Source: Eledone cirrhosa
Lineage: Eukaryota
DNA: 64,000 nucleotides
Reading direction: 5' to 3'
Assembly: GCA_964016885.1 (NCBI GenBank)
Contig: OZ024751.1
Location: 17,732,001 to 17,796,000, forward strand
Position numbers and translations under genes: made by a program. The notes below the pieces were generated by a model. The model made no database searches, had not been told where the DNA came from, and saw nothing but the letters and a program-made list of their open reading frames with translations. Of this stretch, positions 1 to 64,000 are shown piece by piece; position 1 is the stretch's first letter, and every line of letters begins with the position of its first letter.

Positions 1-50
1 GGAATTCCTACGAAAAAAACAAATTTCTACAAATTTCATACTTGACGACC

Positions 51-123
<73 letters not shown>

Positions 124-142
124 ATCTTCATTCTTTAACTAT

Positions 143-227
<85 letters not shown>

Positions 228-228
<1 letters not shown>

Positions 229-364
229 ACGAAGGTGTTGTGGTAAGGAACCAGATGGACCATAACGCACCAGAGTACTCAATACTTAGGGTAGTAGAGT
301 GGGTAATAGGAAAATGTATGTTTCGATGGCTTGAGCTCTGCCGTCGGGGTCCTACATTTTCCTA
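228..364 (-). mobile_element. HHR-family C element remnant (3' tail on minus strand plus short inverted arm) in (TA)n
   Basis: Tail is near-identical to 63557-63640 and to the reverse complement of 31920-32005; ATAGGAAAATGTA / TACATTTTCCTAT inverted arms; GGCTTGAGCTCTGCCGTCGGGGTCC stem III remnant. Confidence 0.75.
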
Positions 365-378
365 TATATATATATATA

Positions 379-503
<125 letters not shown>

Positions 504-637
504 GAATTAAACAAGATTCAATGAGCATATCAAAGTATGAATTTTACAGTAGATTGGAAGCACTCTACGAGAAATAATTTTCCAGACTTATTAATATTAA
601 AATACAAATATTAATAAAATAGATGTTCTTTTGATCA

Positions 638-700
638 ATTACATTTTATTATACATATTTCGGAGGTACATCAGTACGTCCCCATCAGACAAAATATAAT
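638..700 (-). ncRNA. Mirror HHR copy with core mutation (CUGAUGG)
   Basis: Reverse complement of 868-930, but A9 is changed to G. Confidence 0.7.
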
Positions 701-804
701 TGTTTCTACTTTAGGCACAAGGCCAGCAAATACCGAGTGCATTACTGGTACTTTATTTTATCGACTCCGTAAGGATGAAAGGCAAAGTCAACCTCGGCGG
801 GATT
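701..804 (-). mobile_element. 5'-truncated tRNA-derived SINE with 14-bp TSD
   Basis: Matches the 3' half of the window's major SINE; flanked by AGACAAAATATAAT (687-700) and AGACAAACTATAAT (805-818). Confidence 0.85.
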
Positions 805-867
805 AGACAAACTATAATGATACATGACATACCCTGAGATTTAACATCTCAGGCTATGTCATGTATC

Positions 868-930
868 ATTATATTTTGTCTGATGAGGACGTACTGTTGT
901 ACCTCCGAAATATGTATAATAAAATGTAAT
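868..930 (+). ncRNA. Type I minimal hammerhead ribozyme motif (AUA cleavage triplet)
   Basis: Stem I ATTATATTTTGT/ATAAAATGTAAT (12 bp, two G-U); CTGATGA 880-886; stem II GGACGTAC-TGTT-GTACCTCC with G-C closing pair; GAAA 907-910; U-AUGU-A stem III; UA, predicted cleavage after 918. Confidence 0.85.
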
Positions 931-1600
931 TGATCAAAAGAACATATATTTTATTAATATTTGTATTTTAATATATATATATATATATAAACATAGATAT
1001 ATATATGGCCCAAAAACCATTGAATTGTATATCAACAAAATAAGTACCAGACGTAAAGCAATCTACAATTCACTACGGTCGACTAATCATTCCTAAATGC
1101 CATGCACCAGCATGGCCCCAGTCTTGAGACAATATCAGAAAATAACCTATAAATACGTGTCTACACTTATACATGAAGTATATATATATAGGCATGCCAG
1201 AAATTCATTTAAACAAACGCATCTACTTCGATAAATACAGCCGCAAACCTACACCCAATCTCACACAGTGTCACATATATGCACACATGCAATCAAATGC
1301 ACTCAGTCATCGCTGGGCGTCGTTAAATCGTGCGCATGCGTAGACATAGACATGCTGACACATGCACATCCACGCATGCGAACATCCATCCTTCCAACCA
1401 TACATACATATATATATATATACATACACACGTTCATTTACTCATGTACACAAGTATAAGCATGAACCCATGACAATATACACGTATATACACGTATATA
1501 CACGTATATACACGTAATATACACGTAATATACACGTATCTACACACACCACACCGCACACACACACACACACACACCACACACACATGCACACACAAAA

Positions 1601-1633
<33 letters not shown>

Positions 1634-2028
1634 GTTAAACTCGGTGGGATTTGAATTCTGAACGTAAAAGGCCATAACCCTGTGCTGCAAAGAAAGGAGT
1701 ATGATGCTCTACTGATACTGCTCCTTAATAATATTCTCTGATTTAGGCCAACAATATTTGGGGGAAGGGAAAGTCGATTAAATCAACCCCAGTACGTTAC
1801 TGGTACTTTATTTATCGACTCTGTAAGGGTGAAAGGCAAAGTTAACCTAGGTGGGATTTGATATCAGAATGAATAATCCAGAACAAACACCGCAATGACA
1901 TTTTATCGGACGCTCTACTAATTCAACATAATGCACTCTAATAACATTAAAGATGACATGATTGAAAATATGACATTTTCCAATTCATTTTTTGACATTG
2001 GTCCTCTGTCTATCACACACACACACAC

Positions 2029-2114
<86 letters not shown>

Positions 2115-2238
2115 TCATATAAACATTCATACACACACACATACATACATACATGCATACGTACATACGTACGTACACACATACAAATAATATGATGTTG
2201 GTATGAACACAACTTTTTCAATAAAACTTACATACCAA

Positions 2239-2271
<33 letters not shown>

Positions 2272-2391
2272 CAAGCGCACACAGTTATATATATATATAC
2301 ATTTTAGTACAGCATTGACGAAGCTTTAGAATACGGCCAAGCTAGCGTATATGCATAATTGGTCTGTAGCTTGAGCACTCAGATGAGGGAA

Positions 2392-2422
<31 letters not shown>

Positions 2423-2423
2423 A

Positions 2424-2919
2424 TAAACAAATGGAAACTATATTTATAAAACCATATTTATTTCATTATACATATTTCAGGGATACCATATTTCACCATA
2501 TTTCTCATTTTTCATCTCCTCACTATTTCTCTCTCCCATATCTCTCTCTATCTCTCTCTGTTTTTCTTTACATACATTTATTCCTTCTCTCCGTCTTTCT
2601 TTCTAACTGTACTTAACACTAAATATTTACAAACATTTCACTACCAAACCAACTTTTTTAAATGGAAGTTGATCAATATTTTATGGTACGTCAAATTTAT
2701 TTATAAAACTGCTTATATATTGTATTTTATCTGAAAAAGGCATGCCATATTTTTAATATGGTATCCCTGAAATATGTATAATGAAATAAATATGGTTTTA
2801 TAAATATAGTTTTCCATTTGTTTAATATCGTATATCTACTCCAAAACTTGTTGAGTGCTTTATATCAGTTATAAAATATTTACTCGTTGTAACCCAACAA
2901 TTTTAAATAAAACTTTTGC

Positions 2920-2920
<1 letters not shown>
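2424..2920. mobile_element. HHR-family A element with inverted arms and degenerate core (CTGAAAA at 2731)
   Basis: ~2424-2492 is the reverse complement of ~2753-2823; long stem II and GAAA-TATGTATA-ATGAAATA retained; homologous to 42595-42728. Confidence 0.75.
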
Positions 2921-2952
<32 letters not shown>

Positions 2953-2969
2953 AAAACACACATATATGT

Positions 2970-3282
<313 letters not shown>

Positions 3283-3410
3283 GTTTAAATGATATTAATA
3301 TCATTGATATTATACTCCAGGTATTTTGTTGAGTGCTTCGAATCTGTTATAAATAAATTTGTTGAATTACCAACAAATTAAATACCTCTTTGCTTATATA
3401 TATATATATA

Positions 3411-4181
3411 TCTAATATATATTTGTGAAATGGGCGGTGGTTGAAATTCAGATGTGCACGGTTAAATGGTAATAGACGTGGTTGGACTGAAATGAAAATT
3501 TACACACCTATGTAAAAAGTGCCAAGGAAGCAAATAGACGAGGTTTCAAATCTCTAACTTGAAAAATGTGGTCCCTGTTCTAATACTTTTGTATTATTTA
3601 CAATTTCATACACATTTTTAAACTCATCAACGTTATTTCGCTGTTAACATAGAGTACCAATAATTTGAAAAATATTATTGAAAGTTTATTATAAAGAAGC
3701 AGTTTCAGGAAAAAGTGTAAACTATCATACAAACCTTCATAATATGCATTTTTAAACTTGCATATCATCGACATTGCTATTTCGCTATTAATAAACTATC
3801 ATCCTTCTATATTTAACGATCATACAGTACCGTTTTATGAAATCGATTCTGCAGTACGGTCACTGTTTTCCATCAAAAGAAATAAAACCCTTAAATTGCG
3901 AAGAAGGGACCCGTGTTTTTATTTTAATTCTAATACATGTTAACCATCAATAACAGTAAGTAGTAGTTTTCAAATTGCATATAATCGACATTGCTATTTT
4001 GCTGTTAATAAACAACGCTTTTCACGTCGCTCCACTTCTCATTGTACGCCGTCCAGCCCCAAGTGCATATTTCTATTTTTTTTTCCTGAAACTGCTTCTT
4101 TTTAATAAACTTTCAATAATATTTTTCAAATTATTAACTTAATAAAAAGTGGCCCCGGGTGCAACCGGGCTCAGCTGCTAG
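3411..4181 (+). mobile_element. Non-autonomous Helitron
   Basis: 5' TC after A; subterminal GC hairpin CCCGGGTGCAACCGGG; 3' CTAG followed by T; no TSD. Confidence 0.75.
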
Positions 4182-4419
4182 TATACATATATAAGTTAAA
4201 ACAATGAAATAAAAAATCAAGTCATATATACTTCACTTATTTACGATCGTTTCTAGGTGATGATAATAAATCGTAACTATACTTGGATATCGATCTATAT
4301 AAGTTTAGTTATATATATATATATATAAATATAAATTCAGCGAGAATCGCACTTCGGCGGATAGAAAAAGCGAAACGAAACGTAAAATCAGAGTTATGCT
4401 GGCATATATATATATATAT

Positions 4420-4599
<180 letters not shown>

Positions 4600-5444
4600 T
4601 ATTATCCGTATTACGTAACTTGTGCGAGATGGTATTTGATTTCCATTCTTAACACATATTTTAGTCTAAATTGGGAATCTATAGACAGAAAAACGCATAC
4701 ACACTCCACGCACATATATCTGTACATGTACATACACTCACACTTATGAGTCATATCTCTATTTATATCATTACATATATACATATACTTATGTATATAA
4801 ACACATGCATGCATATATACATACATACAAATATACATATACCGAGACACATATAGAGATTCATACATACTTACATATTTACATATTTACATACATATAT
4901 ACATACATACATATATACATATACCGAGACACATATAGAGATTCATACATACTTACATATTTACATATTTACATATATATACATACATACATAACTATAT
5001 ATATATAGTATACATAATTATACCTAGATACATATATTGATTCGTACATTCATACACACATACATATTCACATATTTACATACACACATGCATATATATA
5101 TTCATACATACAGACAGACAATATATATACAAAAACACACATACATATATACATACATATTTTCATGCATACATACATATTTACATACATGCATATTTAA
5201 TAACGTACATACATACATACATACATACATACATACATACATACATACATACATAATATATATAAATATATATACAAAAAACACACATACATATATACAT
5301 ACATACTTTAATAGAGACATACATACATATTTACGTACATACATATATTCATACATGCCTAATACACATGAATATGAATATGTGTGTGTGTTTGCGTCTG
5401 TGGAAGTATGTATTTGTGTGTGTGTTAGTTAGTGTATGTCTACG

Positions 5445-5523
<79 letters not shown>

Positions 5524-5619
5524 TGTGTGTGTGTGTGTATGTGTGTGTGTGTGAGTGCGTCTGTTTCTGTCTATATATATATATATATATGCTTATGAAA
5601 GTATATATTACTTTGTATA

Positions 5620-6045
5620 TATGGTTATGTAAGTATCTGTAACTGTGTATATATGCTTATGTAAGTATATGTGTATATAAGCATATGTATGTATCTCTTA
5701 CTGTGTATACATGCTTATGTATGTATCCGTTAATGTGTATATATGCTTATGTATGTATCTCTTACTGTGTATATATGCTCATGTATGTATCTCTTACTGT
5801 CTATATATGTTTATGTATGTATCTGTTAATGTGTATATATGTTTATGTAGGTATTCGTTAAAGTGTATATATGCTTATGTAGATATTCGTTAAAGTGTGT
5901 ATATGCTTATGTAGGTATTCGTTAAAGTGTGTATATGCTTATGTAGATATTCGTTACAGGGAATATATACTTATGTAGATATTCGTTACAGTGTATATAA
6001 TATATATGCTTATGTAAGTATTCGTTACAGTGTATATATGCTTAT
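5620..6045. repeat. ~32-bp minisatellite (TATATGCTTATGTAGGTATTCGTTAAAGTGTG-like)
   Basis: About a dozen visible, gradually diverging tandem units. Confidence 0.8.
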
Positions 6046-6700
6046 ATAAGTGTCACTTCGTGTAGTATCGATAGCAAAGGAAGGTCAACGGTTGACATCA
6101 ATTGCAAATGTTCAGCAATGTCACCAAAATACCGTTGACCAGAGCTCGAAAAGAGTCAAAGATGACGATACTGACAACGTCGATGACATATTCAAAGGGG
6201 AGACAATCAGGTAATATGACCTACATAGGCAGACATTTTTTTCTGGTGATGTAAGTCAGCAAGAACCAAATAATGATATTGTAGGTTGAGTAATAACATA
6301 AGATTTGTGTCTATGTGTGTTTATAAATGTGTATATATATTCAATTATACATATAGAGATGAAAAAAATGTGTATACACCATCACATATATATATATATA
6401 AATGAGTGTGTAAGTAAATACATAGTTATTCTACTCCAGGCACAAACACTCACATGTGTGTGTCTGTGTGTGTGTGTATGTGTGTGTGTATATACATATA
6501 TACATATATACATACACATATATATACATATATATACATATATATATACACATATATATATATATATATACACATACATATACATATGTATATATACACA
6601 TATATATATACATATGTATATATATATATATACATATATATATATACATACATACACATGTATATATATATACATATATATATATGTATGTATGTGTGTG

Positions 6701-6732
<32 letters not shown>

Positions 6733-6748
6733 CATACATACACACACA

Positions 6749-6789
<41 letters not shown>

Positions 6790-7126
6790 ACACATATATA
6801 TATTAATATCAATTAATCCACGCTTCTATATATCAATACAGATATATCTATATATATCAACGTATGAATAAGAAATACAAACATACTTTCTTTACATACA
6901 CACCACATTTTTTGGCCCTGATACACACAAGGGGCAGACACGCTGGTACAGACATATACATGTAGATATTAATAAAGCACATATCACCATATATGTTTAT
7001 TCTCCAATTCTCTCACACATAAACACACATTCACATGTATGTATGTGTGTGGGATTGTTTGAAGGCGCATATACATATGGTTATGTGTACAAACCAATAA
7101 ATATATGTTTGTATATGTGAGTGTGT

Positions 7127-7169
<43 letters not shown>

Positions 7170-7210
7170 CGTGTGTGTGTATATATATATATACAATTTC
7201 TATACTTTTC

Positions 7211-7247
<37 letters not shown>

Positions 7248-7316
7248 TATGTGTGTGTGTGCGTGTGTGTGTATATATATATATACAATTTCTATACTTT
7301 TCATTTATATATATAT

Positions 7317-7369
<53 letters not shown>

Positions 7370-7840
7370 TATATACACACACACACATATGTATGTGTCT
7401 ATATACAGTATATTGTTAATGATATCAACATAATCACCCACAAACTACGTATCTTAGCCCGTCCATCGTATCACACACATAGATGTAACCGTGTACATAA
7501 CCAAACATACATTCACACATATAGATATGCAACACAAGCTATATATAAATCCTGACACAGTGAGTGATAGATCTTATAAAGTTCACGCACACACACTCAT
7601 ACATATATATATACACATACATACATATACACATACATACAAACATACCTACCTACCTACATACATACATACATACATATACACATACATACATGCATAC
7701 ATACATATATACCTACCTACCTATATACATACATACCTATCAAACCTACATACATACATACATACATATATACATACATACATATATACATACATACATA
7801 CATATGTCCATACATACATACATATATACATACATAAATA

Positions 7841-8418
7841 CATGGTGGCTGCCAACTCGTTTTCGAGTACGGCCACTACTTTATATCCATGTAGGAGAAC
7901 TCCTACCGATGCGCTGAACGAGTGTGACTTTTTAGTCCAGCCAGCGACTTGAAAACTCTGGTACAAACACTACACTTGTGACAATTATTGACACATAGTG
8001 CTGGGCCCATGGTACCATGTGACGACAAGTGCAGAGAGATCTCCAGATATAAAGCAATGCCTGTGCCTTGAAGCTTTTATAGTAAGCAAAGGCACTGCAC
8101 AAAGCCAGTCCCACTCTCTTAACCAGGATGATATTTACCAAAAAGAAGAACAAGTCAACATCATTGGATACCATCAGGGTTGCAGGTGTTATATCAGAGT
8201 TTTCCTTCTCCTAGAATTCTGCCTTGACAAAGGCTAAGGGGTCATCTCTCCCGGTGATTTTGGATGGCCATTGACTCTTAAGAGCTCCTTTGCCCTTTGA
8301 CAGGTTTTGTTTTTAGTCCTGCGGGATGTCCAAAGTCACCCTCCTCACCAAGAAACCTTGGTGGGGTTGCCAGTTTAGTCGCCAACGACCCGACGATGGG
8401 ATAGGTTGTACATGTTAC
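7841..8418 (-). mobile_element. Internally deleted RTE-clade LINE derivative (5'UTR joined to ORF C-terminus and 3'UTR)
   Basis: Minus strand begins with RTE-type 5'UTR motifs (GGACTAAAAACAAAACCTGTCAAAGGGC...CTAGGAGAAGGAAAACTCTGA); 7983-7903 translates to CHKCSVCTRVFKSLAGLKSHTRSAHR* (C2H2 finger); (TGTA)n tail. Confidence 0.7.
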
Positions 8419-8863
8419 ATACATATATACATACATACATACATAAATACAAGCATACATATATACATACATACATACATACATACATACATACATACAT
8501 ACATACATACATACATACATCCATACATACATATACACATACATACATACTTCCAGACTTGATATAAACAAAACCACCCGCACCCCTCCCCCTGCGCCTT
8601 ATTCATTCATATTTCGAAGTACATATACCTATATATACCTATATATGTACATACATTTATATATACATATATATACGCATACACCCAAACAGCCACACAG
8701 ACACCCCCCCCCCCCCACACACACTCCCTCATATATATATATATATATATATGAGGGAGTGAGAGAGAGAGAGCGAGAGAGAGCGAATAAATACATGTAG
8801 ATATATACATAAATATACATACATATAGATATATAGATATACAGACACACACACACACACTCA

Positions 8864-8926
<63 letters not shown>

Positions 8927-8965
8927 TTGGAAAATAGTAAAATCGAATCTCTGGCGGTTTGCAAG

Positions 8966-9003
<38 letters not shown>

Positions 9004-9063
9004 GGAGCGAGAGAGAGCGAATATATACATGTAGATATATACATAAATATATATACATACATA

Positions 9064-9115
<52 letters not shown>

Positions 9116-9133
9116 TATGTATGTATATATATT

Positions 9134-9185
<52 letters not shown>

Positions 9186-9198
9186 TATACTAATATAC

Positions 9199-9235
<37 letters not shown>

Positions 9236-9263
9236 TATATATATATATATATACATATATAAC

Positions 9264-9320
<57 letters not shown>

Positions 9321-9346
9321 CATATATATATATATACATATATAAC

Positions 9347-9425
<79 letters not shown>

Positions 9426-9457
9426 CATACATATATATATATATATACATATATAAC

Positions 9458-9526
<69 letters not shown>

Positions 9527-11137
9527 CATAACACAAGGGTAGGTAAGCGAGCATTACATCGGAAGCATTGCTCCTACCATCATACTTTAATCTCAGCCCA
9601 CTCCCACGTGGAGCCATAGTAATTATAGTAAGTGGTTCGAGCTAGCTCGGTATAAGATGATGCAGTGAAGCTTGTGTGAGATCTAACCTCATCTAGCCAT
9701 ATTTATCGTATATTTTGACATGGCTTCTGACTTGTCGAATGGATCTTGGTAAATATGTATATATGCCTAGATGAAGCGTGTATGTGTGTGTGTGTGTAGC
9801 TGTGTGTGTATGTATGTGTGTGTGCGTAAGTGTTTGTGTGTGTGTGTGTCGGTGTGCGTGTGTGTGTGTGTATGTGTTTGTGTATGTGTGTTTGTGTGAA
9901 TGTGTAAGTGTGTGTGTGTATATATGAGAGTGTTTGTCTGTGTAGCTGTGTACGTGTGTGTGTGTGTGTGTGTGTTTGTGTGAACGTGTAAGTGTCTGTG
10001 TGTATATATGTAAGTGTTTGTGTGTGTAGCTGTGTAAGTGTGTGTGTGTGTGTGTGTGTGTGCGTGTGTGTTTGTGTGAATGTGTAAGTGTGTGTGTGTG
10101 TATATATGTAAGTGTTTGTGTGTGTGTGTCTATGTGTGTGCAGCTGTGTGGGTATGTATGTGTGTATGTGTGTATGTTTGTTTGTGTATGTGTGTATGTG
10201 TAAGTGTGTGTGTGTGTATACGTGTGTGTGTTTGTCTGTGTGTGTGTATGCGTGTGTGTGTGTGTGTGTTTGTGTGTGTGTCTGTGTGTGTGTGCATGTG
10301 TAACTGTGTGTGTGATAATGTGCAAGTTTGTGTGTGTGTGCGTGTGCGTATGTAGCTGTGTGGGTCTATGTGTGTATGCGTGTGTGTAAGTGTGTAAGTG
10401 TGTGTGTTTGTCTACGTGTGTGTATGAGTGTGTGTGTATGTGTGTATGTGTGTTTGTCTGTATGTGCTTATGTCTATGTGTGTGTGTGAGTGGATGTATC
10501 TGTGTGTGTCTATGAGATTTATTTATGGTAGGTAGTGTATTACTTACTGTGTTTGAGTGTGTGTGTGTGAATTTATGTGTGTATGTGTATGTGTGCATGA
10601 GTATATAGGTTTATGTGTGCTTATGTATTTGTGTGTGTTTGGTATGTGGATGTATGTGTGTGTGTGTGTGTGTCTATGAGATAGAAATTTATTTATGGTA
10701 GGAACTGTATTACTATCTCTGTGTGTGTGTGTGTTTGTGTTTGTGTGTGTGTTTTTGTATTTGTGTGTGTGTGTGTGTCTGTATGAGTATATGAATTTAT
10801 GTGCGTTTATATGTGTGTGTGGATGAGTATATAAGTTCATGTGTGTTTATGTGTGTTTATGTGCGTGTGTGTGTGTGTTTGTGTGTGTGTCTTTCGGTGG
10901 CGCGCGCGTGTGTGTCTCTATATGTGTATGAGTATATGAGTTTATGTGTGTTTATGTGTGTGTTTGGTGTGTGGATGTATGTGTCTATGAGATAGAAATT
11001 TATTTATGGTAGGGACTGTATTACTGTTTGTGTGTGTGTGTGTAGGGGGGGGGGATGCATGTGTGCGCGCGTGTGTGAGTGTGCGTGTGTGTATGTGTGT
11101 GTTTGTGTGTGTGTGTGTGTTAATATATGTATGCGAT

Positions 11138-11324
11138 GGCGATGGATTGGCAGTATCGGTAGAGGGTCGGACGCCATGCTTTGAAGCATAGAGTTACGGC
11201 CCTTGCCATTCTGAGTTCAAATCCCGCCGAGGTTCACTTTGCCTTTCATCCTTACGGGGTCGATAAAATAAAGTACCAGGAATGTACTAGGGTAATTGCT
11301 GGCCTTGTGCCAAAAGTAGAAACA
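11138..11324 (+). mobile_element. tRNA-derived SINE, full-length representative of the major family
   Basis: A-box-like TGGCAGTATCGG, B-box GAGTTCAAATCC, body GCCTTTCATCCTTACGGGGTCGATAAAATAAAGTACCAG; more than 20 copies in the window. Confidence 0.9.
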
Positions 11325-11398
11325 CATATATGTATACGATGCTATATTACATTCCGTGTATTCAGTGTGTTTCTTCCTCTATATATGTGTGCGTCTGA

Positions 11399-11438
<40 letters not shown>

Positions 11439-11969
11439 ATGTGTATGTCTAAAATCCGTGTAGCGTATTCTATATTGTGTGTATATATGTTATTTTTATG
11501 TCTAATACTTTCTTTCTGTGAGTATATTTTATGTTGTGTGTTAAACGTCCCATGTCTCTGTGTGTCTGTCTATATATGTGTCTATATATGTGTCTATATG
11601 GTGTGTGTGTGTGTTTATGAGTGTGTGTGGAGTATGGTGTATTTGTGTGTCGTATGGTTTGTGAGTGTGTTCATGTAATGTGTTTCGTATTTATGGTGTG
11701 TTTATGTGTATGTTGTCTGTATGTGGTTGGTGTATGTATTTATGAGATGTAGTATATTATCTTTATTTGCACTTCTTGTGTGACAAGAAGTGTTAATTAA
11801 TTACTTTGTGGGTTATATAATTAATTTATTATCTCACAGCTTTTGAGATACTTTGAATTGTAAGGTAGAGGTTTCTTTTTTATCTAATAAACACACAATA
11901 TAGACCTCGCTGTGAAATTGGTTTCGGTATATATTGCATACAACCAGAAAGAGGGTGATAGTGTGTCAG

Positions 11970-12990
11970 AGAATGGAAATTACCTAAAAAGAGTTAAGGA
12001 TTTTAGGTGTCTTGCTTCTTGGATCAACAATTCAGAAAAAAGACCTGAACATTAGAATTAAATTAGGCTGGAAAGTTTGTGAAGGCGCATGGCTTAGTGG
12101 TTAGAGCATTGGGCTTGCAATCGAAAGGTTGTGAGTTCGATTCTAGGACAGGGTGATGTGTTGTAACCTTGAGCAAGACACTTTATTTCACGTTGCTCCA
12201 GTTTACTAAGCTGTAGAAATGAGTTGCCATCCTGCCAAATCAATGGGTGGCAGTAGTTCCAGCTGCACACATCGAAAGACTGGTGTAGTGGTTCTGAGAA
12301 TAATGCGGATTTGCAAATGATCAATGCAAATTGACAATGGAAAGGTGCTCACGCTCGAGTTAGAAGAGAACTATTGATCTTCAGGAGAAGCAGCGAACCC
12401 TGATTGTATTCAGCAACTGAAACAAATATGAAGTACACCAAATCTAATGCTCCTTCTTATTTGCGAGTGTAAACTCGGCCAGATTAGATTAGATGGAAAG
12501 TTTCAAGATGGATGTCATTTGCAAATTAAGCTAGAGGTTAAGTTTTTTCGATCAACAGTTGAATGTGTGCTTGTATATGTGCTTGTATATGGCGGGGATT
12601 AATGGACACTCGCACAAGAGATTAGAAGGTACGTATGCAAGACTACCGAGGAAAGTACAAAATGTATGTTGGAGGAAGCACAGAACAAACGACTCTCTAT
12701 ACTGTTACCGATTACAGACGTCATAAAGGCTAGAAGACAGGGTTTCATGGGTCACGTGTGGCGAGAGACCTGGGAGAGGCATTATATCAGTTAATGTCAT
12801 TGGAACCTACACATGGTTGGAGGGAAAAGATGTCGGTCTCATCCTAGGTTTCTGGAACGGGGTTTTAAAGACACGAATCTTAGGAGGAATGAAATCAGAG
12901 AAGCCATGCTGGATAGGATCAAGTAGAGAAGTCTACTTACAACATTATCCGAGAAAACACGATATGGTGATGGTGATGATGATGATGGTA
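11970..12990 (+). mobile_element. Degraded RTE-X/RTE LINE ORF2 3' portion, interrupted by a SINE
   Basis: Manual translation NGNYLKRVKDFRCLASWINNSE.. then KFFRSTVECVL..WTL..RLEGTYARL..NVCWRKHRTN..KARRQGFMGHVWR, with stops and frameshifts; (GAT)n tail. Confidence 0.7.
12083..12227 (+). mobile_element. tRNA-headed CORE-type SINE
   Basis: TGGCTTAGTGG A box, GAGTTCGATTC B box, CCTTGAGCAAGACACTTTATTTCACGTTGCTCCAG core; minus-strand copies at ~49870-49940, 53072-53182 and 58230-58350. Confidence 0.8.
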
Positions 12991-13602
12991 GTGAAGTGAA
13001 ATTAGTTACTCCACAAACTTTAGGACTTTGTGACCAGAAAAAAATAGCTTTTTACATTTCTTAGACTTTCATCAGAGAAAATATAGCCAAACATTGGGGG
13101 AATGAAATCACGGAAGCCATGCTGGATAGAGTCAAGTGGAAAAGTATATTTATCAATATTGTCCGAGGAAACTTGACATAGCGATGATGATGATGATGAT
13201 CGTGGTGATGTTGGGGTTGTGAAATTAGTTACGTCACAAACTGTAGGGTGTCAGGGCCAGAAAAATGAGTTTCTTTACATTTCTTAGACTTTCATCAGAG
13301 GAAATATAGCCAAATATTAGAGGAATCAAATCACGGAAGTCATGCTGGATAGAGTCAAGTGGAGAAGTATATTTATCTTGACATGGCGATGATGATGATG
13401 GTGGTGATGTTGGGGTTGTGAAATTAGTTACGTCACAAACAGTAGGGTGTCGGGGCCAGAAAAATTAGTTTCTTTACATTTCTTAGATTTTCATCAGAGG
13501 AAATATAGCCAAACATTAGAGGAATGACATCACGGAAGTCATGCTGGATAGAGTCAAGTGGAGAAGTATATTTATCAACATTGTCCGAAAAACTTGATAT
13601 AG

Positions 13603-13633
<31 letters not shown>

Positions 13634-13750
13634 GATGATGATGGTGAAGTGAAATTAGTTACTCCACAAACTTTAGGACTTTGTGGCCAGAAAAATAGTT
13701 TTTTTTACATTTCTTAGACTTTCATCAGAGAAAATATAGCGAAACATTCA
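12880..13750 (+). repeat. ~200-230 bp tandem repeat (about 4 units) made of LINE 3' end, (GAT)n and flank
   Basis: GGAAGCCATGCTGGATAGAGTCAAGTGG...GTGAAATTAGTTAC...CTTAGACTTTCATCAGAG recurs near 12880, 13090, 13315 and 13510. Confidence 0.85.
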
Positions 13751-13891
13751 AGAAATATCTGTGGAGGAATATAATCCGACATTGTAAGCACTATATTTAG
13801 ATTTCCCATCGAGGCAAACAATTTTACATTTACAAGAAACGTTATTCCTTAAATTTCTCTCTCTATGTATATTGCATACATTATTTAATAC

Positions 13892-14245
13892 ATCCCGCCG
13901 AGGTTGACTTTGCCTTTCATCCGTACGGGTTCGATAAAATAAAGTACCAGTAATGTACTGGGTACTTGCTGGCCTTGTGCCTAAAGTAGAAACTATTATT
14001 TAATACACACACATCTACAAATAGGCGGTGGATTAGCAGTATTGGTAGAGTGTCGGATGCCATGCTTTGGCGCATAGAGTTACAGCCCTTGCCATTCTGA
14101 GTTCAAATCCCGCCGAGGTTAACTTTGCCTTTCATCCTTTCGGGGTCGATAAAATAAAGTACCAGTAATACATGGCTAATTGCTGGCCTTGTGCCTAACG
14201 TAGAAACAATTATTTAATACACACACGCACACACACAATACACAC

Positions 14246-14281
<36 letters not shown>

Positions 14282-14308
14282 TACATGCAGTATATTGTTT
14301 ACACACAC

Positions 14309-14345
<37 letters not shown>

Positions 14346-14570
14346 GTTTATGTAAGTGCATATGTACATAAGTGTATAATGTAGTGGGTTGGCAGTATCC
14401 GTAGAGGGTCGGACGCCATGCTTTGCAACAAAGAGTTACGGCCCTTTATGGTCTGAGTTCCAATCCCGCCGAGGTTAACTTTGCCTTTCATCCTTACAGG
14501 GTCGATAAAATAAAGTACCAGTAATACACTGGCTAATTTCTGGCCTTGTGCCAAAAGTAGAAACAATTAT
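13892..14570 (+). mobile_element. Cluster of three major-family SINE copies
   Basis: Truncated copy 13892-14000; fuller copies 14024-14213 and ~14383-14570. Confidence 0.85.
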
Positions 14571-14576
14571 ATTATA

Positions 14577-14655
14577 TTGGGTCGTCAAGTATGAAATTTG
14601 TAGACATTTGTTTCTTTTCTACAAATTTCTACAAGTTTCATACTTGACGCTCCAA
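14577..14655. mobile_element. Tiny Tc1/mariner-type MITE
   Basis: TIRs TTGGGTCGTCAAGTATGAAATTTGTAGA / TCTACAAGTTTCATACTTGACGCTCCAA, TA on the left; same TIR at 20-50 and 57025-57055. Confidence 0.7.
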
Positions 14656-14679
14656 CATATATATATATATATATATAAC

Positions 14680-14745
<66 letters not shown>

Positions 14746-15047
14746 TGTGCGGCGTTAATATATATGAAGAAGTTATCCCACGTCAGTATATTTATAGGTT
14801 ATCGATCTAGTGTAAATAACAACAAAAACAGTCATGAGCTCCAGTTTGCAGAAAACAACAACACAACAAGAAAAATATTATTTTATAGGAATTCATTTAC
14901 TTACACACACGCACACACACACACACATACACACACACACAGACTGTCCCAATCACAGACACACACAGATATATACATATTGTACATGTGTGTGTGTATT
15001 TATAGATATAAATATATATTTATACATACATATAAACATACATACGC

Positions 15048-15118
<71 letters not shown>

Positions 15119-15166
15119 CCAATAAATATATATATATATATTTGTATATATAACAATATATACATA

Positions 15167-15228
<62 letters not shown>

Positions 15229-15287
15229 TATATACAAATATATATATATACATATATATGTACATCAATAAATAAATATATACATAC

Positions 15288-15349
<62 letters not shown>

Positions 15350-15428
15350 ATATATACATATGTATGTTATATATAGATGTTCGCCTCTATAGCAGACCCC
15401 ATAGAAAGAAACACAAACACAGACATAT

Positions 15429-15482
<54 letters not shown>

Positions 15483-15804
15483 AAGAGAGAGAGAGAAAGA
15501 GAGAGAGTGAGAGAGCCAGAGAGAGAGAGAGAGAGGGACTATCATATATTCTACTATATTCTACTACATAAGATAACATAAACCAGAGAAGCACAGAACG
15601 TTTGTAACTTTTCAAATGTATCTTAGACGTTAACTAACTAGCATTAAAGCTATCTTTCCTATTTGCTTGGTTTACTGCTTGGTTTTTATGGTTCAACTTT
15701 AACCAGAGGCATAAATATTCAAATACATTTCTGCTATCATTTAATGGTTTGTTATAGCGCAAGGCGAAATTTCTATTGCTGGTTTAACTGCCATTCACAT
15801 AACT

Positions 15805-15840
<36 letters not shown>

Positions 15841-16209
15841 CATACATACATATATAAGTATATATACACACATATTTATATAGACATACATATATATGTA
15901 TATATAAATATATATATATTTATATATAGATAGATATATATATAGACATACATACATTTATATGTATATATAAATATATATATATTCATATATACATATA
16001 TATATATAGACAAACATACATTTATATGTATATATAAATATATATATATATTCATATATACATATATATATAGACATACATACATTTATATGTATATATA
16101 AATATATATAGACATACATACATATATATGTATATATACATATATATATAAATATGTATCGGTGGATGTAAGTACGTAGCTATGTTTGTACATATTAAGG
16201 TTTCTATGA

Positions 16210-16308
<99 letters not shown>

Positions 16309-16356
16309 ACTATGTTTGTGTGAACATATGTATGCATAAATACACACACACATACT

Positions 16357-16442
<86 letters not shown>

Positions 16443-16463
16443 AATACGTACGCACACACATAT

Positions 16464-16506
<43 letters not shown>

Positions 16507-16957
16507 AATGCATATACATACATACATACATTATAAACGACTTCGAAAACTTTTGCCTTTGTTAAGAGAAATAGGATTCGAATAGGCAGCGTCTCAGCAA
16601 TATCTCTATCTTGTTCTTATTGTTATTATTGTTATTACTATTATTATAGTCCGTTGTTTACTCTCCGGCTGTATATTGTATGTAGTAATGTATTTGTGTC
16701 TGTATGTTTGTCTGTATGTTTGTCATATATAGTGTAAGTGTGATGGTGTCTGTGTGTGTGTCTCTCTCTCTCTCTCTGTATATGTTTGTGTGTGTATACC
16801 TGTCCAGTTGCTAGTGTGTGGAAGTGTGTATTTCGTGTCCCTCTCTGTTCTATTGGTATGTATATTGAATGTCTGGTGTCAGGTATACGTCTGTGTATAT
16901 AAGAAGGTCTGGATGAAGATGGTGTCACTCTTCGTATTACCAGGGTGGCATCATTAT

Positions 16958-17329
16958 GGTGAATTGGCAGTATCGGTAGAGTGTCGGACGCCATGCTTTC
17001 TAGCATAGTTACGTCCCTTTACGGTTTGAGTTCAAATCCCGCCGAGGTTAACTTTTCCTTTCATCCTTACGGGGTCGATAAAATAAAGTACCAGTAATGT
17101 ACTGGGTAATTGCTGGCCGTGTACCTAAAGTAGAAACAATTATTACTACCACCACTACCACTACTACCACCAACACCACTACCATTACCATCATTATTAG
17201 TGGATTGGCAGTATCGGTAGAGCGTCGGACGCCATGCTTTGCCTTTCATCCTTACGGGGTCGATAAAATAAAGTACCAGTAATGTACTGTGTAATTGCTG
17301 GCCTTGTGCCTAAAGTAGAAACAATTATT
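16958..17329 (+). mobile_element. Dimeric SINE (full monomer, (ACC/ACT)n linker, internally deleted monomer)
   Basis: Same architecture and same deletion junction CCATGCTTT|GCCTTTCAT as at 24495-24862. Confidence 0.8.
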
Positions 17330-17463
17330 TAGCCCCCAAATAATACAACAATAACATTGAAATATTCCATACACAGTTCTAAATTTAAAGTTAGTTATAG
17401 TTATGGCTTCAATTGTGTCTTTTTCTCTTTATGTATGTGTTTTATATATATATATATATCTAT

Positions 17464-17789
17464 CTAAGGCGGGTAAAATTCCCGAGATCCATGGACTAGT
17501 TCTCTCCAGCGGTCTCTGTCCCTCATTATCGCTGCCATGTCCTGCGTCTCCAACAGACCAGTGTCTGACCTTAGGGCATCAACATACGTTAACCTTGGTC
17601 TTCCTCTTCTAGGATGAAAAACTCAGAGCTGTATGGGAGCATCCCAAAAGTCAGCTCAAAAGTGACACAGTGGAGACTGAGGTTAGCTGGACATGCTCAC
17701 CGACATCCAGAGTTGACATTGCACTCAGTGCTCCTGTGGGAGCCCCTACATGGACACACTAGAAGAGGAAGACCAAGGTTAACGTATGT

Positions 17790-17793
<4 letters not shown>
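17464..17793. mobile_element. RTE-X/RTE LINE 3' fragment with 5' inversion
   Basis: 17611-17793 (+) encodes ..[41 protein letters not shown]; 17464-17612 is the downstream part of the same ORF on the minus strand; (TA)n on both sides. Confidence 0.85.
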
Positions 17794-17867
<74 letters not shown>

Positions 17868-17904
17868 GGGGTGTAACCTACATAGCATGTATTTCATTTT
17901 CTTA

Positions 17905-18050
17905 TAGCATTTTAAAAGGGTCCGTCGAGCTGCCGATTATTGAGTCGGGTAGGATCGATACAGATCGAACCTTGAGCTGATCAGTGGCGAAACGCGCGTC
18001 ACCTATCAATAAATGCAATGAAGGAGTAATCAATCGTCCTTGTTATCCTT
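17905..18050 (+). mobile_element. Penelope-like pLTR remnant with HHR 3' half
   Basis: GGC-GAAA-C-GCGC-G-TC (17986-18000), the palindromic-loop minimal stem III of PLE hammerheads, followed by AATAAA; CUGANGA box eroded; tail shared with 58401-58430. Confidence 0.6.
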
Positions 18051-18556
18051 TATATATATATATATATATACATAAAAGAAAATTTTCGGTCTACATGGCT
18101 GAATACAATAAATGTAATCTGAGTTTTTCGAATATTGATAATAACATTCGATTCGTTTGCAATTAAGCGAACAATATGCCAACACAAGAGCAAGAATGAA
18201 GGATTCATTCTAGTGACATGGCTATAAAAATGAGGGTTGTTCGCATTATTGTATGTGTGTATGTGTGTGTCTCAGTGTAAAATTGTGAATTGTCTAATAC
18301 TCATAACAATGAAAATAGCATTCCGTATTCAGGATGTTGTGTTGATGATGCAGCAATAAAGGTCGGACGCCATGCTTTCCAGTGTAGAGTTACGACCCTT
18401 TATGTTCTGAGTTCAGATCCTGCCGAGGTTAACTTTACGTTCATACTTACGAGGTCGATAAAATAAAGTACCAGTAATATACTGCGGTAATTGCTGGCTT
18501 TGTGCCAAAAGTAGAAACAACTATTATATATATTACCAGGGGCTCAGACTTGGTTT

Positions 18557-18982
18557 ATCTCCTTATAATATATAACCAGCAATTTCTCTGTCTGTCTGTC
18601 CGACAGTGGAAACCCGTGCGCGCGTGCGAATGTTTTTTGCGCACACGTAGAGAGAGAGTGAGAGTGAAAGAAAGAGAGAGACTACAAGAGGGGGATAGCG
18701 GGAGGGAGAGAGGGGGGAATTGAGGAGTGCTACAGAAACATATATACATTTCTGTGTGTGTGTAATATATATATATATACACACACAGAAATATATATAT
18801 ATTCACACAGAAATATATATACATTTCTGTGTGTGTAATATATATATACACACAGAAATATATATACATTTCTGTGTGTGTAATATATATATATATACAC
18901 ACACAGAAATATATATACATTTCTGTGTGTGTAATATATATATATACGAGCAGAAAACCGCCCACGGGTGGTTTTCTGCTAG
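18557..18982 (+). mobile_element. Non-autonomous Helitron with internal hairpin minisatellite
   Basis: 3' hairpin AGCAGAAAACCGCCC-AC-GGGTGGTTTTCTGCT ending CTAG|T; (TGTC)n near the 5' end; 5' boundary approximate. Confidence 0.6.
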
Positions 18983-19835
18983 TCTATATATCTAAAACAG
19001 AGAATGTCTGTCTGTCTGTCTCCCTGAAACTCGAGAACGACCCAACCGATTTTTTTTCAAACTTTACGCATGTAATACTTATGGTCTTGTGAGTGTTTTG
19101 AGCAAAAAAAAATTCAAATTTTCAATACCAAGGGGCCGCATTAGGCGAAAGACCGCATATTTTAGGCTTTAAATGCTTTTTTGAGGTATAACGGAACAAT
19201 AATCCAGGCGATCTCTTCAAAATGTGCATTACTTATGTCGTTTAAAGTGTCTTGAATAAAAAAGATTTCTTAATTTTTTGCCCCAGGGACCCCATTAGAC
19301 GAAAAACCGACTTTTAAAAGCATTTTGGTTGCGTTAGGGTCTGTAACTCGAGAAGTACCCAACCGATTTTTTTTTAACTTTGCATATGCATTACTTATGT
19401 TTCACAAATGTTCTTGACTGAAAAAGACTTCAAATTTTTGCCCGGGGACCGCATTGCTTTGCTTTTTGGTTGCGTTAGGGCCTGTAATCTTAAAAGTATC
19501 CAACTAAATTCCTTCATGCTCTCCACCACTGCAGTCCCACATGTTTACTGCTCTGTAACTATTGCTTTCATTGTACCATAGCACAGAAAATACATTTTCG
19601 GTTTGTCGAATGCCTTTTTAGTTAACCCTATCGTCTTGGCTTTCGTGGGTTGAACATTTTACTCTGAGGCATCCAATTAAGTTAAACTACGACGAATTTT
19701 TTTTATAAGCACAAGATATATAGACACCATCCCCAGGCCGAGGTATTCCGTACTTCTCTGTACTGTTTCAGAAATGAGGGATAAACAAGCCAATCTATGT
19801 TTACAATCCCGAGCAACCCCGGGCCATTCTACAAG
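18983..19835 (+). mobile_element. Non-autonomous Helitron abutting the previous one
   Basis: TCTATATATCTAAAACAGAGAATGTCTGTCTGTC...AACTCGAGAAC..ACCGATTT 5' end; 3' hairpin CCCGAGCAACCCCGGG then CAAG|T; related 5' end on the minus strand at 62713. Confidence 0.7.
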
Positions 19836-20788
19836 TTAATACTAGAATAGAGTATGATGTAAATATGTATACACAGAGAACAGAAATATGCGTTAAGTGA
19901 TATAGTTTCTTGAGAAATTATATCACTTTACTTACATCTTTTGAGAAACTATATCTATATCTATTTTCTAACAAGAAAATATCGCCAGATATGAAGATAG
20001 GGTATATTTTTAGTAAGAGCTAGAGAATGATTTACTGAAAGTGCTCAACGAAGAATTAACCATTTTTGATACCTAACCGCCTGAAACTGCCTGTATCTCT
20101 GTTTGTTTTAAACAGTTTACCTTCCAACAAATCTGAACACCTTCCATCATAATTATATGTAAGAACCTTTGTTAATTTATCAACTCAATACCAACCTAAA
20201 CATGAGAAATTTAGCTATATTTCATTCATTTCTGATTGTTTGTTTACATTTTAATTTCTGAAAACTTTCCATCAAATTCTATGTAAGAGCCTTGGTTAAG
20301 CTATGTTCTAAACATCAGCTTAATCGGAAGAAATTTAGTTATATTACGTCCATTTTGGATTTTTTTGTGTGTCTGCTGTTTATATATGTTAGCTGTTTCT
20401 AGTGATTTCTTATCTTATGTAACCCAGATACGGGTAAATAAACATAACAGAATATTTATTGAAGAAGTGCATATGAGAAGTGCATAGTAATCTGAATTAG
20501 AATGATTCTTGCAATATTTGTGGAAAAATTGAAACTATGACAGGATTTACGTTCTGAGTTCAAATCCCGCGGAGGTTAGCTTTGCCTTTCAACCTTACGA
20601 GGTCGATAAAATAAAGTACCAGTAACACACTGGGATCGATTTAATCGACTTTCCTCTCCGCCTAATTTTTGGCCTTGTGCCTTAATCCGAAACCATTATT
20701 TTATAATTAGAATAAAATAAAGTACCAGTAATGTACTGGGTAATTTGCTGGTCTTGTGCCTAAAGTAGAAACAATTATTTTATAATTA

Positions 20789-20919
<131 letters not shown>

Positions 20920-21623
20920 AATGATAATAATCATCTCTATTTTATTGTATATATTTCAAAAATGCAAGGCTTATGTTTAACATAATCCAAAACACGTTCT
21001 CGTCAGACAAAATGCATAGGAGATGCAGGTTTCTTTTGATATACTGGCGGTCAAACGAGCTGGACAGATCGGTGACAACCAAGCATATGATTAGAAAAGA
21101 ACCCCCAACACAGGAGATGTTACGTGAGTGAGAGAGAGAGAGAGATGGATTGAGAAAGTGAAATGGGGATCACATCTAGGAATCGTCTAGTGGTATTTAT
21201 TTAGCGACCAGTGAAGAATGAAATGTAACGTTGACCTCATCTGGAATTGAACTCAGAATGAATAAATCCGAAACAAACGCTCCAAAATCTATAACAATTC
21301 GCCGCCTGATTAGCAATATAAGGTGGGTCTTATTGTTGTTGGTCTAGTGAATATATTGTTATAGTTTATCTTTGTTGTTAATGGATTAAGTAAGTTCGGG
21401 TGTGGTGACAGTTTAAGCGGGTGAGGGGCGCCTGAGTATAACAATACTAACAGAAACAGCAAACATTCGTCCTACTAAGCAAGCATATAGTGCAAAGTAC
21501 GGGGTAAAGAAGGGGTCATGAGAGTGAAGGAGAATGATTGATAAATGGAGAGACGGTGAGATATTTAAAGATTGAGAAACACAATAGAGTGGCGAAAGGG
21601 TCAGGTAGGTGAGGACGAGGGAG

Positions 21624-21669
<46 letters not shown>

Positions 21670-21818
21670 GAACATAAATATATGTTTATATACATACATA
21701 TATTTTAAAAAAAGCATATATACATTTACATCTATATATTTATATACGTACATTTATATGTATATCTATACATTTATATAAGTATATATATATATATATA
21801 TGTGTGTAGATATATATG

Positions 21819-21903
<85 letters not shown>

Positions 21904-22115
21904 GAATATAAATATATGTTTATATACATACATATATTTTAAAAAAAGCATATATACATTTACATCTATATATTTATATACGTACATTTATATGTATATC
22001 TATACATTTATATAAGTATATATATATATATATATATATGTGTAGATATATATGTGTATGTATATATATATAAATATGTGTGTGTATATTTATATATATA
22101 TATACGTACATATAC

Positions 22116-22146
<31 letters not shown>

Positions 22147-22155
22147 CGTACATAT

Positions 22156-22209
<54 letters not shown>

Positions 22210-22219
22210 GTACATATAC

Positions 22220-22303
<84 letters not shown>

Positions 22304-22713
22304 GTACATATACATATATATATATATATATATATTATGGGAGTGTCAATGATAACAAGAAAAGGGAGGATTTGCGATTAGTAGCTACAATGTACAACAC
22401 TAAATTATAATTGTTTCTACTTTTGGCACAAGGCCAGTAATTACCCAGTACATAGAGAAGCCCTCCACCACCACCACCACTACCACCACCGTCCTCCACC
22501 ACTACCACCACCACCGCCACCGCCACTATCACAAACATTACCTCCAATGAACTGTAAAGTCGTGTCTTTTGATCTTTTTTTGTCGTGAGTCAATGGCGAC
22601 GGAAAACAATATGCGGGGATGTCCAACATCGTAGATAATGTTAACGATGGTGAGAGAGAGAGATGATTATACTGACAATGGTGATGATAATGGTGATGAT
22701 GATGATGATGGTA

Positions 22714-22744
<31 letters not shown>

Positions 22745-22863
22745 GGGGGATGACTATGATGATGATGACCATGATGGTGATAATGTTGGTAATTATAATG
22801 ATAATAATAATCTTATAAATATATATATAATATGCATATATATATATACAAATACACACACAC

Positions 22864-22984
<121 letters not shown>

Positions 22985-23335
22985 ATAACAATAGCTGCGG
23001 TACCGGATGTGATAGTTTTTAAACTCACCAAACAAAACCTTTCGCACAGTATGTTTGCTAAGCTAGTCTTCGAACTAACCCTATAATTGGTTACAATTTA
23101 GTCATAAAGATCACAGCTGCTTATTTCTACCTCACTTAGTCGGTTTGTTTACCAACCTAAGCGACTTACTAACTGTGTATTTATTGGTAACAACTTAGGC
23201 ATACACATCACAACTTCCTGTTAGTTCAGATAGTGATTTGGTATGGATTGGTGATGCAATGTGTAAAATAGGACTATATACAACAATTGCGCTAAACAAA
23301 CATTCACACGCTTGTCTACACACACTACACACTTA

Positions 23336-23444
<109 letters not shown>

Positions 23445-23548
23445 TACATATATATATATATAGTTCAATATATATATATATATAGGGAGAGAGAGATACA
23501 TATATATAGTTCTATAAATATATATATATAAATATATATGTGTGAGTG

Positions 23549-23590
<42 letters not shown>

Positions 23591-23656
23591 TAGTTCAATA
23601 TATATATATATGTATGTGTGTCGGTGTATTTACGATTGTATGCATGTACGTATGTA

Positions 23657-23701
<45 letters not shown>

Positions 23702-23703
<2 letters not shown>

Positions 23704-23901
23704 GTTATTCCGGGTTGAATCGGAGGTAACCACAGTAAGTAAGGTACTCAATACATAGCAGAGTATAACAGTTTTAATATAGAAGAGATTCTACAGGACT
23801 AGAACTGTTTCATTCATTAGAAATCATCAGGAATCTGATTCCTGATGATTTCTAATGAATGAAACAGTTCTAGTCCTGTAGAATCTCTTCTATATTAAAA
23901 C

Positions 23902-23902
<1 letters not shown>
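23702..23902. mobile_element. Palindromic HHR-family D element (perfect 66-bp arms 23770-23902, centre 23836)
   Basis: Exact inverted repeat with 1-nt spacer; each arm has CTGATGA-TTTCTAATGAAT-GAAA-C..G-TC; minus-strand tail 23702-23770; (TA)n both sides. Confidence 0.8.
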
Positions 23903-23932
<30 letters not shown>

Positions 23933-24147
23933 CCAACGTAGCTTATCTTGAAAACGATGACTTCATCAGTACTGTAATCTGAATTAGTTATTTAGGTACA
24001 ACACTGTTTTTCTTGTATTGTATTCATACTGGGTATAAATAAACACCTAAAAAATATTTTGATTAAGCAGTTTGCTTCAGAACCGTGTGGTTTCGTGTTC
24101 GGTTTAACTGTGTGGAACATATATCTTGTTTGTATATATGTATATTA

Positions 24148-25340
24148 CGGTGGTTTGGCAATATCGGTAGAGCGTCCGACGCCATACTTTGCAGCAGAGA
24201 GTTACGGTCCTTTGTGTTCTGAGTTTAAATACAGCCGAGGTTAACTTTGCCTTTAATCCTTACGGGGTCGATAAAATAAAGTACCAGTGACGCACTGGAG
24301 GTCGATTTAATCGAATTTCCCCTCCCCCCAAAATTGCTGGCATTTTACCTATATACGAAACAATTATTACTACCACCACCACCACTACCATTACCATCAT
24401 TATTACTACCACCATCACCACTACTACCACCAACACCACTACTATTACAACCAACACAACTACTACCATTAGCATCATTATTACTACCACCAAGGGCGGT
24501 GGATTGGCAGTATCGGTAGAGGGTCGGGCGCTATGCTTTCCAGCATAGTTTCGTCCCTTTACGGTCTGAGTTCAAATCCCGCCGAGGTTTACTTTGCCTT
24601 TCATCCTTACGGGGTCGATAAAATAAAGTACCAGTAATACACTGAGTAATTGCTGGCCTTGTGCCAAAAGTAGAAACAATTATTACTACCACTACTACCA
24701 CCAACACCACAACCATTACCATCATTATTAGTGGATTGGCAGTATCGGTAGAGCGTCGGACGCCATGCTTTGCCTTTCATCCTTATGGGGTCGTTAAAAT
24801 AAAGTACCAGTAATACACTGAATATAATTGCTGGCCTTGTGCCAAAAGTAGAAATAATTATTACTACCACTACCACCATCACCACTACTACCACCATCAA
24901 TACTACCACCATCACCACTACTACCACCATCACCATCGCCATCGCCACTACTACCACCAACACCACCAACACCACTACCACCACTACCACTACCACCATT
25001 ATCACCACTACTACCACCATCACCACTACTACCACCATCACCACTACCACCATCACCACTACCACCATCACCATCACCACTACTACCACCATCATTCAGA
25101 CCATTATCATCAATATTTTCACGAGTTAACCCTAGTTACTATTATAATATAATAGATTGGCAGTATCGGTAGAGGGTCGGACGCCATGTTTTGACGCATA
25201 GAGTTACGGCCCTTGCCATTCTGATTTCAAATCCCGCCGAGGTTAACTTTGCCTTTCCTCCTTACGGAGTCGATAAAATAAAGTACCAGTAATGCACTGG
25301 TGTAATTACTGGCCTTGTGCCAAAAGTATAAAGAACTATT
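24148..25340 (+). mobile_element. Array of four major-family SINE copies separated by (ACC/ACT)n tracts
   Basis: Copies start near 24148, 24495, 24731 and 25153. Confidence 0.85.
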
Positions 25341-25510
25341 ATAATATAAACATTTTGTTTTGTCTGACGTCTTCTCCCTCTCTGTCACCCGCTTATTAGC
25401 CCTAACATACCCAAGCCCAGAAATATACACACAAACATGTATGTAACATATTCATATATGTGTGTACGAACGTGTGTGCGTGTGTGCATGTGTGTATATG
25501 TATATATACG

Positions 25511-25562
<52 letters not shown>

Positions 25563-28500
25563 TTTATATATATGTATATATATATATATATATATATGTC
25601 TGTACAAATGTATATGTGCCTGTGTGAATATGCATCTACGTACATGCAATACACAGAAACATACACACATACATACACACATACATACATACATACATAC
25701 ATACATACATACATACATACATACATACATACATACATACATACATACATACATACGTTTGCATATTTTCTTTAACCTCATTATCCCCCACTATCTGTGT
25801 CCAGTGTCCACAACATTAAGTTGTTAATTTAGCATGACCGGAAACAACCGAACTACATGGAATTTTACGGTCCGTGGCCTAATCACTAAAGTGACCATAA
25901 CCTAAAGTAGACGAGTTACTCAGTCCTGGGTCGTTCTACTGTTTTAAAGATGGTCGCTTATCTATTAAAACCGGAAAACCGGAAGTGATGAGTCAGTTGG
26001 AGTATTACGACCACCATTTTTAATGGAGATAGCTTGCTTTTAGTATGGAGCAGTGAAAGGGGAACCTATACCAGATCGCATGACCTGCTGGAAATAGCAA
26101 CCCGAAGTTTTGCAAAGAACATCCTAACATATTTTCATAAAATACCCCTAGAAACAAAAGTATAAATGACATATTAAATAATTGTTACTACTTTTGGCAC
26201 AAGGCCAGCCATTATACCAGTACATTACTGGTACATTATTTTATCGACTCCGTAAAGATGAAAGGCAAAGTTAACCCCGGCGGGATTTGATCTGAAGGTC
26301 CATAAATCTATACTGCCAATTGTATGCTGGTGTTTCTATGTGCCTCTTGGTTATGTGTGTGTGGGGGGGGGGGGGGGCATGATTGAAGGGATTACAGCAA
26401 CAACAACGACAACAACAATAATGGCTACGATATCTGCAGCAATAGGATCTACAACACCAGGAGGCGATAACTGCAACATTATCAGAAACAACAGTGATGG
26501 AAGCGTATGTGTGTGTATATGTGTGAGTGTTGTGTAGGTTTCGGCCCTCCGTCGGTTCAGACGAGGATTGTTCTAGTTGTTCAAACAAATGGAACTGCCT
26601 GTTTGTGAAGTTAACGTGCAAGTAAGTTATCATTCCACATATACTTCCACGTACTTCTGAGAGAGATTCAGTTTGACACAGCGAGAGACAAAGCTGGCTA
26701 TGTTTTAATTCAATACTTGTTTAGCAATACTCTGAAAGGGTCAATCACTAGTTGATTAATTCAGCTCTCAAAACATGGTTTTCACTTTGAGATCGATAAT
26801 TATTAGGAACAATTACTATATACAATATAATCGAGTAAACCGTTGAAAGGTGTGCTACTGCTTAGCTGTAGTTTAATGTCCAAAATCTATTAAAAATTAT
26901 GAAGGAACATATTTTTCCCTGCCAAATCAAGCTTACTTACTTGTTTGGGGGCAACTGGTTGTTAACTATAAGCAAGATCAAACAGGAATGAATCTGCGCC
27001 GTCAAAAATCAGGTAGGATATAAATGCAAACCTTTCGTCGGACACTGTGCTTTGCAGCATAGAGTTACGGCCGTTTACGGTCTGAGTTCAAATCCCGCCG
27101 AAGTTAACTTTGCCTTTCATCCTTATGGAGTCGATAAAATAAAGCACCAGAAACGTACTGGGGTCGATTTAATCGACTCCCCCCCCCCTAAATTATTGGC
27201 CCTGTGCCTATACTAGAAATCATTATTTCTATCAATGGAAGATGACATATTATAACAGGTTATATTCAAGAATGGAGGAGCTTCGCATAGATGTAACTAT
27301 GCTGGACTTATGATCATAATATCATGGGTTTGATGCCTGGACTAGGTTGCGTTTTGTTCTTATGCAAAACACTTAATTTTACGTTTCCCCAGTATACTCG
27401 GCTGAAAATTAGTATCTGCAATATCTGGGGGTTTAACTCTGCGATTGACTGACCTCCTGTTTAGATGCAAATGCCTGAAATAACGGGTCCTGGATGTTAA
27501 ACCTTTAATCTTCTGTTTGCTCGTAGAACAACAACAACAATTTCTTTTATTCTGTTATTTACATATATTTCTGGCAATGAAAGAGAATCTTGCAATAAAT
27601 AAATTATTTATAAAAGTTCTGTTGATTAATTAACCCCCATTAACTCTGTTTTCAATTATAGATTCAACTAATTGATCTGGTTTAATTACGTTGACCTAAC
27701 GATTGTAATTGCATTTATAATAATGTTCATTTTTCTTTCTTTCTCGAGCCTCCTGATGATAAGAATTCGAAGTCGAACACAACTCCGTTTGAATTAATAT
27801 ACATAAAAACAAGCATTGAAATATCTTCCTTGAATATATCCTCGGTTTTATGGACCACACTTCGTGCCACATCTCCTAGGGCTTTCTTAAACTCCTCTTT
27901 GCAAGGAATAGGGAAATCTATTGATTTTGTTTTTAACTTTAAAACCGAGGTTTATCAAATTTCTTCTCACATTTTCCTGGATCTATTCGCCAGGTAAAGA
28001 AGTACTATATTTTACGAGATACATCTTTTCCCTGCTCCAACTCACTTTCCTATGTTTACCTCAACAAGCCTAATCACCTTGTTTCACCTACAATCTTTGT
28101 TATTACTTCCCTGTTTTACAAAGTAATAATTCTCACGCTCTTCGTTTTGTATACTCAACTGTACTTGTTAGTGTACGTCTCTAAAATTGAAACCTTGTCT
28201 GTATATTTTATTCTTTCGTTGCCTATATTCCTTTAAAATGTGTGTTTGATTCGTTTCAGATAAATGCATGAGAACTTGGTTGTTTATATTAGAGCTTCAA
28301 CAAATGCAATAAGGAGGCTCTTCTACTTCAAAAGTAGCCATTTTGCAATGCGTGTAAATATTCAAAATGGCTACTTTCCCAACAGGAACAGAAAGTTACA
28401 ATGTTTAACAATAAAACTTTCTTTTACTTCAGGTGATGCGGGAGACCACCAAACTTATTAAAAGACTTACGTTAGTAAATCTGGAATTTAAAAACATTTC

Positions 28501-28852
28501 TTTCATACGATGTAATCCGTTTAAAACTTACCTTCTTCTCGGGGCTTTCTTAGAGAAGTCCATTCCTATAATAATAACAATAATAAAAAAAATAATAATA
28601 GAAACAACGACAACAAAAAAAAGTAAAAGGAATAATAATAATGATAGAGCTAGCAACAACAACGACAACAACAACTACTATTTTAAAACTAAAACAATAG
28701 TACCAACATGAAAAAAATATAAGACGGACAATAGTAATTTTAAACATTTATTAATAATTGTAACAAGTCGGTGTGACATCAAGAATGGATTCGCTTTTGT
28801 TTTACTTTGCCTCTAGACCCAATATACTGTGTGTGAGTGTGCGTACAGGGAT

Positions 28853-29003
28853 ACACTGGAAGTGGAAGACAAGGTTAACGTATGTTGATGCCCTAAGGAC
28901 AGACACTGGTCTGTTGGAGACGCAGGACATGGCAACGATAATGAGGGACAGAGACCGCTGGAGAGAACTCGTCCATGGATCTCGGGAATGTTACCTGCCC
29001 TAG
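28853..29003 (+). mobile_element. RTE-X/RTE LINE extreme 3' end
   Basis: [39 protein letters not shown], same family as 17464-17793 and 35022-35362; ends in (TA)n. Confidence 0.85.
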
Positions 29004-29025
29004 AATATATATATATGTATGTATG

Positions 29026-29056
<31 letters not shown>

Positions 29057-29096
29057 GAATACGCACAGATGGTCACACACTTATATCATGTATATG

Positions 29097-29131
<35 letters not shown>

Positions 29132-29712
29132 CCGCATGCTCAAACACCTATTCGCGATATATATATTCTGAGACAGAGAGAGTGTGTGTGAAAGAGAGAG
29201 AGAGAGAGACGGGGAGAGGAAGTGTCCGACAGAGATATAATCACAATGAGACGGAGAGAGAGAGAGAGAGAGAGAGAGATGTTGAGGAGATCTGACCAAA
29301 GTTTACAAACACTTGACAGAAAGGTTTCTGTGGAGACGGCACTTCTCTTAATCTCTGAACATGCTTCTATTGAGTAGTTTTACTTGTTTCATACAACTTA
29401 ACCTTATTTATTTATTCCTTTATTCGCTTATTCCTTTATTCCTTTGCTTATATATTTGTTGTTTTTGTTAGTTAGTTTGGTTAGTTGTTTGATTCTTGGG
29501 TTGTTTGATTGTTTCAAAATGGCCGTCTTTATAGCACTTCCCATCCATCTGCTACCGTCCTCCTTTATTCGTGTTCGACAAAGCTACTCTGTTATTCCCT
29601 AGTTGTAGAGTGCTGATTATTCTGTTTTTGTCGACTTAACTATGTAGTTAGTAAGTGTGTATACACGGATACTAATGTATGTTTGTATGTATGTACGTAC
29701 GTATATATGTAT

Positions 29713-29747
<35 letters not shown>

Positions 29748-29911
29748 GTGTAAAGGTATATATATATGTGTGTATATGTGTTTATGTATATATGTATACA
29801 TATCTATATATATATATATATGTCTATAGGTATATACATATGTGTATATAAATGTGTCCATGTATATATGTATACATATTATACACATACATATATATAT
29901 ATATACATATT

Positions 29912-30005
<94 letters not shown>

Positions 30006-30070
30006 AGTGTATATATATATATATATATATATGCATGTATGTAAATATATACATATGTACGTAAGTACGC

Positions 30071-30112
<42 letters not shown>

Positions 30113-30353
30113 TGCGTGTGCGTATAAATATATACATATTTCAGTGTATATATGTAAGTATGTGTGACTTATGTGAGACAGATCAACACTTTCTTATTTC
30201 TATTTATTTTTATATATTTTTATTATTTTTACTATAAAGTTGACAGCATTACAGTTTTGATGTCTTTGTTGACGTGTTCGTAAGCTGAGGCCTAATCTGA
30301 CTACATCGTTCCGTTTCTTCCGTATATATGTATATATATACATACATACATAC

Positions 30354-30385
<32 letters not shown>

Positions 30386-30400
30386 GAGTGTGTGTGGATA

Positions 30401-30439
<39 letters not shown>

Positions 30440-30758
30440 CTTTAGGTATATATGTATATATATTTATATATATGTGTGTGTGCATATAGATATATATATA
30501 TATATGTATATATATATGTGTATGTGTGTGTCTGCGTGTGTCTCCCCGTCTGTGTGGGGGTATATATATATATATATTTTTTTTTATTTTTTAATGTATT
30601 CATATGTGTGTGTATGTTTGGGTTTCTGTGTGTATCTATCCGGTGAATATTCTTTTTGTAGGTGGAAGTGTGAGAATGTGTGCATTCCAATTATTTTTGT
30701 GTTTTTTTCATTTTCTCGCTTTCACTATCCCCATCTCAACACCTCTCTCTCTCTCTCG

Positions 30759-30856
<98 letters not shown>

Positions 30857-31309
30857 CTATCTATCTATATATATATATATATATATTTATCTATCTATAT
30901 ATCTATTTATCTATCTATCTATCTATCTATTTATTTATCTATCTACCTCTCTGTCAATCTATATATTTATCTTTCTACTGGTCTGTCTGTCTATCTATCT
31001 GTCTATCTATGTACCTATCTATTTATCTACCTGTCTATCTATCAATCTATCTGCCAATCTATATATATATATAATATAATTTATAATATATATATAATAT
31101 AATATATATATAATATAATTTATAATTTATATATATATATATATATAATTTCCATACCTTTCATTTATATATATATATCTATATCTCTATCTATCTCACC
31201 TCATTTTTTGCTTTTAGCGCTTTCGTTTCTTTTTTCATTGTATCGTTCCCTATTTGCTGTCTCCTTTCTTTTCATTTTAACTTATTTTCTCCATGCCAAC
31301 TTCATCCTT

Positions 31310-31417
<108 letters not shown>

Positions 31418-31474
31418 TACATACACACTGGTAAGGGAGAAAGCAGCGATGTTTTGCTTAAACTTTAATGTTAT

Positions 31475-31775
31475 TTTAGATGAACGATTTCAAACGTCTC
31501 TGATGGGCTCGCCTGTCTTCGTGAAACCTTTGGTAAATGGAATAATTGTATTGTGTTGTTTATCACACACACACTCACACACATGTATATATATATATAA
31601 AATAAACATTTTTCTCTGATGAATGAAGACAGACATAAATATCTGTCTTCAAGAAACCACTGGTAAATGAAATAATTATCTTATGTTGTTTATTACATAA
31701 CTAAAAAGCTCTGTAGCCTTCATAGAGCACTCTCTTTTCCTTTACCTTTCCTACTGAAATAATAGTTACATATCA
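31475..31775 (+). mobile_element. Two HHR-family B pieces in tandem
   Basis: First has eroded core (TAGATGA) then GAAA-CCTTTGG-TA; second has CTGATGA 31616-31622, stem II TGAAGACAGA/TCTGTCTTCA, GAAA-CCACTGG-TA, weak stem I; tail shared with 49030-49120, 52870-52956 and 59021-59110 (minus). Confidence 0.7.
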
Positions 31776-31804
31776 TACAAATACATCTCTCTCTATATAT
31801 ATAT

Positions 31805-32005
31805 ATAGGAACTAGTAGGACCCCGACGGCTGAGCTCAAGCCGTCTCGACGGCTAATTCTTCATTTAGTGAAGAATTAGCCGTCGAAACGGCTTGAGCTC
31901 AACCGTCGGGGTCCTACTTGTTCCTATTACCCACTCTACTACCCTAAGTATTGAGTAATTTAGTGCGTTATGGTCCATCTGGTTCCTTACCACATTTCCT
32001 TCGTT
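31805..32005. mobile_element. Palindromic HHR-family C element (arms 31805-31927, tail to 32005)
   Basis: ~59-bp arms around TTTAG (centre 31866); GAAA-CGGCTTGAGCTCAACCG-TC-GGGGTCC; (TA)n both sides. Confidence 0.8.
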
Positions 32006-32293
32006 ATATATATATACATTAACACATAACATTCGCGCACTATCATTGTTTATCGATCACTATGTTGACAATTTATCAGCCAATTTACATAATCATCCAT
32101 TTAATTATTAATTCTATCATTTGCTCTCATTGTATCGCCCTCCCTCCTCCCAACAAAACTCTCCCTAGTCTCTCCCCGCCTCAAATTCTTTAAATCTTCG
32201 AAACACTGTCTTCATATTTCTCATTTCTTTCCCATATCTATCAATACATAACGTTGCCCCCCCCCCTCTAAAATATCTTCCTCTCATCTTTCA

Positions 32294-32341
<48 letters not shown>

Positions 32342-32635
32342 TTATCTATCTATCTATATATACATATATATATACATATAAATATATATATGTATATATA
32401 TGTATATATATATGTATATATATGTATATATATATGTATATATGTATATATATATACACATATATACATATATATATGTGTGTGTGTGTTATATAAATGT
32501 GTATATATATATACATACACACAAACAAACACACTTTGCACATTTATTTATTTATTACTGTATTTGTCTATCTTGTCTGTCTGTCTGTCACCAAACGTTC
32601 TGTTGGTTTTCACTTTTTCATATACGTATTTATAC

Positions 32636-32691
<56 letters not shown>

Positions 32692-32694
32692 GTG

Positions 32695-32822
<128 letters not shown>

Positions 32823-32882
32823 TACATATATATGTGTTGTGTATGTGTTATATAAATGTGTATATATGCGTGTGTTTGTATG

Positions 32883-32914
<32 letters not shown>

Positions 32915-33311
32915 AACACACTTTGCACATATCATCTTCGGAGGAGGCACCAGCCTCCAAGCAAATCTTACTACCCCTCATCTATCCGTCACAACAACGC
33001 CTATGGGGATGTCTGTCTTATATTTAAAAAAAAATCTTACATTTATTTATTTACATATTTACATATTTATCATCATCAATATTAGTATTATTATTATTAG
33101 TGTCAACATCGTCTTCACCATCACCATCATCAACAGCATCATCATCATCACCATCATCAACAGCGTCATCATCATCATCATCATCAACAGCGTCATCGGA
33201 CTTAAGCAACTTTCTGTGAGTGCCTCAGGAAATGGTGAGCGATAAAGAAGGTTTTGTCAGTGTTGACGGATTGTGCCGGATTAAGGTTTAAGGAGAGAAA
33301 GAAGAGAGTGA

Positions 33312-33608
33312 CAGAAGAAGAAGAAGAAGAAGAAGAAGAAGAAGAAGAAGAAGAAGAAGAAGAAGAAGAAGAAGAAGAAGAAGAAGAAGAAGAAGAAGAA
33401 GAAGAAGAAGAAGAAGAAGAAGAAGAAGAAGAAGAAGAAGAAGAAGAAGAAGAAGAAGAAGAAGAAGAAGAAGAAGAGGGAGGAGGAGGAGATAAAGAAG
33501 AAGATAAAGAAGCAGGAGAAGGAGAAGAAGAAGAAGAAGAAGAAGAAGAAGAAGAAGAAGAAGAAGAAGAAGAAGAAGAAGAAGAAGAAGAAGAAGAAGA
33601 AGAAGAAG
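33312..33608. repeat. (GAA)n microsatellite, two blocks
   Basis: Direct observation. Confidence 0.95.
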
Positions 33609-33901
33609 AGAGAGATAGTAAGAAAGGGATTGTGGAATTAAAATTGAGTGTATGTAAGGTTTAAAAGAAGCAGGGTTAGAACAAGATGAAGGTTAATCCG
33701 GAGATTCAGTCGAAAGTAAATGAAAAAAAATAAAGAATAAAATAAAATATGAAGACAAACAGTGAAAGTTAAATGATGAAAGAAACAACAACAACAACAA
33801 TAACGGCAGCAGCAGTAAGAACAAGAAGAAGACAACTATAACAATATTAACAGAATAACTAAAATAGTGAGAACGAAGGTGAAAAGCAACAGAACACATT
33901 C

Positions 33902-33972
<71 letters not shown>

Positions 33973-34059
33973 AATGATGGATGGAAGATCACTGATGAAG
34001 GACTAACTTTATTCATATGTAACCCATTAGCAACCACGCAGCACGTTTATTCTCATATT

Positions 34060-34137
<78 letters not shown>

Positions 34138-34151
34138 TATACATGTATATA

Positions 34152-34398
34152 TAACCGATAAGGTCTGGTTTCTGGAGTATGTCACTATTTATAAAACAAA
34201 CTTTGTATTTTATCTGATGAGACCGTACCAAAAGTTTTGGTATCCTTGAAATATATATAATAAAATAAATATGGTTTATAAATATAGTTTCCATTTAGTA
34301 ATATCATTAATATTATACTCCAGGAAACTTGTTGAGTGCTTCGAATCTGTTATAAATAAATTTGTTGAATTACCAATAAATTAAATATCTCTTTGCTT
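34152..34398 (+). mobile_element. Single-arm HHR-family A element in (TA)n
   Basis: Colinear with the right arm and tail of 41681-42092; tail-only copy at ~3285-3395. Confidence 0.8.
34206..34267 (+). ncRNA. Type I HHR motif, intact core (AUA triplet)
   Basis: TATTTTAT-CTGATGA-GACCGTACCAAAAGTTTTGGTATCCTT-GAAA-T-ATAT-A-TA-ATAAAATA; 8-bp stem I; stem II base weak (G-U, A-U, then two mismatches). Confidence 0.7.
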
Positions 34399-34448
34399 AT
34401 ATATATATATATATCAAATGAAAATCCGAAGGCAAGGTAAAATTCCAA

Positions 34449-34536
34449 TCATTTAATCACGACACATGATTCAATAAGAGATTGATCGATTGTGAAGCCA
34501 TCATCGATTATCACTGATCTCATCAGGTGAAAATGA
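34449..34536 (-). ncRNA. Degenerate type I HHR of a further family (GUC triplet)
   Basis: Minus strand TCATTTTCAC-CTGATGA-...-GAAT-C-ATGT-G-TC-GTGATTAAATGA; stem I pairs, GAAA mutated to GAAT. Confidence 0.5.
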
Positions 34537-34640
34537 ATTGTCTTCAAATTCTTGATACGAGCGAGAAAAATAACGATGTTCTCTCACAGAATTCATTACC
34601 TCATATACACAACCTATAATGCACCGTACTATGTAACAAC

Positions 34641-34700
<60 letters not shown>

Positions 34701-34889
34701 CAATAATATTAATAAATTGAAAATATCTTTATAAAACCATATTTATTTTATTATATGTATTTCAAAGGTACTAATATTTAAGTACGCTTTCGTGTGATAA
34801 AATATAATAATTGGTGTAAAGATTGTGACATATCCTAATCTGTTGTAAAATTAACTTTGTTGAATAATTAACGAACCAAATAACTCATT

Positions 34890-35020
<131 letters not shown>

Positions 35021-35021
35021 C

Positions 35022-35362
35022 ACACACGAGAATGCTGAGGATAGTTCTGAACATGAATCAGTATACACTGAGGATGAAAAACGCAGAGCTGTACGGGAAC
35101 CTCCCAAAAGTCAGCTCGAGAGTAGCACAGAGGAGATTGGGTTTAGCTGGACATGCTCACCTCACCAACATCCTGAGTTGACACTGCACTCATTGCTCCT
35201 GTGGGAGTTCCTGCATGGACACACTGGAAGAGGGAGATCGAGGTTGACATATGTTGATGCCCTAAGGACAGACACTGGTCTCTTGGAGACGCAGGACATG
35301 GCAGCGATGATGAGGGACAGAGACCGTTGGAGAGAACTCGTCCATCTCGGGAATTTTAGCCG
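35022..35362 (+). mobile_element. RTE-X/RTE LINE 3' fragment
   Basis: [38 protein letters not shown] / [27 protein letters not shown], with a frameshift. Confidence 0.85.
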
Positions 35363-35493
35363 GACTAGAACTGATTGATTTAAATGAAATGAGCAGGAAA
35401 ATGATGGTTTATTTTGAATAAAACTGCTCTAGTCCCGTAAAACCATTTCTATATTAAACATGATGTTTACAATCTACTAATGTACTGAGTACC

Positions 35494-35608
<115 letters not shown>

Positions 35609-35701
35609 GTTGAAAATGAGCAAGCAAAACACAGGCGGCAATTGTACACAGTTATATTAGATTCACGCTTGGTAGAAGTGGAGGTTTCCATGTTTCGGAC
35701 A

Positions 35702-35761
<60 letters not shown>

Positions 35762-35999
35762 GGTGTGGGATACTTAAAGCGTCCGTATGCGTTAGGCCTT
35801 TTGAGCACTCGATGCTCTTACAGAGCAGAGTATAATATCACATAAGAAACGGAGAACCAGTTGTGCGACGAATTAAAATTTATTAGACATACTTGCTAAA
35901 GTACCTTTCCTTTGGACGGTACAAGTAGCTTTCGATGTAGCTCATTAAACTAAACAAAGTAAATTTGAATACATAAAAGAAAACCGTACTTTATGTACA

Positions 36000-36431
36000 C
36001 ATGAAAACCTTAGGCACCATTTCAGCGAAACAATTAATATGTGAAACCGGTGTCATCCGTTATCCCATGTAACAGAAATCCAGTCTAGGTATACATTTTT
36101 TTGACAACAGTAAAAGCGCTCATGAAATCCTAAAATCACCACCACCATGAAATCCCAAAACAAAATTTTTGACAACATCAAATATGAGTTCCTATTGTAT
36201 TGACGAAAGATAACTCTTGGCTTACTTAATCACGAAAATTGACACAAATAACATAAAACTTCCAAAGGCACCAATATCGATTTTGAAAGCCTTTGGAGAT
36301 CATATACAGGTTTTGTGCAAGGAGAAGCTCTGTAAAAAATTTCAAAGAAATCGCATGAATGGTTTAGAATATATGAGCCCTCATTAAAAATTGTCCACAC
36401 ACACAAAACTTCACCTTTATATATATACAGA
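36000..36431 (-). mobile_element. Probable non-autonomous Helitron 5' portion
   Basis: Minus strand starts A|TCTGTATATATATAAAGGTGAAGTTTTGTGTGTGTG..CGATTTCTTTGAAATTTTT; 3' end not found, left boundary approximate. Confidence 0.45.
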
Positions 36432-36739
36432 TTACAATCGTTTCTCTGGTGACCAGCTCGATGCGATGATGGCAGACACATAGAATGTTTTGCAGTATTC
36501 ATTTCAGCTCTCTACACAATCTGAGTTTAAATCCGTCAAGGTCAATGTTGCCTTTTATCCATTCGAGGTCGGTAAAAAATCGTACCAGTCAAGTACTGGG
36601 GTCGATACTTCCTCTCTATCTCACTTCCGTTCTCTCTCACTTTCTCTCTCTCCTTCTTTGGAAGAAATCATATTTTATAGAATGTGAAAAAAATAAAGGA
36701 GAGGACCTAATGTAAGATATAAGGGTCTACAATACTCAA

Positions 36740-37145
36740 ACACTATATACACTATATACTATATACACTATATATACTATATATACTCTATACACTATAT
36801 ATACTATATACACTATATATACTGTATACACTATATTTACTATATACACTATATACTCTATACACTATATATACTATATATACTCTATATACTATATATA
36901 CTATATATACTATATATACTATATACACTATATACACTATATATACTATATACATTATATATACTATATATACTATATATACTATATATACTCTATATAC
37001 TATATATACTATATATACTATATATACTCTATATACTATATATACTATATACACTATATACACTATATATACACTATATATACTCTATATACTATATATA
37101 CTATATACACTATATACACTATATACACTATATATACTATATACA
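36740..37145. repeat. 9-bp minisatellite (CTATATAYA variants)
   Basis: Direct observation. Confidence 0.9.
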
Positions 37146-38046
37146 CACACTATACACAACTGGGTTAATTATACACACGTTACTACATTACTATCCTTTG
37201 CCATAGTATTAGATATAGGATATTCACTAATGAAGTACTATGAGGAAGTACTCAGCCTCTCTCTCCTTCTGCTTCCTCTCCGACGCTTCATATCTACCCT
37301 CACACACTCCCCTCCTCTCTCTCTCTCTCTCTCTTTCTCTCCTCTGCCTCACTCCTCTCTCTCTCTCCCCCCTCTCTCTTCTGTTATTCTAGTTAGTTGG
37401 TGAATTGGCAGTATCGGAAGAGGGTCAGACACCATGCTTTGCAGTATAGAGTCAAGGCCCTTTACATTCTGAGTTCAAATACCGCCGAGGTTAACTTTGC
37501 CTTTCATCCTTACGGCGTCGATAAAACTTTAGTACCAGTAATGCCATGAGGGTTGTTGCTGGCCTTGTGCCAAAAGTAGAAACAATTATAGCTTAGCGTT
37601 TGTGTTTTACATATTTAACAGGACATTGTGTCAGTTAAGAGAATCATTTACCATTTCTACCATTTTTAGCTGAGTGAAGCCATCTTGTTTGTTCTCACAA
37701 GTACCAGTCATGTACTGCGTCAAGTATTACTCTATTTAATCTCAATTTAATATGGGATGTCTGGAATTGTTCCAACTCTCGACACTTGGAGAGGCTTATG
37801 ATCTGTCAAATATCCAACGCATACATAGACACGCACATGTATAACACCACATACATACATAAGTATATATATGTATGTACATGCATACATAGATACATAT
37901 ACACACCCACGCACATAAACGCTCACACTCACACGCATTCAGACACACACACACACTCACAAGCACACTACATGCACACAAACAAATAAACCCATTCATA
38001 CACACACTGAAGTACGCTAACACATACAAACACACACATATATATG

Positions 38047-38096
<50 letters not shown>

Positions 38097-38145
38097 CACA
38101 GACACAGACATATAAATATACATACATATATATATATACACACAC

Positions 38146-38192
<47 letters not shown>

Positions 38193-38488
38193 CAATCATA
38201 CATACACAAACATTTGTCCCGTTCCGTCAACATCCAGCCTAGATATTCAAACACATATAAACAAACACACATGCGTCCTTGTATACACATATGTGCACAC
38301 GTAGACACACATACACCCCAAATCATCACACATGCGCACAATATACATCCCTGCTTCCATCACACCCCTAAACCTACACACTACACCCACGTCCAGCCTC
38401 ACCCTTACATCACCCCACACCGTTTAATTCGCCCGTACAATCGGACATCTCTTAGCAACAATCGAAGCTGGTAAAGCAAACAAAATAC

Positions 38489-38534
<46 letters not shown>

Positions 38535-38744
38535 ATAGATAAACAGATAAACAAATACCGTGCCAGATTGCAAATGGCGACCAGACGTACAGAAATGGCA
38601 CGTGTGGCACCCGACGCTCTATGGCGCCACCTACTCTTGCACTATTCCTACTTACTCGGTCAACACCACCCAACCACCACCAACACCTAACCATGAAAAG
38701 ATCACCACCACCATCAAACTACACTCAGTCTAGTATCACTACCA

Positions 38745-39900
38745 CATTCACCACCAACACCAACACCACCAACTACAGTACCACCAACAACATCACCACT
38801 ACAAGCGTCACAAATACAAACACCAACACAACCACCACCACAACACCACAACAACCACCAGCACCACAACCAACACCACCACTACAAACAACATCACCAC
38901 TACAAGCGTCACAAATAAAGACACCAACACAACCACCACCACAACAATCACCAGCACCTCCACCACCACCACCACCACCAGCACCACCACCACCACCGCA
39001 ATAACGAATATCACAACTACCAACACCGCCATTGTACTAACTACCACTACGACCTCCACCACAACAACCACCAGCACCACAACCAACACCACCACTACAA
39101 GCAACATCACCACTACAAGCGTCACAAATAAAGACACCAACACAACCACCACCACAACAACCACCAGCACCACAACCAACACCACCACTACAAGCAACAT
39201 CACCACTACAAGCGTCACAAATAAAGACACCAACACAACCACCACCACAACAACCACCAGCACCACAACCAACACCACCACTACAAGCAACATCACCACT
39301 ACAAGCGTCACAAATAAAGACACCAACACAACCACCACCACAACAACCACCAGCACCACAACCAACACCACCACTACAAGCAACATCACCACTACAAGCG
39401 TCACAAATAAAGACACCAACACAACCACCACCACAACAACCACCAGCACCACAACCAACACCACCACTACAAGCAACATCACCACTACAAGCGTCACAAA
39501 TAAAGACACCAACACAACCACCACCACAACAACCACCAGCACCACAACCAACACCACCACTACAAACAACATCACCACTACAAGCGTCACAAATAAAGAC
39601 ACCACCACAACCACCACCACAACAATCACCAGCACCTCCACCACCACCACCACCACCAGCACCACCACCACCACCGCAATAACGAATATCACAACTACCA
39701 ACACCGCCATTGTACTAACTACCACTACGACCTCCACCACAACAATCATCACCACAACCAACACCACCACTACAAGCGTCACAAATACAAACACCAACAC
39801 AACCTCCACCACAACAATCACCAGCACCACACCACAAACAACACCACCACTACAAGCAACATCACCACCACAAGCGTCACCAATACAAACACCAACACAA
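38745..39900. repeat. 93-bp CA-rich tandem repeat with duplicated flanking block
   Basis: GTCACAAATAAAGACACC recurs at 39121, 39214, 39307, 39400 and 39493. Confidence 0.9.
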
Positions 39901-39941
39901 TATATAATTATATATATATATAATTTATATATAATTATATA

Positions 39942-39990
<49 letters not shown>

Positions 39991-40174
39991 AAGCGGTGGA
40001 TTGGCAGTATCAGTAGAGAGTCGGACGCCATGCTTTGCAGCAAAGAGTTACGGCCCTTTATGGTCTGAGTTCAAATCCCGATAAGATTAACTTTGCCTTT
40101 CATCCTTATGGGGTCGATAAAATAAAGTACCAGTAATGTACTGGGTAATTGCTGGCTTTGTGCCAAAAGTAGAA

Positions 40175-40215
<41 letters not shown>

Positions 40216-40496
40216 TATTTGTGTGTATATGTATGTATATGTGTGAATATGTGTGTGTATATATATATATATATACTGTATATTTATATATATATACATC
40301 CACAAGCACCCACACCCACACATACTCACGCCCACTCACACAGATATGTGTGTTTGTCGTGTGTTTAGTGTGTGTATTATTCAAGTATCTAGTTGGAGAG
40401 GCGTCCGCCAGATGGCAGATCAATGAAGGATTTTGTAGATCTGCTGGTCAACGAACGCCTCTCAGGCGAGATACTTGAGCTTATGATGACGTAAAT

Positions 40497-40527
<31 letters not shown>

Positions 40528-40924
40528 ATATATATGTGTGTGTGTGTGTGTGTGTTTGTCTGTGTCTGTATGTCTGTGTGTGTGTATCTCTGTGTGTGTG
40601 TGTGCGTGTGTGTGTGTGTTTGTCTGTGCCCGTCTGTCTATGTGTGTGTGTCCGTGTGTGTGTGTTGTTTTGTCTGTGTCTGTCTGTGTGTGTGTATCTG
40701 TGTGTGTGTGTGTTCGTCTTTGTCTGTCTGTCTGTGTATCTGTGTGTGTATGTGTGTGTGTGTGTGTATGTGTGTGTGTGTGTATGTGTGTGTGTGTGTC
40801 TAAACAAGACTGGAAATGAATATATACAGGGTGTCACAAAAAAAATGCATACACACTTCTACAGCATTCTAATTAGTATTACCTGTATATGTAATGAAAA
40901 TGAGTATCCCTTCTCTGGGATACC

Positions 40925-40963
<39 letters not shown>

Positions 40964-40965
40964 GA

Positions 40966-41001
<36 letters not shown>

Positions 41002-41006
41002 CATAC

Positions 41007-41188
<182 letters not shown>

Positions 41189-41680
41189 TTCAAGAGTAAC
41201 CAATCTTAAAGAGAGAGATGGAGATAGTAGAGGAGATATGAGAGGAGAGATTGGTGAGTTAGAAGCCGAAGCGTAAAGGCATGTGCTGAATGTGCAATAT
41301 GCAGTAGAAAGCAGCTAGGTGGCTAGGTGGCTAGGTGGCATAGTATAAACCAATACATGGAACATTATATTATGTAATTATCCCATTATTTTAATTTATA
41401 TTCTTTTGAAGTTCCGATGAGCCACTCTTTTTAAAAATATGTTAATTATTTTCAACTGAACCAGATCAATTATGATATATAGTCATCTGATCCAGAAATG
41501 TTATATGGAGTAGCGAAACAATTGTAGCGAGACATTATTATTATTAATATTATTATTATTATTCTCTACATTCCTTACATCAAACTAAAATATGTTGACA
41601 ATCTTTTAATAATGTCTTCCTTGTGAAGTTTGTGGTCTTGTTTTTCTTAACTAATGAATATATATATATATATATATATA

Positions 41681-42092
41681 TATCAATGATATTAAATAAA
41701 TGGAAACTATATTTATAAAACCATATTTATTCTATTATATATATTTCAAGGGTACCAAAACTTTGGTACGCCCTCATCAGATAAAATAAAAAATTTGTTT
41801 TATAAATAGTGACATACCCAGGAATCAGACCGTAACGGTTCAAGTTCCGTTTGGATAGTTGATTCCTGGATATGTCACTATTTATAAAACAAATTTAGTA
41901 TTTTATCTGATGAGAACGTACCAAAGTTTTAGTACCCTTGAATTATATATAATAGAATAAATATGGTTTTATAAATATAGTTTCCATTTATTAATATCAT
42001 TGATATTATACTCCAGAAAACTGTCGAGTGCTTCGAATCTGTAATAAATATATTTGTTGAATTACCAACAAATTAAATATCCTTTTGCTTAT
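41681..42092. mobile_element. Palindromic HHR-family A element (~145-bp arms, tail to 42092)
   Basis: 41681-41827 is the reverse complement of 41860-42005; HHR in each arm. Confidence 0.85.
41728..41788 (-). ncRNA. Type I HHR motif, intact core (AUA triplet)
   Basis: Minus strand TATTTTAT-CTGATGA-GGGCGTACCAAAGTTTTGGTACCCTT-GAAA-T-ATAT-A-TA-ATAGAATA; the plus-arm copy 41899-41959 has GAAT instead of GAAA. Confidence 0.75.
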
Positions 42093-42166
42093 ATTCTTTT
42101 ACCTATTCTAGCCATCCGGCTGAGGCCATGGTGGGGCACCGCCCTTGTGTATATATATATATAAAA

Positions 42167-42317
42167 CCGTATTTTCCGGCGTCAAAGAGGCTACTTTTTC
42201 CCTAAATTAAGTCTCAATAATCTACCATGCGTCCTCGACAACCAAGGTTGTCTATTATGTTTTTTCAAATTTTTGGTTGTCAAAGAACGAAGCGTCTTCG
42301 GTGTCTTCGGGAAATAC

Positions 42318-42319
<2 letters not shown>
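42167..42319. mobile_element. pogo/Tigger-type MITE
   Basis: TIRs CCGTATTTTCCG / CGGGAAATACGG, TA on the right. Confidence 0.6.
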
Positions 42320-42370
<51 letters not shown>

Positions 42371-42621
42371 GTGTTAAATACTATCCGGTGACCGAGCTCA
42401 GCCGTCTAGCACTCTGTATCTACAATTCATATACTCTACTTTCCCACGTATCGAGCACTTACTTAAACATGATCTTACTATTCTAAACGAGTAACCCCCC
42501 AATCTCTCTCTCTCTCCCTCCCCATCTCTCTCTCTCTCTCTCTCTCTCTTCCTCTCTCTCTCAATATATATATATATATATATATACGCTATTAATAAAT
42601 GGAAACTATATTTATAAAACC

Positions 42622-42697
42622 ATATTTATTTCATTATACATATTTCAGGGATACCACATTAAATTATGGTATGCCTTCATCAGACAAAATACAATAT
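42622..42697 (-). ncRNA. Type I HHR motif, intact core (AUA triplet), in family A element 42595-42728
   Basis: Minus strand TATTTTGT-CTGATGA-AGGCATACCATAATTTAATGTGGTATCCCT-GAAA-T-ATGT-A-TA-ATGAAATA; stems I and II pair with G-U wobbles. Confidence 0.75.
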
Positions 42698-42728
42698 ATA
42701 ACAGTTTTACAAATAGCTTTGACGTACC

Positions 42729-42803
<75 letters not shown>

Positions 42804-43406
42804 GAAGGTCTATGAAAATACTATATAATCATGCGGTATCTTGTACGATACATTTCTGAATATTAAGTTTTGTAATTTTCCTATAACTTTTATGAATTTT
42901 TATGATTTTTATTAAGTCTTTTACATATTGAGCATTTTTTTAAATTGTAAATAAATCCTGATGATTCTTTTGAATACACTCGATGTATTGCGGATGTCAT
43001 CACAAGCAATGCTTCTACAATTACTAACATTGTCATCATTCTCACCATCATCACTATCGCAATCATCAACGTTACTGAGAGCAGTGATCAGCACAAGAAG
43101 ACCAACACCAGCACCAATGTCGCCACCACCATTATCATTCCCGATTCTAGCACCACCCTACACAGCAAGTGGCATACCTCCTACACCAACAATAACAATA
43201 GCAACACTATCCCCGCCATCGTCATCATCACCTCCGACCAAGAACAACAACCACAACCACAACCGCCACCGCCACCGCCACCAACAACAACAACAACAAC
43301 AACATCAACAACATCAACAACAACAGCAACAACAACAACAACAGCAGCGGAGGCGGCGGCTTCGGCGGCGACGGCGACGACGACGACGACAACAACAACA
43401 ACAACG

Positions 43407-43451
<45 letters not shown>

Positions 43452-43879
43452 GCAGCGGCAGCAGCAACAACAACAACCAACACCATCACCAACAGCAGCA
43501 ATACTCTGCACGTGCCGTACACACTTTTAGCTGGAGTGTTTGCCGAACACACGGATTGCCGTTATAGTCACGCTAGGCCCTGTGAAGAGGTGAGGGGTGT
43601 ATGTTGGTTGGGGGTGAGAGTGTTGGTGAACTGGATAACGGGTGGTTGTAAGGGGCGTGAGCTTAATGCTGCTCCGATACACTGGTTCTATTTCTGGTGG
43701 TAGATTGTTGTGATGATGGTCATGGTACTGATTCCGGAAGACTTTAGTGTTTATGGTGATCATGGTACTAGTGTTTTTGGTGGTATCATTGTTGTGGTGG
43801 TTGTGGTGGTAGTAGTAGCTTATATTGGAGATGGTAGCGTTCGTAATTCTGTTGTAGCGGTTATAGTAGTTTGTAGTGG

Positions 43880-45000
43880 TAATATTGTTATTACTAGTGG
43901 TAGAACTAGTGGTAATGTTGTAGTTTTGGGGTTGTCGTAGTAATATTGTTAGTACTAGTGGTAGAACTAGAAGTAATGTTGTAGTTGTGGTTGTAGTTTT
44001 GGTGTAGTCGTAGTAAAATTGTTAGTACTAGTGGTAGAACTAGTAGTAATGTTGTAGTTGTGGTTGTAGTTTTGGTGTAGTCGTAGTAATATTGTTAGTA
44101 CTAGTGGTAGAACTAGTAGTAATGTTGTAGTAATATTGTTAGTACTAGTGGTAGAACTAGTGGTAATGTTGTAGTTGTGGTTGTAGTTTTGGTGTAGTCG
44201 TAGTAATACTGTTACTACTAGTGGTAGAACTAGTAGTAATGTTGTAGTTGGGGTTGTAGTTTTGGTGTAGTCGTAGTAATATTGTTGCTACTAGTGGTAG
44301 AACTAGTAGTAATGTTGTAGTAATATTGTTAGTACTAGTGGTAGAACTAGTGGTAATGTTGTAGTTGTGGTTGTAGTTTTGGTGTAGTCGTAGTAATACT
44401 GTTACTACTAGTGGTAGAACTAGTAGTAATGTTGTAGTTGGGGTTGTAGTTTTGGTGTAGTCGTAGTAATATTGTTACTACTAGTGGTAGAACTAGTAGT
44501 AATGTTGTAGTTGTGGTTGTAGTTTTGGTGTAGTCGTAGTAATATTGTTAGTACTAGTGGTAGAACTAGAAGTAATGTTGTAGTTGTGGTTGTAGTTTTG
44601 GTGTAGTCGTAGTAATATTGTTAGTACTAGTGGTAGAACCAGTGGTAATGTTGTAGTTGTGGTTGTAGTTTTGGTGTAGTCGTAGTAATATTGTTACTAC
44701 TAGTGGTAGAACTAGCAGTAATGCTGTAGTTGTGGTTGTAGTTTTGGTGTAGTTGTAGTAATATTGTTACTACTAGTGGTAGAACTAGTAGTAATGTTGT
44801 AGTTGTGGTTGTAGTTTTGGTGTAGTCGTAGTAATATTGTTACTACTAGTGGTAGAACTAGTAGTAATGTTGTAGTTGTGGTTGTAGTTTTGGGGTTGTC
44901 GTAGTAATATTGTTAGTACTAATGGTAGAACTAGTAGTAATGTTGTAGTTGTGGTTGTAGTTTTGGTGTAGTCGTAGTAATATTGTTAGTACTAATGGTA
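43880..45000. repeat. 73-bp minisatellite with 44-bp variants (190-bp higher-order unit)
   Basis: Unit starts 43941, 44014, 44087, 44131, 44204, 44277, 44321, 44394, 44467. Confidence 0.9.
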
Positions 45001-45574
45001 AAAGTGGTGAAAATGTTGTAGTCGTAGTTGTAGTGGTGATTTTTTATTACTAGTGGTAGAATTAGTGATAATGTTGGTGTGCTTTTTAAGTATTAGTGGT
45101 AGAACTTGTGATAATGTTGTGGTGGTAGTTGTAATCGTGGTTGTTAGTACTATTGGTAGAATTGGTGATAATGTTGTTATAGTTGAGGTGGTAGATTTAT
45201 TGTAGTCCTGGCAGTAATTTTTAGTGGTGGTATTGTTGTTACTGGTAGTAGAACCGTAGTTGGTTTAGTTGTAAAAGTTACAGTATTGGTACAAGTGTTA
45301 GAACTGCTAGTAATTTTGTAGTTGGTGCGGTGGCAGTTTGTAGAGTTGGTAGTGTTTTTACTGGTGTTAAAATGATAGTAGATTTGTTATAGGTATGAAG
45401 GTAGGTTGTACTGATGGTGTTGTTGTTGGTGGTGGTATTGCTAGGAGCTTCGTTGATTTTAGCATAGAAATAAATGTTTTCTCACACCAAGTGCACATCG
45501 TTGGTCAGGTTTCGATAACTTGCATAACAGTGCATGCGTTGACAACGTAGATTAAATAATTAATTAATTAAATA

Positions 45575-45975
45575 ATTGTTTCTACTTTTGGCACAAGGCC
45601 AGTAATTATCGCAGTACATTACTGGTACTTTATTTCATCGACCGCGTAAGGATGAAAGGCAAAGTTAACCTCGGCGGGATTTGAACTCATACCATAAAGG
45701 GCCGTAACTCTTTGCTGCTAAGCATGACGTCCGACCCTCTACCGATACTGCCAATCCACCATTAAATAATGATTTCTTATATAGGCCAGCAATTTTGGGG
45801 GAGGGGAAAGTCAATTAAATCGACCCCAGTGCATGACTGGTACTTTATTTCATCGACCCCGTAAGGATGAAAGGTAAAGTTTACCTCGGCGGGATTTGAA
45901 GTCAGACCATAAAGGGCCGTAACTCTTTGCTGCAAAGCATGGCGTCCGACCCTCTACCGATACTGCCAATCCGCC
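45575..45975 (-). mobile_element. Two tandem major-family SINE copies
   Basis: Reverse complement of the 11138-11324 type, twice. Confidence 0.9.
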
Positions 45976-46780
45976 ATTAAATAATGAAATTAATTAGCAA
46001 CGCAGTGTATGATGCTTTCTGGATGATTAAAATATACAGAGTCCCTTTTTGATAAAAACACAATTTATCCTCACTATGAATAATAAACAAAGTGATTTTA
46101 CCACAGGCTTTATATCTGAGCAGTTTAGCTCCGTCCTAGTTTGTGTACACTATAAATAGCTATAAGCTACTAATCTCCCTGGACGAACGATGGCTAATCC
46201 TTTTATCAAGAAGGTTTAAGAACACCAGAGACTAAACAAATCTATCCATTTTTTTTCTACAATACATCGAGAGAATACTACTCCTTGCACCCCCCCCTCC
46301 TCCATGATCACTACTACTGCGACTGTCACCACTATTAGCATCATCAAAGCCATCATCAGCATCAACATCATGATCATGAACATCACTATAATCATCATCA
46401 TCGTGAGTATGATGATGATGATCATCATCATCATCTCAATCAGTGTTATCACCACAACATATAATATTATAATAACCAATACCACCGCTGTGAAAACACC
46501 AGAAACAATATCACACACATCATGGCCACTACTACCACAAGTATCTCAACTACGAGTAACGTAACAACATTATACAAATCACCAACACCATCACCATCAT
46601 GATCATTATCATCATCATCATCATCATCATCACTTACATACAGCCATCCATACATAATAAACAAATATACGTTGTTATATATTCAGACTCAGAAGGTACA
46701 TATACAGATATATATATATATATGTATATATATATACACATAGAAATGGCACACAACACACACAATCACACACACACATA

Positions 46781-46814
<34 letters not shown>

Positions 46815-46870
46815 TAAATATATATATATATGCAAAAGAAACCAAAGAACACTTACATACTCAAACAGTC

Positions 46871-46925
46871 TTTATTCACTAAAAATGTTTCATCCTCACC
46901 TTTAGGCAGGATTCATCAGAGCTCA
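46871..46925 (-). ncRNA. Degenerate HHR-like motif followed by AATAAA
   Basis: Minus strand CTGATGA-ATCCT..AGGAT-GAAA-C; stems I and III no longer pair. Confidence 0.4.
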
Positions 46926-47217
46926 ACATATATATATATAAACATTATGCATATACAGAACTAAATTCGACTGACCTCAAACATATATAAAAATATGCAT
47001 GTGTAGTTCGGATATAGGTGCCGAACGGCCGGAGCTCAGCCCTCGGGGTCATGAATCTTTCATATATAAATATATATATATATCAGAATGCAGGGTATAA
47101 TAACCAGTTAGACCCTTACTCACCAGAGTACTCGATACTTGGGGTAATAGAGTGGGTAATATGAACATTTCGAGGTCCCGAATTTTTCATATATTTATCT
47201 ATATCTATCTATCTGTT

Positions 47218-47277
<60 letters not shown>

Positions 47278-47384
47278 TATATATATATATAAATCATACG
47301 TACATACACACGTGCATACAACATATATACATTCATACAGAGAGTGTTGACTGTATTCGAATGCCCCCTCCGCACATACACAAG

Positions 47385-47416
<32 letters not shown>

Positions 47417-47772
47417 GACACAAGGTTTGACAGAAGTTCAACACTCAAACAACCATGCTATTCACCACACTGCTGGTCGACACGCTACCCCTTTCAAGAG
47501 ACATTGACACAGCGTCCTCGGCAAAATGACACCAACACCTCCACCACCACCACACCACCACCACCACCATGGTATGGGTGACGTCTTCAGAAGACCACAT
47601 ACACGTTCACACATATAAGCACAATCACATAATCACAAACACATTCACACACACATAAACTCACGCACACGCACATATATACCCGCACATACACGCAAAC
47701 TCACTCACACGCACATATATATACCAGCACACAACACACACAAACTCAATCGCACGCACATATATACCCGCA

Positions 47773-47814
<42 letters not shown>

Positions 47815-48363
47815 CAATCGCATGCACATATATACCCGCACACACACCACACACAAACTCAATCGCACGCACATATATACCTGCGCGCACACACATGCAC
47901 AAACTCACTCACACGCACATATATACCAGCACACACACAAACTTACTCACACGCACATATATAGCCGGAAACACACACACACATACACACATAAACTCAC
48001 TCACACGCACATATATACCCGCGGGCGCACACACACATACACAAACTCACTCACACGCACATATATACCAGCACACGCACACACACACAAACCCACATGC
48101 ACATATATAGCCGCAAACACACACACACATAAACTCACTCACACGCACATATATACCCGCGGGCGCACACACACACAAAGTCACTCACATGCACATATAT
48201 ACCAGCACACACACACACACACATACAGACATGTATACATATACAGAGATAGACACCTCCATAGAAATAAACGCACAAGCATGTACAAATACGCGTACGA
48301 ATAGAAAGAAACACACATACACACGCGCTCACACAAACACATGCACACAAGTATACACATGTG

Positions 48364-48394
<31 letters not shown>

Positions 48395-48760
48395 TGATAC
48401 ACACAGAAATAAGCACTCACAAACACGCAAATGTAAACACGCGTACGCGGACATACAGACACATACGCACACATATATACATAAAAATACATACACACTA
48501 TCGTACAAACACAAGCACACACATATATAAACACACACTGATACACACGCAAATAGTAACTCAATCATGAAATAACGCACACTCACACGCACGCGCCAAC
48601 ACCACAGCGACCCTGTAATGTCAAGATTGCTCGCAGAATAAACAGAAAATAAACGACTCTTTGTATTAGACTTAGATTAATTCTATAACTCTACTTATTA
48701 AATATGCATTGAAGGACAGACGTTGGGCAACACACACACACACACACACACACACATATG

Positions 48761-48836
<76 letters not shown>

Positions 48837-48841
48837 ATTAT

Positions 48842-49120
48842 TAGAAAGTGATCAACAGGAAATATTACTCCATTACCAAAGGTTTCTGGGTCCCAGACAA
48901 TATTAATATACGCCTGGATCAGTCATTAGACAGAGATGTTACAGAGATAACATATCTGTCTGATGACTGATTCAGACGTATATTAATATTGTCTGGGACC
49001 CAGAAACCTTTGGTAATGGAGTAGTTATATTTTGTGTTGTTCACTTTCTATTTAAATGGCTCTATTCTATACATAGAGCACTCTTTTATCCTTTGCTTTT
49101 CCTTCGGAATTACCTAAAGC
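48842..49120. mobile_element. Palindromic HHR-family B element (arms ~48842-49050; plus-arm HHR 48947-49028)
   Basis: ~100-bp inverted arms, centre ~48944; TCTGT-CTGATGA-long stem II-GAAA-CC-TTT-GG-TA-ATGGA; left-arm core mutated (CTAATGA). Confidence 0.8.
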
Positions 49121-49437
49121 ATATAATATAAAATATACATAATATAATTGTTTCTACTTTTGGCACAAGGCCAGCAATTACCCAGTGCATTACTGGTACT
49201 TTATGTTATCGACCCCGTAAGGATGAAAAGAAAAGAAAAGTGAACCTCGGCGGGATTTGAACTCAGACCGTAGAGAGACGTAAGTATGCTGGAAAACACG
49301 GCGTCCGACTCTCTAACGGTACTGCCAGTATATATATATATATACACGCCAATACATACGTATATACTAAGCACATATGTACATACAAATGTAAATGGAA
49401 TGTACATCTGTCGGTTTCGACAAGGATTGTTCGAGTT

Positions 49438-49728
49438 CAGGCTTGGGCAACCTTTTCTTCAAGAAGCGGGTCGCAAGAGATATGGCTCATTATCAGGCGG
49501 GCCGCAAGCGCTAATTTACATTCGTGCCCACATTAAAAAGAAGGCGGTAACTCAGGTTGTTTTGATTTGTTTCTTCAGAATTGGTACACGTTGTTTTCCT
49601 CGATCGTAAAAATGATAGAAAGATAAATTACGACTGAATAATTGGGGTAAAAAATCAGAAAGATTTCATTTAGGTGACTTAGGCGAGCCATTCAGGAAGC
49701 TTTGCGGGCCGCAGATTGCCCATGACTA
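49438..49728. mobile_element. hAT (Charlie-like) MITE with 8-bp TSD
   Basis: CAGGCTTGGGCAA / TTGCCCATGACTA termini; TSD TTCGAGTT / TTCTAGTT; the host repeat is uninterrupted (GGATTGTTCTAGTTG) at ~26565. Confidence 0.75.
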
Positions 49729-49965
49729 TTCTAGTTGATTAAATCATCAATACTACTTGCTCATAAAACTTAAATTGTAAGTGACTGAGCATTCCATAGA
49801 CATGTATATCTTTAAAGTAGTTTTCAGGTAGTTAAAACGTAACATCTGATATTTTGAAGCTGAGTCGACATCAGAAAAATGAAATAATTTGCCTTGCTCA
49901 AAGAGAAAACTCACTACAAGGAATCGAACTCACGACCTACCAAACATCAGCTGTAGACCCTAAAC

Positions 49966-50130
49966 CAGGCATAGGAATAAATCTTTCGAGCAGTTGGTCG
50001 CATAGGATGTGGCTCATCTTAAGGCAGGCTACACTTCTGAAGATTTCAAGGCAATTTTGAAATGAAGCGTACCATTCATAAAGACTAAACGGCCGCATGC
50101 AGGTATTGGGCCGCTGTTTGACCATGGCTG
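49966..50130. mobile_element. hAT MITE with perfect 8-bp TSD, nested in a CORE-type SINE
   Basis: CCCTAAAC at 49958-49965 and 50131-50138; CAGGCAT.. / ..ATGGCTG termini; GGCCGC subterminal motifs. Confidence 0.75.
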
Positions 50131-51065
50131 CCCTAAACTCTAAGCCACGCACCTTCAGTACATTTGTAATGAGTCGACAAAGGGATTGGAACAACGTATC
50201 TGTTATATACTGGACATCAACATATAATATGCACGTCACCTCTTAATTTGTAACCAGTCCGCGACTGGTTACTAATAATTCGCTTAGAGGGGGGTGGGGG
50301 CTATGGATGGAAACACATTTCTTCAAGTAGAGAAGCCGAGAAACTGAACAGACGCCAGATTGGAATGACCGGAAGAATTAACGTTGTAACGTATATATGA
50401 GGTGGGGAGGTGGAGTTATGATGAGGTGTGTGGGGGGGGGGGGTTGACGTAAGAAGAAAAAGAAGATGAAGAAGAAGGAGAAAAGAAGAAAAAGAAGAAA
50501 AAGAAGAAAAAGAAGAAAAAGAAGAAAAAGAAAAAGAAGAAAAAGAAGAAAAATGAGAAGAAAAAGAAGAAGAAAAGAAGAGAGATGAGTAGGAGAAGGA
50601 GGAGACCAAAGTCAGAGATGAGAGAGAGGTGAAAACGAAAAACATGTGATGTGTGGTGGGAGGGATGTGTGGTGGAAGGGGTGTGTGGTGGTGGAAGGAG
50701 GGGGAAGGGATATTTGTGACGTCATTTACAATGGGGCTGACCCACTGCGTGAGTGGAGTGGAGTTTTAGGATAGAGTGTGACTGACGTCCGGTTTGTGTT
50801 CGCTTGGAGTGGTGGTCAAATCAACTCATGCTTTTCTGTGTAAGATGGCGGAGTGTCTATGGGCCTATTGGTTAGTGAGGGGGTGGGGAGAGGGTGTGAT
50901 ACAAGGGATTACAGCAACATCAACAACAACAACAACAACAGAAACTACGATAACAACAACAACAATGGCTAGGATAACAGTAGCAATAAGATATACAGCA
51001 GGAGGCGATAAGTGAAATTTGACCAGAAACAACAGTGATGGCAACGTGTGTATGTGTGTGTATAT

Positions 51066-51109
<44 letters not shown>

Positions 51110-51505
51110 AGGACGGATAGCAAAGAATTACAGCAGTAGCAGCAACAACAACAATAACAAAAGAACAATAACAACAACAATAATAACAAGAACAAGAACA
51201 AAAATAAGAAGAAGAACAAGAACAACAAGAACATCGTCTGTTGTAGCTACAGCAATATCATCTACCTCACAAGGGGGTGATAACTGCAATCGCACCAGAT
51301 ACAACAGATATCGTAACAGTGATAGATTTCCAGACTGCAAATGGTGTACACGACGAATAAAATAATTCAATCTACGCCTACCTGCGAAAAAACAACCCTG
51401 AGATATATGGCACTGATTTGTAAAGACTCAGAGCAACTTGGTTTACTCAGACTAGCCATAAGGGATCACGCCCCCCCCCCCCGCCTCACACTTCTGGAGT
51501 CCCTA

Positions 51506-52235
51506 TCATAATATAATAAAGGGAGAAGTACGGGACTGAATCCTGAATATATTTTTTTGTTATCCCATTAGTAAAATAAGTTAGATTACTTTGAATAAAT
51601 AATTGTTTCTACATTTGGCACAAGGCCAGCAATTATCCCAGTGTATAACTGGTACTTTATTTTATCGACCCCGTAAGGCTGAAAGGCAAAGTTAACCTCG
51701 GCGAGATTTGAACTCAGATCATAAAAGGCCATAACTCTTTGCTGCAGGGCATGGTATCTGACCCTATGAATGAATGTTACATAATTGTTGTACAATATTT
51801 CGTAGCTGTTTATTAATCATAAATATTCTTATATATAATGATTCACTTCTTTAAACATTTTCAAATGTCTACACTTCCGGTTAGCGTTCGTTATACCATA
51901 ACACTTATTACATCGCTTATGTAAACATTCATATATTTGCATCGTTATATAAGGTTTATATTTCTGTCACTAATTTTCCCCTTTTTCGTTTTCATAACAT
52001 TTTAGTTTATTATATATGCAGTTATATATAATATCGTCTTTTTAAAATGTACAATGGATTACTTTACTGATTACAGAAGAGAGTGTAACACAGTTTCTCT
52101 TCAATTTCTGTGCATATTTTCAATTACGATTTTATTTGACGTATCATGTCTATATGCATATATATTTGCATATAATATCAATATGCACATTAGACATGCT
52201 AGCAGAAACCACCCGAAAGGTGTTTTTTCTGCTAG
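51506..52235 (+). mobile_element. Probable non-autonomous Helitron with nested SINE (51600-51765, minus)
   Basis: A|TCATAATATAATAAAGGG start; 3' hairpin AGCAGAAACCACC..GGTGTTTTTTCTGCTAG|T similar to 18949-18982. Confidence 0.55.
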
Positions 52236-52558
52236 TATACTTAATGCTAGATTATAAACATTAAGAAAACAGTAAAATAAAACGCAGAGGAGGTAGTACA
52301 ATTAACGTTATTAAAATTGATGTTACGAAGGTAAAGCGAAATAAATGCGTGTTTTAAACTTTTCGGACGTTAGTCTTTCACCAAAATGGGAAAGAATATG
52401 GAAAGTAGGGAGGAGTGAAGGAGACGAAATACAAAAATAGTGGAGAAAAAGGGAACAAAAGTAAAATTGTAAGTATGACGTAGAAAGTAAGGAGAAGGGA
52501 GTAAACTGAGACGTGAGTAAAGACGCAGTTCTCATAAGAGGTATCAGATCGTTGTGTG

Positions 52559-52956
<398 letters not shown>

Positions 52957-53900
52957 ATATATATATATATGAGAGAGTCGATCGAATTTCGTCAAATCGG
53001 ACCGAGGAAACAATGTTTTCGTCGGTCTTTCCAGTTGCTAGTACTATCTATCGGTCGCAACTCCAGGTAGAAGGAGCAACGTGAAATAAAGTGTCTTGCT
53101 CAAGGACATAACGCATCACCCGGTCCAGAAATCGAACTCACAGCCTCAAGATTGTGAATCCAATTCCCTAACCACTCAGCCATATATATATATATATATT
53201 AGTATTAGTGCTCTGAAATAGCGATGTATGTATGATTGTATGTATAGTATATTTGATAATATACTGTATGTTTATTTTAAAACATTTTGAAGACCATTCA
53301 CTTGTGTTTTAAAGTAGTGACTATGTTACGTACTGAGGCTCGGCAAAAACATAAACATATCTGTGTAAATGCTTGTCTGCTTTCGTGGTTGCGCGTATGA
53401 AACAATGATTTAGGAGTAAAGGTCATTCGATAGTATTGAAGTATGTTTCCAGTTAAGCTCCATCGTCGATAAGTTGCGTGAATATGCGTACAAAGAGCTA
53501 CATTAATGATAGTCATTATCATAGGAATGTATAAATTTTTACCTCGGTTTTGTTTTCTCTATTACGATCAAAAACATAGTTAAAGAATGGTTAATATAGT
53601 TTAAAATTCGGGGTGTGTAAAGAGGTATCATTAAAAGAACGGCAGCCATAAAAATATTGCCAAAAGTTTAATATCAAGAGCACACCCCTAAAAGATAACC
53701 TACATCATTTGAGAAAGAGATATTTATCTAAAAAACGAGAAAGAGAATATACAACCGAGAAGAGAAAAAAGGGAAATAATTTATACAAAATTATATAAAA
53801 TAATAATAAAATGTATATATATATTTATGTATCTTTGTATGAATGGATGTATGAATATGTGTGTATATGTATGTGTGTATGTGTATATATATGTGCATAC

Positions 53901-53946
<46 letters not shown>

Positions 53947-54146
53947 GGAAAAAAATGAAACCATATTTCATTTCCCACTCTTCCCACTCTTAGTACGTCG
54001 GTATACATATATGTATGTACGTGTACATACTTATATATATATATATATATATATACGCATACATGTTATTTATATGTGGTTCTATACATGTGTCTAACGT
54101 ATTTATATATGCATGCTTATATATTTGTAAATGCCCATGCAAATAC

Positions 54147-54182
<36 letters not shown>

Positions 54183-54231
54183 AGGGAAGTAAGGTTCTAT
54201 ACAAAACATATATATATATATCACACCAGAT

Positions 54232-54361
<130 letters not shown>

Positions 54362-54669
54362 CACAAAAGAGTGTGCGTGTGCATGTGCATTTATGTGGGC
54401 ACATGTATCAGTGTGTGCAGGTATGTTGGAATATGTGTGTTGCGGGTGCTTGATGTTACATGTGTGTTGCTATGCCTCTGTGTTTATATTTAAACCTAGA
54501 GATATAGGTATCTAACTGTGAACAAATACCAGAAGATATTTGATATTTATACATTATGAATAAAATATTAGCCTATAATTCATGATGGTGAGTATGATAA
54601 TATACAGAACGAGACATGAATACCAATTATACAAGGTTAGAGCTGATTTTTCCGCTGGTATGCAGTTTG

Positions 54670-54740
<71 letters not shown>

Positions 54741-55066
54741 TATGCGTATGAATACATATAAATATGCATATACATGCCTGAACATGTATATATATGTATG
54801 TTTGTGCAAAGATATATATACATGCTTATACATTTATATATATATATACAAGTACATATATATGTATACAAATATATATACATGCAGACACACATACATA
54901 TATATACAAATATATATGTATATATGTATATGAATATATATATATATATATATATGCATATATATATATGCATATATATATATATACATCTGTATATATA
55001 TATATTACATATATACACGTACACACACACACATACATACATACCTACACACACACACACACACAT

Positions 55067-55111
<45 letters not shown>

Positions 55112-55381
55112 AATGCGTTTTATCTTCAAATACGATTAGTCCTTATACCCATTGATGTATATACACTCACTCACACGCACGTACATGTACACGCGTATAT
55201 AAATATATATAACTATATATAACTTTGCATATATATGTGTATGTGTGTGTATGTGTGTGTGTGTGTTTTGAGTGTGCATGCGTGTGTATGTGTTTAAACA
55301 AATTTACTAATAGATTTGATATGTTGCCGGCAGTCGTGTTCTCCGGCAGCAGTGTAATACAATATATACAATATATATACA

Positions 55382-55445
<64 letters not shown>

Positions 55446-55658
55446 TATATACATATACATGCATATATATATATATACATATACATGTATATATATATAT
55501 ATACATATATGTACATATACATATATACATGCATATATATATATATATATGTATACATATACATATACATATATGCATGCATATATATATATATACATAC
55601 ACGTATATATATATACATATACCTACATATATTCATATACATATACATACATATATAC

Positions 55659-55731
<73 letters not shown>

Positions 55732-55830
55732 TTCATATACATATACATACATATGTGCATATATATATATACATATATATACATATACTTATATATATAC
55801 ACATATATATATGTACATTTATACATGTGC

Positions 55831-55891
<61 letters not shown>

Positions 55892-56115
55892 TACATACAC
55901 ACACACAGTATATGGAGTGTACACATTGTACATTGCTCAGTGGCGATAACTCCTCTATAATTGCAATGTAACGTGTAGACATCAACCAGGTTTCAACATT
56001 CTGAGCAGGTCGCAGCTAAAGCCTGTTCTTGAGGGCAACTGTTTCAAAACCAATTGCGTCCATCCTGATGTTGGCGCCTGTCCATTCTTTCATATCTTGG
56101 GAGATAGCAGGATAA

Positions 56116-56220
<105 letters not shown>

Positions 56221-56255
56221 GAGAGAGAGAGAATTAGATATATACTTTATGTATA

Positions 56256-56360
<105 letters not shown>

Positions 56361-58350
56361 ATGAAAAGCTTCGTGGGGAAATTGAGATATAATAAAGTAT
56401 AGATAGCTGTATAAATTTACAGACTTGTTAGATAGATAAATTGATATGCAGTGGTGTTATAAAGTATTTGTTGTGGTATATCCATCATTATATATTTAGC
56501 TTTTGTCAAGAAAATATATTAAAGCTTCAGTTTAAATGGTTGAGAATAAATAATTCAATCCATAAAGATATAACTAGTAGATAACTTATTGGTGTATGTC
56601 CTGAATGTTGTTTTTTTACCGACCTTAAATAAATCTGATTTTGCGGATTATATATCGGTCTCAGTACGTCACTAGTATTTTATTTTATCGACCTCGAATG
56701 GATGAATGACAAGGTTGACATCGGCTGGATGTGGACTCATGAATGGTATGAAGTAAGAATACAGGATGCAAGAAGATTAGATAAACAGAAAGTACAAATT
56801 CAGATATAGAGATATAGAAAGAAAGAAAGGTGAACGGGATAAAGAAATCGAAATCATGAAGAAACTAAAATTTGATGAGTAAGATAGTAGAGGTGGAAGA
56901 AAGAAAGATCATGGCAACGAACATAAGAGAACAAAAAAAAGTGAGTGAGTGAGAGAGAAAGAAAGAGAAAGATGTTAAAATATTGGATCATCAGATATAA
57001 TATTTGTAGAAATGTCTTTTTTTTTTCTTCAAATTTCATACTTGACGACCCAATATTTATGCAGAGGAAGACAAGAATAGTTGAATGCGAAAAGTATTAA
57101 GAAAGATAAAGTTAAACGAGACGAGATGGAGAAATATATATATATAGAGAGAGAGAGAGTGAGAGAGTGAGAGAGAGTGAGAGAGAGTGAGAGAGAGAGT
57201 GAGAGATAGAGAGAGAGAGAGCAAGAAAGAAAGTATCAGGCATTCAGAAGATCCCGTTAAGGGTGAAAGCAGCGATTCTTTGCTTAAACTTTAATCTGTT
57301 ATTTTAATAAATATATATATATATATATATATATACAAACAGTTATGAAACGAAAGGAGCTGTGTGGTTACTAAAAACAAGGTTTAGGATGGTGATTAGG
57401 ACGGAACAGGAGGAGAAAGGAAGAAAAGAGTTTCCATCGTCAGCTGTAAATGCTTCCCGAACCGATGTTTCGGCGCTGAATTACAGGACATCGGTGTAAT
57501 TCGGGTGCGCCCGAGACCTTTTATTAATAAAAAGGCCAGGTGGAAAAGGAGAGAGAAAGAGAGAACAAAAGGCGAGAGAAAAAGAAAGAGAGGGAAAGGA
57601 GGAAGAACAGGGGGGGGAGGAGAGAGTAAGAGGGGGAAATAGGAAAGGAATAGAGGAAAAAAAGTGTACATATCCCATCGTGGGAAGACACAGGTGAAAG
57701 AAGCATGCAAAAAATGTAACCGTGGAAAAATAGGGAAAGTAAGTTGTGGCCAACCAGGGAGACTTTAGTCTGGTGGTCAGCTACGATTCAGAGCTGGTAT
57801 AATTGTGATGCCTCTCACATAGAGAGGAGAAAGTGAGAGAGAGACACGGGCAACCAAAAGTGAGGAAGAGAAGGGAAAGAGAGATAATCCAGAAGGGTTT
57901 TTTTACGACGGTGGTAAAAAAGAGTGGAACTTAGTAAAGTCGATGTTGCGGTGCTCGGTCAGCATCCACTAAAGAAACAATATTCGGAAGCTTTGCACGA
58001 AGCACTCAATAAGAAGATATCGATAAATCGATAAGTTACATCATAGAGTAATAAACATACGTTAAATGGCGTGACAAATTGAAAACTGTGGTTAAAGGGA
58101 CAAAGCCACAGAAGCCACCACAACAACGAAAATACAATCAGGTTAAATAACAAATATATCGACAGACGATCGCTTAACAAGTTGGTCTTTCTAATTGCTA
58201 ATACTATCTGTCGGCCGCAAATCCAGTCAGAAGGAACAACATGAAATGATGTGTCTTGCTCAAGGATATAACGCATCGATTAGTCTGGGAATGGAAATCA
58301 CAACCTCACGATTACGAATCCAATTCTCTAACCACTCAGACACACGCCTT

Positions 58351-58401
<51 letters not shown>

Positions 58402-58442
58402 GAAGGAGTAACCATTCGTCCTTGTATTATCATATTACACTC

Positions 58443-58514
58443 TCCTCGGTAGTATAGTGGTAAGTATCCCCGCCTGTCACGCGGGAGACCGGGGTTCGAT
58501 TCCCCGCCGAGGAG
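58443..58514 (+). tRNA. tRNA-Asp-GTC: tRNA-Asp (GTC)
   Basis: 72 nt; acceptor TCCTCGG/CCGAGGA plus G discriminator; anticodon stem CCCGC/GCGGG with GTC at 58476-58478; T arm CGGGG-TTCGATT-CCCCG; no encoded CCA. Confidence 0.95.
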
Positions 58515-58532
58515 GTGTAAATCATCAATAAG

Positions 58533-58698
58533 GGCGGGGGATTGGCAGTATCGGTAGAGGATCGGACACCATGCTTTCCAGCATAGTTACGTCCCTTTAC
58601 AGTCTGAGTTCAAATCCCGCCGAAGTTAACTTTGCCTTTTATCCTTACGGGGTCGATAAAATAAAGTACCAGTAATGCCAAAAGTAGAAGCAATTATT
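58533..58698 (+). mobile_element. Major-family SINE 18 nt downstream of tRNA-Asp
   Basis: Matches the 11138-11324 type with a small 3' deletion. Confidence 0.9.
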
Positions 58699-59020
58699 AT
58701 ATTACACTCTGTCTAGCTCTACACCTCGATATTGACGTGAACATCGAGTGCTCACCCGGGTGAACCTACAGTAACTCCGCGTAACACTGCAGTGATATAT
58801 ATATACTCCATCTCAACTCTACTTTTGAAAAGCAGAAGAACTGCGAAACCGTAAAGGAACCAAATAAATATATATATTTAAAAAAAAAAAAAAAAAAAAT
58901 AAGACTCCAGTTGCATTTTCGATTTCATCTCTTTTTCTTTATACTTTCACTCGTGTAGGACACCTCGGTTATTTTTCAATTTGTAAAAAAAACCTCACTT
59001 TCTAATATATATATATATAA

Positions 59021-59276
59021 ATGAAGTAATTCCGTCCGAAAAGTCCAGGAAAAAAGAATGCTCTATGTAGGTAACAGAGCTTAATAGTTATGTAATAAAC
59101 AACATAAGGCAATTAATCCATTTACCAGTGGTTTCTTAAAAGCCAAAAATTTTGCTTTCAATCCTCAGAATGAGGACCAGGATTTTTTCATTCTGAGGAT
59201 TGAAAGCAAAATTTTTTGCTTTTAAGAAACCACTGGTAAATGGAATAATTGCCTTATGTTGTTTATTACATAACTA
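59021..59276. mobile_element. Palindromic HHR-family B element (arms 59085-59276, minus-strand tail to 59021)
   Basis: ~89-bp near-perfect arms; (TA)n both sides. Confidence 0.85.
59181..59250 (+). ncRNA. Type I hammerhead ribozyme motif, intact (GUA triplet)
   Basis: Stem I GATTTTTTCATT/AATGGAATAATT (11 of 12 paired); CTGAGGA 59193-59199; 11-bp stem II TTGAAAGCAAA/TTTGCTTTTAA; GAAA-CC-ACT-GG-TA, predicted cleavage after 59238; mirror copy with intact core at 59111-59173 (minus). Confidence 0.85.
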
Positions 59277-59277
59277 C

Positions 59278-59309
<32 letters not shown>

Positions 59310-60175
59310 GTATGTATATATATGTCTGAAACTTTCTTTCTTTACATATATACGCGTGTATGTGTGTGCGTGGATATAGAAGAATAGGCAGATAGCTAGA
59401 TACATAAGAGAGATAAAAGTGAGATGGAGAAAATATAAAAACAGATATTAAAAGAATGACAAGCCACACACACAGAGAGACACAGACGGAGAATAAAAGT
59501 AAAGAACCGAAATGAAGAATGAACGATAGTGAAAGTAAATTAAAAACATAAAGAAAGTATAAAGTCAAAGAGAAAGAAAACATGGCCGGGACATTAATTG
59601 ATAATTCCCTGAGGACTCGAGATCCGTGGCTTCTTCAGCAGAATGCCTCCAGTGTCTTTTCATTGGTCAATACAAATGACAACGTCCCAGGAAGAATATG
59701 ATTTCATTTGTGACTTGATATGATTTAAAAGAGAATAACAAACTGGAGAATAGAAAAAGACCCCCCCCCCCCCCCCTCAACAAAAAAATAAATAAAATAA
59801 ATAAAACAACGGGTACAAAATAATATAAAATAAATATAAGACAAAATATTAAAAAAATAACAACTAAATAAACCAAAAGAAAATAGATAAAAAGATAAAA
59901 AAATAAAATAAAAATAAAAAGTAATGTAAGAATGGTAGAGTATAAAAAGCATCCAATGGAGCAATCGTCTGACCCCTCGGGGGACCGATAGTGTTAATAC
60001 AGGTACATACAACAGCCAGTACGATTCGATTAAATATGGCGATTACCTATGATTTCTATCCACTTGCGTATATATATATATATATATATACACATACATA
60101 TAGACATACACAGACACACACAATCACACACACACACACACTCTGTATATATGAAGATAATTTTTTACATATACA

Positions 60176-60230
<55 letters not shown>

Positions 60231-60251
60231 GTGTATATATATATATACGTG

Positions 60252-60360
<109 letters not shown>

Positions 60361-62339
60361 ATATATATGTACATATATATATATATATTCTTTGCCGCTT
60401 ACCGAGTTAGCGTTTTACTTCCTGTATTTGCAGCCATTGCGCTGCCTTGCCTTTACATTGATCACCCTCGGGCTACTGAAGGCGTGTATACAGTGCAACA
60501 ACTTCGTCGTTCCTCGGGGAGTGTGCTCTGCTCAACATTTCTCTATTTGAGAAAATCATATTGAATTACCTCAATAGTTAAGGAAGAGGTTTTTCCATGC
60601 AGCCATTGTCGTAGAATATATATGATTCTCCTACTCAAGTACCTTTCATTGTTGTTATAGCTTTCTCACACGTAGCCACTCGCCTCTACCACCGCACCTT
60701 GCGTCTACTGTATCATTACCCCACGTTCTCACCTCCCTGCCGTCACAGCTTCTCAAAGTTTCTATTTCTTACTTACTTTATATCCACTGTAGAAGCTTTG
60801 GTTCCAACAACGTCCTCACCGCCGACAAAACTACTGAATTATTCACCTACCCCCCGCCACCACAATGTCCCAACATCACCACTCATACCACCACTACCAT
60901 CGAATCGTCACCAGCATCATCACTATCAACACAATTATCATTAATACCATCACTAACAACAACAAATTCTATCATATCACTACCATTATCACCACCACCA
61001 CTACCACCACTATTATTCCATTTATCATCACCAACATTCCCGGCACCTCAACCACCACCACCACCACCACCACAACAACAACTTCTACCACTATTATTCC
61101 ATCTATCAGCAACAACATCCCCGGCAACTAAAACCACCACCGCCACCACCACCTATACACCACTATCTAAACAATTACTACGAACACGGCTAATAACATC
61201 ATTATAATTATTATTATTAAATTATATACGTACTACCACCGTATACCCCGCACAATTATTCCTAACAATCGCACGAGTCCCCTCTTACGTTTCCCACAAA
61301 CACCATTACCAAAACCACCACAATCGCCACCACCACCACCAATTACAATACAGCAATCATTATTACCAAATTACATCTTTATAATCACCACCGCCTTCTC
61401 CACCAATATAACCACAACATTGCTTATCTTACTCCCACCTACTACATTACCATTTTTAACATCCCTTTAGGTTCTCAGTTCAAATCCCATCGATGCCAAT
61501 TTTGTCTTTCATCCTTCTCCTATCGATAAAATTAAATTCTGATTTGATCAATTACACCCTCCATCTAAAGTCCATGTCCTTGGGCTCACTATAGAAGTCC
61601 TTAATACTACCTGACAAGGGAGCAAACGATTAAATTGCAGTCTTCAACCCTTCTTTGACTTTCTGAGATCAAATGACACCGAGATCGATTTTACATTTCA
61701 AACCTGGTTAAGCCCATCTCGGGGTCTGAATATTGTAAATTTCTTCCAAAGAAGGCGAAAGATGTATATATATATATATATATAAGTGATAAAGAAATAT
61801 CGATGAAAAATGTTCCCCAATATTAGACTAGCACGTTTTTTTTTTTTTTTTTTTTCTTGTTGACCTCGGAATGATAAAAGGCAAAGTTGACCTCGTTGAG
61901 CTTAGAATTATAAGATTCAGAACAAGTAACGCAATGGTATTTTATTCAAGGCTTTGTCAATTCTGCCAATACACCACCTTTTAGAGAAGGGAAATAATAG
62001 AACAATGGTGGGAGGTAAAAAAGCAAACAGACATGAATAAGAATTTTATAGGGAGAAACACGCTGCTCAGTAAATAAATGTATATTGATAAAAATGTTAC
62101 AAAGACATTAAAATCAACGGAGAAAACGAAATATGGATAGCAAGTTAAATGACACAAACATAAAAAAATAAACGAACGAGAAAACGAAAATAATTTCATC
62201 GAATCCAATTGAAAGATGGATGACAAAATTCATCAGGATATGTCCAAATTAAAATGCCATCATAAAATAATAGTGAAGTAATGGGTCGATTTAATCGACT
62301 TTCCTACTGTCTCAAATTGTTGGCCAGAGTAGATAGGTT

Positions 62340-62713
62340 AATGAACAGATTGTTTATATTGAAAATGAAAAGGGCATGTAATGCCCAATGCTATTTCATA
62401 AATTTTCTAGAAACCATTAATGGAATCGGAAATGTTTTTGTCCACAGCAATGCGAGGGGACTAACTAGTGTGTGCTGCAAATTTCGAAGAAATCGGCTAG
62501 ATTATCTTTAAGTTACGCCTAAAAAAAGGTCTAAAAATGACTAAAAAATGTGGTTTTTCGCTTAGGGCAGAAAAGATGAACATTGTTTTAGCCTATTGCA
62601 CTTCAAGAAATATAAGTGACGCATGTGTAAAGTTTGAAAAAAAATCGGTCGGGTACTTCTCGAGTTTTAGGGATTTACACAGACAGACATACATCCTCTG
62701 TTTTATATATAGA
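62340..62713 (-). mobile_element. Non-autonomous Helitron 5' portion
   Basis: Minus strand TCTATATATAAAACAGAGGATGTATGTCTGTCTG..AACTCGAGAAGTACCCGACCGATTT, homologous to 18983-19100; left boundary approximate. Confidence 0.65.
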
Positions 62714-62735
62714 GAGATGTGTGAGAGAGAGTGAG

Positions 62736-62928
62736 ACCGGTTTCAATCGTGGGTAATCACAGTTACTAACGTACTCAATACATTAGTAGAGTCTAAACAG
62801 CAATTTAGTCCTGCTGAAGCAATTTCTATATTAAACTTTATATATATATATATATCAAATTTAATATAGAAATTTCTTCTGCAGGACTAAACTTGCTGTT
62901 TACACTCTACTAATATTTTGAGTACTTC
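62736..62928. mobile_element. Rearranged HHR-family D remnant forming an inverted repeat around (TA)n
   Basis: 62771-62835 is an imperfect reverse complement of 62860-62925; shares TAGTCCTG..TTCTATATTAAA and GTACTCAATACA with 23702-23902 and 35362-35497. Confidence 0.6.
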
Positions 62929-62939
62929 ATATACGTGTG

Positions 62940-63014
<75 letters not shown>

Positions 63015-63556
63015 GCAATAAACTGAAAGGATCGTTAGACTATAAGATTACATGTTCCGTTCAAGTACTTTTCGGTTTGAGTTAAGATCTGCTGAGATCA
63101 ACTTTATTTTTCATTATTTCTGGATCAACAATGACGGTAGGTTGACAGTATCAGTAGAGCGTCGGACACCATCCTTTGCAGCATAGTTACGCCCATTTAT
63201 GATCTGAGTTCAAATCCCGCCGAGGTCAACTTTGCCTTTCATTCTTACGGGGTCGATAAAATAAAGCACCATTAATGCACTGGGTTCGATTTAATCGACT
63301 TTGCCCTCCCTCAGAATGGCTGGCCTTGTGCCTATGTCCGAAACCATTATTTCTAGGTCAATAAATAAAGGACATATGCATGTTCGGTAGAATAACAAGC
63401 ATGATAGGCGATAACTAAAGTCCTTGGGCTAATTCAGCATGTTGTTTGACTTCTGTCATTGGAAAAGCAGTATCGTCTCCATCCTCAATTGCTACCAAGC
63501 AATAGAAGGACCAATGAGGAAGCACTTTTCTTATATATATATATATATATATATAA

Positions 63557-63749
63557 AACGAAGGAAATGTGGTAAGGAACCAGATGGACCATAACGCACC
63601 AAAGTACTCAATACTTAGGGTAGTAGAGTTGGTAATAGGAACGAGTGGGACTCCGACTGTTGAGCTCAAGCCGTTTCGACACCTTTTTAGTCCAGAATTA
63701 GCTGTCGAAACGGCTTGAGCTCAGCCGTCGGGGTTCCACTCGTTCCTAT
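63557..63749. mobile_element. Palindromic HHR-family C element
   Basis: Arms 63635-63681 / 63703-63749; GAAA-CGGCT-TGAGCTC-AGCCG-TC (63707-63729); minus-strand tail to 63557; (TA)n both sides. Confidence 0.8.
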
Positions 63750-63770
63750 ATATATATACACGACCGTGAC

Positions 63771-64000
63771 CTCTGGCGTCACGCAGTAATACAGAGTACT
63801 CGACCTCCCATGGGTACAAGCTGAAGCATATAGACAATATGCCCCCACACCCTCCCACTGCAAAGTGGTCGTGGAGGTGCCACGGCAAAAAAGCACACAG
63901 CCCACACTGTAAAGTGGACGTGTAGGCGCCACGAAAAAGCACCCAGCACTCACTGTAAATGAGGTTGGTGTTAGGAACGGCATCCAGCTGTAGAAATCAA
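63771..64000 (+). mobile_element. RTE-related repeat fragments
   Basis: DRDLWRHAV-type LINE C-terminus followed by duplicated GGYGCCACG..AAAAAGCAC..CACTGTAAA units and GTTAGGAACGGCATCCAGC; recognition from memory. Confidence 0.45.

What the first reader, a model, noticed from the sequence alone, without database searches (positions are those of the whole stretch)
58432..58710. Retroposed tRNA-Asp-SINE chimera bounded by a single target-site duplication
Seen: ATATTACACTC(T) lies immediately before tRNA nucleotide 1 (58432-58442) and again right after the SINE tail (58699-58710). Between them are an intact tRNA-Asp without CCA, an 18-nt trailer and a full SINE; the first T4 run is inside the SINE (58637-58640). 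The host sequence looks like an HHR/PLE-type tail (58401-58430 resembles 18019-18050; ATCGAGTGCT motif at ~58743). Inference: a Pol III read-through pre-tRNA, 5'-matured by RNase P but not 3'-trimmed, was retrotransposed via the SINE 3' end. This would be a route for dispersing intact tRNA genes or founding a new composite SINE.
Basis: partly seen in the sequence, partly recalled or inferred. Interest (0 to 1): 0.75.

Follow-up and report, generated by a model that had tools for sequence, protein, structure and literature searches.

The report
Raw tRNA copy fused to SINE
An intact copy of a tRNA-Asp gene sits fused to a short jumping repeat (a SINE) inside one duplicated insertion site, one of over a dozen such fusions in this genome, likely made when a retrotransposon's copying enzyme jumped from the SINE RNA onto an unprocessed tRNA transcript rather than by read-through transcription.

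Summary
The anatomy is real. tRNA-Asp(GTC), a trailer and a SINE lie inside one target-site duplication, which is 18 bp with one mismatch, not 11-12 bp. Paralogs of the host repeat give the empty site: 15 of 29 carry the motif once. The same position is a landing site for plain SINE copies (8 of 29; 59 exact junctions genome-wide). The read-through model is poorly supported. Searches blind to the trailer found 13 tRNA-SINE fusions (Asp, Glu, Gly; two SINE families). In 11 the SINE starts at a T3-T6 run that ends the tRNA's own trailer (plain SINEs: 0 of 23). Two carry the exact trailer of a tRNA array that has no SINE. Most full-length copies keep 5' leader bases, so RNase P cutting is not required. 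Best reading: the reverse transcriptase jumped from SINE RNA to a pre-tRNA 3' end, as described for U6-SINE chimeras. This copy is an exception: CAAT replaces the terminator Ts, unexplained. No daughter copy and no source gene were found, so it has founded no family. The scan noted the same phenomenon before at other loci of this genome (e1-9570173, unreviewed).

The parts
58401..58425 (+). left remnant of the host repeat (arm of a palindromic, Penelope-like non-autonomous repeat; Penelope identity not tested)
   Evidence: 58401-58442 matches empty-site paralogs at 38-40 of 42 nt in 6 of 6 compared; 92% to 18018-18043
58426..58443 (+). left target-site duplication, 18 nt; last T shared with tRNA nt 1; C at 58431 differs from the right copy and from the usual host sequence
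58443..58514 (+). tRNA-Asp(GTC), 72 nt, no CCA, A and B boxes intact; one change from the array gene (acceptor-stem G-U wobble becomes A-U)
58515..58525 (+). native pre-tRNA 3' trailer GTGTAAATCAT, shared with three other decayed tRNA-Asp copies; followed by TTT in L067
58526..58529 (+). CAAT at the junction in place of the terminator Ts; not a SINE leader; origin unresolved (likely added during the template jump)
58530..58698 (+). tRNA-type SINE with complete 5' end, a 24-nt deletion near 58677 and an ATT tail that overlaps the right TSD
58637..58640 (+). T4 run made by a rare C>T change in the SINE; first possible Pol III stop after the tRNA
58693..58710 (+). right target-site duplication, 18 nt
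58699..58799 (+). host repeat module (about 107 nt in paralogs, 6-nt deletion here); its 5' edge is a recurrent landing site of this SINE
   Evidence: 752 first-look candidates, 40 scored

Best explanation
This is a single insertion of an intact tRNA-Asp copy joined to a SINE inside one 18-bp target-site duplication, likely made when a retrotransposon's reverse transcriptase finished the SINE RNA and jumped onto the 3' end of an unprocessed pre-tRNA. Steps: (1, shown) the target was the ATT-rich edge of a host repeat where plain copies of this SINE also land. (2, inferred) A LINE endonuclease/RT nicked there and primed on the SINE's ATT tail. (3, shown) The SINE was copied to its 5' end. (4, inferred) RT switched to a pre-tRNA-Asp still carrying its trailer. 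In sister fusions the switch point is the oligo-U terminator end; here it is after the first U, with four extra bases, likely added during the jump onto a partly trimmed trailer. (5, shown) Copying ended at tRNA nt 1 or 2, either an RNase P-cut end or ordinary 5' truncation (undecided). The product is a one-off chimeric retrocopy, not a family.
For: Single event: 15 of 29 host paralogs join the same left arm to the module with one copy of the motif (one search prints 14; L050 was misfiled and I moved it by eye), none of the 29 loci has a tRNA B-box motif, and no SINE-only TSD was found. Switch at the pre-tRNA end: of 13 distinct fusions found by searches blind to the trailer, 11 have T3-T6 at the junction (one with 2 extra nt), one is cut after two Ts of an array-like Glu trailer, and one is this copy; plain SINEs 0 of 23 (Fisher p=1.3e-7). 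L103 and L102 and L082 carry the 10-nt trailer of the C3 array, which continues without any SINE. None of 16 fusion or retrocopy loci tested keeps array upstream or downstream sequence at the tRNA; only the genomic gene L005 does. Three tRNAs, two SINE families and an RTE-like tail as partners point to independent events. L061 has a clean TSD and a 5' inversion, L003 a doubled SINE head. Plain copies have ATT, the start of their TSD, 4-22 nt before the head in 20 of 23; this copy has none there, against a SINE inserted earlier behind a source gene. Precedent: U6-SINE chimeras ascribed to template switching (PMC4476161, passages).
Against: This copy lacks the T-run at the junction, the main signature in its sisters; CAAT is unexplained. 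No intact source gene with this trailer was found (2 and 6 exact matches), so what followed the trailer at the source is inferred from one decayed copy (L067). The automated TSD search gave a convincing TSD only for this copy among 16 tRNA-Asp loci; L061 and L065 have TSDs by eye, so single-event origin of most sisters is assumed. The control set is small and comes from loci fetched for other reasons. T3-T4 terminators can leak. DNA structure alone cannot tell a template switch from RNA ligation. The partner LINE was not identified here.
Confidence: 0.7

Rival explanations
1. Read-through: a SINE sat behind a tRNA-Asp gene whose terminator was lost; Pol III made a tRNA-trailer-SINE RNA, RNase P cut the leader, and the LINE machinery copied it.
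For: This copy has no T-run between tRNA and SINE; the 5' end is at or next to nt 1; the source gene is missing from the assembly, so its flank cannot be checked; arrays may be collapsed in the assembly.
Against: L067 shows the same trailer followed by TTT and the same SINE start. No ATT-started TSD remnant lies between tRNA and SINE. No tRNA-SINE locus with array upstream sequence was found. A source locus should give daughters with the same junction; only this copy has it. 11 of 13 fusions keep a terminator at the joint.
Confidence: 0.13
2. RNA ligation: a trimmed pre-tRNA was ligated to a SINE RNA before reverse transcription, as proposed for sense small RNA/LINE-1 chimeras.
For: Sense orientation is expected from ligation as well as from template switching (PMC13174262, passages). 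A trimmed trailer could carry a nuclease-made end.
Against: The SINE keeps its native 5' start here and in most sisters. A primary Pol III 5' triphosphate and a 3'-OH oligo-U end are poor substrates for RtcB-type ligase (recalled). Extra junction bases and the doubled head in L003 fit RT jumps better.
Confidence: 0.09
3. Two successive insertions, or DNA-level capture: SINE and tRNA copy arrived separately at a hot spot, or tRNA cDNA was patched in during repair of the insertion.
For: The site is a recurrent target with stacked SINE copies (L033, L036, L039, L058).
Against: Stacked insertions there are each separated by a copy of the TSD; here none lies between tRNA and SINE, and one TSD spans both.
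Confidence: 0.06

Closest known systems
U6-SINE and U6-LINE chimeric retropseudogenes (U6-Mon-1 and U6-L2 in platypus, U6-AnolisSINE2; PMC4476161, passages read)
   Same: Pol III RNA ending in oligo-U, in sense, fused to the 5' end of a SINE within a TSD; independent one-off events; ascribed to template switching
   Different: The 5' partner is a whole pre-tRNA with its trailer (and often leader bases), carries its own internal promoter, and the joint maps to the terminator
Human tRNA/LINE-1 chimeras (21 loci; PMC13174262, passages read)
   Same: tRNA sequence and retroposon inserted in one event with a TSD
   Different: Those are mostly tRNA halves in antisense, ascribed to twin priming; these are full-length, sense and unprocessed, and the partner is a SINE
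Pre-tRNA and tailless tRNA retropseudogenes (Schmitz et al. 2004, seen only as cited in PMC4476161)
   Same: Unprocessed nuclear pre-tRNA used as an RT template
   Different: As cited, those are L1-made copies with no SINE partner mentioned; here priming was on the SINE tail
Composite SINEs that gained a new RNA-gene head (tRNA added to a 7SL SINE, 5S to a tRNA SINE, SINEU; PMC4494074 and PMC5786205, passages read)
   Same: The structure that such families must start from
   Different: Those amplified as families from master copies; this copy has no daughter

Membership tests
Chimeric retrocopy (small RNA + retroposon, single TPRT event) | One TSD spans both parts | tested here: met
   18 nt, 1 mismatch; empty paralogous sites
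Chimeric retrocopy (small RNA + retroposon, single TPRT event) | No TSD around the 3' part alone | tested here: met
Chimeric retrocopy (small RNA + retroposon, single TPRT event) | 5' part is an RNA copy without its gene's flanks | tested here: met
   no array upstream or downstream sequence; trailer limited to 11 nt
Chimeric retrocopy (small RNA + retroposon, single TPRT event) | The two parts come from separate transcripts | tested here: inconclusive
   met for sisters with the array trailer; for this copy the source gene was not found
Chimeric retrocopy (small RNA + retroposon, single TPRT event) | Joined by RT template switch rather than ligation | not testable with these tools
   needs RNA or biochemical data
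Composite (dimeric) SINE family | Many copies share one structure and junction | tested here: not met
   1 of 9 matches to the junction pattern is preceded by a tRNA, this copy itself; sisters have different trailers and partners
Composite (dimeric) SINE family | Transcribed by Pol III as one unit | not tested
   no RNA run held more than a small share of the words; no reads were laid
Functional tRNA-Asp gene | Cloverleaf, anticodon, A and B boxes intact | tested here: met
   1 of 72 nt differs from the array gene
Functional tRNA-Asp gene | Terminator close behind the gene | tested here: not met
   first T4 is 123 nt downstream, inside the SINE
Functional tRNA-Asp gene | Purifying selection or expression | tested here: inconclusive
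   tRNA 1 of 72 changed; SINE 6 of 148 off the majority, 3 of them rare: similar, so no sign of selection; expression untested
Hammerhead-bearing Penelope-like element (host) | Hammerhead ribozyme motif | tested here: not met
   none at Rfam gathering score in the window; best E=0.83 in three paralogs; minimal variants could be missed
Hammerhead-bearing Penelope-like element (host) | Head-to-head (palindromic) arms | tested here: met
   inverted hits of the arm in many of 29 paralogs; only a remnant at this locus
Hammerhead-bearing Penelope-like element (host) | Link to an autonomous RT/GIY-YIG element | not tested
   not searched

The most novel reading that the evidence does not exclude
The SINE machinery of this genome routinely captures nascent pre-tRNAs from tandem arrays and scatters working tRNA genes. 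This copy, having lost the terminator that its sisters keep, is a live Pol III unit that reads tRNA-Asp and the SINE as one RNA: a source of mature tRNA-Asp and a composite SINE caught one step before founding a family.
Probability: 0.15. Interest if true: 0.65.

Novelty: new variant of a known kind. Interest (0 to 1): 0.4.

Why it matters
Adding an RNA-gene head to a retroposon by template switch is the standard proposal for how SINE families arise and swap heads, but it is usually read from old amplified families. Here the first-step products are visible as a set: young, full-length, sense pre-tRNA copies joined at their terminators to two unrelated SINEs. They show that the RT meets unprocessed nuclear pre-tRNA, and suggest why most such fusions go nowhere: the captured terminator would stop Pol III before the SINE tail. 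This copy lacks that terminator, which makes it the natural test case. The mechanism itself is known from U6 chimeras.

Tried and rejected
TSD as an intrinsic host repeat: the module does repeat TTACACTC about 90 nt downstream in paralogs, but that is not the pair around the insert; empty sites hold the flanking motif once. ATATTAC as part of the SINE tail: rejected, tails end at ATTAT(T) and diverge. CAAT as a SINE 5' leader: of 9 matches, 4 have it inside their own TSD, 1 partly, 1 unclear, 2 are not SINE heads, 1 is this copy. Source gene: 2 matches and 6 (control 4); four are tRNA-Asp retrocopies, two are chance. Patterns with no match: exact Asp 3' end plus SINE head, and the GGTTCGAATCC class of tRNAs plus SINE head; exact patterns miss diverged copies. 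One search demanded Ts at the junction, so L067, L080, L081 and L082 were left out of the 11-of-13 count; L064 (1 of 6) is not a tRNA and was dropped. From the plain-SINE control I left out loci picked for likeness to this trailer; one of them, L095, has T4 before the head as part of its TSD. Selection on the tRNA: not shown. Sequencing runs: two runs of one sample hold about half of the 26 words, the rest are small shares; none was laid, so they count for nothing and polymorphism and expression stay open. Hammerhead in the host: not supported. No look-alike of the host module among earlier scan notes.

Full report
Setting. The window is AT-rich (33.7% GC), full of microsatellites (67 rows at score 150 or more) and of one SINE (about 30 copies or fragments). 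It lies on contig C11 of a 3.0-Gb genome. Earlier scan notes call the genome octopus-like; I did not test that.

Observation. The tRNA-Asp(GTC) is the only tRNA in the window and matches Rfam at 58443-58514 with 62.4 bits and intact stems. ATATTACACTC occurs twice in the window, at 58432 and 58699. Extended, the repeat is 18 nt with one mismatch, 58426-58443 and 58693-58710. The SINE begins at 58530, lacks 24 nt near its tail (a deletion seen in 3 of 14 other fetched copies, none with a tRNA), and differs from the majority of 73 copies at 6 of 148 positions, three of them rare; one of these makes the T4 at 58637-58640.

The duplication is a true TSD. A search with the right flank gave 752 candidates, 40 scored, 29 other loci fetched. 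Directly before the module, 15 have the same left arm as the window with a single copy of the motif (empty sites), 8 have the tail of this SINE, 3 another arm of the host, 3 unrelated DNA (the script printed 14 and 4, I moved L050 by eye). In L033, L036, L039 and L058 plain SINE copies sit at this position with the same duplicated bases. The exact SINE-tail/host junction occurs 59 times genome-wide, control 0; some of these may be copies of one another moved with the host. So the site is a habitual target of this SINE and the window's insert is one such insertion with a tRNA on its 5' end.

The fusion is not unique. The search with tRNA plus junction (40 of 501 candidates scored) gave L002, L003, L004 (Asp + same SINE), L006 (Asp + a second SINE), a genomic gene (L005) and a 1.34-kb tandem array of tRNA-Asp and tRNA-Glu on C3 with no SINE hit in the two array loci printed. 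A B-box plus SINE-head pattern gave 6 matches, 5 with tRNA: Asp (2), Glu (2), Gly (1). The same for the second SINE gave 6 of 6 tRNA-Asp. Without repeats these are 13 fusions found with no condition on the trailer. A pattern that asked for Ts at the joint added L067, L080, L081 and L082. L071 joins tRNA-Asp to a short tail that I recall as RTE-like.

Where the joints lie. In 11 of 13 a run of 3 to 6 Ts ends a trailer of about 10 nt right at the partner's first base (L099 has 2 extra nt); L061 is cut after two Ts of a trailer like the array's Glu trailer; the window is the exception. Plain full-headed SINEs show such a run in 0 of 23 (p=1.3e-7; first SINE alone 5 of 7 against 0 of 23, p=1.5e-4). 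The array's commonest trailer, GTACATATAC then T5 (45 of 68 counted in overlapping loci), is found unchanged before the second SINE in L082, L102 and L103, while the array itself goes on without a SINE. None of 16 retrocopy loci keeps array flanks at the tRNA. Of 10 tRNA-Asp copies that reach nt 1, 7 are preceded by CA to TATACA, as in the array leader CCTATACA; others begin at +4 to about +16, and L061 has an inverted 5' end. These are copies of primary transcripts, joined at their 3' ends to a separately made SINE copy.

This copy. Its trailer GTGTAAATCAT is shared by three decayed tRNA-Asp copies, which then go on differently: TTT plus the SINE start (L067), the RTE-like tail (L071), A-rich DNA (L074). 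So 11 nt are native and CAAT is particular to this joint. It is not a SINE leader, and with about 2% rare changes in the SINE it is unlikely to come from point mutation of TTT. If a SINE had inserted behind a source gene, its ATT-started TSD should lie between gene and SINE, as in 20 of 23 plain copies; it does not. I read CAAT as bases added during a jump onto a partly trimmed trailer; this is inference. No intact source gene was found. The 5' end at +1 or +2 fits RNase P cutting but also truncation.

Fate. No second copy has this junction. The tRNA differs from the array gene at 1 of 72 nt, in step with the SINE, so the insertion is fairly young and shows no sign of selection. Because the terminator is gone, Pol III would run into the SINE until the T4 at 58637 or, if that leaks, to 58823. 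No RNA data were laid.

Literature. I read passages, not whole texts, of PMC4476161 (U6 chimeras with L1, L2, Mon-1 and AnolisSINE2 by template switching; oligo-U ends named as a possible reason; pre-tRNA retropseudogenes cited), PMC13174262 (21 human tRNA/LINE-1 chimeras, mostly antisense halves), PMC4494074 and PMC5786205 (RNA-gene heads added to SINEs by template switch). Six searches, seen as listings, showed no description of full-length sense pre-tRNA-SINE fusions joined at the terminator, or of such fusions in cephalopods; subscription papers and supplements were not seen. The scan's own unreviewed notes report the same thing for tRNA-Phe, U6 and 5S at other places in this genome; I had reached my reading before opening them and checked the general claim only with my own loci.

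Verdict. Real, and a clean example of a small-RNA/SINE chimeric retrocopy; a variant of a known kind. Template switch 0.70, read-through 0.13, ligation 0.09, separate insertions 0.06. Interest 0.4.

Noticed in passing
window 58693-58710; L033, L036, L038, L039, L045, L047, L053, L058; The ATT-rich edge of the host repeat is a strong landing site of this SINE: 8 of 29 paralogs, 59 exact junctions genome-wide, often with stacked copies separated by the TSD. It recalls SINEU inserting into one transposon family (PMC4494074).
   Followed up: partly
G000 C3 about 277.25-277.37 Mb (L007-L030): Tandem array of 1.34-kb units, each with tRNA-Asp and a divergently oriented tRNA-Glu-like gene; 35 of the 40 scored matches lie there. 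L005 is a diverged solitary unit.
   Followed up: partly
L006, L077, L081, L082, L083, L099, L102, L103: tRNA-Asp fused to a second, longer SINE that ends in (ATG)n; all 6 matches were Asp, none Glu or Gly.
   Followed up: partly
L061:1440-1740: tRNA-Glu-SINE fusion with a clean TSD of about 19 nt and a short 5' inversion of the tRNA.
   Followed up: partly
L003 (minus strand, about 1495-1532): Doubled SINE head between trailer and SINE, as from an aborted first jump.
   Followed up: no
L071:1440-1560: Decayed tRNA-Asp with the same trailer as the window, joined to about 30 nt of a different retroposon tail ending in (TGA)n.
   Followed up: no
window 13892-14222, 16963-17329, 24495-24863, 45565-45975: Tandem pairs of the SINE, two of them (17202-17284, 24733-24814) with the same internal deletion and similar flanks, suggesting a local duplication.
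   Followed up: no
window 17865-18050: Another arm of the host repeat with a CTGATCA...GCGAAAC motif that looks like a minimal hammerhead by eye; no Rfam hit at gathering score.
   Followed up: partly
window 59060-59270: Long near-perfect inverted repeat centred near 59170, seen in the sequence.
   Followed up: no
window 39052-39900 and 43917-45034: Minisatellites with 93-nt and 73-nt units.
   Followed up: no
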